This document shows, in pieces, positions 1-64,000 of a stretch of 64,000 nucleotides of DNA (positions within the stretch are counted from its first letter, which is position 1; each line of letters starts with the position of its first letter). The translations under genes and the position numbers were made by a program. The DNA lies in IMG/VR virus record IMGVR_UViG_3300017763_003980; one strand, 5' to 3'. Below the pieces are notes generated by a model. The model had not been told where the DNA came from, did no database searches, and saw only the letters and a list, made by a program, of their open reading frames with translations. The stretch is from a virus (Duplodnaviria; Caudoviricetes).

Positions 1-3000
1 AGTAATTGCTTCGCCATGAACAGGAGACTCAGCTCTGCCAAGAGTAGGACTAATCGTGATTGTAATATCATATGGTCCAGATCCTGATTGTTCTTCAATA
101 GTAGACACTTTATAGTCTACATCATTAATACCGTTTATAACCAAGTTATCACCTGGTGAAGGAACTAAACTTATATTTGATAGTCTAAGTGTTGGACCTA
201 TTTGGAAACTATCTGCATAACCAGATCCACTGATTGATGCTGTAGCTGTTATATAACTTATTCCTCTTTCACTAAACACAGGCTGTGGCAGTACACCGTC
301 GCCTATTCTTGCAACTTGCGTTGAATTTACAGTTGATTGTGAATCATATACACTCACTGTAGGTGCTGAAGAATACTGGCTTCCGGGTTCGTAAATAAAG
401 AACTCATTTACTTTGTCTGATTTAACTACTGCTCTTGCAAATGGTTTTGCTCCCCAGCCACTTATAACATTAAAGTTTGTTGAATTTACAGCAACAATTG
501 ACCATTTTTGTAATGTTGGACTATAAGCCGCATCTGCCCAGTCTTCTGTATCACTTGTTAAGTAGTTTGTGCTATCATCACTATTAAGCCTCCATACTGC
601 ACCTTCTTGGGATTTTATAAGTTGATTGTTAGAGCCAGCTGATACTCCCATAAATGTTCCGCCGCCGTATACAAATTTATCATAGTCAGTGGCACCAGTA
701 ATACTATGATGATACCATGTAATACCATCAAAACTAATTGCTGTTTTTGTTAATCCTGTACTATCGTTTGCATTTTGTATTGCAACAAATTTACCATTAC
801 CAAAAATAACATCATCATAATCTTTAGGAAGTCTAGTGCCTGAACCATCATCATCTAGTTGTATAAAAGTTGCTCCATTATCTGTACTATAAGCTACTCC
901 ACCTGCACTTCCAACATTCACAGCTACAAAAGTACCATTAGATGCATGTCCAACACCACCTCCATGTGCTACTTTAGTATACTTATGAGTTCCTGAACTT
1001 GCGCCGGATGGTGTAACTACTGTAGTTGTATTTAAATTAGTTGTAGTAGTTAGTTGGTGACTGTCGGTTGTAAATACTGTTCCTTGGCTTCCTTCTTTAT
1101 TTGCTGCACCTGACAAATTAGAAAGATTAGTAAAGTCTGAACTTGTTATATATGCAAGATTATTTGCATGACTTTTTGCCGCTACATCAAAACTATATAT
1201 TGATCCTGTAGGTGTAGTACCATCAAACGTGTCGGTTACAACTAAAATTCTACTTCCGTTAGTATCAGACAATAATTTTTTAACTTTTCTATTTGAAAAT
1301 CTATTAACTGGTGTACTCCATGTTATACCATCTGTTGAGTGAGATGATTGTATATTACTTGCAGAGCTTCCTGTAAATGCTACAAAGCATCCTCCTGCTG
1401 GATACCAAATAACATGTTCCCAGTTTGAAGAACTAGGTGCTGTTCCGGTTGTAGCTGTATATGTATGATCGCTAAATGTAACTCTAGGTTCTAAGGTATA
1501 TCTAGTAGCAGTAGTCATGTCTGTTACATTAGGCCATCCTGGATTTATATGATCCCAACCTGGTTGACCATCTGACTCTCTACTTACTTGTGCAATTTTA
1601 GATGCTGGATCATAACTAGCTATAAAACCATATTGTCCTACACCAAGTCCTTCTTTAATGAATACTCTTAATCCTTGGTACTTTACATTAGTTCCATCTG
1701 TATCTGAAGCGGCTAGTGTAATTGTTGTTGGGCCGCCGTCCTGAGCGGAGTTTAATTTAAATTGAAAGTTATTACCGCCGGCTGCACTTGAGTCACCTGG
1801 GTCTGTGAGTCTTACCTCGTACACACCGCCATCTCTTACTTCTTGATATGTTGCTGCGGCATTTGCACCTTGTCCTCCAAAGTTAACACTACTAGATGAT
1901 GCTACATTTGTAGTACCTGCATTTTTATATTCTAGTGCTAATATCATATTTACATTATCAGTAAGAGCATTCGCTGTTGGGTCTAATGCTCTGTTGTTCA
2001 CTGTACCAGTAATTGCAGTTTCTGTTGCATCAAATCCTTCAGCTACTGATCCAAATGTACCATACGAATTGTTTCCATTTGTTGCACGTATTTTTCCACC
2101 ATCCGATGACAAATAGCCAATATAATTATAGTATGTAAAAATACTAACTATTTCTGTTCTACCATTATTAAGAGCCCAAACACCTATACCGTCACTTATA
2201 ATTTGCGTAAAATCATTAGCAACAATTGATTTGTTTCCTGAATTGTGTAATGATCCATCAATTTTAATGCCTACACATCCTGTTCCAAATGTTGTTACAT
2301 TTTGTACATAAGAAGATTTTGATGTGATATGCACACTAGTATCTGCAGGACCTGTGCCAGGATCAAGACTAATAAAAGCTCCGCCTGTAGGTCTTTTAGT
2401 TCCATACGCATTTTGAGAACCTAGTGTTCCTATTAATCCTTGTAATGTAAGATTCCTTACGCCGCCGCCATTACTAACATAAAACATATTGTTAGCTTCT
2501 AATCCTGCGTTAGGTTGTATAGTGACACTTCTTAATTCGTCCCCAACAATTGTTGTTTCTTTTGGTATTGAAATTGGAATAATTTCTGAATAGCTACCTG
2601 CTGTTACAAAAATTGTTGCAGGAGCTCTATTAGCCCAATCTTGGTTTATGTAATCACAAGCATACTTAATAGTTTTAAAAGGAGCATTTACAGTAGTACC
2701 GTTAGAATCACTATCAAGACCCGAAGGTGCTACATAGAAAACTTTGCTTACAGGACCAAATTGTCCCCAAGTACTGTTACCACTAGCATCAACTTTTAGC
2801 GTTGCACCAGGCGCACCTATTGGTAGTCTTGTAGTTTGTGTCGCGTCTCTTACACGTAAGTCGCCATCTGTAGTAAGAACGTTGCCGTCGATACCAGCTA
2901 GCATTAACTCCCAATAGTTTTCGTTAGTATTTTCTATATCAAGATCAGGTCTGTTGTCAGACTCAGAACCAGTATGTCTTTGTATACAGTAATATGCACT

Positions 3001-4236
3001 ACCATCGTAAGTTACAATATCTCCAATAAGGTATTGTGTATTGTCAACCCAGTCACTTTTCCATCTGTGTCCTGGAACAAGTATTTGCCATTTAGCTGAT
3101 GTATCAGGATATTCTGCATTTGAGTCTGTAATACAAATATAAAGGTATCCGCCGCTTCTTAATACATCACCTGTATAGTATTGCGTAGAATGATCATATT
3201 CTCCTCTATGCCTGTAACCTTGTTTTAATAATTCCCAATCGCCAGTGTCTTGTAATATACCATTTACACTAGGTACACTATTTAAATTGTTTTGTAAACA
3301 AGTATAAGCGTAGCCGCCATATAGAACAATATCACCAACTTGATACTCTGTTGAACTTGCCCATAATAGTTCGTATCCAAATCCTGGAAGCCAAACTGCC
3401 CAATATGAACTTGCTTCATCAGTTCTAAATAATGCATTAGCAGTGTGATGTACTAAACATTTCCATATTGTTTCGCCGTATTTTACAAGATCATTTTTTC
3501 TATATCTAGTAGCAGTAACCCATGTGCCTTTATATTCAAATCCGTCTATTACCGTAGTCCATCTAGCAGAATCTGCTTCTAGTCCTAATGAAGCATCGGC
3601 ATTTGAAGTATGTCCTACTGTACATCTATAAACAATACCATTGTAACGTACAACATCATCAACTCTATATCTAGTTCCTGCTTCCCAGTCTGTACGCCAA
3701 TTATCTGAACGTGTAACTATTTCCCATTTTGCTTGATCTGCTTCTAGTCCGTTGGCTTCATTTTCAGCTGTATGCTTTTCTATACATCGATATGTAATAC
3801 CGTTATATGTTGTAACATCACCTAAATCATAAAAATAACCAGCGGACCAAGTGTTTACCCAGTTGTCTGTGGTTGCAACTAAAGTCCATTTGTCATAGTC
3901 AGTATGAACACCTTGAGATGTAACAACATTAGAAGTATGCGAAGTAACACATCTGTAAACATATCCTTCCCATTTTACTATTTCTCCTACACTATAAAAT
4001 GTAGAGTTTGACCAGTCTCCTCTCCAAACAAATCCGTCTAGCATTAGTTCCCATTTAGGATTTGCATGATTTAGATCTGTATAAAATCCTGTAGAAGAAA
4101 CCTGTGAAGTATGACCAATTATACAAACATAAGCTTTACCTTGATAATATACAATATCATCTTTTCGGTATACTGTTGCAGCATTCCAGGCGTTTTTCCA
4201 TCTAAATCTAATTCTATCTAAGTTAAATTCTGCCAT
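1..4236 (-). CDS. Large virion fibre/spike protein, >1412 aa, runs off the window start (absent from ORF track)
   Basis: ATG at 4236 (MAEFNLDRIRFRWKNAWNAATVYRKDDIVYYQGKAYVCIIGHTS). Frame open at all spot-checked points down to position 1. N-terminal W-x(4-5)-Y-x(3)-DIV-x-Y-x-G-x2-Y-x-C-x3-H repeats (CBM5/12-like), then YVAPSG...APFKTIKYA and beta-helix-like sequence. Confidence 0.8.
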   Translation of the reverse strand, partial: MAEFNLDRIRFRWKNAWNAATVYRKDDIVYYQGKAYVCIIGHTSQVSSTGFYTDLNHANPKWELMLDGFVWRGDWSNSTFYSVGEIVKWEGYVYRCVTSHTSNVVTSQGVHTDYDKWTLVATTDNWVNTWSAGYFYDLGDVTTYNGITYRCIEKHTAENEANGLEADQAKWEIVTRSDNWRTDWEAGTRYRVDDVVRYNGIVYRCTVGHTSNADASLGLEADSARWTTVIDGFEYKGTWVTATRYRKNDLVKYGETIWKCLVHHTANALFRTDEASSYWAVWLPGFGYELLWASSTEYQVGDIVLYGGYAYTCLQNNLNSVPSVNGILQDTGDWELLKQGYRHRGEYDHSTQYYTGDVLRSGGYLYICITDSNAEYPDTSAKWQILVPGHRWKSDWVDNTQYLIGDIVTYDGSAYYCIQRHTGSESDNRPDLDIENTNENYWELMLAGIDGNVLTTDGDLRVRDATQTTRLPIGAPGATLKVDASGNSTWGQFGPVSKVFYVAPSGLDSDSNGTTVNAPFKTIKYACDYINQDWANRAPATIFVTAGSYSEIIPISIPKETTIVGDELRSVTIQPNAGLEANNMFYVSNGGGVRNLTLQGLIGTLGSQNAYGTKRPTGGAFISLDPGTGPADTSVHITSKSSYVQNVTTFGTGCVGIKIDGSLHNSGNKSIVANDFTQIISDGIGVWALNNGRTEIVSIFTYYNYIGYLSSDGGKIRATNGNNSYGTFGSVAEGFDATETAITGTVNNRALDPTANALTDNVNMILALEYKNAGTTNVASSSSVNFGGQGANAAATYQEVRDGGVYEVRLTDPGDSSAAGGNNFQFKLNSAQDGGPTTITLAASDTDGTNVKYQGLRVFIKEGLGVGQYGFIASYDPASKIAQVSRESDGQPGWDHINPGWPNVTDMTTATRYTLEPRVTFSDHTYTATTGTAPSSSNWEHVIWYPAGGCFVAFTGSSASNIQSSHSTDGITWSTPVNRFSNRKVKKLLSDTNGSRILVVTDTFDGTTPTGSIYSFDVAAKSHANNLAYITSSDFTNLSNLSGAANKEGSQGTVFTTDSHQLTTTTNLNTTTVVTPSGASSGTHKYTKVAHGGGVGHASNGTFVAVNVGSAGGVAYSTDNGATFIQLDDDGSGTRLPKDYDDVIFGNGKFVAIQNANDSTGLTKTAISFDGITWYHHSITGATDYDKFVYGGGTFMGVSAGSNNQLIKSQEGAVWRLNSDDSTNYLTSDTEDWADAAYSPTLQKWSIVAVNSTNFNVISGWGAKPFARAVVKSDKVNEFFIYEPGSQYSSAPTVSVYDSQSTVNSTQVARIGDGVLPQPVFSERGISYITATASISGSGYADSFQIGPTLRLSNISLVPSPGDNLVINGINDVDYKVSTIEEQSGSGPYDITITISPTLGRAESPVHGEAIT

Positions 4237-4245
4237 GTTCTTTTC

Positions 4246-4626
4246 CTAGTATACTATCTCACCACTTGACGACGATCCATCATCATATGTGTGGTCTTCA
4301 TTAACTCTAACACACAGTTCTCCTTCACTATTGATATAGTAAAAAATATCTCTGTCATCGTGTTTAAATTGTTCGTAATTTAAATTAGCATAAACTAAAT
4401 TATGATTATAATCTCTTCCTTCGTAAAATTCTTGGCCTTCTTCGAAATTAGGGTAGTTGTCAACAGGATCCCCAATTTTATTAATTTGTACCATATCATC
4501 TTGAGCTAGTTGATCGACTTTACTCATAAACAGTTCGCCGTTGTCAGTTCTACGCAATCCGTAAAAGAAACGTTTTCCGTTTTGCATAAAGTATTGTTCT
4601 TGTGATGCTCCTACATAATTTCCCAT
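4246..4626 (-). CDS. Hypothetical protein (126 aa), probably virion-associated
   Basis: ORF with upstream AGGA; co-oriented within the structural operon. Confidence 0.6.
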   Translation of the reverse strand: MGNYVGASQEQYFMQNGKRFFYGLRRTDNGELFMSKVDQLAQDDMVQINKIGDPVDNYPNFEEGQEFYEGRDYNHNLVYANLNYEQFKHDDRDIFYYINSEGELCVRVNEDHTYDDGSSSSGEIVY

Positions 4627-4636
4627 TTATTTTTCC

Positions 4637-4966
4637 TTATACAATATCCACATAACTTATAACAGCATCAACTGAGTCTGTTTTACTAGATTGAAACAAC
4701 AATGTATTAGTCGGTGCTAGAATTAATTTTTCTGCTGGACCTAAAGGTTTCAAACTTCCTTTAGGTGGTATCATTACATCTTTCAAATAGTATCCTTCAC
4801 TGCTAGCATCGTCACCTATCAGTATGTTTACGCTTACAGCACCTTTAGTTGTGTTTGCTAAACTAATACCAATAATGGTTGAACGTGTACTGCCGTTAGT
4901 TTCTATTGCAACTATTTTTTGTGTTCCAATATCTTTAACTACTTTGTTTCTAAACGTTGTTGCCAT
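4637..4966 (-). CDS. Small beta-sandwich virion structural protein (109 aa)
   Basis: Pattern IIGISLAN...VSVNI...P...L...EKLIL resembles the 8593..8958 protein (likely paralogue). Confidence 0.6.
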   Translation of the reverse strand: MATTFRNKVVKDIGTQKIVAIETNGSTRSTIIGISLANTTKGAVSVNILIGDDASSEGYYLKDVMIPPKGSLKPLGPAEKLILAPTNTLLFQSSKTDSVDAVISYVDIV

Positions 4967-4970
4967 ATTA

Positions 4971-6443
4971 TTATCCTAAACTTATTACCAATTCTAATGC
5001 AATATTTTCAGCATCACCTACTGATATACCAGCTCCAGAACCTGCAACTGATCCCCATTGTCCGTCCCACACTTCTACTCGCTGTTCTTGTGAATTATAT
5101 CTCATCATTCCAATTTCTGTATTTGCAATTGGAGGACGTTGTGCTGATGTTCCTGTAGGAATAACAAATCCTCCAGTGCCTGCAAATTTAACATATCCGT
5201 TGCCTGTACTAGCTAGTGTAAATATACCGTCTGTTACTGTATTTGTTATTGTTTGATCTTTGAATGCTAGTGCATTATCAAATACTACACTACCAGTTCC
5301 ATTTGCATCTAATACTAAATTAGTATTTCCAGATGCTGTAGTAATTGTATTACCATCAATTATAATATCATCTACAGTTACTTTTGGTACCGAAAATCTT
5401 GCACTTGTTAAATCTGCTACAGTAGATCCTGCAATATTAAATCTTATTGTGTTGTCGTTTGCTCCAGGTGTTAGCTCTGCTGTAATATTAGTATCACCAT
5501 CTAAATCTTGTACACCATTAAGCACAATCCAATTAGTTCCATTATAACCTTCAAAACTATTTGTGTCGCTGTTATATCTAACTTTACCTGCTGCTGCTGT
5601 TGGTCTTTGAGCAGTTGTTCCTACAGGAAGCTTTAACGACCCAGTTCCTGTTATTTCAACATTACCATTTCCTGGGGAAAGTGTTAAGTCTCCAGTGCTT
5701 GTAATCGTAGAATCTTTAAAACTTAAATTGTCAATTACTATGCTACCTGTACCATTAGCTCTTAATTCTAAGTTAGCATTTGAAACAGAAGTTTGAATAT
5801 AGTTTGCATATATTTGCACATCTCCTATATTACTATTATTAGCAGTTACATCGTTTAAGTAGGCATTATTCCATTTCTTTGTAGCAGAACCTAACGTATA
5901 TGTATTATTAACATCTGGAATAATATTACTTGCAATATCAGCATTAAATGTTACATTGTCTGTGTCAGCATCGCCGATAGTAATATTACCATTTGCAGTA
6001 ATATTTCCTGTTGCAGTAATATTTCCGTATACGTTTGTGTCGCCTTGAATTTCTACACTACCTGTTCCGTTAGGAGCAAATTCTATATTTGCATTAGAAT
6101 CATTAGTAGAAATAATATTATTAGTAATATCAATTGAATCAATTGTTAGTCTTTTATTATAAACAACATTGTCTGCTGTTCCTAATACTAGTGTAGGATC
6201 TGTTGTACTAATAGTGTTGCCACTAAACTGCACCGTGCCAAAAGTACTTGTGCCACTTACTTGCAATCCGGGGGTTCTTGTTGTTCCTGTTACGTCTAAA
6301 TCGTATTGAGGCGATGCGTTGTTTATTCCGACGCGGCTGTTATTTACATCTAGATATAGTAAGTTCGTCTCAAAAGCTAAATCCACACCTTCACGAAGCA
6401 GGTTTGCTTTTAAGAGCGGACCACTTATGCGACCAATAGCCAT
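4971..6443 (-). CDS. Virion fibre-like structural protein (490 aa)
   Basis: Repeated NLxL/FxxNGTGSV motifs and two LP/IPxGTxAQRP...RYN units; RVGINN fibre motif. Confidence 0.7.
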   Translation of the reverse strand: MAIGRISGPLLKANLLREGVDLAFETNLLYLDVNNSRVGINNASPQYDLDVTGTTRTPGLQVSGTSTFGTVQFSGNTISTTDPTLVLGTADNVVYNKRLTIDSIDITNNIISTNDSNANIEFAPNGTGSVEIQGDTNVYGNITATGNITANGNITIGDADTDNVTFNADIASNIIPDVNNTYTLGSATKKWNNAYLNDVTANNSNIGDVQIYANYIQTSVSNANLELRANGTGSIVIDNLSFKDSTITSTGDLTLSPGNGNVEITGTGSLKLPVGTTAQRPTAAAGKVRYNSDTNSFEGYNGTNWIVLNGVQDLDGDTNITAELTPGANDNTIRFNIAGSTVADLTSARFSVPKVTVDDIIIDGNTITTASGNTNLVLDANGTGSVVFDNALAFKDQTITNTVTDGIFTLASTGNGYVKFAGTGGFVIPTGTSAQRPPIANTEIGMMRYNSQEQRVEVWDGQWGSVAGSGAGISVGDAENIALELVISLG

Positions 6444-6558
6444 CTCTTCTCCTCAGTACGGGGATCCTGTCCCTCTAGCCCAATTCTCATCCTTACGGCT
6501 CTTTGCTGGCTAACCACAGTTTGACCCTGCAAGTATTGGTCATACGTTGCATTAATAG
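6444..6558 (-). promoter_or_regulatory. Structured 5' leader downstream of a TAAATA late-promoter motif (6559-6564)
   Basis: Stems TGACC/GGTCA and TAGCC/GGCTA, a CC-GTAA-GG tetraloop, then GAGGAG SD before ATG 6443. Confidence 0.45.
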
Positions 6559-6580
6559 TATTTAGCGAAAATTGGATTTA

Positions 6581-8041
6581 TTAACCTAGTATAATAGTAT
6601 ATTGGAGGGCTAATTCGTTCATTTCATCATCAGTAAGAGTACCACCTGTACCTGCTGATTGTGTGTATGATGATCCAGTAAATGTTTCAAGTGTTTCACT
6701 ATCTGTATTCCACCTAGTATCACCTATCTCAGGAGTCGGCCATCTATTAGAGTTATTACCAAAAGGAATAACCATTGCATGTGTTCCTGAGACTTTGTCG
6801 TATCCGTATCCAGTAGGTATAAAAGTTAGTGCAGTGTCAACTGGCCATGTAATATTTTGTCCATCAAATGTAAGTGTGTCTATTGTAACATTACCAGTGC
6901 CGTTGGGATTGAGTAATAAATTTGTATCTGTAGTTGTTGTCGATAAAACATTAGTATTAAAATTAATATCGTCAACCTGCAATCCTGTTAAGTTTGCACC
7001 TGTACTATCTATCGATCCTGATGCTATAGAATTAGCTGTAAAATTTAAAGTATTGTTAGTAGGATGAGCTACTAAACTAGTTAATCCATTTTCAGCGTAT
7101 ACACCACCTAATGGCATATATCCTGTATTTGCTCTTCCTTCAAATAAATTCCAATAATTATTAAATCTTAATCCACCAGTGGTAGTAGGTCTTTCTCCAT
7201 TACTGCCAGATGGTAATTTTATTGCTTGTGTAGAATTAACTACTAGCTCACCTGATGTTGTTAAACCTAATGTTCCTGGAGTACTAAGCGTAGCATTTTC
7301 TATTTGTACAAACTCTAGATCAACTTTCTTTCCGTTTACATTGTGTCTAAGATTTAAATTCAAATCACTTGCATAAGTTTGTATAACATTTGTATCTATT
7401 TTAAGGCCGCCAGTATCTAAAGATGCACTATTTAAATCTGTGGTATGTATGTTGTTCCATCGTTTGCTCCATGTACCTAGATTAGATACATCATTTACAT
7501 CTGGCATAAGATTACTGTTTACGTCACTTGTAAATGTTACAGTATCATTATCATCATCGCCTAAAACTAAATCGCCACCAAATGTAATATCTCCTGTTGC
7601 ATGTATATTACCATCTGAATTCCAGTCAGAATATATTTCAATAGTACCTGTGCCGTTAGGTGTTAAGTTTATATTTGAATTTGATAAGGATCTAAATGTG
7701 TTAAAGTTAACTCTTAAATTATCAGTAAGAAGACCTGAAAGGAATACATTACTTCCTCCGCTTAAATTAATATCTCCACTATTTTGATATATTCTGTTTG
7801 TGTCAAGAGTCCAGTTTTGTACGTTAGCATTATCTGATATTAAGTTTGTACTAACTAATGGAGTTGGGATATCTAATGAATAAGTTGCCGCTGGAGATTC
7901 TGTATTAATACCTACCCTTGAGTTAACAACATCAAGGTGAAGTAGTGCGGTAGACCCGCTTGTATTTTTAAAATTTAAGTTTGATCCGTTACGTTCTAAG
8001 TTATCTTTAAGAACGCCACCGCCAATTCTACCCAGTGCCAT
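6581..8041 (-). CDS. Virion fibre-like structural protein (486 aa), paralogue of 4971..6443
   Basis: MALGRIGGGVLKDNL vs MAIGRISGPLLKANL; same NLxLxPNGTG and LPSGSNGERP motifs. Confidence 0.7.
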   Translation of the reverse strand: MALGRIGGGVLKDNLERNGSNLNFKNTSGSTALLHLDVVNSRVGINTESPAATYSLDIPTPLVSTNLISDNANVQNWTLDTNRIYQNSGDINLSGGSNVFLSGLLTDNLRVNFNTFRSLSNSNINLTPNGTGTIEIYSDWNSDGNIHATGDITFGGDLVLGDDDNDTVTFTSDVNSNLMPDVNDVSNLGTWSKRWNNIHTTDLNSASLDTGGLKIDTNVIQTYASDLNLNLRHNVNGKKVDLEFVQIENATLSTPGTLGLTTSGELVVNSTQAIKLPSGSNGERPTTTGGLRFNNYWNLFEGRANTGYMPLGGVYAENGLTSLVAHPTNNTLNFTANSIASGSIDSTGANLTGLQVDDINFNTNVLSTTTTDTNLLLNPNGTGNVTIDTLTFDGQNITWPVDTALTFIPTGYGYDKVSGTHAMVIPFGNNSNRWPTPEIGDTRWNTDSETLETFTGSSYTQSAGTGGTLTDDEMNELALQYTIILG

Positions 8042-8058
8042 TACTGTCTCCTATACTA

Positions 8059-8066
8059 TATTTATA
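8059..8066 (-). promoter_or_regulatory. T4-type late promoter TATAAATA
   Basis: Exact T4 late -10 consensus followed by GGAG SD and ATG 8041. Confidence 0.65.
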
Positions 8067-8070
8067 GGAA

Positions 8071-8592
8071 TTACTTGTCGAAGTTATGTAGTACTGTGAT
8101 GGGTTTTCCTGTAGGCACAGGCGTACTGAAAACAATATACCAACCTGCGGCATATGGTGTGTTTGGTCCTGAACTCGGATTTTGTACTAGTGTATAGTTT
8201 GTTGTAGAAATTTGGAAAACATTTTCAACAAGCACAATTACACTTTGAGCACTAGCAGGTGTCGGATATTCTGTATCTCCTGAATTTAAAAGACCAAATG
8301 TAGTTTCTGTGCCGTCACCGACACCTAAGTTTTGTTGCGTTATTCCAACAGGATTAGGTTCGTTGTATCTTAAATTTTTCCAAGCACCATTTTCGTATAC
8401 TTCAAATTCGTTATTATCAGTATTATATCTCAGCTGTGCATTAGCAGGAGTGCTTGGACGCTCTGCAGTAGTACCGCTTGGTACTACAATTGCTTTTGTG
8501 CCGTCAATAATACCTAAGCCTGCTGTGGTAAACTTTACACTAGCACCTTGTATATTTCTTGCATTCAAAGTTTGTTGCTTTAAAAAACGCAT
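8071..8592 (-). CDS. Virion structural protein (173 aa)
   Basis: VPSGTTAERP...LRYNTD motif shared with neighbouring genes; coupled to the upstream stop. Confidence 0.65.
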   Translation of the reverse strand: MRFLKQQTLNARNIQGASVKFTTAGLGIIDGTKAIVVPSGTTAERPSTPANAQLRYNTDNNEFEVYENGAWKNLRYNEPNPVGITQQNLGVGDGTETTFGLLNSGDTEYPTPASAQSVIVLVENVFQISTTNYTLVQNPSSGPNTPYAAGWYIVFSTPVPTGKPITVLHNFDK

Positions 8593-8958
8593 TTATACTT
8601 CCAAAAAGCTTACTGTAGCAGATAAAGTAGTATTTCCAGAACCTGCATCAGGTGATCCAATTAACACAATTTTATCACCTTCATCTAAAACTATTTTTTC
8701 TGAATCAAATGTAAAAGTTTCTTTTGCTGGTAAAGTTAAATCATGTAGTACTCTTGTTACAGAGTTAGATAATGGTGATCCGCTTTTTACTAGATGCATA
8801 TCAACAGTAGCATCAGTAGTGGTGCTATTGTTACAAATTAAAATATTTGTAATTGCATATGTTTTTCCTGTTGGAACTGCACCAGCTGGCGAACCTACAC
8901 CAGTTGGATCTAGTATTTCAGTGTTGGTTGTTTTTATTTGTGCTGATATAATTGCCAT
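8593..8958 (-). CDS. Small beta-sandwich virion structural protein (121 aa)
   Basis: ITNILICN...LPAKETFTFDSEKIVL pattern; upstream AGGA SD. Confidence 0.6.
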   Translation of the reverse strand: MAIISAQIKTTNTEILDPTGVGSPAGAVPTGKTYAITNILICNNSTTTDATVDMHLVKSGSPLSNSVTRVLHDLTLPAKETFTFDSEKIVLDEGDKIVLIGSPDAGSGNTTLSATVSFLEV

Positions 8959-8966
8959 GTTTTTTC

Positions 8967-9926
8967 CTAAAATAGCATACTGTAAAGTATGCTTCTATTT
9001 TTACTTATCAGTTCGTCTCTTGTTCCTTGTGAATTTACGAAGAACATACCGGTCTGTCCATACGATTCAGTTTGTATATAAAGCTTATTACCATCTGCTG
9101 GCTGAGTTGGAACATGAATTGCTTGTCTTATATGCAAAGTATCATCAATTTGCACTACTCCTGTACCTGGAGAACTAATAATCATGTCTTGATTACTAGT
9201 TGTAGTTTCAATTATTGTTCCGCCTATCCTAACTTCAGGTAATTCAAATCTATCTTCGAATAGCTTTGCATTTGCTTGCCCGTCAATATTAAAATCAATA
9301 ACACTTGGTGAGCCAGATACATCAGTATCTGCAATAACAATAGCAGTTTGCGTACCAACATTACCTTGACCAATTGTTGAGATATTAACTGTATTAAATG
9401 CATTTGATATTGTATCATCAACATATTTCTTGTTAGGTAAATCGTCATCGTCTGTAACTTGATTTTCATAATTTACAGTGCCTGTGACACTTACAGTACC
9501 TGTACCGGAGTTAATTAAATATAAATCTCCGCCGCCTGTATTAATATTATTTGTTCTAATACCTATAAGGGCATTATTGGCATCTTTAAAAACAAATCCG
9601 CCTGTTTTGGTAGTACTTGTAACAGGATCACTCCAAGTAATATTTTCATTAAATGTCATTAATGCATTAACAAGTGTTCCACGATCCATTTCTAGACCGG
9701 AATCATCTAAAGTGATCCCGGGTCCAGTTTCTCCAGAATTTAATGTTAATATATTATCTTTGATATCTAAATTTTGAGAAGTAACAGTAGTAGTTGATCC
9801 TGATACTGTTAGATTACCAGTAATGATAACATTACCTTGTTGGAATCCAGTATCAAGCGTTATTGCACCGCCTGGCTGTACAACAACGTTATAGTCTCCT
9901 GTTGCTACCTTGAGATATTTAGACAT
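8967..9926 (-). CDS. Virion fibre-like structural protein (319 aa)
   Basis: ITGNLTVSGSTTTVTSQNLDIKDNILTLN fibre motif, also seen in 57501..59366. Confidence 0.65.
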   Translation of the reverse strand: MSKYLKVATGDYNVVVQPGGAITLDTGFQQGNVIITGNLTVSGSTTTVTSQNLDIKDNILTLNSGETGPGITLDDSGLEMDRGTLVNALMTFNENITWSDPVTSTTKTGGFVFKDANNALIGIRTNNINTGGGDLYLINSGTGTVSVTGTVNYENQVTDDDDLPNKKYVDDTISNAFNTVNISTIGQGNVGTQTAIVIADTDVSGSPSVIDFNIDGQANAKLFEDRFELPEVRIGGTIIETTTSNQDMIISSPGTGVVQIDDTLHIRQAIHVPTQPADGNKLYIQTESYGQTGMFFVNSQGTRDELISKNRSILYSMLF

Positions 9927-9949
9927 TAATATTATTCCTTATTAATATC

Positions 9950-10399
9950 TTATGCGTCTTCAGTGAAGTCTGTATCGTCAGTACCTGATTTAGTATCATC
10001 ATCACCAGCTTCTTCAACTTGTACTGCACCGTCTGCGCCTGCAACTGTAAAGTTCCAAGAAATACTTGTACCGTCTAGTGCGTTTGAACCAGTAGCTGAA
10101 GGTTGCTTTACAGTAACTTTTCTACCTGCAATTTTAGAAACACCGTATGTTTCATCATCATCACCTTTTACAGAAATTGTCATTTCTGTGCCAGTAAGTG
10201 CAGCTGGTAGTTTACCAGTTACAAGTGTGCGATCATAGCTTCCGCCATCTTCTGTTGCACGTACTCTAAACTTCTTGCTACCAAGTTGTTTTACAATATG
10301 TCCTTCAACAACTGCTGATCCGTCATGAAAGTTAACTTTAATTTCGTTTCCGCTTGCTGTTGGTGTTCCGAAAAATCTTTTATTAATTGGTCTTCCCAT
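9950..10399 (-). CDS. Putative virion structural protein (149 aa)
   Basis: AAGGAG SD; preceded by a late promoter motif and structured leader; lies just downstream of the capsid gene. Confidence 0.6.
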   Translation of the reverse strand: MGRPINKRFFGTPTASGNEIKVNFHDGSAVVEGHIVKQLGSKKFRVRATEDGGSYDRTLVTGKLPAALTGTEMTISVKGDDDETYGVSKIAGRKVTVKQPSATGSNALDGTSISWNFTVAGADGAVQVEEAGDDDTKSGTDDTDFTEDA

Positions 10400-10494
10400 T
10401 TGTTTTCTCCTTAATAAGTTGACGTTCTAGGTCTACGGGGTTGGTTCCCCATAAGTCCTCATCTAGAGGACATCCTCTTGACATAGTATTTATC
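10400..10494 (-). promoter_or_regulatory. Late promoter GATAAATA (10487-10494) and structured leader
   Basis: Hairpins GTCCTC-TAGAT-GAGGAC and TATGGGG-AACCAA-CCCCGTA ahead of the SD. Confidence 0.5.
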
Positions 10495-10503
10495 ATTAGT
10501 AAC

Positions 10504-10536
10504 AAAAGAAAAAGGCCCGCTTGTGGCGAGCCTTTT
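10504..10536 (-). terminator. Intrinsic terminator
   Basis: AAAAGGCTCGC-CACAA-GCGGGCCTTTT followed by TCTTTTG. Confidence 0.8.
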
Positions 10537-10751
10537 AATATAAGGTGATAGGTTGGACTTCAGAATACCAACAACCTAGGCTTACAGTCTGTCTGATAAT
10601 ACCTAAGCACCTCGCATCGAAAAGTTACTTTCAAAACCTGCATCTTCGTGTCTCCACGCTCATACAGTGCCACTACAGCTACGAGTCAAGTTCAGGACCT
10701 GCCATCCCTCTTCCTTGCACTATCGTAAGTTAAACCGTCATCTAACTTACT
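10504..10751 (-). ncRNA. Candidate stand-alone structured non-coding RNA (~250 nt; paired core 10547-10724)
   Basis: Own sigma70-like promoter and terminator; end-pairing GATAG/CTATC; several stems with G-U pairs valid only on the minus strand; GAGA tetraloop; no convincing ORF. Confidence 0.6.
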
Positions 10752-10757
10752 GTATAC

Positions 10758-10785
10758 ATAATAGCATCTTTGTAGTAGTTGTCAA
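10758..10785 (-). promoter_or_regulatory. sigma70-type promoter TTGACA-N16-TATTAT with extended -10 TG
   Basis: Minus-strand TTGACAactactacaaagatgcTATTAT, just past the capsid terminator. Confidence 0.65.
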
Positions 10786-10794
10786 CCACTTTTT

Positions 10795-10837
10795 TAAAAA
10801 AAAGTCAAAAAAATAGGCCCCCTAAAGGACCTATTTT
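10795..10837 (-). terminator. Intrinsic terminator after the major capsid gene
   Basis: AAAATAGGTCC-TTTAG-GGGGCCTATTTT followed by long T runs. Confidence 0.8.
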
Positions 10838-10862
10838 AATCTCGTATATTACTAAAGTAATA

Positions 10863-12038
10863 TTAGCTAAAGCTAACGTTACCTGAAGTAATAGCAACAG
10901 CGCCGAGGTAATCAGCAGCGTTACCAAGAGACGAAGCAGTATTTGATAATTCAATATACCCGTATCTTGTCATAAAGCTTACTGTTGGCTCAAATGTGGA
11001 CGGATCCAGCACAACGCCTGAGCTCATTAGCGGAATGTATGGGCAATAGAATGCTGCCGCATCTGATTCGCTTGAACCTTTATAACCAACAAGTACGTTA
11101 GCATTGTCAGCTGCATATGTGTTTACATATACTTTCATAGCGTTGTTCAAAGTACCAACCATCTTAGTGTTAGTTGGAGCTTCGAATGAACCTTCAGTTG
11201 TTCTTGCGAACGCTGAAGTTGTAGCACTCTGCAGAATTGTAAGTGCAAATGGACTTACAACTGCCCAGTTACCTGCGCCTCTACGTGTACGCTGAGCGAT
11301 CTGGTTTGATACTCTGTTAATTTGAACAGCTAAAGCAGCATGCTCGTCACCAACAAAAGTAGCAGTACCTGATACAGCAGCTTGGTCATATGTTTGACCT
11401 GCTGAGCCAGCTAGTGTGTTTAAGCTTGCAAGTACCTCTTGATCAATTTCAGCGGTAATTTCTTGTGCTAAAGCAGCCATAATTTCTGCTTCAACGTCAA
11501 TACCGTGCATTGATTGAGCGTCTTGAGCCGCTTCAAAAGTCCAGCGAGCTGATAGCTTTCTGGTTTTTGCTTCGACTGTTTGCTTTAAGATTTGGATTGA
11601 TAACTTGTTACCAGCCGCACCTTCAAGTACTGCTGTGTTATCAGCTTTACCTGTTGAAGTGTTACCGGAATAAGCTTCCGCAATCTTAAATGGTGAAAGT
11701 GCTTCTTCACCAGCAGTAGCGCCTGAAGCGCCTGAGCCTGCTGTATCAGAGTAGCGTACTCTCAATGTGTGGATTTGACCCACAGGACCAGTCATAGGCT
11801 GAACACCAACTAATTCGTTAGCAATAACGGTTGGCATTACACGTCTGATGACGGGTAGGATAACTCTGTTAAGAGTTGCGACATTACCGGCGGATGTTGT
11901 TCCTGCTACAGCTGTCTCAGACAAATACTTGCGAGTATTTTCTAAGGTAGTAGCCATAACGCCTTTTTTGTTGCCTTGAAGGCCTTCCAAAAGTGCAGTT
12001 TTCGTATCCTGCCAGCGACTTTCTAGTAGTTCTGACAT
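10863..12038 (-). CDS. gp23: Major capsid protein (T4 gp23 family)
   Basis: RRVMPTVIANELVGVQPMTGPVG, KTRKLSARWTFEAAQD and FYCPYIPL...FMTRYG are hallmark gp23 motifs. Confidence 0.95.
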   Translation of the reverse strand: MSELLESRWQDTKTALLEGLQGNKKGVMATTLENTRKYLSETAVAGTTSAGNVATLNRVILPVIRRVMPTVIANELVGVQPMTGPVGQIHTLRVRYSDTAGSGASGATAGEEALSPFKIAEAYSGNTSTGKADNTAVLEGAAGNKLSIQILKQTVEAKTRKLSARWTFEAAQDAQSMHGIDVEAEIMAALAQEITAEIDQEVLASLNTLAGSAGQTYDQAAVSGTATFVGDEHAALAVQINRVSNQIAQRTRRGAGNWAVVSPFALTILQSATTSAFARTTEGSFEAPTNTKMVGTLNNAMKVYVNTYAADNANVLVGYKGSSESDAAAFYCPYIPLMSSGVVLDPSTFEPTVSFMTRYGYIELSNTASSLGNAADYLGAVAITSGNVSFS

Positions 12039-12048
12039 AATTATCTCC

Positions 12049-13152
12049 TTAATTTAAACCAGCTAAACGCTTCATAGTAATAACATTGCTATTACTCTCT
12101 GCGTCAGCTTGCTGTGAACTAACGTTAGTGTTTTCTCTATTGCCTGTAATTTCGGTGCCTTCTGTGAGTGTTGCCTTCTTAGCTGGAGTATTACCGTCGA
12201 TAACCGCTGGTAGGTACTTATCAAACTGAGCTTTTAACCTATTAGTTTGAACTGATTCCAGTAAATCAATCATAATTTCACGCTGATCTTTAGCCAAAGG
12301 CTGGATCAAATCGTTAATTAAGTCTTTTCTTTGCGTTGATTCAACAATACGCTTCTTTTCAGTAGCTGTTGATTCTGCAATTTCTTTTGCTTTCTTTGCA
12401 AATGCTTTTGCTTCGTCAAGTTGCTTGTTTTTTACATCAATAACTTTCAAAAGTTTAGCAGTTTCTGAATTTTCATTTAGGTAGCTAGTACCATATTCAG
12501 AAGCAAAGCTTTCAAAGATTTTACGACCAAAGTCGTTTTTACGTGCAGTGTCAATATCTTCTTTGAGTTGATTAATCTCTGTTTTAAGAGCTTTGTCAAC
12601 TGTTTCAGATACTGCTGTTGCACCTCTTTCGATAAAGTCTGATTTGACTTTAGCAAAGTGTTTCTTAGCTTCACGTACAAGTTTAACCTTGGTTTCTGCT
12701 AAGTCTTTCTTATCTTCTTGGAACTCGGATATTTCACCCGCTAAAGCTTCTACTACAAACTCTTCAAGTTTAGCATAGTTTTCTGCCATTACTTTCTTGT
12801 CTGCATGTAGGTCTTTAATTTCGCTTGCTAATTGTTCAGCAACAAAACCCTTGAGTAAGTTTGCATTCTCACGTTGTGCAACAGCATATTTTGCTTTTGC
12901 TTCTGCAAGTTGTTTGCGATCATCTGCAAACTCTGCAATCTCTGCTTGAAGGCGCTCGGAAAGCATAGAGTCGATAGCTTCGACCATAGTCTCTTTATCG
13001 TGCTCATACTTTGTAGCAAATTCTTCACGTAACTCAGCAGTTGCCTGCATTTTGTTCTCCTGAATTTTTGCATTCCATGCTTCTTCAATCTCAGCCTTAA
13101 TTTCGGATGATACCACGTCATTTTCAAAAAGTGTTTTTAGTGCATCTATCAT
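12049..13152 (-). CDS. gp22: Prohead core scaffolding protein (gp22-like)
   Basis: Charged coiled-coil protein between protease and capsid genes; FESFASE motif. Confidence 0.8.
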   Translation of the reverse strand: MIDALKTLFENDVVSSEIKAEIEEAWNAKIQENKMQATAELREEFATKYEHDKETMVEAIDSMLSERLQAEIAEFADDRKQLAEAKAKYAVAQRENANLLKGFVAEQLASEIKDLHADKKVMAENYAKLEEFVVEALAGEISEFQEDKKDLAETKVKLVREAKKHFAKVKSDFIERGATAVSETVDKALKTEINQLKEDIDTARKNDFGRKIFESFASEYGTSYLNENSETAKLLKVIDVKNKQLDEAKAFAKKAKEIAESTATEKKRIVESTQRKDLINDLIQPLAKDQREIMIDLLESVQTNRLKAQFDKYLPAVIDGNTPAKKATLTEGTEITGNRENTNVSSQQADAESNSNVITMKRLAGLN

Positions 13153-13168
13153 ACCATTGTCTCCTAGT

Positions 13169-13795
13169 TTATTGGAGTTTACTGATTATGTTAATCAGTG
13201 ATTCCTTAAGATACTTTTGTGCCTTTACGTCATGTTTTGTTGCCTGTGCAAATTCGTATGCCTTCATCCCACCACGTGCATTCATTAGATGCTCGTATAT
13301 TGGTGTAGGATATGCACCAGGGGCGCTGGGCTGAGCCACAACGTCCACAGTGATAATTTCAAAGTCGGAAACTTCGCCGCTTCCGTCTTCCATTACGTTA
13401 CCAGAGCCCCTACTGGAAACACCTAGTTTAACTCCGCTTTCAAGCATTGTTTTAACTAAGTTTCCCATAGGAGTTGGTAATATTTTTAGTTTGCCATAGC
13501 CATTGTCACCATCCATCCACGTTTCCGTGATCATATGGCTTACACGATCTATGTTAATGTTAAGTCCTTCAGGATGATCAACTTCACCGAGAACTGAATA
13601 TCCTCCAGTAATTTGATCGTTGAGAGTTTTGACAGCCCTGCCGATTTCGGATACAGGATACACTCGCTGATTAGCATTTCTAATACCGCCTTGGATAATA
13701 ATTCCCTTCATATAAAGGTCTTTACCCTCGTTAGCGTTTTCGAGTACTACATTAGCTTGGTCGAATGTCAAATTCTCTTGTAAATTAATCATCAA
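13169..13795 (-). CDS. gp21: Prohead protease (gp21)
   Basis: NANQRVYP, LGEVDHP, LGVSSRGSG and DVVAQPSAPGAY motifs. Confidence 0.92.
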   Translation of the reverse strand: MMINLQENLTFDQANVVLENANEGKDLYMKGIIIQGGIRNANQRVYPVSEIGRAVKTLNDQITGGYSVLGEVDHPEGLNINIDRVSHMITETWMDGDNGYGKLKILPTPMGNLVKTMLESGVKLGVSSRGSGNVMEDGSGEVSDFEIITVDVVAQPSAPGAYPTPIYEHLMNARGGMKAYEFAQATKHDVKAQKYLKESLINIISKLQ

Positions 13796-13806
13796 AATTC
13801 CTTAAC

Positions 13807-14781
13807 TTAGCTGCCGATAGTTGATTTCTTATCAGCTGCTGCTTCTGGCTTGCCTTTTTTCTCTGCACCGTGTCCTGGTTGTGCTTTTAATGACTTAGAA
13901 GCCTTTCCACCTGGTACATTTACATTGCCGCCGTCTTGGTCTTTAGCGTTCATATCGCCTAGACCAGCATGGTCGCCGCCGCTTTCTTCAGCACCTTGTA
14001 CTAAGTTACTTGCGTCACCACCCATGTTATTTGGGCTTGCTACTGTGCTTTTTGTGTTTGCACCGTTGTCGCCCATTTTAGCTGAAACTTTCTCTACGTA
14101 TTCACGCATTTCTTCTCCAGCTGATTTTGGATTTTTTGATTCTTCAACTTCTTCATCAGTTGCTTCTTCAACTTCTTCATCTGATGCTTCGTCTACTTCT
14201 TCATCTGATGCTTCGTCTACTTCTTCATCTGATGCTTCAAACGGAAGTGCTGACTCTTCTTCAGGCTCTTCGTCACCTGGCTCTTCGTCATCACCAGCCA
14301 TCATTTTTTCAAATTCGGCTTTAAGATCATCTAATGCATCTTCTAAGTCTTCAACACGATCTTCAACGTCACCTTCTGGCTCTTCACCTTCTTCGTCGTC
14401 TCCGCCTTCGTCACCCATTCCGCTAAGTGCTGCCTCTAGGTCATCACCTGCATCGCCACCTACTGCTTCAATAGGATCAGCTTCTACTTCAAACTCATCT
14501 AAGTCAAAACCTTCTTCAACTTCTTCGTCTGATGCTTCATCTACTTCTTCATCTGATGCTTCATCTACTTCTTCGTCAGTAGCTTCATCTACTTCTTCGT
14601 CAGTAGCTTCATCTACTTCTTCGTCAGTAGCTTCATCGACATCTTTGTCGTCTTCTAAAAGACCTTCATAAATATCTCTTGATTTTTCTACCACAATTTC
14701 GTGGAATAATTTTTCTGCCGCGTCCTTGTCTTCGTTGACAAGTAATTCAAGCATTTGTTCAAATTTGTTACGATCTGCCAT
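13807..14781 (-). CDS. Highly acidic prohead core/internal scaffold protein
   Basis: Start reassigned to ATG 14781 (MADRNK) with AGGAG SD; EEVDEA(T/S)D repeats; located between portal and protease as in T4 gp67/68. Confidence 0.7.
   Translation of the reverse strand: MADRNKFEQMLELLVNEDKDAAEKLFHEIVVEKSRDIYEGLLEDDKDVDEATDEEVDEATDEEVDEATDEEVDEASDEEVDEASDEEVEEGFDLDEFEVEADPIEAVGGDAGDDLEAALSGMGDEGGDDEEGEEPEGDVEDRVEDLEDALDDLKAEFEKMMAGDDEEPGDEEPEEESALPFEASDEEVDEASDEEVDEASDEEVEEATDEEVEESKNPKSAGEEMREYVEKVSAKMGDNGANTKSTVASPNNMGGDASNLVQGAEESGGDHAGLGDMNAKDQDGGNVNVPGGKASKSLKAQPGHGAEKKGKPEAAADKKSTIGS
14150..14645 (-). repeat. Two blocks of 24-nt coding tandem repeats (EEVDEATD)
   Basis: Plus-strand TTCATCTACTTCTTCGTCAGTAGC-type units at ~14150-14240 and ~14520-14645. 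Confidence 0.85.
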
Positions 14782-14836
14782 TTTTACTCTCCTATAATGT
14801 ATTGTACATACCGATTGGGTATGGGCTGTCATAATA

Positions 14837-14865
14837 TATTTACTTTATTTGCAGAAAAGTGCGTA
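14837..14865 (-). promoter_or_regulatory. Late promoter GTAAATA with upstream TACGCACTTTTCTG element
   Basis: Motif also present upstream of the gp6-like gene. Confidence 0.5.
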
Positions 14866-14900
14866 CAAATAGGCTCAAAACGAGCCATTTTTGCAGATTA

Positions 14901-15605
14901 TTAGATTTTAAAGGATTTTTTGAAATCCCGTACATGGATGTTTTCAACATTATCCAGTTTTGTAAGCTCAGGAGGAGTAAAAAAACTTTCTCCTAACACT
15001 CTTATATATCTCTTTTGAGGATTATTCTGGCATGTAATAATAGTTTGTTTAAGCCAATTTCCAAAATAAGTTGCTTTTTCAGTTGGTGCTTTATAATTTT
15101 GAGTGCCTGCGTATATATTATTTACTAATTGTCCTGTTCCTTCAAAATCAAATCCTATAATATAGATAGTATCGTAATCTGTCATATCAGAAGCTAACCA
15201 TAATGCTGTAGGGCCACTGCTCCATCCTTTAGAAGGTTGAAAAAATTTGAATCCGGTCATTTCTGCATATGCTCTATTTGGATTAGTCCAAGTTTCTACT
15301 TGATGTTGTATACCTGCTTTGTTAAGTTCTAAAACCATTTTTGTATCCACAGCTACAAGGTAATCAGGAATAAAGTCTCTATATACCGCATTACATCCAT
15401 ATATTTTACCAAAAGGTTTAAGACTTGGTAAAGCAATAGGCTCTCTACTTGTGCCATTTCCAATTACAAAGGCTATTTTATTGTTTGTAGGTGCAGTTGA
15501 TAGTGTTTCAGGAGGAGGTGTGTTTTTTGCTAGCTTACTTGATTTAGCTAAATTTTTTCGAGCTTTTCTTTGCTCTTTAGTTTCACCTGGAATATATTTT
15601 TTCAT
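14901..15605 (-). CDS. DUF115/Maf-like (sialyltransferase-fold) putative glycosyltransferase
   Basis: AFVIGNGTSR, IYGCNAVY, YLVAVD, SSGPTAL and IYIIGFDF motifs typical of this fold. Confidence 0.6.
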   Translation of the reverse strand: MKKYIPGETKEQRKARKNLAKSSKLAKNTPPPETLSTAPTNNKIAFVIGNGTSREPIALPSLKPFGKIYGCNAVYRDFIPDYLVAVDTKMVLELNKAGIQHQVETWTNPNRAYAEMTGFKFFQPSKGWSSGPTALWLASDMTDYDTIYIIGFDFEGTGQLVNNIYAGTQNYKAPTEKATYFGNWLKQTIITCQNNPQKRYIRVLGESFFTPPELTKLDNVENIHVRDFKKSFKI

Positions 15606-15608
15606 TTA

Positions 15609-15851
15609 TCATACAGAATCTGGTTGAGCTGCTATTCCGTACATTTGTTTTACAAACTGCAACTCTTTTACCTTTTCTTCTGTATGTAGCTCTGAGGATT
15701 TTCTTATTCTATTAATTTGAGCTAAAGTCAATCTACTTTTACGTGTATCTGATTTTTTTACAGGAGTATCGTCATAGTCAGCTTCGTAGCGATTATCCTC
15801 TACAGGCTCAACTGTGTTTCTATCAAAATAAAATAATTCACGTAGTATCAT
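15609..15851 (-). CDS. Small hypothetical head-module protein (80 aa)
   Basis: Directly after portal, with TATAAATA at 15857-15864. Confidence 0.6.
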   Translation of the reverse strand: MILRELFYFDRNTVEPVEDNRYEADYDDTPVKKSDTRKSRLTLAQINRIRKSSELHTEEKVKELQFVKQMYGIAAQPDSV

Positions 15852-15859
15852 GTTAGTAT

Positions 15860-17611
15860 TTATACCGTTTGGTCTGTTGTTGCTGGACTACCTATATCAT
15901 CACCAGTTACAGTTGATGGCGCATCACCTGCTCCGCCATCAGTAGTTGGAGCATCGCCTTCAGCTTCGTCTTCAATATTTCCAAGATCATCTCCCATACT
16001 GGCAGGACTAATACCAGCATCTCTCATTTGTGCTGAAGTATCATCGTTTGTAGGAATTATATCTTCGTCATTCTCTTCACGCCATAGTCTTTCATTTTCA
16101 GCAAGCTCTTCGTCAGTCATACCTAAGAAACGTTTGAGTGCAAATCTATTTGACATATACGGTATAGCAGCCATTTGTGAATAAGTTGGTACTCGAGCAT
16201 TATCAATCTCTGCTTGCCTATAACTTGCAAAATTTTGTGGTGGTTGAAATTTTAAATCAAACATTGAAGTATCTACATTGATACCTCTTTCTAACATATA
16301 GCGTTTAAATTCTTGATCAAATTCCTGTACAACTAAATTTTGTAGTCTTTCACAATATGTGTTGAATCTTAATTCTTGAATATATGCTGTTCCAACTCTT
16401 CCGTCATTGTATTGTGCAGCTGAATCGTCTGCACCAGTAGGCAGATAACTTGATGGAATACGCAGACCGCGAACTAACTTGTTAGTAAAATACCTAAGAT
16501 CATCAATTTCTCCTAAGTTTGTACCGCCTGGTAGTGTTTCAACTTTTGATCCACGTCCTTCAGCAGTTTGAGGGAAAAAGTAATCTTCGTTAATTGACAA
16601 AGGATTGTATGAACTGTCTATGACATTTGTTCCGCCCCCAGTCTGCGATGGTATACGTCTTTGATGTATTTCCGTCTTAACACGCTCTACAAATTGCATA
16701 GCAAGGTGCGATGGCATGTTACCCACATCAACATAGAAAACTCTTCTTTCTGGTGCTCTTTGTACACGATATATAATAATAGCATCTTCAAGTAATTCTT
16801 TTTGTTTGTATACTTTAAAAATTGTTTCAAGTAAAGAATTACCAAATGGATAATTATTGTCTAGTCCTTCTGACAAACTTAGATGTATTACATGTTTAGC
16901 GTCTACAGTTACTTCTCCATCATCAGTAGTAAATCTACTACCACTGTAACTTGACATAGGTTGTCCAACCATTCCTTTGGCGCCGCCGGTTGGTGTGTAC
17001 TGTTGATTGCCTCCACTTGTAATATTACCATTTGTATGATAAGGAGTAGTAGCTATTCCGTCTTTAAAATTAAAATTAATATTTTTAACTACATACTGTT
17101 CGGGTACTTTCCCTTCACTTTCGTTAACAATAATACGTGACACGTTTGCAGGATCAACATGAAACCAACGCTTAGTTTCTGGATCACGTACAAAAAACTG
17201 ATCTCCGTATTTGAAAACATTTCTTAATATTCGAAATATTTTTGTTTCAAAGTTTTGTAGTTTACACCATTGTTGTAGGTACTGACCAATAATGTTTACT
17301 TCATTATTAGTTGCGTTTTTATTTTTATAGTTTACTATAAAAGGTGAATTATTTGCTTTATTTTTTTGTGTGCAAAATTCTGCTAGAATATCTAATGCAG
17401 CATTTACTTCCGAATCTTGATCCATGGTGTTGTACTGACCATAGCGTTCAACTCGATTTGGTGAGCCAACGTATACATCAGGCAGATAGCTAGAATAATT
17501 AGACTTTGCTGGTCCTGCGAGATTTCCGCTACTTTTAGCAGTGAAAGGACTATAGCTTCCATTTGTATTATTACCTGTTGGAACAGGAGTAAAATATTTC
17601 TTCCAACTCAT
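15860..17611 (-). CDS. gp20: Portal vertex protein (gp20)
   Basis: LLEDAIIIYRVQRAPERRVFYVDVGNMP, EDYFFP...GRGSKVETLPGG and LRIPSSYL are gp20 hallmarks. Confidence 0.95.
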   Translation of the reverse strand: MSWKKYFTPVPTGNNTNGSYSPFTAKSSGNLAGPAKSNYSSYLPDVYVGSPNRVERYGQYNTMDQDSEVNAALDILAEFCTQKNKANNSPFIVNYKNKNATNNEVNIIGQYLQQWCKLQNFETKIFRILRNVFKYGDQFFVRDPETKRWFHVDPANVSRIIVNESEGKVPEQYVVKNINFNFKDGIATTPYHTNGNITSGGNQQYTPTGGAKGMVGQPMSSYSGSRFTTDDGEVTVDAKHVIHLSLSEGLDNNYPFGNSLLETIFKVYKQKELLEDAIIIYRVQRAPERRVFYVDVGNMPSHLAMQFVERVKTEIHQRRIPSQTGGGTNVIDSSYNPLSINEDYFFPQTAEGRGSKVETLPGGTNLGEIDDLRYFTNKLVRGLRIPSSYLPTGADDSAAQYNDGRVGTAYIQELRFNTYCERLQNLVVQEFDQEFKRYMLERGINVDTSMFDLKFQPPQNFASYRQAEIDNARVPTYSQMAAIPYMSNRFALKRFLGMTDEELAENERLWREENDEDIIPTNDDTSAQMRDAGISPASMGDDLGNIEDEAEGDAPTTDGGAGDAPSTVTGDDIGSPATTDQTV

Positions 17612-20600
17612 TTAGTCTCTTCCCATCAACACTTGCGTAGACACATCGCTACTTCTATTTGCAGCTTTTTTAATATTTGGCGATTGTTCTTGTAATTCTT
17701 CCAATATGAGCGTCATTGTAGTATTTAGTGTGTTTAGCTCTGTTGCACTCATGTTCTGATTCATTGATTGAGTGCTAAGATATGATCCTGCTGCTGATTG
17801 TGATGTTACTTGCTGTGGTTTAGATCTTGCGCCTGCTCCTTTTACTGTTGTGGTTTGATCTTTAGCTGCTTCATTAATTGCTGTAAGTTGTTCAGCTACA
17901 GAACTAAGTGCATCTGCATAGCTTTGAACTTTAACAGCATCCATTCCGTCTTGTATAGTATTCAGTGCAGATTTTAAATTTGGTATGTCTATTATGCTGC
18001 TTACTGCGGCTCTTGCACTTTCTAAAGTGTTAGCGGATTCTACACCAGATTGAATCTCGCTTGATGATATAGTTTCATCCGGAGTTGGAGCACTATCGCT
18101 ACTACCTATCGATTTGCCTTTGCCGCCTAACCAAGTTGGTAAAAAGTCTCTGAAGTTTGGCATTGTAAAATCAAATGTAAAGAATCCTGTTATAGCGTCC
18201 CACACTTTTGTAAATTGAGATTTAATACTATATTTTGACCAGTCAATGTCACTAAAAGACGTGCCAAGTTTAGATCCTACATCTGATAGGAATGTTTTTG
18301 CAGAAGTATATTTGTCTACAATAGTATTATCAAATGCAGTTTTAATTGATGTTCCTATACCTTTAGCTTTAGTTATTGCATCATTAAAAGCTGAAGTAAT
18401 AGTACCATCATCCCAAGCAGTTTTAATTGATGTTCCTATACCTTTAACTTTAGTTGCTGCATCATTAAAGGCTGAACCAATAGTACTATCGTCCCAAGCA
18501 GTTTTAATTGCTGATCCTACAGCTATAGCTTTTTCTCTTGCAGTATTAAAGGCTGAAGTAATAGTACCATCGTCCCAAGCAGTCTTTATACTTCCTGCTA
18601 CACCTGAAACATAATTTTTAGCAGTAGTAAATTTGGTTGATATACCTTCTTTAGCATCATCCCAAGTGTTAGCAATAGATGTTCCTATAAGTGCAACATT
18701 ATTTTTTGCTCTTGTAAAACCATCTGATATACCTTGTTTAGTATCATCCCAGGTGTTAGAAATAGATGTGCCTATACCTTTTATACTATCTATAGCACTG
18801 TTATATTTTTCAACTACGGCAGCTTTTCCATCGGTCCACATGTTGCCGATACTTGTTCCCCAACCTTTTATTGCTTCTATTGCAGGATCAAATGCTCCTG
18901 AAAAATATGCCGCGGTTCCCATACCTATTAAAGCTGTACCAAGTGCGGCTGCTATTCCAACCGGTCCTGTTAAAGGAAGCAAAAACAATGCGGCTAAACC
19001 TGCGGCACCCAGTGCGCCTCCTATTGCAATACTTCCCCAATCGATACTACCAATTAACGAACTGATCGCAGCACCTATCGCTTCTCCTAGTATTTTACCA
19101 AGTCCTGCAGAATCTCCTTCACCACCAAATAAACCTGCAACGTCTTTATCTAACACTCTGTCAGTGCCGTCTTTATTTTTTCCTATAACTTGGTCTTTTT
19201 TACCGCCAAAGATTGCTGTCTTAAGATCATATGTTGCTATATCTGATATAAACTGTTCTACAGCTTTCATAAGTACAGTTAAACCATCTGCTAATTTTTT
19301 CATAGCACTTGAAATTGTTTCTTTACCTTCTTCACTAGTAAAAAATTCAGTTAATTTACTAAATCCGGCTGCCAGTATTTCCATAGGTCCGCCTTCAGCG
19401 AAGAATATTTGTGCAATAGTAGATCTTAAATCTATAATGTCCTGTTGAAATCCTTTTAGTGCTTCGTCTTTTTGTTTTTCTAGAGCAATTCTTGCTTCAG
19501 CATTTTTTATTGCTACATCCATGTCTTTAGCAGAAAAAGTAGCAAGTTCTGTGCTAGCTCTCAACGCCGCACCAAAAGATGTGTTACCATCTACTAGTTG
19601 CTGGAATGCAGCTTCTGACATGCCGCCAGCTTTTGCTTCGACTTCTTTTTTGACTTTTTCAAAAAATTCTAGCTGGGCTCCAACGTCCATATTTTTTAGA
19701 TTTTTTGCATCATTCCTAAAAGTATCACTCATTGCCATAAGACCTTCAGAAACACTTCCTGGTTTTGGTACGCCATCTACCATATCAGTAACAGCTTCTG
19801 ACATTGCAGGACCTAAACTACTACTCACTGTCATAGCAGCTCTAAAGTTTTTCTGCTGGTCTTTCGTCATTTTAGAAATAGCTTGAGCATTTCTAGCATC
19901 TTCCATTTTTGCTGTAAGCTCAGCTTGTATTGCTTTTCTTTGCTTGCCAGTTACAGCTGATAACATCATTAGTTCTTCGCCATACGCAGCCATGTCTTCT
20001 TGTGATATTTTATTATTTTTTCTGTCAATACCATACTGTCTGTCTTGATATTCTGTGTAGTCTAGCATTAGCTCATTAATATCAGATACAGTATATCCTA
20101 AGTTCATTAATTCTTTGCCTGGACCTTTTCTAAAATCTCTAGACATATTACCAAATGCTATTCCAGCAGTTGCAGTTGTCCCTCCAAACAATCTCATACG
20201 ATCAGCGTTCTCAGTAATAACACCTGTAAACATATCCAAAGGCATTGCTGCATTTGCAGCAGCCAGTCTTAGGCCGTTGAGTCCAACGCCAAATGTTGCA
20301 CCTGACTCACTAAGTGATCTAAATGCGGCAAGATTAGTATCAAGAATTCCAGCAAATGATCCAAGTATTCCGCCTACAAACGGAACAGTTTTTGCAAAAC
20401 TTTCTAAACTGTCTTCTGATCCAAATAAAGCTTTCGAAAAATTAGTAACACTGCCAAGTAGTTGTCCAGATACAGCGCCGCCGAATGACAATACTGATTT
20501 AGTTGCTCCGTTAAGTGCTTTACGGAATCTACCGGTTTCATCTTTAGATTTTTTTTCTTCTTTGTTTTTTTCTTTTTGCTGATAAGTTGATGCTTGAATT

Positions 20601-27443: not shown

Positions 27444-28373
27444 ATGAGTTTACTTAAAGGATTCAATCAGCTCACTAATAGTGTTAGGTCGGCAGCTAAT
27501 GATGTTTCAACTACAGTTAGAACCATTGGTGCCTTTACAGGCGGCTTAGGTAATAGCAAACTTAGTAAAGTAGCTAATATCGCAGATAGAGTAAGTGCAG
27601 GTGCAGGAGTAGTAAGCGCCGCATCCACTTTTTTAAATACTGGAGATGCTAGTAATTTAGGTTCAGCACTAAGGATGTTTGGTAATGCTACTCAAGGAGT
27701 TGGCCCTGGAGCAGGAGCAGTTGCCGGCGGCATAGTTAGGGCTATACTTTCTAATAACATTTCAAATACATCTACAGATGACTGGAGAGTAGGTATTAGT
27801 GTACCTAATGATTTACAAACGGGCTCTATCTTAGCTCCTTTATTTTTTGGTGGAGATTCAGTTGGAAGAATGATATTCCCCTTTAACCCAACAATACTAT
27901 TAGGACATAGTGCAAATTATTCTCAGATTGCTCCTACACATTCTAATTATCCTTACAATGCTTATGAAAATAGCCAAGTAGATAATATTACAATTACTGG
28001 TGAATTTTTTGTTGAAAATCAAGACGATGCAAAATACTGGGTAGCAGTTTTACATTTTTTAAGAGCAGTAACAAAAATGTATTATGGAGATAGTAATCCT
28101 CAAGGTAATCCTCCACCTATATGTAGATTATCAGGATACGGTCCACATGTATTAAATAATATTCCTATAGTAGTACAAAATTTTACTACTGACTTGCCAG
28201 CAGATGTTGATTATATGGAATGCTTTGTAGATGGACATAAAAATATGGTACCTACGCAGAGTCAGTTTACAGTTACAGTAATGCCAACATACTCAAGAAG
28301 GTCTACAGCAAGATTTAATTTACAACAATTTACTAAAGGTGATTTTGTTAACGGTCTAGAGGGATTTGTATAA
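27444..28373 (+). CDS. Tail-tube-fold baseplate/tube initiator protein (gp48/gp54-like)
   Basis: MIFPFNP, YNAYENSQVDNITITGEF, GNPPPICRLSGYG...IPIVVQNF pattern; first gene of the baseplate operon. Confidence 0.55.
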   Translation: MSLLKGFNQLTNSVRSAANDVSTTVRTIGAFTGGLGNSKLSKVANIADRVSAGAGVVSAASTFLNTGDASNLGSALRMFGNATQGVGPGAGAVAGGIVRAILSNNISNTSTDDWRVGISVPNDLQTGSILAPLFFGGDSVGRMIFPFNPTILLGHSANYSQIAPTHSNYPYNAYENSQVDNITITGEFFVENQDDAKYWVAVLHFLRAVTKMYYGDSNPQGNPPPICRLSGYGPHVLNNIPIVVQNFTTDLPADVDYMECFVDGHKNMVPTQSQFTVTVMPTYSRRSTARFNLQQFTKGDFVNGLEGFV

Positions 28374-28672
28374 TGTCAAAGCAACTTAGTCCATATGGTA
28401 AGACTCCAATTAACAGTGCAGGATATCTTGACATACTCAAACCAAGATCTATTCCTGTAGCCGGAGATGATATTTTATACGAAATACTTCCTGCTTATAC
28501 ATTTCGTCCTGATTTACTTGCACATGATTTATACGGCCGTAAAGAACTATGGTGGGTATTTGCACAGAGAAACTTAGATGTTTTGAAAGATCCTGTTTTT
28601 GATTTTGTAGCAGGAACAAAAATTTATTTGCCACAAGGGACTTATCTGCGTGAAACTTTAGGTATAACTTAA
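28373..28672 (+). CDS. gp53: Baseplate wedge LysM-like protein (gp53-like)
   Basis: RPDLLAHDLYG..ELWWVFAQRN...DP motif. Confidence 0.75.
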   Translation: MSKQLSPYGKTPINSAGYLDILKPRSIPVAGDDILYEILPAYTFRPDLLAHDLYGRKELWWVFAQRNLDVLKDPVFDFVAGTKIYLPQGTYLRETLGIT

Positions 28673-31600
28673 TGGCTTCATTTTTTAAAAAAATATCAAA
28701 TGCCGCTAGTGCAGTAAGTGCAGTGAAGACTGTTACTAGTGCATTTAATTCTGCGTCTAGTGGATCACAAGCTAGTTCAGCATTTAGCTCTGCACTTACG
28801 CAAGCTAGTACAAACTCTGCAATTAATTCTATAAGTGGCTTTGGCGGAAGTTTAGCTAATAAAGCACTTGGCGGCACCGGTCTTAGTAGTGCATTAGGTT
28901 TAGTGTCTGATATTTCATCTGCGGCTGGGTTATCAGGATTAGCTAATGCTTCGGATGCATTAAGTAATGTACTATCAGGAAACATAGGACCTCAATTAGG
29001 AATTTTCGACAATCCTATTAGAGTATTAGAAAGGACTGCTGGAGAAATATTTGATGCTTCAGGTGGAAGATTTGAAGAATTACGCACACTAGTATCTAAT
29101 TTATCAGAGCTAAATGCATTTGATTCGTTTATAAAAAATCTTGGAATAGATATAAGAGATCCTTTAACTAAGATAGGGGCTAGTTCTAGTAACATACCAA
29201 ACCCTCTTAGAGAATTTGCATCATATAATTATAAAATTACATTAGGTATTTTAAGTAACCAAGAATACAACAATCCGGAAACATATAGAAGTGTAGGATT
29301 TTCAAATTATATTATAAAATCTACAGGAGGCAATTTAGGAAAACGTGTACAAACAGAAGCTGAAATATCAAGTAATAGTTTATCTCCACACGCAGAATAT
29401 TTTATTGACGAATTAACTTATGATGGTGTAGTAGCACCTAATCCCAAAACAGGAGCAACACTAGGAACAACTTTTAGTTTTGTTGTTACTGAACCTTATT
29501 CTATGGGAAACTTTATACAATCGTTAGTTGTTGGTGCAAAGGAAGCAAATAACGGTAAAGGATACGACAACTATTTTACAGCACCATTTTGCTTAAAAAT
29601 TGAATTTTCTGGGTTTGCTGAAAGTTTCGGCGGTTCTATGTCAGGCGATATAGCACCTATATTTTTGCCAATGATGATTACTAATGTAGACATGACGGTA
29701 TCTGGACAAGGAACACGATACGAATGTAGCGGAGTAGCATATAATGAGTTAGGATTAGCTGATCATATGAACAAACTGTATACTCAAGTACACTCAGCAG
29801 GAACACTAGCACATACCGTTTTACAAAATGGCGATAAATCACTAGCAGCTGGACTAAACAAGCGTATTGAAAAAATGGAAGATGCTGAGATTATTCCAGG
29901 ATATGATAGGTTTATTATATGTTTTCCTAAATCCAAAGATTCTATAAAAAACTTTTTACAGTCTGGTCTGCAACAAACAGAAGAACCAGATGCAGCACAA
30001 ACATTTGTAGAACAAAGAGGTACACAAGAGACAGCTGACGAAATAGCACAAACTGAAAATTTTAATCTTCAGAATCTTACATCAAAACTAATTCAAATAA
30101 AACCTGTTACTTCTTTGTTTGAAACATTACAGGCTTTTGCAGAAGATGTATCTAGCATGAATGAAATTGGATTATCGGCACTGCTTGAGGATTCATCACA
30201 AGGCGGCAATCAAGATGCTCCGTCAATGAATGGTTCTTATCAAGCAGATGAATTAGATGCTGGCGCTGATGCACAAAGACAAGAAGCTAAGGATGACCCT
30301 TGTGGAGGTGAAGAAGTAACACCTGGATTAGTTGATAAAAATGCAGCGGCTCTAACTCCAGGAGAATTTTCGAGAAGTTATGAATTTAATAAAGGCGAAG
30401 CTATCACTACTTGTATAGAAAAAGTATTGTTGACCACTGAATATTGTAAAGAAAATGCAAGTAAAGAAGAAGATGAAAATGGATTGCGTACATGGTTTAT
30501 GATTGATTCGCAGGTATATTTAGAAGAAAATAAAGACACTGAAAATGACATGGGACGTCCTCCAGTAGTAGTTGTATATTCTATTATGCCATACAAAACT
30601 AGCGGAGCAAAGGCTACAACAAACAGTCAGACGCCAAAAAATATTAAGGGATTGATGAGCTCTGCTGCTAAAGAATACAATTATCTGTATACAGGTAAAA
30701 ATGAAGATGTTTTAAATTTTGATATAAATCTAAATACTGCTTTTATGAGAACAGTGTCGGCAAATTATGGTAACAATGCAGGCGGCAAAGCTACAGCAAC
30801 AGGAAATCAGCTTGTAACATCTTCACAAGAACAAGGCGGAAAAGCAGTAGATAACCCAAACCAACCTGCTAAGGAAAATGTTGAAGCTACAGCAGGTACT
30901 AAAGAAGTAGGAAATCCTAGTGTATCTATGGGCACTAGAGATAAAGATATTCGTAGACAAGTTGCAGAAAATTTTCACGATATTTTACTTAACACTCCAA
31001 CAGACTTAGTTACAGCTGAGCTGTCAATTTGGGGAGATCCTTTTTTCTTACCGCAAGAGATAGGAAATTTCCACCCTGCAAGATCGGGGTCATCACCTAG
31101 TACTACTGAAGTAGGTACAATGACTTATACTGAAGGAGAAGTTTTTGTTGTAGTTAATTTTAGATCACCATTTGACTACGAAGACGGTGGTTCTCTTGTT
31201 GAGATGCCTGCACTAGTGCCTCAGTTTAGCGGGTTATATGGTGTTGTTACGGTTTCAAACTTATTCAATAAAGGCCAATTTACACAAGATCTTAGATTAG
31301 TGCGTATTCCAGGACAAGATAGAACATTGGCAACAGAAAACGTAACAGGAGGATTAAAAGTAGGAGATCTTCCGCTGGGCTATTCAACAGCAAATGTTCC
31401 AAATGCTAGTATGGTTAATGACACCTTGCAAGATATAGGCAATGCCTTTTCTAGCGTCAATAGCGTTATAAATCAAGCAAGTAACTTATTAGCTCAAGCA
31501 TCAAACGCAGGTATGAATGTAGGTAAACTATCTTCAATTGCTAATCAAGCTTCAGGACTAGTAAACTCAGCACAAAGTTCATTCGAAAGTGCATCTACTG

Positions 31601-31974
31601 CATTTAATTCTATAGCATCAGCTGGCGCAAGTGCATCTAATGCACTTAGTGGGTTGACAGGCGCCCTTGGCTCAGGATCTTTTGGATTAGATCAAGCAGC
31701 CGCAGTTACAAATGCACTAGTATCAGCAGTACCAGCATTTGGCCAAGTAAGTGTTGACTTAACTTCTGCTGAAGGTAAAGTTGCAATCGCTGGCGCAGAT
31801 TTAGCAGCCCAACTAGAACAATCTTTTGAACAATTTATACCTCCTAATATTGAAGACAAGACAGAACAATTAGCGTCCGCACTTCAATCTTCAGTACAAA
31901 ATTCAGATATTACTGCCGCTGTAGCTACTACAGTAGATATTTTAACAGAAGCTAAAAAAGGAGTTAGCATATAA
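28672..31974 (+). CDS. Baseplate hub protein (gp27-like) with low-complexity termini
   Basis: NPLREFASYNY...LGI, IWGDPFF and FSGLYGVVTVSNLFNKGQFTQDL; sits between gp53 and gp5. Confidence 0.55.
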   Translation: MASFFKKISNAASAVSAVKTVTSAFNSASSGSQASSAFSSALTQASTNSAINSISGFGGSLANKALGGTGLSSALGLVSDISSAAGLSGLANASDALSNVLSGNIGPQLGIFDNPIRVLERTAGEIFDASGGRFEELRTLVSNLSELNAFDSFIKNLGIDIRDPLTKIGASSSNIPNPLREFASYNYKITLGILSNQEYNNPETYRSVGFSNYIIKSTGGNLGKRVQTEAEISSNSLSPHAEYFIDELTYDGVVAPNPKTGATLGTTFSFVVTEPYSMGNFIQSLVVGAKEANNGKGYDNYFTAPFCLKIEFSGFAESFGGSMSGDIAPIFLPMMITNVDMTVSGQGTRYECSGVAYNELGLADHMNKLYTQVHSAGTLAHTVLQNGDKSLAAGLNKRIEKMEDAEIIPGYDRFIICFPKSKDSIKNFLQSGLQQTEEPDAAQTFVEQRGTQETADEIAQTENFNLQNLTSKLIQIKPVTSLFETLQAFAEDVSSMNEIGLSALLEDSSQGGNQDAPSMNGSYQADELDAGADAQRQEAKDDPCGGEEVTPGLVDKNAAALTPGEFSRSYEFNKGEAITTCIEKVLLTTEYCKENASKEEDENGLRTWFMIDSQVYLEENKDTENDMGRPPVVVVYSIMPYKTSGAKATTNSQTPKNIKGLMSSAAKEYNYLYTGKNEDVLNFDINLNTAFMRTVSANYGNNAGGKATATGNQLVTSSQEQGGKAVDNPNQPAKENVEATAGTKEVGNPSVSMGTRDKDIRRQVAENFHDILLNTPTDLVTAELSIWGDPFFLPQEIGNFHPARSGSSPSTTEVGTMTYTEGEVFVVVNFRSPFDYEDGGSLVEMPALVPQFSGLYGVVTVSNLFNKGQFTQDLRLVRIPGQDRTLATENVTGGLKVGDLPLGYSTANVPNASMVNDTLQDIGNAFSSVNSVINQASNLLAQASNAGMNVGKLSSIANQASGLVNSAQSSFESASTAFNSIASAGASASNALSGLTGALGSGSFGLDQAAAVTNALVSAVPAFGQVSVDLTSAEGKVAIAGADLAAQLEQSFEQFIPPNIEDKTEQLASALQSSVQNSDITAAVATTVDILTEAKKGVSI

Positions 31975-32687
31975 TGGGACCTTTTTCTTATCATATAGAT
32001 GATCCAGATACTTTAGACGATTATGATGTACAGGAATCACCTTCAGTTGGTACTGATACAAATACTAATCCTGATAGATTTGTGACTCCGGGAACTAACA
32101 AGTACCAAACAATTATTCCTTCAGGAATGGTATATAAAGATCAAGTTTTTGCTGTAGAAACTACAGATGACGTTATACCGCCATCAGCAGTAGAACAATA
32201 CAGATCATATTTAACAACAGCAAATAAAGTAAGACCGCCTACTAATTTAAGTCCTACAGATTTTAATATTAATCAACAATATGTAGATGAAGCAAAATCT
32301 AAAAGAGACGGAGCACTTTCCGCAATTTCAGGCACTCCATTTACAGAAGAAGATTTGATAGTTGCGGCTAAAAAGAAACCTTTAAGTAATGAACTTTTTG
32401 CAAGATCACAAGGCACAACAGCACCTACAGTAGTAAGTCAAGATTTTGTTCCATTATCTAATGTTGCTGGAGTTTACAAATATTTCCCTCCAGCATTATA
32501 TGATGATAGATATGATTTTGAAACAGGTAAAAAAATAAGAGTAGGTTTAGCAGGCGGCATTGGAGGCGGCAAAGGCGAACATACGTTAAAAGGAAATACA
32601 ACAACTACAGTTGAAGGGTCAGAGTCAACAAGTAACACGTCTAGCGTATCACCAGTAGTAGGTGATGAAAAAGACCCGTGTGACTAA
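31974..32687 (+). CDS. Hypothetical baseplate-associated protein (237 aa)
   Basis: Coupled by TAATG overlap. Confidence 0.55.
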   Translation: MGPFSYHIDDPDTLDDYDVQESPSVGTDTNTNPDRFVTPGTNKYQTIIPSGMVYKDQVFAVETTDDVIPPSAVEQYRSYLTTANKVRPPTNLSPTDFNINQQYVDEAKSKRDGALSAISGTPFTEEDLIVAAKKKPLSNELFARSQGTTAPTVVSQDFVPLSNVAGVYKYFPPALYDDRYDFETGKKIRVGLAGGIGGGKGEHTLKGNTTTTVEGSESTSNTSSVSPVVGDEKDPCD

Positions 32688-32710
32688 TTATTATTGACTA
32701 AAGGAAAAAA

Positions 32711-35182
32711 ATGAGTAGTACTTCGGGAAATTATAAACGTTCTAAAGTAACAGCTAATAAAGTATATGACGTAGGTCCATACGAAGCTATAGTTGTTAAT
32801 CATTTAGATCGAAGATTTATGGGAGGATTAGAAGTTGAGCTTGTAAAATATACAGGTTCTGGTAATACTCCTGAATCTGCTGGACAATTAGTACAAGTTA
32901 GATATCTTAGCCCGTTTTACGGTGTAACACCAGGAGCAGGATTAACAGCAAACGATGGCTATCAACATACCCAAAAAAGTTATGGTATGTGGATGGTTCC
33001 GCCTGATATAGGAACTAGAGTATTAGTTATATTTGTTGAAGGCAACTTAAACTTAGGTTATTGGATAGGTTGTGTTCCAGACGATTATATGAACTTTATG
33101 GTTCCGGACGGTAGAGCAAGTACTGAAATTACTACAGCTTTAACACCGGATGGCATAAAAGGATCAAAATTACCAGTAGGAGAATATAATAAAGCTTTTG
33201 AAGATGGAAGTAAAATAGATCCTACACTATTTTCTAAACCTTACAATAAAGATTTTACTGAAGTATTAGAAACACAAGGACTATTATTTGATGAGGTAAG
33301 AGGCACAACTACTTCGAGTGCTAGAAGAGAAACTCCTAGTATGGTTTTCGGGTTTAATACACCAGGGCCACTTGATAAAAGAGATGGATCTCCTAAAGTT
33401 TCAGTAGGACCTGCTGAAGATAAAGTTGATATTCCCTATAATAGACTAGGCGGTTCAAGTTTAGTTATGGATGACGGCGATGGAAGTTTTATTAGAAAAA
33501 CACATCCTGAAGATGGTCCTCCATTATATGTTAATAAGATTGATAGAGAATCAGGCGGAAAACAGTCAATTCCACAAAATGAACTTTTAAGGTTAAGAAC
33601 ACGAACTGGCCATCAACTGTTAATGCACAATTCAGAAGATTTAATTTATATTGGTAATGCAAGAGGCACTACTTGGATAGAAATGTCTAGTGATGGAAAA
33701 ATTGATATTCATGCACAAGATAGTGTAAGTATCATGACAGACGCAGATTTTAACATTACAGCTGAACGAGATATAAACATGGAAGCTGGAAGAAATGTTA
33801 ACATAAAAGCCTCTGCTCGATATAGCAAAGGAACGCCAATTGACGCTAAAGGATTAGACAGCGGGAGAATACAGTTTGAAGCACAACATGATTATAATCT
33901 AGTTGTTGGAAGAGACAGCAAAGTTACTGTTAATAATAATTCTCATAACGGTGTTGTTGGCAATCAATATATTTCTACAGGAAAATTTTTAAATGTAAAC
34001 ACCGGACAGGATACAAAATTAACTGCTGGCGGATCTACTAATATACTTTCTGGAAAAGAGCATAGAGAAACAGCTAAATTTATACATATGAACGGTCCTA
34101 GAGCTAGCAGTGCTGAAAAGGCAACAGATGCAATAGAGTTAGAAACTATTCTTTTACCATTTGTATTTCCAGGTTCAACAAAACCAGTGGTATATGATAG
34201 TATTGTGCCTAGAGCACCTCAACATGAACCGTGGCCACATCATGAAAATTTAGATCCGCAAGCATATAAGAAAGCACAAACTGATAGAGAAAATCCAGGA
34301 GCTCTTGCAACTGCTGATCGAATACTTACTCCTGATACCTTTTTGAAAGGAAAAGGAGGCAGAAGAAGAAGTGGAGTAGTTGCTAATTCAGGAGGCAACA
34401 TTGATACAGGACACGAAAACCATGGAGGAGGCTCGGCTACAGGAACAGGACAAACTCCGGTAGATGAGTATGGACCAACTTTTGGCTTTACTGGTGAACT
34501 AGGAAAACTAAGCGAAAGATATGAATCAAGGGGAGATCCTACAGCAATAGGATATGATACTACTGGAGGTTGGAGTTATGGAACTTATCAACTCGCAACA
34601 AAGACTGGCGGATTCAAAGGATTCATGGATTACACAAAACGTAAAGCACCTGAAACTCATCAGCAACTTGTTGATGCAGGCGGACATTCTTTAGCTAAAT
34701 TAGGATCAGATTCATTTAAACAATCTTGGAAAACAATTATGTCAGGTGCAGGAGCTGAAGATCAGCATCAATATGCTGTAGTGCAATATTTTGTACCAGC
34801 TGCTGATAAAGTGACAAGGAGCACTGGAATAGACGTAAGAACTAGATCTAAAACATTGCAAGACGTATTGTGGTCAACAGCAATTCAGCATGGCGCAGGT
34901 GGATGTAATAGAGTATTTAAAAATGCGTTAAAAGCATGCGGCAATAATAATCCTGCAGATGATGCATTAATTGTTGCTGTTTATAATGAAAGAGCAAGAG
35001 ATAATGGAATGGCACACTTTGGTAAAAGTACTAATGAAGTAAGAAGAAGTGTTGTAAAAAGATTCAATAATGAAAAATTAGATGCATTGTCAAGTTTAAA
35101 ACAAGAATTAGGCGGAGGCGGTACGCCTACCCAATCAGGATCAGGTACTGTAGTACTTCCTGTAGAAGGAACTGTCGGGTAA
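32711..35182 (+). CDS. gp5: Baseplate central spike (gp5/VgrG-like) with C-terminal muramidase-like domain
   Basis: SYGMWMVPPDIGTRVLVIF, RTRTGHQ and beta-helix repeats; C-terminal SERYES...GGWSYGTYQ. Confidence 0.8.
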   Translation: MSSTSGNYKRSKVTANKVYDVGPYEAIVVNHLDRRFMGGLEVELVKYTGSGNTPESAGQLVQVRYLSPFYGVTPGAGLTANDGYQHTQKSYGMWMVPPDIGTRVLVIFVEGNLNLGYWIGCVPDDYMNFMVPDGRASTEITTALTPDGIKGSKLPVGEYNKAFEDGSKIDPTLFSKPYNKDFTEVLETQGLLFDEVRGTTTSSARRETPSMVFGFNTPGPLDKRDGSPKVSVGPAEDKVDIPYNRLGGSSLVMDDGDGSFIRKTHPEDGPPLYVNKIDRESGGKQSIPQNELLRLRTRTGHQLLMHNSEDLIYIGNARGTTWIEMSSDGKIDIHAQDSVSIMTDADFNITAERDINMEAGRNVNIKASARYSKGTPIDAKGLDSGRIQFEAQHDYNLVVGRDSKVTVNNNSHNGVVGNQYISTGKFLNVNTGQDTKLTAGGSTNILSGKEHRETAKFIHMNGPRASSAEKATDAIELETILLPFVFPGSTKPVVYDSIVPRAPQHEPWPHHENLDPQAYKKAQTDRENPGALATADRILTPDTFLKGKGGRRRSGVVANSGGNIDTGHENHGGGSATGTGQTPVDEYGPTFGFTGELGKLSERYESRGDPTAIGYDTTGGWSYGTYQLATKTGGFKGFMDYTKRKAPETHQQLVDAGGHSLAKLGSDSFKQSWKTIMSGAGAEDQHQYAVVQYFVPAADKVTRSTGIDVRTRSKTLQDVLWSTAIQHGAGGCNRVFKNALKACGNNNPADDALIVAVYNERARDNGMAHFGKSTNEVRRSVVKRFNNEKLDALSSLKQELGGGGTPTQSGSGTVVLPVEGTVG

Positions 35183-35189
35183 ATACAAT

Positions 35190-35627
35190 ATGAGTGAATT
35201 AGAAAAAAACTTAATTAAAAGAGTTACAGTAAGTGAACAGCAACAGTCTGCTAAAAGTAGTAGAACTTATAGAGGGTTTTCTACAGTAGGTGGAAAGAGT
35301 ACTGGATTCTCTAAGTATGACTTTGATATTATAAAGCAAGATCTAATTAATCATTTTCATATACGACAAGGAGAAAAACTTACTGATCCAAAGTTCGGTA
35401 CAATTATTTGGGATCTATTATATGAGCCTTTTACTATTGATTTACAAGAAGCAATTGTACAAAATGTAACTGACATAGTAAATTATGATAGTCGAATAAG
35501 TGTAGAAGAAATAGTAGTAGATACATATGAACAGGGAATAACTGTAGACTGCACACTTACTTTCCTTCCTTATAGTATTTCAGAAAATTTACGTTTTAAG
35601 TTTGATCAAAAAAATGGTCTTCTGTAG
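35190..35627 (+). CDS. gp25: Baseplate wedge/sheath initiator gp25
   Basis: IKQDLINHFHIRQGEK..DPKFGTIIWDLLYEP; YDSRI. Confidence 0.9.
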   Translation: MSELEKNLIKRVTVSEQQQSAKSSRTYRGFSTVGGKSTGFSKYDFDIIKQDLINHFHIRQGEKLTDPKFGTIIWDLLYEPFTIDLQEAIVQNVTDIVNYDSRISVEEIVVDTYEQGITVDCTLTFLPYSISENLRFKFDQKNGLL

Positions 35628-35631
35628 AGAA

Positions 35632-35663
35632 TTAACTACGCACTTATCTGTAACAGATAAATA
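35632..35663 (+). promoter_or_regulatory. Late promoter GATAAATA with upstream TTAACTACGCACTTATCTG element
   Basis: Shares motif with 14852-14865 and 20781-20791. Confidence 0.55.
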
Positions 35664-35686
35664 TCATAGTAATAGAGGAAAGCTAA

Positions 35687-38600
35687 ATGTCTGCAACTGA
35701 TAGACAGTCAAGATTGTTAGTATCTGAGGACTGGAAAAGAATTTACCAATCGTTTCGTAACGCTGATTTTGCAAGTTACGATTTTGATAATCTTCGCAGG
35801 ACGATGATTAACTATCTGCGACAAAACTATCCTGAAGATTTTAATGATTATATTGAGTCTTCAGAATATCTTGCACTTATAGATATGATTGCATTCCTCG
35901 GACAAAATTTAAGTTTTAGAATAGATTTAAATGCAAGAGAAAATTTCTTAGAAACAGCTGAACGTAGAGAAAGTGTATTGAGATTAGCTAGAATGCTGTC
36001 TTATAATCCTCGACGTAATCAAGCTGCAAACGGAATACTAAAGCTTAATACTATCAAAACTACAGAACCTATTATAGATAGTACAGGACAAAATTTAGCA
36101 AATGTCGTAATTAAATGGAATGATCAGGCTAACTCAAACTATTTTGAACAAATGGTTAAGATTTTAAACTCATCATTGCCTGTAACTAATCAAATAGGAA
36201 ATCCATTAAAGAGTGCATCAATTGCAAATGTAATTACTCAACAATATAGGATAAACGCAACTAATACAACTAGTGCAGTTTTTCCTTTTTCTAAAAAAGT
36301 AGAAGGTGTTACAACAAGATATGAAGTTGTAAGTGCTGGAATTTCCGGAGAAAATTTAGTAGAAGAACCTCCAATTCCTGGTACAAGCCCTGCTTTTTTG
36401 TTTAGAGATGACGGACAGGGCGCAGGAAGCTCAAACACTGGATTCTTTATGATGTTCAAACAGGGTAAATTATCAAGTTCCGACTTTTCAGTAAATAATC
36501 CTGTACCAAATCAATCTGTTGCAGTAGACGTAGCAAACATTAATGATTCAGATGTTTGGCTTTATAATATAGACAGCAACGGATTCGAAACAGATTTTTG
36601 GACAAAAGTTGATTCGGTTGAGGGCAACAATGTAATTTACAATAATTTATTTGAAGGTATAAAAAATGTCTATGCTGTAACCACTAGAATAGGAGATAGA
36701 ATAAATTTAGTTTTCTCAGATGGGTTATTTGGAAATTTACCTTCGGGTAATTTTAGAACTTACTATAGAACTAGTGCAAATTCTGCTAGTGTAATTAATC
36801 CAGGCGCTATTGGAAATGTTAACATTGATATAGAATATCAAAGTAGAAGTGGTAATATAGAAGTTTTATCATTAGGATTTAAACTTAACTATACAGTAAC
36901 AAATGGAACTGCGTCTGAAAGTAGCGAGGAAATTAAAGCAAATGCTCCTGCAACTTATTACACACAAAATAGACTAATTACTGGGGAAGATTATAATATA
37001 GGTCCGCTTGCAATAAGCCAAGAAATTATTAAAACAAAAAGTACAAATAGAATTAGTAGTGGTATTAGTAGGTATTTTGATCTTAAAGACGTTTCGGGCA
37101 AATATAGCAATACTAGTTTATTTGCAGATGACGGTGTATTATACAACGAAATTTTTCAACTAAAAAAAGAATTTACATTTACTACTCAAAGTGATATAGA
37201 AGGTGTAATTAATAATACTGTAGAAGGTATACTAAACTCGGCCTACATGAAAAACTTCTATCTTGATCAATTTCCTAAAACACTTGTATCTGATCTAAAT
37301 GCAAGTTGGTCACAATCAACAACATTTAAAACAGAGTCAACTGGAAGATTTTTAGATGCAACTCAAACTCCATATATGGTCGGTAGCTTCACTGCTAATA
37401 GTTTACGTTATATTGAACCAGGAACTATGTGTAGATTTATTGCACCTTCCGGATTTCATTTTAGACCAGACGGTACTTTAGGTTCAGGCGAAGCAAATTA
37501 TTTAGGTAGTAAAACTTATAAATGGGCTAAAGTAATAACAGTTGATGGAAATGGTACAGTAGTTGACAACACTACTACTAATGGTCCAATTAGATTTAAT
37601 GAAGTTATTCCAACAACTGCTGTGTTAAATCAAATTGTTCCTAATTTTTCAAGAGTTCTTACAGATGCTGTGAAAGTCCAATTAATTGATCAAGCATTTG
37701 CTTACAAAGATTTTGGTTTAAGATATGATTTAACTGACAGACAATGGAAAATTATTACTTCAGAAAATTTAAATGTTTCTCAAGAGTTTACTACAGGCAA
37801 AACAGGAGATAACACAGCACAGAATTTAGATTCAAGTTGGTTATTATATTTTAAAACTGATGGCGAAACATATACTATAACATATAGAAATTTAAGATAT
37901 ATTATTGAAAGTGCAGATGAAGTTAGATTCTATTTTGATGGTATAGATAAAGTTTATAATCCTGCTACAGGAGAAATTGTTAGAGATAAAATTGATATAC
38001 TTAATATTAATAATGCTCCGGGTAGTTCTTCGCCGTTCAATAACGATTTTACATGGACTGTTTCGGGTGCTTTTAGAGACTCAGATGGATATGTTGACTC
38101 TAGAAAAATAGAAGTTCAATTTATTGATCTAGACGATGATGGTATAGTAGATGATCCGGAAATTTTTGAGCAAATAGTAAATCAAAATAATAGTAGTATT
38201 CCTATATCTGAAAGATTAATTTTCCAAAAAAGTTATAAAACATCTGATGGAGTAGAAGATTTTAAATATTTTGCAAATACTAATAATGAAATTGTTATTG
38301 TTACAAACGAATCTGCAATAGCACCATATAGCTCTAGAACAGATGGGCAAGTATTTTATTTAGAAGACGAAAAAGTATTTAAAAGGCTTAATAAATTATT
38401 AAACAATACAGTTTTAACTTCAGACTATAGAGCATATGCTGGCAGAGGTGAATTAAAGTTTCATTATGTGCATGTTGCAGATAGTAGTTATAGAATAGAT
38501 CCTAGTGCTAGTAATATTATTGACACATATTTACTTACAAAAAGCTATGACAATGAAGTAAGAAGATTTATTGTTGACGAAATAGATGTAGAACCTAGGC

Positions 38601-39289
38601 CACAAAGTAATGATGAGTTATTTAGGCTTTATGGATCTGCTATTGATAAAATTAAAAGTATAAGTGACGAAGTAATATATTATCCTGCAAAATATAAAGT
38701 ATTATTTGGATCAAAAGCATCACCAGATTTGCAAGTGAAATTTAAAATAGTTAAAAATCGTGATTTAGTTATAAATGATAATGAACTAAAATCAAACATT
38801 GTCGAATCAATTAATAGGTTTTTTGCAATAGAAAACTGGGATTTTGGTGAAACATTTTATTTTCAAGAACTTAGTGCATATATAATGAACCAGTTGTCTC
38901 CAAGATTAGTTTCAGTGCTTATAGTACCAAATCAGTCTACTTCAAAATTTGGAAGTTTATTTGAAATAAAATCTGAACCAGACGAAATTTTTATTAGCTC
39001 GGCTACTGTTGGAGATATTGAAACGATTTCAGAAATTACTGCTAAAGAAATACAGGCAAGCGGAACTGTAATTACAAGTATTAACAGTGCAGATGCTAGT
39101 GCAAGTATTGTTAGTAGTGCATCTAGTGCAACTGCTACTAATACTAATAGTGTTTCTACAACGACTTCTAGTCCTAGTTCATCAAGCTCTAGCAACGGAT
39201 CAAGCTCTAGTAGCGGATCAAGCTCTAGTAGCGGATCAAGCAGTAGTTCAGGATCAAGCGGATCAAGCGGTGGAGGCTACAGCTACTAA
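35687..39289 (+). CDS. gp6: Baseplate wedge protein gp6-like (1200 aa)
   Basis: YDFDNLR, ENFLETAERRESVLRLARMLSYNP and ESSEEIKANAPATYYTQNRLITGEDY motifs. Confidence 0.85.
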   Translation: MSATDRQSRLLVSEDWKRIYQSFRNADFASYDFDNLRRTMINYLRQNYPEDFNDYIESSEYLALIDMIAFLGQNLSFRIDLNARENFLETAERRESVLRLARMLSYNPRRNQAANGILKLNTIKTTEPIIDSTGQNLANVVIKWNDQANSNYFEQMVKILNSSLPVTNQIGNPLKSASIANVITQQYRINATNTTSAVFPFSKKVEGVTTRYEVVSAGISGENLVEEPPIPGTSPAFLFRDDGQGAGSSNTGFFMMFKQGKLSSSDFSVNNPVPNQSVAVDVANINDSDVWLYNIDSNGFETDFWTKVDSVEGNNVIYNNLFEGIKNVYAVTTRIGDRINLVFSDGLFGNLPSGNFRTYYRTSANSASVINPGAIGNVNIDIEYQSRSGNIEVLSLGFKLNYTVTNGTASESSEEIKANAPATYYTQNRLITGEDYNIGPLAISQEIIKTKSTNRISSGISRYFDLKDVSGKYSNTSLFADDGVLYNEIFQLKKEFTFTTQSDIEGVINNTVEGILNSAYMKNFYLDQFPKTLVSDLNASWSQSTTFKTESTGRFLDATQTPYMVGSFTANSLRYIEPGTMCRFIAPSGFHFRPDGTLGSGEANYLGSKTYKWAKVITVDGNGTVVDNTTTNGPIRFNEVIPTTAVLNQIVPNFSRVLTDAVKVQLIDQAFAYKDFGLRYDLTDRQWKIITSENLNVSQEFTTGKTGDNTAQNLDSSWLLYFKTDGETYTITYRNLRYIIESADEVRFYFDGIDKVYNPATGEIVRDKIDILNINNAPGSSSPFNNDFTWTVSGAFRDSDGYVDSRKIEVQFIDLDDDGIVDDPEIFEQIVNQNNSSIPISERLIFQKSYKTSDGVEDFKYFANTNNEIVIVTNESAIAPYSSRTDGQVFYLEDEKVFKRLNKLLNNTVLTSDYRAYAGRGELKFHYVHVADSSYRIDPSASNIIDTYLLTKSYDNEVRRFIVDEIDVEPRPQSNDELFRLYGSAIDKIKSISDEVIYYPAKYKVLFGSKASPDLQVKFKIVKNRDLVINDNELKSNIVESINRFFAIENWDFGETFYFQELSAYIMNQLSPRLVSVLIVPNQSTSKFGSLFEIKSEPDEIFISSATVGDIETISEITAKEIQASGTVITSINSADASASIVSSASSATATNTNSVSTTTSSPSSSSSSNGSSSSSGSSSSSGSSSSSGSSGSSGGGYSY
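39170..39280 (+). repeat. 18-nt coding repeats (GGATCAAGCTCTAGTAGC) giving a Ser/Gly tail
   Basis: Near-identical units encoding GSSSSS at the gp6 C-terminus. Confidence 0.8.
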
Positions 39290-42200
39290 TGGCATACGAT
39301 GACAACCAAAATGAAAGCCCACTGCCAGCAGATGGCAAAGTAAAAAAAATTAGTACAGATTTCCTTCCAAAGTTTTTTAGGACTGAAGCTAATAGAAAAT
39401 TCTTACAAGGTACGTTAGATCAACTTATTACACCGGGTGTCGCAGAGAAAGTAAGCGGGTACATAGGCAGAAATACTGCTAAAGCGTTTACTCCAACTGA
39501 CAATTACATTGGTGATATTAGTAATGATAGAACTAACTATCAATTAGAACCTGCTACAGTTATTAAAGATAACTTTGACAATGTTACTTTTTATAAAGAT
39601 TATAATGATTATGTAAATCAGCTAGGAGTTTTTGGATCTAACAATAAAAACCATAGTAGGTTAAACAATCAGGAAACGTATGCGTGGAATCCTAATATTG
39701 ATTATGACAAGTTTGTTAATTTTAGAGAATATTATTGGCTACCTAATGGACCTACAACAGTACCGGTTAGAGGACAAAGCAAAGAGATAGTAAGCACGTA
39801 TACAGTTACTACATCAGATCAAACAGATAATATTGCTTATGTATTCAACGATGGGTTAACTGTAAATCCTACAATAAAACTTTATAAAGGCCAAACGTAT
39901 AGATTTGAAATTGATACACCAGGTCATCCAATTGCTTTCAGCATCTCAAGAACATTTACCCCTGGTACTGCTGTGCTTACAGCTGGATCAGAAGGATTAC
40001 GTGCTGATGGCCAATTTGATGGGCAATTGTACGGTAATAATTACGATCAAGGAGAGTACATTGTTTTACCTAGTAGCGGTTCTGTAACGTTTGATGCTGA
40101 TGAAAATGTAAGCACACTTTATCCTGATGGTATTACAAAGTACGGAGAAGAAGGCGAAGTATTATCAGTTGTATATGTAGAAAAAGGCACTATTGAATTT
40201 ACAGTCCCGTTAAATGCTCCAGATAGACTATATTACGTTAGTAAAAATGCAATCGATACAAGCGGATTAATAAGGATTTATGATATAGAAGAAAATTCTG
40301 CTATCAATATCGACGAAGAAGTTTTAGGAAAAAAGACTTATAAAAGTGCTAACGGAGTTGAATTTACTAATGGAATGAAAGTTACATTTCAAGGAGAAGT
40401 TACTCCTGCAAAGTATGCAACTAATTTATGGTACATTGAGGGTGTTGGCGATAAAATTTCATTAATACGAGATAAAGATTTAATTATTCCTGCTGCTTAC
40501 ACAGAAGATAAATTAATACCTTTTGATACAGATAAATTTGATGAGCTACCATTTGCTGATTCTAAAGCTTATGCTGAAACAAAAGATTATATTACGATTA
40601 ACAGAGCAAGTAAGGATAGAAATCCTTGGAGTAGATATAATTGCTGGTATCATAAAGAGGTTGTTTTAGCAAGTGAAAAATATAATAGTCTTCCTGAAAC
40701 ACTAGATGAAACAACTAGAGCTAAACGTCCTATTATAGAATTTGAAGCAGGATTAAAATTAAATAATGCTGGAGTATTTGCAAAAGATGACGTTGATCTT
40801 GTAGACAACTTTACTAAAGATGTGTTTAGTACTATTGAAGGCACAGCAGGATATAATATAGACGGAATAGATTTAGCAGACGGAATGCGTGTACTCTTTA
40901 CTGCTGATACAGATGTACTAGTAAATGGTAAAATATATAAAGTTAAATTTATTACAATAGATAATATTAGACAAATTAGTCTTATTGAAACTTCTGATAC
41001 AACTCCACAAGATTTAGAATGTGTGCTAGTTACTCAAGGAGATAGTTTTGCCGGTACTAGCTTTTATTACAAAACTAATAAATGGGTTCAAGCACAACAA
41101 AAAACAAAAACTAATCAACAACCATTATTTGAAGTATTTGATGCAAATAAAAATAGTTTTAGTGACGAGACGTTTTATAATAGTACAACGTTTCCTGGTA
41201 CAAAAATATTTTCCTATAAGCAAGGCTCAGGTACACCTGACGTAGAATTAGGATTTCCATTATCATACAGAGCTATTAATAACTCAGGAGATATTGTATT
41301 TAATTTTTGCTTGCTAAGTGATACTTTTACATATCAAGATGATACTGAATTATATACTCAACGTATTGATACAGGTTACTTAAAAAAGTATAAAAATTTA
41401 ACAAGTTTTGAGTATGTAAACGGCTTCAGTAAAATACCTACATCTAGTAAACAGTTAGTAATAAATCAATATAATGTAACTGATTTGGAGAATAATAATT
41501 TTAGTGTTGAAGCATACCGAAAATCAGGAGACTTGAACGATCTTAAAGTTATTGTTTATGTAGATAATATTTTAAAACTCAAATCAGTAGATTATGAAAT
41601 TGATCGTATTAATGGTGTAGCTATAGTAAGATTTTATAAAGATTTGCTAGACGGACAGTTTGTTAAAATAAAAACTGATAGTAATGCTGAAAAAGATATT
41701 GGGTATTATGAGTTTCCATATAATTTAGAACGCAACCCATTAAATGATGATATTACTGAATTTACATTAGGTGAAGTAATTGATCATGTTGACACCATGA
41801 TAGAAGATATTCCTACTTTCAAGGGAGTGTATCCTGGTAGAAGTAATTTAAGAGATTCAGGAGAAACAGATCATTTTGGCAAGCGTTTTGTAAAACATAG
41901 TGGTCCAATTAATATTGCAAACTATCATATTACAAATAAAAACTTTAATATAATAAAAGCACTAAGACATTCAAAAAATGAGTATTCAAGATTTAAAAGA
42001 AGTTTTTTAGAGAAAGCAGTTACTTTAGGATTTGACGGCCCAGTAAAAAAACACTTTGATAGAATATTACAAGATTTAAATAAAGACAGGGTAAAAACAG
42101 AGTCTTTTTACTTTTCAGATATGCTAGCATATGGTGATGCAAATAGGTTAGAGTATACTGTTTTAGATTCTGACACAGAAATTTATCCTATGACTTCTGC

Positions 42201-45200
42201 ATTCACCTTAGGAACATTAAGCGAAAAAAGTGTAAATGTCTATTTAAATGGAATTCAACTAACACACGGCAAGGATTATACTTTTAATAGTGATGGGTAT
42301 GCTGTAATTACTGCAACAAAATTTGTTAATGATATTATTGAAATTTACGAATATGAAAATACTGACGGTAGCTTTATACCAGCTACTCCAACGAAATCAG
42401 GACTTTATCCTAAGTACTATCCTGAATTAATTATAGATGACAGTTTTGTCCAAGAGGGCACACTGGAAACAGGTCCATTTAAACTCTATGGAAGAACAGA
42501 ACAAACAACAAAATCTTACAAAGGAAAAGTAGGCTGGTTCTACCCGTTGTACACTTCTAAAGAAGAAGCTATAGCTGCAGATTCTGATTCTAGTGCTGAT
42601 ACTGGTACTGCTCATATGCATGTATTTGAAGGACTGTCACAAGTATTTTGGATGCCAGACACACAAATGAATCATGCAACAGTTGATGATTTATCACTAG
42701 AAGAGTATCCACGTGGCGTAGCTATGATAAGGGGCCACGATGGTAGTTATGTCAAGGCATATAAAGATTTTAGAGATGAACTACTGTTAGAATTAGAAAG
42801 AAGAATTTTTAATAACATAAAAGTAGAATATGATATTAATCGATTAGATATAAATGAGTTTTTAGGCGGAGAATATAGAAAATCAGAATTTACTCGACAT
42901 GAAGTTAATAGCACTTTACTAAGTGATTTTATTCAATGGACACGTGGTATTGATAAAGATTATACTGTAAATGACTTTTATAATATTAACAATAGTTTTA
43001 CTTTTAATTTTTCAAGTGCAAAAACTCCATTAGGTAATGATGTACCTGGTTTTTGGAGAGGAGCATATCTGCATGCCTATGGAACTGATAGGCCTAATGC
43101 TACTCCTTGGGAAATGCTTGGATTTACAATGAAACCAAGTTGGTGGGACACAACTTATGGTCCTGCTCCTTATTCAGGAGATAACTTAGTTTTATGGAGA
43201 GATCTAGAAGAAGGCAGAATAAAAGAACCAGGAAAAGCAGAAGTAGTAAATGGAAAATATGCTAGACCTGGATTAACAAATCATATACCTGTAGACAGTC
43301 AAGGAAGATTAAAGTCTCTTACTAAGAGTAATTTTGCACAAGGTTTTTTAACTAGACAGGGATCTAACGGATTTAAATTTGGAGATGTTGCGCCTGTAGA
43401 AAGTGCTTGGCGCAGGAGTGCTGAATATCCATTTGCAGTTTTATCAGCATATCTTCTAAATAAACCTGCTAAAGTTATGGGATTAGGGTTTGACGTAAGT
43501 CGAACTAAGAAAAATCTTGCAAATCAATGGGTTTATGCTGAAACTAACAAGCCAATAAAATTGTCTAGTGTAAAAATGCCTAATACTTATAACGATGAAG
43601 TAAGGACACTTACATGTGGTTTAGTAAATTACATTTATAACCTTGTATCTAGTGATATTCTTACTTTGTATTCTGAATATAAATCTGACTTAGCGGTACT
43701 TACAAATCAAATTGGCTTTAAAGTAGGTGGGTTTACTGATAAAACTAAATTTAATCTTATACTAGATAGCAGATCGCCTACTCAACAAGTAGATCGAGAT
43801 GGTATTTTTGTACCCCAAGAAAGTTTTAAGGTTTTTACAAACACAAGTAGTCCTCTTACTATGGCAATATACAGTGGTATTGCTATTGAAAAAGCTGCCA
43901 ACGGTTATATTGTAAGAGGGTACAACAATACTGTTACACATTTCGAATATTATGCTCCGATAATTGGAACATCTAAAGTAAATGTTTCTGTAGGTGGAAT
44001 TTCAGAAACTACAGCAGATTTTAAAGCAAATACGTTTTATGCTAAAGGAACAATAATACAAGAGGAACGTGATTTTTATAGAGTTACAGAAGATTTTACT
44101 AGTGGTGAATCTTTTACTACTGAAAACGTAGCTAGATTATCTGAACTTCCAGAAGTAGGCGGAAGAACTGCTGAATTTAAAAGAGATTTTGATAAGTCAC
44201 AAATACTTAAATTAAATTACGGAACAAGATTAGCAACAATACAAGAAGTTGTAGATTTTATACTAGGGTATAATGATAGATTAAAAGATTTAGGATTCGA
44301 TTTTAATGAATTTAATTCTAATACTGAAACAGTATCTAATTGGTCAGAATCTTGTAAAGAGTTTATGTTTTGGACAACCCAAGGGTGGGCATCAGGTACA
44401 CTAATAGTTTTAAGTCCTTCAGCAAATCAAGTTTCTTTTACAAGATCGTTTAGTGTAGTTGACAATCTAAATGATCCATTTTATGATTATAGCATTTTTA
44501 AGGCAGACGGGCAACCGTTGGATACAGATTTTATATCATACAATAGAGATGGAAATTCTTTTGTTTTGGAAACTGATGATACAGATGACGGTGTATATCA
44601 TACTGCTTTACCATTAGTGCAAAAAGAGCATGTAGTTTTATTAGAAAACAAAACATCGTTTAGTGATATTATCTATGAACCTAAGAGCGGATATAGACAA
44701 GATAGGCTTAAAGTAAGTGGTTATAAAACTGATGAATGGAATGGTGGATTGAACCTTCCAGGATTCCTTTATGATGAAGCTACAATTACAAATTGGACTC
44801 AATGGAAGGATTACAAGATTGGCGAAATAGTAAAATATAAACAATTTTATTATGTAGCAACAGTAAACATTTCAGGAACTAAGTCATTCGAAGCTAAATC
44901 ATGGTATCAGTTGAGTGAAAAACCAGAACCAGAATTAATAGCAAACTTAGATTATAAAGCAGGACAATTTGCTGATTTCTATGACTTAGACTCTGATGGA
45001 TTTGATAAAGAACAACAAAAATTAGCACAGCATTTAGTTGGATATCAAAAAAGGCAGTATCTAGCAAACATAATTAATGATGATATTAGCCAATATAAAT
45101 TTTATAGAGGATACATTGCAGATAAAGGAACAATGAATTCTTTAACAAAATTATTTGAGTCTCTTGCAACTACTAATACAGAAACAGCTTTAGACTTTTA

Positions 45201-48200
45201 CGAAGAATGGGCAATACAAACAGGTAGATATGGTGCTACAGAATCTGAAAAAGAAATAAGAATTAACTTAAAACAAGACAGTTATACAGAAGCTCCTCAA
45301 TCTTTTGAATTAATTAATACATTACCTGACACTAACTTTGAAAACATTTATAGAATTTTACCTAATGAAATGTTCGATAAGCCTTTTGATTATACACACG
45401 AACCATTTCCTACTAAGTTCATACCAAGTAAAGATGAAGTTATAAAAACCGGCGGCAATGTAAATGAAGATGACGTAGATTTTCTTGCAGGATCTATTGC
45501 AGAATTAAGTTTAGGCGATGTTAATGCTGCCGGGCATGGTGATTATATTTGGGTAATAGAAACAGGAAAAGGCACTTGGAACGTATATCAAGTTGTTCCT
45601 GCAAATGTAAATGTAATAAGTGCAAGAGTAAGAAACGATTCGCTATCAACTGACGGCATGAGATTAATTGAACTTACTACTGATAGATATGTCGATATTA
45701 GATCAGACAATAAGGCACCTTTACTATTACAAAGTGATATTATTGGTATAAAAGATGCTGACGAGTTTAAGTTAAGTGGTATGTATGCAATAGAACAAGA
45801 TGGCATAGAACTTAACAAAATAACAATAAAAGCTGATATTACTTCTAATGTAACCGATTTCTTAGAGCAATCATTTCCTCTTGTAAAACTTAGGACTGTT
45901 AGAGTTCCTACCTTAGATTTCTTAACAAGACAAAGATATAACTTTTTAACTAAACAAAGAATTTGGGTTGATAATTTAGATGGAGACTGGGCAGTTTTAG
46001 AAAATAATCCTGTTTTTAGAAATGAGCAAACAATACAGAATCCTACAGAATGGGATAGTACATCTCAGAAATTTGGATCAAATTTCACAGTTACTAATGA
46101 TAATAATAATTTGTTTGTAACTGCTTCAGGTGATAGCAATGGTAAAGTACATTATTACAGACGTACAAATGAAAAAAATAATTTCTCTCTAGATGCAACA
46201 ATACAAATTAATTCAGACGATAATCTATTAAACGGATCAGCTTCTAAATTAGGTGAAAGTATTTCAATAAGTTCAGATGGGGAATACTTAGTAGCCGGCA
46301 TGCCCGAAGCAACTGGAGTAAAAACTAAATTCAAAGGAGACTTTGATAAAAGTATCACATATACAAAAGGTGATATAATCAAGTATAGAGAAAGTTTATG
46401 GAAAGCCAACAGAGAGATCTTACCAGAAATAGCTCAGCAACCATTTACTACTTTTGATAGTTATGTAAATTTAGCTTCAGTAGCTGACGGCGATAGCACA
46501 ACACTTCAGTTACTTGTTGCTGGCGATCCAGGCTTAGCTAATAATATGGTAGATCATATTTTAGTAAGAGCTCCAAAAGATATGTATTTGGGTACATCAC
46601 CTGGAGACATAGTAAACTTGTATTGGAACACACGAAGCTATGCATTTCCTACGCTAGATTCATATACGCCATTTAATAGTCAAATTCCTGAAATTACAGC
46701 AACGTTTATTTCTCAAAGTCATCCTATTATACATAAAGTTGATCATGTTTTAAAGATTGACACTTTTGTTACTTTACCATCTGTTGGACAAACTGTTACA
46801 ACAAATACAGGTAGTGGTACAGTTGTATATGTAGGTACAAGAGATCAAAGTGCAGTTATATACATCGGAGACGTAAACGGGATTTTTAGTATTTCCGGAG
46901 AGTTGTTTATTAATGAAGAAAGCTTTGTAGGTTTTTATAACTATACAGATACTGCAAACACAAATAGTTCAGTAGATGGATTTTGGTATTTAAATACAGG
47001 GTTCTCATATAGCAATAACAGTGTTTACTATGACACTGGTCGAGGACTAGTGTATGCAGATGTAAGATTACAAACTAGTAGTAGACCTTTGAATGTATAT
47101 TCTAATATACAAAAATCAGTGGGCTACATAGGTGCTTATGTCAATTTGAAAGACAGAGCAAGTTACATTACTCATTTATCATATAGAGGCGATCCAGGTG
47201 GCGTAGAAGCAGATCAGTTGTCTAATAAATTTGTGGTGCGAGGCGCAAAAGAATACACTGATGTTTTAAATGTCGGTGATCAAACAGAATTTAGATTATA
47301 CAATTTAGATAACAGAATAATTGATGTAGAATCTGCAGGTTTTAGTTTTGATATTTTTAATAAAAATCAAACAGTAGTTGATCTATGGGATGGATATATA
47401 GATTTTACATTTGATGAGTTTGACTTTAGTGGAAATGTTTTTGAACCACAAGTTGGTGATATTATTAGTGATGTGCAATTTCCAAATGATGGACAAGGCG
47501 GACTAGCAATTACAACTTCTACAACTAGTACAGCAGAAGTTATGTTTTATAGACGTAACTTTAATAGTGTAAGAGTTTATGTAAAAGCGTTATCTGGTGA
47601 TTGGGGTCAATTAGCTAATATTGGAAAATACTCAATTCAAAGAAATGCGAATGCAAGCTTGCGTGGCGATGCAGATGTTGACAGATTAATGGGAACAGTA
47701 AGTAATGTACTTAATGACATTGCAGTAGGAACAACAACTGTCGGAAAATTAATTGTGTTTGAACACTCTAGTAATTTTCCTGTTGTAAGTAATCCTGAGA
47801 TAGTCGACGAAGAATACTGGTTCTTTAATGAAAACACAGAACAAGGTATTTCACGATTGCCTAATCCACCGTATAGTCTAAACAAAGATTATAGACAAGT
47901 ATACAACATTCCTGCAGAATCTGCTGGTACAGCCGGTCCAGATAATGAAGGAGCAGTTGCTATCTATAGGCGCACATCAGACGGCAACTATACTCGTTTA
48001 CTAGTACTTGTGTCAGAACATAGAAAAGCAAACAGAGGGTTTGGCAAGAAAGTAAAAATTGTTCAAAAAGGTGACTACTATACACTTGCAATATCAAGTG
48101 AAGGACTCGGAACTAGAGAAGATCCAGGTAGCATAGAATTTTTTAGGCATGGAGTAAGGGCTACTGATAGTTTTATAGGCCCGTACAGACCAACTGAAGT

Positions 48201-51200
48201 TTATGCAATTGGCGATATAGTATTATTTAACGATGAATATTATAAGTGTATTCAAGTTATTGCAACAACAATTTCAAATATTTCAAATCCTGATGTATGG
48301 GAAAACATTAGTTGGAAGTCTGGTAAAGATCAAAACTACAGAGGAGTTTGGGATAATACTTACAGCTATGCAAAAGACAGTGTTGTAAATTATAATAATA
48401 CCCTTTATTCAGCAAAAACTAATTTGGCTGAAGGAGTTGCATGGTCATTAGATAAATGGGAAGCAGTTTCTACAAAACTTGACTATACAGGAGTGTTGCC
48501 TAATACAACAGCAAATGCATTTTATGGAGAGGATACGTTTGATCCTATTCAAAATATTACTCAGTTTAGTCAAGATTTTGACATCAGTGCAGACGGTGAT
48601 GTATTAATTACTACAAGTAAACAAGAATTAACTGATAGTACTAGAGACATTGCTGTCCTTGTATATAGAGAAATTGACGACAAGTTTTTATTGGATCAAA
48701 CAATTACAGAAGAAACTACTGTAGATGGATTTGCAGATAAAGTAAGTCTGCATCCAGCAGGCAGAAAGATAGCTGTAAGTAGACAGCTCGATGATCGTAG
48801 TGCAATAGATCAAGGATCGGTTTTAGTTTACACACAAAACTCAGACGGTAAATTTGGTACGGTAGTAGATTCTGTAAAAGGAATAACAACACCTAATCAA
48901 ACATTGAGACCATCACAAGATGAAGTTTCAGAAAAATTTGGATATGCTATTGATTATAGTACAGACCATTTGCTAATTAGTAGCCTTAATGGTGATCAAG
49001 TAATTCCTACAAGATTCGATACTTACGAAGAAACACTTCCAGCAAATAGTCCATCTGATCCATCAGGCCTGGGATCAAAATATGTACTTGATATGAACAG
49101 TGCAAGTAAAGATTTTGAAACTACTTTTGATAAAGAATTTACAACTTTCAAAAATCAAAAAATGGACAAGGGTGTAGTTTATGTATATGAAACATTAGGA
49201 CCAAACGAAGTTGAATCAGAAAAGTTTGTTTATCCTCTAACACAAACAACGTTCGGCGAAAAAATACTAGCAGTAGGCAATCATGTTTATATAGGGATGC
49301 CACAACAATTTGGCGATGATAGTACATCACCGTTAGTTGCTGATACAAGAGGAGCAGTTGTTGATTTTAGGAAAAATAATAATTCTAAAGCCTGGGATAA
49401 AATTAGGTCAAGTGTTGTTCCTGCTGATGTAGAAAAAATTAAAGGATCATTCCTTTATAACAAAAGAAATCAACAAATTATTACATACGTAGACTTTATT
49501 GATCCTGTTCAAGGAAAGGTAGCAGGAATTGCAGAAGCTGAGATAGACTTTAAAACTACATATGATCCAGCATTTTATAATACTGGCGAACTTGCCGATA
49601 ATAATGTTGATCCTAATCAGCATTGGGCTGAAAAGTATGTTGGAAAAGTTTGGTGGAATATTGGCAATGCAAGATTTGCACATTCTTATCAAGGTACTAC
49701 AAATTTCCAAAAGAATAATTGGGGTAAGCAATTAGGCGATTCTATAATTACAGTTTATGAATGGGTAGAAAGTCCATTCTTGCCAGAAACATGGGACGGA
49801 TTAGCAGATACAGATGCAGGATTAAAGAGAGGTATTAGTGGTGTAAGTTTACATGGTAATACAAAGTATACCACTAGACTTATATATGACTCTATAAGTA
49901 AGCAATTTAATAGTTTATACTACTTTTGGGTAGAAAATAAAAGAACTATTCCTATTAATAAACATAGAAATTTAAGCATTAAACAAATTGCTAGTTTAAT
50001 AGGTGATCCACAGACGCAAAAATATAGATATCTAAGTTTGTTTAGTAAGAACAAGTTTATGTTGGTAAACTGCAATGATCTTATAACAAGTGACGATGTT
50101 GTACTTGTTATAAAATATACTAACGATTCTACAGCAAAACAACGACAAAATACACATAGTCAATATCAAATATTATCAAAAGGATTAGACACAAGTGTAG
50201 TTAATGCTGACATTGAAAACAAATGGTTTGATAGCTTAATTGGTTTTGATAAACAAAAACGCCCTGTGCCAGATATGACTATTCCTGTAGCAGGCAGATA
50301 TGGAGTACAGAACAAACCAAGACAAGGTATGTTTGTTAATAAAGCAGAAGCTTTGAAACAATTCATTGAACGGGTTAACATAGTTTGTAAAGCTAATTTG
50401 CTTACTGATGAATATGACCTTTCTAAACTTAGTTTAAAAGAACCATTGCCAACATTAATAAGTGGCGAATACGATACTAAAATTAGTAACTATTCTGAGA
50501 TTGGGTTTGTAAGTACAAGTAAGGTACGTCCTGCAAAACTTACACCTGTAATACAAAACGGAAAAATTATAAGCGTAACAATTACTGATAGCGGAAGAGG
50601 ATATAAAACTGTTCCTCCTTTAAAATTATCAGGATCAGGAAAAAATGCAGAATTTAAAATAACAATTGATACGGCAGGACAAATTTCAAACGTTGAAGTA
50701 ATAAATCAAGGTAGTGGGTACGATCAAAATACACTTATTATAGTACGAAGATATACAGTATTAGTTGAAGCTGATTCTACAGTATTTAATAAATGGTCAC
50801 TATATTCTTGGAACGAAGTAGAAAACAATTGGTTTAGAAGAAGTATACAAGATTATGATGTAACTCAATTTTGGAATTACATTGATTGGTATGCAACAGG
50901 TTACAATCAATTTACCGAAATAGATGATATTATTGAAGGAAGTTATCTACTTACTAGCTTAGAGAATCAAGTTGGTTCTGTTGTTAAAATTAATAGTATT
51001 GGCGCAGGAGGGTGGTTATTACTTGAAAAAATTGCAGATGAAGACACTGAAGATTATACTGTAAATTATAAAACTATAGGTAGACAAAACGGAACAGTAC
51101 AGTTTAGTGATAAACTTTATGATTATGCAAAAAATACTGTAGGGTTTGATAATAGAAGTTTTGATAGCTATTTTTATGATAGTATACCTATTACAGAATT

Positions 51201-54200
51201 GCGTACAATCTTAAATACAATTAAGGATCAAATTTTTACAGGAAGATTAGCAGTTGAGTATAATGAATTATTTTTTGCAAGTTTGCGTTATGTTCTTGCA
51301 GAACAAATATCTGCAGATTGGTTATTCAAAACAAGTTTTGTAAAAGCAAAACATAACTTAGGACCGTTATATCAAGATAAAACTTTTAACAATAATAATC
51401 TTGCAAATTACGAATCATATATTAACGAAGTGAAACCGTACAAAACAAATGTTAGAGAGTTTGTAAGTAACTATAATAATATTGAGCCTACTAACACTAC
51501 TGTTAGTGATTTTGATTTACAACCTGAGTACGACAAATTAAGTAAGTCTATAGTTACTAGCAATGCTTCAGTTATTGACGGCAAAGTGGTAAGCCCTCCA
51601 GGAAGTTCAGCATCTTATCCTCGCAGACACTGGTTAGAAAATAACAGCTATAAAGTTACAGAAGTTGTTATAGCAGATTCAGGTTCAGGATATACATATC
51701 CTCCTACAATTAAATTTACTAGTAATTCAGGGTCAGGTGCAACAGCAAAAGCATACCTTGCTTACGGCAAAGTTAGCAAAATTGAAATTATTACAAAAGG
51801 TAATGATTATATTACATCGCCAACTGTAGTAATTGAAGGACCACAAACAAATGCAGGCACGCCAGCTAAAGCAACTGCTATATTAGGCGATGGTGTTGTA
51901 AGAAGCCCTAAAATTATAAGCAAATTTGACAGAGTATCAGGTACTGTTTATTATACAGCATTAAAAGAAGAATTTTATGCAACTGGTTCTGGAGATACAA
52001 CCATTTATAACTTAGAATGGCCTATGGATTTGTCAAGCACAAAGGTAAAAATTTCTATAGGAAAAACAAATGATACATTAATAGAACAGCTTAGAAGCAA
52101 GTACACATATAAAAATATTGTTGATACTTCAAAAACATATGCAAGACAACAAGGACAAGTTGTATTTTCTGAACCGCCAGCAGTAGGCGACATTATTAGA
52201 ATTGAATATTATAAACCTTTAAGTTTACTTACAGCTCAAGATAGAATTAATTTTGCCTATAATCCAACATCTGGCATGTTTGGAAAAGATCTATCTCAGC
52301 TTATGACAGGAATTGATTACGGCGGTGTACAAGTAAAAAGTTTCGAATTTGATCAGCCATCAGGATGGGACACAGAAGGCTGGTACACTGATAACTGGGA
52401 CACGTATGATAATACATATGAAGACCAAATCTTTACATCGGATGGATCTTCGACTGCTGTAATTTTAGATACTCCATTAGAAAATGGAATAATGTATAAC
52501 TTCTATAAAAATGGTGTTAGAATAGATGATCCAAACTATGATGCAAGTACAGAAATTACTAATCCTACAGCGATAACAAATTCTATAATTGGAGATGGTA
52601 CTACCCGATTACTTGATCTAGAAGAAATGGGTGTAAGACTGCTAGATAATGACATTTTTATTGTAAGAAAAACTACTAGTGACGGAAGTGTACTTCCTGA
52701 TGCTGATAGTTATGATACAGCGTTGTCAGGCGGCGATCTTGCATATAAAACTGCTACAGGAATTAAAGCAGAAGACATTATTGTAGATGGCGACGGATTT
52801 GTAACTCCTACTACAAGTGGAGGACCAGAAGAATTAGTTCCAGGACAAGTACTTGATACACTTGATATTAAGGTGTTTACTAGAGACAGTGACGGACAAG
52901 GACAAATATACAGTCAAAGTTTTATTATGACCAATAATACAACATATAATTTAGGAGTTATACCTAGAACTGCACCTGCTGTAATAGTAAAAGTTGCAAA
53001 TGTAATATTAGATAGCTCTCAATATACTATAGACTGGAATAATAATAACGTAACTCTTAATACAGCAACTCCTGGTGCTGAACTTAATATTATAGCAATG
53101 GCCCAAGGCGTACAAAAATTATTAGATTTTGGCCAAGGTGTTTCTACAGCTGGGCAATCAGACTATCTTACTACAGTTGATTGGCAAACAGGTGTAAGTG
53201 TTTTTGTGAGTGTCAATGGTGTAGCAACAGACGTAGAAATATTTAACAGTGAAGACAGTGGAGCACCTATAGCTAAAGTTGGCATAAGATTTAAAACTCC
53301 AAGAACTGTAAGTGGTGAAAAAATACATTATTCTGTGTTTAGTGATAAAACAAAAGTTAATTATAGTCAAGTTAGTAAAGATGAGTTTACCGCTGACGGT
53401 ACAACTAAAGCATACACACTGTCTACTACACCGTTTTATGCACAGCCTAATGAACATAATATAATTGTAAAAGTTGGAAATAGAATTTTAAATCCTGGAT
53501 ATAATATTCAACATACCGTCGAAGATAATAACAGAACATACAAAATTGAAACTTTCCAACAACCAGTTGGAGCAAATGCTGCATCAGACATGAGGGTATT
53601 TGTAAACGGAGTAGAAAAATTTACACCAAACGAATGGAGATTTGATATTGCCAATAGTGCTATTATTTTATCAGATGAAACTGGTGTAAATGGAGATACA
53701 GTAGAATTATTTGCTATCACAGACGGCGAATATAGAGTAACTGGCAATGTAGTTACTTTAGATGCTACACCTAATGATCAAGATAAAATAGAAATTATGC
53801 AATTTTCAAACCACGATTTGCTAGGTATAGAGAGAATAAATTATGATGTTGTAAATAGAACTTTGTTATTATCAGAAGAAATACAGCAGCAAACAAAATA
53901 TAATAGATTAACAGTTGGTGAAATTCCGTTACGTAAACAGATTGTTGATGCACAGTATGCATGGGTAAGTGTAAATGGCGAACTACTTACTCCTAGTGTA
54001 GATTATTATGTAACAGATGATAGAATGAAAATACAACTAGTAAAACGCCCAGCAAAAAATGATGTTATAGACATAATTCATTTTAGTCAAAATATAAGTA
54101 CTAAAAAGTTTGCATATAGACAATTTAAAGACATGCTTAACAGAACACACTTTAAGCGACTGGATAAAGAGGCATCTATATTACGTTATCCGCTAACAAG

Positions 54201-54810
54201 TCATGATTTAACCATAACACTCCAAAGCGGTACCGGAGACAACTTATCAGAACCAAGTAAAGGTCAGAATTTGCCAGGCATTATTTTTATAAATGGTGAA
54301 CGTATTGAATATTTTACTAAAAAAGATGATATTTTAGGACAGCTACGTAGAGGTACATTAGGTACAGGAGTTAAAGATATACATGAAGTTGGTTCAAAAG
54401 TTTATGACCAAAATATAAGCAAAACAATACCGTACAAAGATATGACAAGAAGTCAAAATTTCACAGGAGATGGCGTTGCTACAGAATTTACACTTGATTT
54501 AGATGCATTAACCTACAATGAATTTGAAGTTTTTGTAGCTGGTAAGAGATTAAGGAAAGTAAATTTAGAATCCTTCCAGCGTGTAAATGCACTTGATAGT
54601 CCAGAAGGTGATATTACACTACCGCCAGAGTTTAGGTATGATAGAGAAACACAAGTTTTAACGCTAGCTGAACCTCCGTTAGACAAAACTAATGTTACAG
54701 TAGTACAAAAAACAGGACAAATATGGACAAATATAGGTCAACCATTAGGAGAAGCTGAAAATTCAATAGCACGATTCTTACGAGCAGGAAGTTCGGCGCT
54801 ACCAGAATAA
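39289..54810 (+). CDS. Giant multi-domain baseplate/virion protein (5173 aa)
   Basis: Uninterrupted 15.5-kb ORF coupled to gp6; FG-GAP/propeller-like FGxSIxIS repeats, CBM-like W..Y...D.V.Y units, ITDSGRGY..P Ig-like units. Confidence 0.8.
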   Translation: MAYDDNQNESPLPADGKVKKISTDFLPKFFRTEANRKFLQGTLDQLITPGVAEKVSGYIGRNTAKAFTPTDNYIGDISNDRTNYQLEPATVIKDNFDNVTFYKDYNDYVNQLGVFGSNNKNHSRLNNQETYAWNPNIDYDKFVNFREYYWLPNGPTTVPVRGQSKEIVSTYTVTTSDQTDNIAYVFNDGLTVNPTIKLYKGQTYRFEIDTPGHPIAFSISRTFTPGTAVLTAGSEGLRADGQFDGQLYGNNYDQGEYIVLPSSGSVTFDADENVSTLYPDGITKYGEEGEVLSVVYVEKGTIEFTVPLNAPDRLYYVSKNAIDTSGLIRIYDIEENSAINIDEEVLGKKTYKSANGVEFTNGMKVTFQGEVTPAKYATNLWYIEGVGDKISLIRDKDLIIPAAYTEDKLIPFDTDKFDELPFADSKAYAETKDYITINRASKDRNPWSRYNCWYHKEVVLASEKYNSLPETLDETTRAKRPIIEFEAGLKLNNAGVFAKDDVDLVDNFTKDVFSTIEGTAGYNIDGIDLADGMRVLFTADTDVLVNGKIYKVKFITIDNIRQISLIETSDTTPQDLECVLVTQGDSFAGTSFYYKTNKWVQAQQKTKTNQQPLFEVFDANKNSFSDETFYNSTTFPGTKIFSYKQGSGTPDVELGFPLSYRAINNSGDIVFNFCLLSDTFTYQDDTELYTQRIDTGYLKKYKNLTSFEYVNGFSKIPTSSKQLVINQYNVTDLENNNFSVEAYRKSGDLNDLKVIVYVDNILKLKSVDYEIDRINGVAIVRFYKDLLDGQFVKIKTDSNAEKDIGYYEFPYNLERNPLNDDITEFTLGEVIDHVDTMIEDIPTFKGVYPGRSNLRDSGETDHFGKRFVKHSGPINIANYHITNKNFNIIKALRHSKNEYSRFKRSFLEKAVTLGFDGPVKKHFDRILQDLNKDRVKTESFYFSDMLAYGDANRLEYTVLDSDTEIYPMTSAFTLGTLSEKSVNVYLNGIQLTHGKDYTFNSDGYAVITATKFVNDIIEIYEYENTDGSFIPATPTKSGLYPKYYPELIIDDSFVQEGTLETGPFKLYGRTEQTTKSYKGKVGWFYPLYTSKEEAIAADSDSSADTGTAHMHVFEGLSQVFWMPDTQMNHATVDDLSLEEYPRGVAMIRGHDGSYVKAYKDFRDELLLELERRIFNNIKVEYDINRLDINEFLGGEYRKSEFTRHEVNSTLLSDFIQWTRGIDKDYTVNDFYNINNSFTFNFSSAKTPLGNDVPGFWRGAYLHAYGTDRPNATPWEMLGFTMKPSWWDTTYGPAPYSGDNLVLWRDLEEGRIKEPGKAEVVNGKYARPGLTNHIPVDSQGRLKSLTKSNFAQGFLTRQGSNGFKFGDVAPVESAWRRSAEYPFAVLSAYLLNKPAKVMGLGFDVSRTKKNLANQWVYAETNKPIKLSSVKMPNTYNDEVRTLTCGLVNYIYNLVSSDILTLYSEYKSDLAVLTNQIGFKVGGFTDKTKFNLILDSRSPTQQVDRDGIFVPQESFKVFTNTSSPLTMAIYSGIAIEKAANGYIVRGYNNTVTHFEYYAPIIGTSKVNVSVGGISETTADFKANTFYAKGTIIQEERDFYRVTEDFTSGESFTTENVARLSELPEVGGRTAEFKRDFDKSQILKLNYGTRLATIQEVVDFILGYNDRLKDLGFDFNEFNSNTETVSNWSESCKEFMFWTTQGWASGTLIVLSPSANQVSFTRSFSVVDNLNDPFYDYSIFKADGQPLDTDFISYNRDGNSFVLETDDTDDGVYHTALPLVQKEHVVLLENKTSFSDIIYEPKSGYRQDRLKVSGYKTDEWNGGLNLPGFLYDEATITNWTQWKDYKIGEIVKYKQFYYVATVNISGTKSFEAKSWYQLSEKPEPELIANLDYKAGQFADFYDLDSDGFDKEQQKLAQHLVGYQKRQYLANIINDDISQYKFYRGYIADKGTMNSLTKLFESLATTNTETALDFYEEWAIQTGRYGATESEKEIRINLKQDSYTEAPQSFELINTLPDTNFENIYRILPNEMFDKPFDYTHEPFPTKFIPSKDEVIKTGGNVNEDDVDFLAGSIAELSLGDVNAAGHGDYIWVIETGKGTWNVYQVVPANVNVISARVRNDSLSTDGMRLIELTTDRYVDIRSDNKAPLLLQSDIIGIKDADEFKLSGMYAIEQDGIELNKITIKADITSNVTDFLEQSFPLVKLRTVRVPTLDFLTRQRYNFLTKQRIWVDNLDGDWAVLENNPVFRNEQTIQNPTEWDSTSQKFGSNFTVTNDNNNLFVTASGDSNGKVHYYRRTNEKNNFSLDATIQINSDDNLLNGSASKLGESISISSDGEYLVAGMPEATGVKTKFKGDFDKSITYTKGDIIKYRESLWKANREILPEIAQQPFTTFDSYVNLASVADGDSTTLQLLVAGDPGLANNMVDHILVRAPKDMYLGTSPGDIVNLYWNTRSYAFPTLDSYTPFNSQIPEITATFISQSHPIIHKVDHVLKIDTFVTLPSVGQTVTTNTGSGTVVYVGTRDQSAVIYIGDVNGIFSISGELFINEESFVGFYNYTDTANTNSSVDGFWYLNTGFSYSNNSVYYDTGRGLVYADVRLQTSSRPLNVYSNIQKSVGYIGAYVNLKDRASYITHLSYRGDPGGVEADQLSNKFVVRGAKEYTDVLNVGDQTEFRLYNLDNRIIDVESAGFSFDIFNKNQTVVDLWDGYIDFTFDEFDFSGNVFEPQVGDIISDVQFPNDGQGGLAITTSTTSTAEVMFYRRNFNSVRVYVKALSGDWGQLANIGKYSIQRNANASLRGDADVDRLMGTVSNVLNDIAVGTTTVGKLIVFEHSSNFPVVSNPEIVDEEYWFFNENTEQGISRLPNPPYSLNKDYRQVYNIPAESAGTAGPDNEGAVAIYRRTSDGNYTRLLVLVSEHRKANRGFGKKVKIVQKGDYYTLAISSEGLGTREDPGSIEFFRHGVRATDSFIGPYRPTEVYAIGDIVLFNDEYYKCIQVIATTISNISNPDVWENISWKSGKDQNYRGVWDNTYSYAKDSVVNYNNTLYSAKTNLAEGVAWSLDKWEAVSTKLDYTGVLPNTTANAFYGEDTFDPIQNITQFSQDFDISADGDVLITTSKQELTDSTRDIAVLVYREIDDKFLLDQTITEETTVDGFADKVSLHPAGRKIAVSRQLDDRSAIDQGSVLVYTQNSDGKFGTVVDSVKGITTPNQTLRPSQDEVSEKFGYAIDYSTDHLLISSLNGDQVIPTRFDTYEETLPANSPSDPSGLGSKYVLDMNSASKDFETTFDKEFTTFKNQKMDKGVVYVYETLGPNEVESEKFVYPLTQTTFGEKILAVGNHVYIGMPQQFGDDSTSPLVADTRGAVVDFRKNNNSKAWDKIRSSVVPADVEKIKGSFLYNKRNQQIITYVDFIDPVQGKVAGIAEAEIDFKTTYDPAFYNTGELADNNVDPNQHWAEKYVGKVWWNIGNARFAHSYQGTTNFQKNNWGKQLGDSIITVYEWVESPFLPETWDGLADTDAGLKRGISGVSLHGNTKYTTRLIYDSISKQFNSLYYFWVENKRTIPINKHRNLSIKQIASLIGDPQTQKYRYLSLFSKNKFMLVNCNDLITSDDVVLVIKYTNDSTAKQRQNTHSQYQILSKGLDTSVVNADIENKWFDSLIGFDKQKRPVPDMTIPVAGRYGVQNKPRQGMFVNKAEALKQFIERVNIVCKANLLTDEYDLSKLSLKEPLPTLISGEYDTKISNYSEIGFVSTSKVRPAKLTPVIQNGKIISVTITDSGRGYKTVPPLKLSGSGKNAEFKITIDTAGQISNVEVINQGSGYDQNTLIIVRRYTVLVEADSTVFNKWSLYSWNEVENNWFRRSIQDYDVTQFWNYIDWYATGYNQFTEIDDIIEGSYLLTSLENQVGSVVKINSIGAGGWLLLEKIADEDTEDYTVNYKTIGRQNGTVQFSDKLYDYAKNTVGFDNRSFDSYFYDSIPITELRTILNTIKDQIFTGRLAVEYNELFFASLRYVLAEQISADWLFKTSFVKAKHNLGPLYQDKTFNNNNLANYESYINEVKPYKTNVREFVSNYNNIEPTNTTVSDFDLQPEYDKLSKSIVTSNASVIDGKVVSPPGSSASYPRRHWLENNSYKVTEVVIADSGSGYTYPPTIKFTSNSGSGATAKAYLAYGKVSKIEIITKGNDYITSPTVVIEGPQTNAGTPAKATAILGDGVVRSPKIISKFDRVSGTVYYTALKEEFYATGSGDTTIYNLEWPMDLSSTKVKISIGKTNDTLIEQLRSKYTYKNIVDTSKTYARQQGQVVFSEPPAVGDIIRIEYYKPLSLLTAQDRINFAYNPTSGMFGKDLSQLMTGIDYGGVQVKSFEFDQPSGWDTEGWYTDNWDTYDNTYEDQIFTSDGSSTAVILDTPLENGIMYNFYKNGVRIDDPNYDASTEITNPTAITNSIIGDGTTRLLDLEEMGVRLLDNDIFIVRKTTSDGSVLPDADSYDTALSGGDLAYKTATGIKAEDIIVDGDGFVTPTTSGGPEELVPGQVLDTLDIKVFTRDSDGQGQIYSQSFIMTNNTTYNLGVIPRTAPAVIVKVANVILDSSQYTIDWNNNNVTLNTATPGAELNIIAMAQGVQKLLDFGQGVSTAGQSDYLTTVDWQTGVSVFVSVNGVATDVEIFNSEDSGAPIAKVGIRFKTPRTVSGEKIHYSVFSDKTKVNYSQVSKDEFTADGTTKAYTLSTTPFYAQPNEHNIIVKVGNRILNPGYNIQHTVEDNNRTYKIETFQQPVGANAASDMRVFVNGVEKFTPNEWRFDIANSAIILSDETGVNGDTVELFAITDGEYRVTGNVVTLDATPNDQDKIEIMQFSNHDLLGIERINYDVVNRTLLLSEEIQQQTKYNRLTVGEIPLRKQIVDAQYAWVSVNGELLTPSVDYYVTDDRMKIQLVKRPAKNDVIDIIHFSQNISTKKFAYRQFKDMLNRTHFKRLDKEASILRYPLTSHDLTITLQSGTGDNLSEPSKGQNLPGIIFINGERIEYFTKKDDILGQLRRGTLGTGVKDIHEVGSKVYDQNISKTIPYKDMTRSQNFTGDGVATEFTLDLDALTYNEFEVFVAGKRLRKVNLESFQRVNALDSPEGDITLPPEFRYDRETQVLTLAEPPLDKTNVTVVQKTGQIWTNIGQPLGEAENSIARFLRAGSSALPE

Positions 54811-54829
54811 ATACAGTATAGGAAATACA

Positions 54830-55432
54830 ATGAGTGAAAATATGCAAGATAAAAACGGAGTAATGGTTCAGGGACATATCAAAATTTTTGATCCTGATTC
54901 TAAAGAAATATACGTTGAAAAGCGAAATGCAATTCATTATGAAAATATGAGTATTGCATTAGCTGAAAGTTTAAGCAATGCAGGCGCAGGATTTGTTTAC
55001 GAAATGAGCTTTGGAAACGGTGGTACTTCTGTAGATCCTACAGGGATTATTACATATCTAACTCCAAATAGCACAGGCACAAATGCAAGTTTGTACAATC
55101 AAACTTATACCAAAGTAGTAGATGAGAAAAGTGTTAATAACACTGATTCTGCTAGAAACAAAACTGAAGTAAGACACGTAAGCGGAACAAATTATACTGA
55201 CATTTTAGTATCCTGCTTGTTAGATTACGGAGAACCAAGTGGGCAAGACGCATTTGATAATGCTTCAGATCTAGATAATCAATATGTATTTGATGAGTTA
55301 GGCTTGAGAAGTTATAGTCCTACTGGTTCTGGTAGGCTTATTACTCATGTAATTTTCCACCCAGTTCAAAAATCATTAAACAGACTAATACAAATTGACT
55401 ATACTGTACGTGTACAGAGTTTAGCGGGTTAA
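54830..55432 (+). CDS. Virion structural protein (200 aa), probable baseplate component
   Basis: KRNAIHYEN...FDELGL...LITHVIFHPVQKSLNRLIQIDYTVR pattern; late promoter upstream. Confidence 0.6.
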   Translation: MSENMQDKNGVMVQGHIKIFDPDSKEIYVEKRNAIHYENMSIALAESLSNAGAGFVYEMSFGNGGTSVDPTGIITYLTPNSTGTNASLYNQTYTKVVDEKSVNNTDSARNKTEVRHVSGTNYTDILVSCLLDYGEPSGQDAFDNASDLDNQYVFDELGLRSYSPTGSGRLITHVIFHPVQKSLNRLIQIDYTVRVQSLAG

Positions 55433-55443
55433 GGGGATAATAA

Positions 55444-57504
55444 ATGGCATATGCAATTAGTTACACTGACTCCGTAAACAAGGGAACTATTACGGTATCT
55501 GATAATACTTTAAACACAGAAACAACTTTAAGTTTGCCCGGCAGGTTTACAACAGCATATGGTCAAGCAATAAGTGAAAATTTCTTACACTTACTAGAAA
55601 ATTTTGCTAGTGCTACAGCTCCTTTGAGGCCAGTAGAAGGCCAGCTATGGTATGATAATACTACATCCGTAGATCAGCTTAAAATTTATGATGGTACACA
55701 GTGGCAATCAGCCGCTGGATTGAAAAAAGCTACTTCTGAGCCGTCTGTATCAACTAGTAGTGCAGGGGACTTGTGGGTAAATACAGGATCACAACAGTTA
55801 TATTTGTTTACAGGATCTACTTGGGTACTAGTTGGTCCAGAATTTACAGATGGATTGCTTACAGGCACACTGACAGAAAGCATAATTGGGTCAGATAATG
55901 TTACATATCCTGTATTGTCTATTAAAATTAAAGATAAAACTGCTTTTATAATAACTGATAGTGCATTTACACCCAAAACAGTTATTGATGGATTTGCTAC
56001 TGGATTAAAAGCAGGAATGAATGTTAGTTCGTCAGCTTTTCCAGGAGGCGCACTAAAATACTTTGGTACGTCAGAAAAAGCTGAAGCATTAGTTGTTGGG
56101 AACACTACAATACCAGCTGCAAATTTTGTTAGAACTGATCAAACGTCAACAACAAATTTTGATCTTCAAGTAAAAAATAATGATGGAGTTGTAATTGGTA
56201 CTGGAGGACAACTATCATTACAAGTAGATGGTGAACAAGGTGTTATACAGCATAACACAAGTGGATCGAATATAGATTTTAGATTACGTAATGGAACTGA
56301 AACTCCAACTGTAATGCGTATTGATGCTAGTAGTAGAGTAGGCATTAACACAAATGCTCCAGAACAAGAATTAGATGTTTCAGGAAACATAAAAGTTTCT
56401 CCTAAGTCTGGTGCTGCTGGATCAGGTGTATTACAAATTACAAGTACAGTAGATTCCTCAAGTATTAGTACAGGATCGTTAACAACCACCGGAGGCATAG
56501 GAGTTGCATTAAATGCCTGGATCGGAGGCAACGTTGATGTTGGCGGAATACTACAGTCAGGAAATATTGCTCCTGATACTAATGGAACACGAAACATAGG
56601 TACATTGAATAATAAGTATAACGGAATTTATGCAAATACTTTCTTTGGTAATCTACAAGGCAACGTAACAGGAACAGTAAGTGGAAGAGCTGGTTCTGCA
56701 GACAAGTTAGCAAGTGCAACAACGTTTTCTGTGACAGGAGATGTATCAGCTGCAAGCTTTGAATTTGATGGTCAAACAGGCGGCAGCACTAAAACTTTCA
56801 ACATGTCTGTTTCAAATACATTTATATCTAATAAAACTGTAACATATGCAGCCGATAATTCAGATGAATTATTAATTAATAGACCGACCGGCGAAACTGG
56901 CGTATATAGAATTACAAAAAATAATTTTTTAAAGTCAGTACCTCTTACTCCTGTAGGTACAATGGTAATGTTCGGCGGAACAACTGCACCTCCGGGATGG
57001 TTATTTTGTGATGGGTCAGAAGTTAGAAAATCTGACTATAATGATTTATGGTTATCTATAGGATTTAACTTTAAAGACGCTTCATTAGTTAGTGACGCAG
57101 GAGTTAACTTTTTTGCAGTACCAGATATGAGAGGAAGATTTCCATTAGGATTAGATGCAATGGGAGGCTCAAGTGCTAACAGAGTTACAGATGTTGCTGC
57201 AGATAGCATCGGCGGTACAGGCGGTACACAAAACACATTACTAGGAGTTGAAAACTTACCAGAACATGAACATGATATGGAAGGCGATAGTGGTACACAG
57301 TATTATGCTACTAGGGTAGGATCAGGCACTCCTACAGATACAGGAGCTATTCAGCTATCAATCACCTCGGGCACACAGGGTACACAAGGTTTAGCTTCAA
57401 GTGGTGGTATTAAAACTTCAACATCTTTGGGAACGCCAATGAATACTATTGATCCGTACTTAGCTGTGAATTATATTATATACAGTGGAGTAACAAATAC
57501 ATGA
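55444..57504 (+). CDS. Baseplate/tail fibre protein with phage tail-collar domain
   Basis: PVGTMVMFGGTTAPPGWLFCDG...VPDMRGRFPLG collar motif; C-terminal PYLAVNYII. Confidence 0.8.
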   Translation: MAYAISYTDSVNKGTITVSDNTLNTETTLSLPGRFTTAYGQAISENFLHLLENFASATAPLRPVEGQLWYDNTTSVDQLKIYDGTQWQSAAGLKKATSEPSVSTSSAGDLWVNTGSQQLYLFTGSTWVLVGPEFTDGLLTGTLTESIIGSDNVTYPVLSIKIKDKTAFIITDSAFTPKTVIDGFATGLKAGMNVSSSAFPGGALKYFGTSEKAEALVVGNTTIPAANFVRTDQTSTTNFDLQVKNNDGVVIGTGGQLSLQVDGEQGVIQHNTSGSNIDFRLRNGTETPTVMRIDASSRVGINTNAPEQELDVSGNIKVSPKSGAAGSGVLQITSTVDSSSISTGSLTTTGGIGVALNAWIGGNVDVGGILQSGNIAPDTNGTRNIGTLNNKYNGIYANTFFGNLQGNVTGTVSGRAGSADKLASATTFSVTGDVSAASFEFDGQTGGSTKTFNMSVSNTFISNKTVTYAADNSDELLINRPTGETGVYRITKNNFLKSVPLTPVGTMVMFGGTTAPPGWLFCDGSEVRKSDYNDLWLSIGFNFKDASLVSDAGVNFFAVPDMRGRFPLGLDAMGGSSANRVTDVAADSIGGTGGTQNTLLGVENLPEHEHDMEGDSGTQYYATRVGSGTPTDTGAIQLSITSGTQGTQGLASSGGIKTSTSLGTPMNTIDPYLAVNYIIYSGVTNT

Positions 57505-59366
57505 GCTATCAATTAAACAAAACTGACGGAACACTTTTAGCATCATTAATAGATGGGCAAATAGATACAGCTAGTACAAATTTAACATTTGTCGGTAAAA
57601 ACTATACAGGATACGGGGAAGCATTTAACGAAAACTTTATTAAATTACTAGAAAATTTTAGTAATAGTTCCGCGCCAAGCACTCCACTTACTGGCCAAGT
57701 ATGGTGGGATTCATCTGCAGGAAGACTCAAAGTATATGACGGAACAGTATGGAAAGCAAGCGGCGGTCCGTTTGTACAAAGTACAGTACCAAGTATGGTT
57801 GCTGGAGATTTATGGATAAACAATCTTACAAATCAAGTTTATGCATTTGACGGTACTGATACAATATTAATAGGGCCACAATATTCTGTAGCACAGAAAA
57901 AAAGCGGGTTTGAAATAGGAACAATAATAGATAATACAAGTAAATCTCAAACAATAGCACATCTATATGTAGGAGGAATACTTAAAGCAGTAGTAAGTGA
58001 TCTAGAATTTACTCCAGCATATGAACAAAGAATTTTAGAATTAGTTACAGATGCAAATCCTACTGGTATTATATATCAAGGTTTTAATATAATAGATGTT
58101 GATGGATTTCGTTGGAGAGGTGTTGCAAATAGTGCTGCAGGTTTAACAGATGCTCTAGGGCAAACTAGAACTGCTGAACAATTTTTAGCATCTAATGCTA
58201 ACGATGTTACAACTGGAGCATTAACAATTCAAAACTCTGGTGGTTTAACAATTGGATTGTCGCAAAATAATGTACAAAAGGTTATTGGCGATAGATTTTA
58301 TATAGAAAATCAGTTGTTAAATCATGATTTAAGTTTACGTGTGCGTTCAAGCGAATTTAACTCCCTTATTGTTGATGCTGTGTATGTTGATGCAAGTGCA
58401 TCTAGAGTTGGAATATTTACAACTAGCAGATTGCCAGCTTATACTTTAGACGTTGAAGGCGATATAAGGGCTACAGGAAATTTAATTGTACAAGGTACTA
58501 CAACTACTTTAGATACTGTAACACTTAGAGTAGAAGATAAAAATATAGAATTAGGATATCAATCAGATAGCACAGGCGGAGACGATGTTGGTGCGGACGG
58601 TGGCGGAGTTACATTACTGTCAACAGATTCCAACAAAGAAATAAAATGGCTTAATTCAACAGACTCTTGGACATTTAATAAAAATATAGATTTATCAAAT
58701 ACTTCTACAGAAATCAAAATAGGAGGACAAACTAAATTAACAAATACCAGTTTGTCAAACATTTTATATGCAGACGAATTAACAAGAGTAGGTACATTAG
58801 TAAGTTTACAAGTTGATTCGATTAATATGGACGGTAATACTATTGCAAATAGTGTAAGTGCTATTAATATTACTGCAAACGGGGGAATTAATCTTACACC
58901 TGGAGGTGATATAGCAATTTCAGGTAATCATAAGATTACCGGTCTAAAAGATCCTACAGCGTCACAAGATGCTGCAACTAAAATGTATACAGATGTAGAA
59001 ATTGCAAACGAAGTTATTGTAATGGGCTTTGATATTACAGGATTAGGTTCAGGTTCAGCACTACAAGCGGCAGTAGCAGGTTACTTAAATGATTTATATC
59101 CTGCTACAGCTATTAATAATGGTAAGCAAGCAAAACTGCATTGTACGTCATATGCTAATGCAACAGCTAGTGGAATTGACGTAGATTCTGCAAAAACTAT
59201 TTCATATATTGCTGTTGATGCTAATGGTACACAGAATGAGTCTGTAGTACAGGATATTGTGTTTGCGGGTGCTAGTGGTAACGTTGCACTTACAGCTACA
59301 CGTAGTTTAATGAGATATCAATCAAATGGATCAGGATGGGAATGGCAAGCAACTACAGCATACTAA
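57501..59366 (+). CDS. Baseplate/fibre protein, paralogue of flanking genes
   Basis: Shared N-terminus GKNY.GYGE..NENF..LLENFS...P..P..GQ.W.D. Confidence 0.75.
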   Translation: MSYQLNKTDGTLLASLIDGQIDTASTNLTFVGKNYTGYGEAFNENFIKLLENFSNSSAPSTPLTGQVWWDSSAGRLKVYDGTVWKASGGPFVQSTVPSMVAGDLWINNLTNQVYAFDGTDTILIGPQYSVAQKKSGFEIGTIIDNTSKSQTIAHLYVGGILKAVVSDLEFTPAYEQRILELVTDANPTGIIYQGFNIIDVDGFRWRGVANSAAGLTDALGQTRTAEQFLASNANDVTTGALTIQNSGGLTIGLSQNNVQKVIGDRFYIENQLLNHDLSLRVRSSEFNSLIVDAVYVDASASRVGIFTTSRLPAYTLDVEGDIRATGNLIVQGTTTTLDTVTLRVEDKNIELGYQSDSTGGDDVGADGGGVTLLSTDSNKEIKWLNSTDSWTFNKNIDLSNTSTEIKIGGQTKLTNTSLSNILYADELTRVGTLVSLQVDSINMDGNTIANSVSAINITANGGINLTPGGDIAISGNHKITGLKDPTASQDAATKMYTDVEIANEVIVMGFDITGLGSGSALQAAVAGYLNDLYPATAINNGKQAKLHCTSYANATASGIDVDSAKTISYIAVDANGTQNESVVQDIVFAGASGNVALTATRSLMRYQSNGSGWEWQATTAY

Positions 59367-59421
59367 AACAAGTTTGCGAAACGATAAATAACATAAGTAA
59401 GTACTATTAGGGGTTACATAA

Positions 59422-60912
59422 ATGGCATATCAAATAGATAGATACAGTAATACGCTTTTAACGAGTGTTGAAGACGGTACCGTTGACCAAACTACCGATT
59501 TAAAATTCATCGGTAAAAATTATGCAGGTTACGGTGAAATACAAAACGAAAACTTCCTGTTTTTGTTAGAAAATTTTAGTGGAGCAACAGCGCCATCGAG
59601 ACCGTTAAGCGGTCAGATTTGGTACGATACTTCAGTTTCAAAATTAAAATTTTATGACGGAACAAAATGGAGAACAAACGGAGGTTCGGAAGCATCAGCT
59701 ACGCAACCGACAGGATTATCAATAGGTGATTTTTGGTGGGATACTACTAATGATCAACTATATGTTTATAACGGCACAATATTCATACTAGTTGGCCCAC
59801 AGAACGCAGGCGACGGTGTAACCCAAATGCAAAGCCTCGAAGTTCTTGACACTAACGGTACTCAACGTAATATTATAGCAGGAACTGTAAATGGAGAAAC
59901 AGTTTACCTTGTGAGCTCTGCAGAATTTGATATAGGTGCTAGTAATACAATTGCAGGATTTGATAGGGTCAAAAAAGGTCTTACACTAGTTAATACAAAG
60001 TTAATTGATGACGGTGTTACAAACAGTACCAACGAAGCCGACAAGTATTATTATTATTGGGGCACTGCTCCAAATAGTTTAAAATTAGGTGGCGTAGCAG
60101 CTAGCCAATTTATTCAACAAGCAAGTGGTGGTGCAAACACAGTATTCACAACTGCTGTAGAATTTCCAGATGCAGGTATATTAATTGGTAACTCACAAGA
60201 TTTACAACTCTTTATTGAGAATGGAACAGAAGGTGTTATACAAAATGTAACCGGAAACAACAGTAAAATTAAAATTAAAAATACAAATGGTTCTGGAACA
60301 AATACGCATACTATGGATTTTACCTCAGGTGGGTTGATTCCAGCAGCAGATAATACAGTAACTTTAGGAAGTACTGGTTTTAAATGGGCAAATGTGTACG
60401 CTTCAAACTTCACAGGAGAAGCTTCGCAAGCTACGGCACTAAGAGTGGGCACAGATTTTAGAACAGCTAGTTCGAGTGCATCAAACAATACTGTAGCAGT
60501 TAGAGATGCTACAGGAAATATTGCAGCTAACTTATTCCAAGGTACTGCTACACAAGCACGTTATGCTGACTTAGCAGAAAATTATGCAACAGATCAAGAT
60601 TATCCGGTCGGTACAGCAATGGCAGTTGGCGGAGAAGCTGAAGCAAGGTCTGCAAACATTGGCGATCATTGTATTGGTGTTATATCAGATAAACCTGCTT
60701 ACTTAATGAACTCAGATGCTGAAGGTCAAGCAGTTGGCTTAAAAGGTAGGGTTCCGGTAAGAGTTAGTGGTCCTATATCAAAAGGACAAGCAGTGTATGC
60801 CTGGAAAGATGGAGTATGCAGCACTATTACAACTAATGCACTAGTCGGAGTAGCACTTGAAACAAGTACTGAAGAAGGTGAAAAATTAGTTGAATGTGTG
60901 CTAAAAGTTTAA
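59422..60912 (+). CDS. Fibre protein with C-terminal intramolecular-chaperone (peptidase G2-like) domain
   Basis: YADLAENY...GVISDKPAYLMN...VGLKGRVPVRV; same N-terminal module as the two upstream genes. Confidence 0.7.
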   Translation: MAYQIDRYSNTLLTSVEDGTVDQTTDLKFIGKNYAGYGEIQNENFLFLLENFSGATAPSRPLSGQIWYDTSVSKLKFYDGTKWRTNGGSEASATQPTGLSIGDFWWDTTNDQLYVYNGTIFILVGPQNAGDGVTQMQSLEVLDTNGTQRNIIAGTVNGETVYLVSSAEFDIGASNTIAGFDRVKKGLTLVNTKLIDDGVTNSTNEADKYYYYWGTAPNSLKLGGVAASQFIQQASGGANTVFTTAVEFPDAGILIGNSQDLQLFIENGTEGVIQNVTGNNSKIKIKNTNGSGTNTHTMDFTSGGLIPAADNTVTLGSTGFKWANVYASNFTGEASQATALRVGTDFRTASSSASNNTVAVRDATGNIAANLFQGTATQARYADLAENYATDQDYPVGTAMAVGGEAEARSANIGDHCIGVISDKPAYLMNSDAEGQAVGLKGRVPVRVSGPISKGQAVYAWKDGVCSTITTNALVGVALETSTEEGEKLVECVLKV

Positions 60913-60924
60913 GGATTTTAACTA

Positions 60925-63057
60925 ATGGCCGATATTACCGCAGCACGATTAAACAACTTACAATCTAGAATTGAGCTCATACTAGGGCAAGGTAGCGGCA
61001 CCAGCGGTTACGGTCAAACTGTCACAAGCACTCCTGTAAACAATACCAGTGATTTAGTAGATGCTGATCATATTAATAACATTTATACTGATTTGGTAAA
61101 ATCTAGGATACACCAAGTAGGTGTTACAGAAACTGGCATTAGACAAGTTATTGAAGACCTAAATACTATTGCAGAAGAAACTAGCCAACAAGTTAACGAT
61201 GATGGCGTGTTAGCAGGCGATGCAGAAGGTACCCTAAAAGGTATTGCCGATTACGAAACGTTAATGAATAGTATTGAAACTGACAAGCTTTTAGTACATC
61301 CTACACAAGCAGCATTAGAACCTAAAATTACAAGCACACGTACAGCCACATGGAACGGGTTAATATATCATGTATTTACAGTAACATTTGATGACGAACC
61401 ACATAGAAGACATTTCTTTAATGCAGGCGGAGAAATAAGATTATCAGCTAATAACACTGGAGCAGCTACACCTAAAGGATTAGACTGGGCTGCACTATGT
61501 GGTGAAATAGGTGTGATTAAATTTGCATCAACGGTAACTACTGCTACGGGATCAGGACAAGGTTATGCAATAGGTAATAACAGTTTAACATCATCATATC
61601 AAACAGTTTTCTTAAAAACAGGATCAGGAAGCTACAGCGGAGTTTATGCAGGAAACCTGTACACTATTAAAGCAAGAACAGCAAATAACCAAACAATAGA
61701 ATTTAGAGTAGAATTTAACGATGTTGTCACAGATAATCAAATTGATAATAATGTTGACGGTACACTTACAAGCACAGTTCAGCAGTATAGAGCTGTAGGT
61801 GCAACTAGTGTTACAGTTCCTACACCAACTTATTTTACTACAGTACAATTAAGCGGATTTGCTGTACCGCAGGACAATAATACACCTACTTACACAATTT
61901 CTACAGTGCCACAGAGTTCAGTAAATGAAGGCGCTACTATTACGTATACTCTAACTACTAGCAATGTACCTAACAGCACCGCAGTACCGTATACTATCAC
62001 AGGTGTTACTACTAGTGACTTGGACGGACAGCCGCTGACTGGAAACTTTATAGTTCAAAATAATACAGCTTCATTATCTATAGGCATAACATCAGATAAT
62101 TTAACTGAAGGTGCAGAACAAATTACACTCACTCTTAACAATGGTGCTGCATCTAGGACACTACAAATAAATGATACAAGTGTAGCTAATAATGCATACT
62201 ACTATGATCCACACTGGTACAATGAATTTTCAAGTACCTACTTAGCAAATATTCCAAAAGATTCAGCTGTCAATATTGGTAGAACAATCGGTAATCAGCT
62301 GTATAGAGGCAACGGCACTTATCAAAACTCACTAGGACAAACTAGATACGGATTGTTTAGACGTCCTGGAGCAGCAGGTCCTGCGTATTGGACAGAATAC
62401 TGGTACAACACATATCATGCATCAGGACCAAATGAAGATATAACACAACATCCAAGCTGGCCTGCATTTTATAGAGTACTCTTTAGTAGTGCTGATGCAT
62501 CTAAATGGCCAGTAGGGTTTACAGAAAACGGTGTAGCAATACCAAACACACTAGAAAATTGGGAATCATATAGAACTACAATTCAAAACAAAAGATTTAT
62601 CAATGGCGATGGAGTAGGTGATTTTGGTAATAGAGGCACCCCACTTACACAAGTACCTCCGCAACAGCCATCACCACCGTCAGAAAACTTTGCGTTTACA
62701 GTTACTCCAGCAGGCGGCATGAACTTTAATGTTCCAAAGAGCCAAGGAATGCTTACATTTAACTTTACAGTAACATGTACATCAGGATCCGGAAGCTTTA
62801 CAGCTCAAGAAACAAGCAGACCTACTGCAATTCCTGTGGCAGTAGATAATTCGTTTAGTTCAGGCTTTCCGGGACAACCATCTGGGAACACAGCCTCTAA
62901 AACTTATGCTCTAACATCAGGACAGTCAAGAGCAATTGCATTTAAGATCTATCTAGGCGCTGTTGGCACATGGTCTGGTACTTTTGCAATACTTGAGTCT
63001 ACAGGTGCAGGTCAAATGATTAGTAAGGGCTGGGGCGGAACAATCAGGTCAGGTTAA
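60925..63057 (+). CDS. Virion structural/fibre protein (710 aa)
   Basis: GSGTSGYGQ and RRHFFNAGGEIR motifs; SVNEGATITYTL Ig-like unit. Confidence 0.65.
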   Translation: MADITAARLNNLQSRIELILGQGSGTSGYGQTVTSTPVNNTSDLVDADHINNIYTDLVKSRIHQVGVTETGIRQVIEDLNTIAEETSQQVNDDGVLAGDAEGTLKGIADYETLMNSIETDKLLVHPTQAALEPKITSTRTATWNGLIYHVFTVTFDDEPHRRHFFNAGGEIRLSANNTGAATPKGLDWAALCGEIGVIKFASTVTTATGSGQGYAIGNNSLTSSYQTVFLKTGSGSYSGVYAGNLYTIKARTANNQTIEFRVEFNDVVTDNQIDNNVDGTLTSTVQQYRAVGATSVTVPTPTYFTTVQLSGFAVPQDNNTPTYTISTVPQSSVNEGATITYTLTTSNVPNSTAVPYTITGVTTSDLDGQPLTGNFIVQNNTASLSIGITSDNLTEGAEQITLTLNNGAASRTLQINDTSVANNAYYYDPHWYNEFSSTYLANIPKDSAVNIGRTIGNQLYRGNGTYQNSLGQTRYGLFRRPGAAGPAYWTEYWYNTYHASGPNEDITQHPSWPAFYRVLFSSADASKWPVGFTENGVAIPNTLENWESYRTTIQNKRFINGDGVGDFGNRGTPLTQVPPQQPSPPSENFAFTVTPAGGMNFNVPKSQGMLTFNFTVTCTSGSGSFTAQETSRPTAIPVAVDNSFSSGFPGQPSGNTASKTYALTSGQSRAIAFKIYLGAVGTWSGTFAILESTGAGQMISKGWGGTIRSG

Positions 63058-63102
63058 TGGTCGATTCTTTCCGATAAATAGTATTAGAGAGGTAATTCTT
63101 TA

Positions 63103-64000
63103 ATGCCAAATAAAGTACTAGCATCAAGATTTAATACATTAAAAGCTCGAGTAGACAAGCTACTCGGTCCTGCTACAGAAACAAATCGTAATTCTGCTGA
63201 TTATCGATTTGGGTATGGCGAAGCAATTGGCGACAATGTTGCTCAATCAAGCAGTAATGATCTTATTGATGCTCTAGCATATAAAAAACTTTATATGAAT
63301 ATACAAAAAGTACGCTATCATCAAGTAGGTACAGCAGCTTTTACGGCTGAAGCATATAAAGTAGGAGATTATCTATCAAACCTAGCTAATACTGATAAGG
63401 TTGAGGAAGCGTATACTATTGGTTTAGAAACACTTGCTACCAATATGGAAAATGATAAGTTATTGTTACATTCTACGCAAGCAGAAGTAACAATTTGTGA
63501 TCATGCTGAAAGTTCATACGGATCTTGGAACGGATCAATTAATCATATATTCACAGTAACATTCACCAGTGCTCAAGCTAGACGTGAATATTTTAACGCT
63601 GGCGGCCAAATTAGATTTCAGCCCAGCATGTCATATTCTGGCTCACAAGCAAAAACACTTGATTGGAAAAACATGTTAGCATCTATTGGTAGTGTAGATT
63701 TTGGTTGTGTAGGAACATATTCGTCTAACGGCTTTGGCCAAGAATACGGAGGCATTGGACACGAAATTATGACTAGTAGTTATCAAACCGCATATTTCGC
63801 TCAAGGTGGCGGAGTCTACAACCCCAATCAATATAGAATTTATGCTATGGAATTAAGTGATAGTGTACTTCAATTTAAGTGTGAATTTAATGATCCTAGT
63901 TACGGACAACCTGATGAATCTGTATTAGCTGATGTGCGTAATGATACTTTCTTTGTAAGAGCAAACGGCACAGCTCAAATTGATGGAACCCAAACAGTAA
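63103..64000 (+). CDS. Paralogue of 60925..63057, truncated by the window end (absent from ORF track)
   Basis: MPNKVLASRFNTLKARVDKLLG...RREYFNAGGQIRF; GATAAATA at 63073-63080 and GAGG SD; frame still open at 64000. Confidence 0.75.
   Translation, partial: MPNKVLASRFNTLKARVDKLLGPATETNRNSADYRFGYGEAIGDNVAQSSSNDLIDALAYKKLYMNIQKVRYHQVGTAAFTAEAYKVGDYLSNLANTDKVEEAYTIGLETLATNMENDKLLLHSTQAEVTICDHAESSYGSWNGSINHIFTVTFTSAQARREYFNAGGQIRFQPSMSYSGSQAKTLDWKNMLASIGSVDFGCVGTYSSNGFGQEYGGIGHEIMTSSYQTAYFAQGGGVYNPNQYRIYAMELSDSVLQFKCEFNDPSYGQPDESVLADVRNDTFFVRANGTAQIDGTQTV

Follow-up and report, generated by a model that had tools for sequence, protein, structure and literature searches.

The RNAs that come closest to the one considered here form the manA family, held in Rfam as RF01745. 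In the older literature manA is a riboswitch candidate of cyanophages and Photobacterium, located in the 5' UTRs of their genes (PMC2864571, PMC9964418). Weinberg et al. assigned it a cis-regulatory role, probably that of a riboswitch (Weinberg et al. 2010, PMC2864571), and the Rfam type of RF01745 is 'Cis-reg', a placement that is a contextual label and involves no structural criterion. No manA ligand is named in these two papers (PMC2864571, PMC9964418) and manA goes unmentioned in two riboswitch reviews. More recently, cryo-EM of manA RNAs revealed assemblies made of RNA only, namely a 60-subunit T=1 cage, decamers and octamers, all formed in vitro (Ren et al. 2026, bioRxiv 10.64898/2026.07.01.735769). 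The 60-mer was observed for manA_A0F1 and decamers for manA_pho34_A767, manA_67AA and manA_pho_A28C. In these cages, pentamers are joined by L5-L7', L8-L9' or L3-L8' kissing loops and are also held by a contact between the GNRA loop L6 and its receptor in P6' (Ren et al. 2026, 10.64898/2026.07.01.735769). RNA-only multimeric cages are likewise reported for ROOL and GOLLD, two large phage-associated RNAs (Nature 2025, PMC12286853).

The window, i.e. the whole stretch of 64,000 nucleotides of viral DNA that was analyzed, carries on its minus strand a compact RNA gene between the gene of a Gp23-type major capsid protein and the gene of a 149-aa protein (Table 1). The original prediction had proposed a non-coding RNA gene at this place, right after the major capsid gene and ahead of the next late promoter. 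The PF07068 match, the terminator of the capsid gene and the T4-type late promoter GATAAATAC bear out this position. The 149-aa protein had no match in Pfam or PHROG, and no similarity to the gene that follows the capsid gene in Vibrio phage 2.275.O. Its leader is a freshwater-2 RNA that contains the Shine-Dalgarno sequence and the ATG of the gene and lies outside the manA unit. In loci without manA, freshwater-2 stays with this next gene (L003, L016, L028 and L065). A full-text literature search for "freshwater-2" returned only unrelated papers.

Table 1. Coordinates, in the window, of the manA-family RNA gene, its structural elements and its neighbours.
Feature	Positions	Strand	Remarks
Gp23-type major capsid protein gene	10863-12038	-	391 aa; upstream neighbour; Pfam PF07068 E 4.6e-99; PHROG 138 E 1.4e-99
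Capsid-gene intrinsic terminator	10810-10837	-	12-bp stem and T-run
RNA-gene promoter	10758-10796	-	A-tract; -35 TTGACA 10785-10780; 16-nt spacer; extended -10 TGcTATTAT 10766-10758
manA-family structured RNA	10542-10751	-	P1 hairpin and P2-closed multi-helix core; RF01745, R1, covariation
P1 hairpin	10725-10750	-	10 bp, loop UGACGG; L1 GACG as in the Rfam consensus
Core	10547-10724	-	178 nt; GATAG (10724-10720) pairs with CTATC (10551-10547)
Loop L5, GUAGU	10672-10676	-	can pair with ACU of L7 (10629-10622)
Loop L6, GNRA tetraloop GAGA	10651-10654	-	stem CGUG/CACG covaries
P8 hairpin, CTTAGGT/GCCTAGG	10575-10607	-	apical loop ACAGA 10592-10588; stem covaries in 5/5 pairs
P9 hairpin, GUUGG/CCAAC	10552-10572	-	11-nt loop L9, UCUG 10564-10561; continues directly into the P2 3' strand
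RNA-gene intrinsic terminator	10510-10536	-	11 bp (6 G-C), U-run to ~10505; clear of the fold
T4-type late promoter, GATAAATAC	10486-10494	-	serves the next gene; ATAAATA also in homologues
freshwater-2 RNA (RF02980)	10397-10471	-	5' leader of the downstream gene; 60.8 bits, cut-off 49.9
Downstream gene	9950-10399	-	ORF, 149-aa protein; family unknown

The RNA is a divergent member of the manA family and thus belongs to a known family. RF01745 matches 10542-10749 over the full length of the model (positions 1-192 of 192) with 46.5 bits under permissive filters, the E-value being 8.8e-9 when the whole 64-kb window is searched with all 4227 families and 9.7e-11 locally. The score lies under the gathering cut-off of the family (55.2 bits), which is a curated annotation threshold and describes no structural feature. 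Because of this cut-off, a default Rfam scan of the window shows only freshwater-2, and the membership of the window copy therefore rests on E-value, synteny and reciprocal model matches. Five homologues located at the same position exceed the cut-off, with 79.9 bits for L036, 78.6 for L022, 56.4 for L045, 55.7 for L058 and 55.5 for L020. With RF01745, the remaining members of the clade to which the window copy belongs reach 34.7-53.8 bits, all below 55.2, so that this whole subclade is missed by standard annotation and has stayed unannotated. A covariance model built from an 11-sequence alignment (hereafter R1) gives 201 bits on the window copy. Built solely from the clade of the window, R1 nonetheless recognizes full length the manA RNAs of P-SSM4 (L087 1022-1215, 29.5 bits, E 3.3e-9) and P-SSM2 (L086 1029-1235, 28.9 bits, E 5.2e-9), at coordinates that agree with Table S7 of PMC9964418. 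The original prediction could not assign the RNA to a known family and held that a match to an existing Rfam family would remove its novelty. The full-length, significant RF01745 match and the homologues above the cut-off supply the family, and the claim of a new one is withdrawn.

The structure itself is well supported. All stems and elements initially proposed were recovered on the minus strand at their predicted places, among them CGTG-GAGA-CACG at 10658-10647, enclosed by CTGTAT/ATGCAG. The minimum free energy z-score against shuffled sequence is -3.27 for the minus strand versus -0.30 for the plus strand. Eleven downstream regions were aligned by MAFFT only, that is, blind to structure (alignment A2), and the RNAalifold consensus comprised 48 pairs in 11 helices. 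Double changes occur in 27 of these 48 pairs, and 98% of the cells are paired versus 33-40% when the partners are slid. With 25 distinct sequences, compensatory double changes are found in 42/48 pairs and 97.1% of the cells are paired (33-44% with slid partners); none of 500 shuffles reached the observed covariation values. The prediction of a structured RNA is thereby upheld. The conserved loops of manA are all matched in the window, i.e. L1 GACG, L5 GUAGU for a GUGGUG-like family loop, L6 GAGA, L7 AGUAACUU and P9 GGUAUUCUGAAGUCC. L6 is GAGA in 11/11 sequences of A2; of the 26 sequences in a wider alignment (A3), 18 have GAGA, seven have another GNRA loop (GAAA or GUGA), and L032 has UAGC. 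Pairing of the 3' tail ACCUU with GCAAGGAA as a pseudoknot was also considered and rejected, the tail being variable in homologues (CAACAU, CAUAUA, CAUUUU).

Two other readings of the same nucleotides bear on the fold. The first is a self-cleaving ribozyme related to twister-sister, suggested solely by the likeness that the original prediction saw in GCAAGG and GUUGGU..AAGUCCAAC. No ribozyme family, twister-sister included, was matched by Rfam in the region 10250-10950 even at E <= 10 with permissive filters; the nucleotides in question are accounted for by the manA model as the P2/P3 junction and P9; and the topology differs, as had been conceded from the outset. The likeness was dropped and a ribozyme of this kind is highly improbable. 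The second is that the region codes for a small protein, in the 27-codon MQVLKV frame of the minus strand or in a 62-codon frame of the plus strand, both of which are open in the window. Conservation of the 27-codon frame had been put forward as an explanation that would undo the RNA gene. This frame is broken in every homologue, by stops, frameshifts or the loss of the start codon (25/25 other sequences). The longest antisense ORF shifts in place and length among homologues, from 14 to 62 aa, and the substitutions follow compensatory base pairing and not a codon-like pattern. No small ORF on either strand is conserved among homologues and a coding function is effectively refuted, being the least credible of all the readings considered here.

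The RNA is an autonomous gene with a discrete product of ~210-245 nt. Its promoter fits 11/12 positions of the sigma-70 consensus and carries the TG extension, and the transcription start is expected at about A10751, ~1 nt before P1. A TTGAC-N17-TAnnnT promoter is found at the same place in all homologous units (23 + 37). In the 23 full-length units, its form TTGAC-N17-T(G)nTATAnT is present in 23/23 and mostly ends 3 nt before the start of the model. An intrinsic terminator follows in 23/23, 30-40 nt after the RNA in 20 of them, its sequence varying while the hairpin is kept, and an ATAAATA late promoter comes after the terminator, again in 23/23. Loci lacking the RNA have 160-220 nt between gp23 and the following gene, and loci carrying it have 440-1760 nt. 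In two loci (L077 and L015) a tRNA-Gly(UCC) stands between RNA and terminator, ~5 nt from the RNA, in which case the unit makes only RNAs. The original prediction of a self-contained minus-strand RNA gene, with a host-type promoter and a terminator of its own inside a late structural region, is thus confirmed by a unit that was kept throughout the full-length homologues. Classical cyanophage manA also lies directly behind a promoter, a perfect TTGACA-16/17-TATAAT. In P-SSM4 a hairpin and ATAAATA follow manA. In P-SSM2 the start codon of an ORF comes 16 nt after manA, with no terminator. Since the promoter of the window copy is of the host sigma-70 type, transcription would take place early in infection and by the unmodified host polymerase.

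This arrangement has to be weighed against the riboswitch reading inherited from the literature. According to that reading, the manA fold would bind a metabolite and tune termination at 10510-10536, gating early read-through into the leader (freshwater-2) and the gene of the 149-aa protein. Besides the cis-regulatory rating of manA by Weinberg et al. and the Rfam type mentioned above, the succession of promoter, structured RNA, terminator and gene is the classical layout of a riboswitch, the short distance to the ORF in P-SSM2 fits the older cis-regulatory view for that copy, and RNA contigs from two runs (X15 and X19) cross the terminator. In terminator-type riboswitches the order of elements is the same; here, in contrast, fold and terminator neither overlap nor compete for pairing, and an independent promoter stands between the terminator and the gene. 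Over 19 units, the RNA body is not consistently complementary to the 5' arm of the terminator (mean z -0.23), and folding of the full-length sequence gives the terminator hairpin a probability of ~0.95. An expression platform was sought as an antiterminator and rejected on these values. The 5' UTR position implied by the 'Cis-reg' label was discarded as well, the terminator (10536-10510) and the late promoter (10494-10486) intervening between RNA and gene in 23/23 units. The late promoter and leader of the next gene are conserved and persist where manA is absent, and in two loci the first downstream element is a tRNA. At the level of the family, the downstream genes are heterogeneous (PMC2864571), no manA ligand is reported, and manA members form defined multimers without a ligand (10.64898/2026.07.01.735769). 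Control of the neighbouring gene by a riboswitch is thus unlikely at this locus. A closed unit, sometimes including a tRNA, whose neighbouring gene is equipped with a separate promoter and leader speaks against calling manA 'cis-regulatory'.

Metatranscriptomes offer a further view of the unit. Seawater metagenomes from many studies contain DNA identical to that of the window, and six RNA runs contain parts of it. Four RNA runs were examined as assembled contigs, from which strand, ends and level are not readable and in which uncovered stretches carry no weight. Run X16 contains three separate error-free contigs, 10034-10482, 10540-10751 and 10833-11219. The second corresponds to the manA RNA from its predicted start to just before the terminator, and the first ends at the predicted start of the late promoter. 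Run X17 has a contig at 10552-10739. Other contigs, in X15 (10497-10697 and 10685-10836) and in X19 (10461-10680), extend across the terminator or the promoter, so that read-through or DNA carry-over also occurs. As transcript evidence for a discrete RNA, the X16 and X17 contigs are a weak hint.

Taken together, the reading that we regard as probable is that of a divergent manA RNA that is an autonomous early transcript and a trans-acting, self-assembling particle, and not a riboswitch. It builds on the observed fold, family kinship, promoter/terminator unit and loop covariation. In the corresponding mechanism, a strong host sigma-70-type promoter would start the RNA ~1 nt before P1 and the non-overlapping intrinsic terminator would end the transcript ~40 nt after the closing stem. 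The next gene, served by a late promoter and a freshwater-2 leader of its own, would not be controlled by the manA RNA. The RNA would instead act in trans as a folded particle, copies of which may join through L8-L9, L5-L7 and the GNRA loop L6 into closed multimers based on pentamers.

The loops expected to make these contacts vary in a concerted manner. Helix numbers are used here in the order of the hairpins and were assigned independently of the figures of Ren et al. In the window, CAGA in the apical loop of P8 can base-pair with UCUG of L9. Complementarity of 4-6 nt between the L8 apical loop and the centre of L9 is kept in six compensatory variants (given as L9/L8), namely UCUG/CAGA in the window and UCAU/AUGA, UCCU/AGGA, UCUC/GAGA, UCAC/GUGG and AUCAG/CUGAU elsewhere in the clade. 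The pairing of L8 with its own L9 fell behind permuted partners in only 4/20000 trials by duplex energy and in 61/20000 by run length, in controls that ignore sequence relatedness, and kinship inflates such tests. In a second subclade (L045, L058, L020 and L036) the apical L8-L9 match is only ~3 nt. The consensus of classical manA displays the same complementarity, between CUGU in L8 and ACAG in L9. Similarly, L5 GUAGU or GUGGU tracks L7 ACUA or ACCA across homologues, with L011, L077 and L015 as exceptions; the window L5-L7 pairing amounts to 3 bp. This natural variation of L8-L9 and L5-L7 fits the interfaces published from cryo-EM, and would fit a contact within one molecule and one between molecules alike. 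It can be viewed as independent evolutionary support for the interfaces of the 2026 preprint.

The ambivalence of covariation leaves room for an autonomous RNA acting as a monomer, for example as a decoy or sponge for a host or phage protein, L8-L9 and L5-L7 then providing a pseudoknot-like intramolecular compaction. The evidence for autonomy serves this reading equally well, a possible manA pseudoknot was drawn by Weinberg et al. (PMC2864571), and P8 and P9 are neighbours only 2 nt apart. In the cryo-EM structures of five manA members, however, the same loops are engaged in intermolecular contacts (10.64898/2026.07.01.735769). Moreover, P8 is ~13 bp long but P9, stacked on P2, only 5 bp, which would hold the two loops at very different heights above the junction and make an intramolecular contact awkward. 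A monomeric function is accordingly unlikely. Returning to the self-assembling particle, its most specific form is that in cells the early RNA forms RNA-only cages, based on pentamers, via L8-L9 and L5-L7 and acts in trans; we put this forward tentatively, as a possibility that we hold to be less probable than its opposite. Assembly in cells, like the early timing, belongs to the conditional part of the explanation, and so does any downstream role such as the sequestering of a host or phage factor. If true, the cage could enclose or sequester such factors, or tRNAs, and the manA family would consist of phage genes for RNA nanocompartments and not of riboswitches.

The distribution of the element was traced from the capsid gene and from the RNA. 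Relatives of the capsid protein in IMG/VR number in the hundreds at 83-96% identity, and among 81 sources R1 detects the element behind gp23 in 26. IMG/VR was also scanned with the invariant 14-mer of the clade, the 80 resulting loci being filtered by R1; 45/80 were confirmed, and the 35 unconfirmed ones are probably due to chance. Among the confirmed IMG/VR copies, 29 lie after gp23 and the rest in other genomic contexts, and the promoter is present in all confirmed full-length copies (37/37). Some IMG/VR copies have further structured modules before the terminator. BLASTN of the region and of its best homologue gave no match among 50,697 cultured-phage records; no cultured model among them carries this manA clade. 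The nearest cultured capsid proteins are those of Sinorhizobium phage Phosso (70% identity), Vibrio phage 2.275.O (68%) and PA5oct (66%), jumbo phages in which only ~100-120 nt follow the capsid gene. A search of Syn9, PA5oct, Phosso and Vibrio phage 2.275.O with RF01745 was without match, as was the control, which deprives this negative of weight.

The phage that carries the RNA is an uncultured jumbo phage from the sea whose capsid is of the T4 type; it is not a cyanomyovirus. A related contig of 210 kb is 60% complete according to CheckV, which therefore corresponds to a genome of roughly 350 kb, a size that applies to related IMG/VR contigs and not to the window's own genome. Among five large related contigs, manA is present in one (L039). 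Glutamine riboswitches are located between gp23 and manA in some related contigs, and one related contig encodes a permuted tmRNA of alpha-proteobacterial type. The manA family thus extends well beyond cyanophages into a widespread lineage of marine jumbo phages.

Compared with the manA RNAs of the T4-like cyanophages P-SSM2 and P-SSM4, the window RNA has the same nine-helix architecture, i.e. the P1 hairpin with its GACG loop, the closing stem, P3, the P4 branch with P5, P6 and P7, then P8 and P9. Both have the loops L5 GURGU, L6 GNRA and L7 AAC and the P9 motif GGUA...UCC, both have complementary L8 and L9, and both have a sigma-70 promoter directly upstream, perfect in classical manA and 11/12 in the window copy. 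Contrary to classical manA, the window sequence is divergent, with its whole clade under the 55.2-bit cut-off; the RNA directly follows a capsid gene in a carrier that is no cyanomyovirus; and it is always closed by a strong intrinsic terminator, the next gene having its own late promoter, hence it is no 5' UTR. As for the cages of Ren et al., they were seen in vitro with other manA members. Their interface loops (L5-L7', L8-L9' and the L6 GNRA loop) are also those of the window RNA, and in its clade L8-L9 and L5-L7 are kept by compensatory change.

Other phage RNAs of this kind are the small stable RNAs C and D of T4 (species 1 and 2), which are co-transcribed with the T4 tRNA cluster and whose function is unknown. 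These are stable non-coding RNAs of a T4-type phage, made in one transcription unit with tRNAs; in the window itself, no tRNA adjoins the RNA. ROOL and GOLLD are often found beside tRNA genes, and in the window's clade a tRNA-Gly is co-transcribed with the manA RNA in two loci (L077 and L015). Unlike manA, they are several hundred nt long, with unrelated folds and in other Rfam families, and the Rfam scan gave no ROOL or GOLLD match in the window. Nevertheless, ROOL, GOLLD and manA are all phage-borne, non-coding and self-assembling RNAs, the assembly of manA being known from other members in vitro.

In the window as in four related loci, the 5' leader of the next gene after the capsid gene gp23 is a freshwater-2 RNA (coordinates are collected in the table). 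In every one of these five cases a T4-type late promoter (G/TATAAATAC) lies immediately upstream of the motif, and the Shine-Dalgarno sequence and ATG of the following gene are comprised within the RNA itself. Freshwater-2 is kept at the locus both with and without the structured RNA manA. This suggests that the motif is a late-mRNA leader in this jumbo-phage lineage.

The distance from gp23 to the next gene amounts to 380-1960 nt in six related loci without manA (L003, L016, L028, L035, L053 and L065), and the site after gp23 appears to be an insertion hotspot for cassettes. In some related contigs, glutamine riboswitch aptamers are placed after the capsid gene and before the manA promoter.

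The manA unit itself can be extended at its 3' side. In L077 and L015 (contigs also designated L107 and L093), the manA RNA is followed, after about 5 nt, by an inserted tRNA-Gly(UCC). Since this tRNA sits between manA and the terminator that both share, the unit constitutes an RNA-only operon. Some other copies contain an additional 100-240 nt, hairpin-rich and ORF-free, between manA and the terminator or late promoter. Among these stretches, a long hairpin of about 100 nt is common to L096 and L154, and no Rfam family matched those of L096, L154, L135 and L118. The sequence shared by L011 and L142 begins with ATAAATA.

The viral contig L096 bears both this manA clade and a permuted tmRNA. 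The latter may hint at Alphaproteobacteria as hosts; alternatively, it may be a tmRNA carried by the phage.

RNA features at the compared loci
Feature	Locus	Coordinates	Remarks
Freshwater-2 (RF02980)	window	10397-10471 (-)	5' leader of gene after capsid gene
Freshwater-2 (RF02980)	L003	4160-4235	
	L016	4887-4971	
	L028	4263-4336	
	L065	4351-4433	
Glutamine riboswitch (RF01739)	L020	3972-4021	47-55 bits in the three loci (cut-off 35)
	L036	3733-3780	
	L058	4166-4213	
tRNA-Gly(UCC)	L077	3990-4063	
	L015	3999-4073	
Hairpin-rich stretch	L096	~3905-4140	
	L154	(-)	downstream of manA
	L135, L118		likewise
~186-nt sequence shared with L142	L011	4198-4385	between manA and next terminator
Permuted alpha-proteobacterial-type tmRNA	L096	12888-13275	RF04321, 118 bits; RF01849, 98 bits
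PSSM4_169.1 (annotated hypothetical ORF)	L087	1085-1258	P-SSM4 record 164884-165057

In the classical manA locus of cyanophage P-SSM4, the ORF PSSM4_169.1 is placed within the manA RNA (record 164829-165014) and is probably a spurious gene call.
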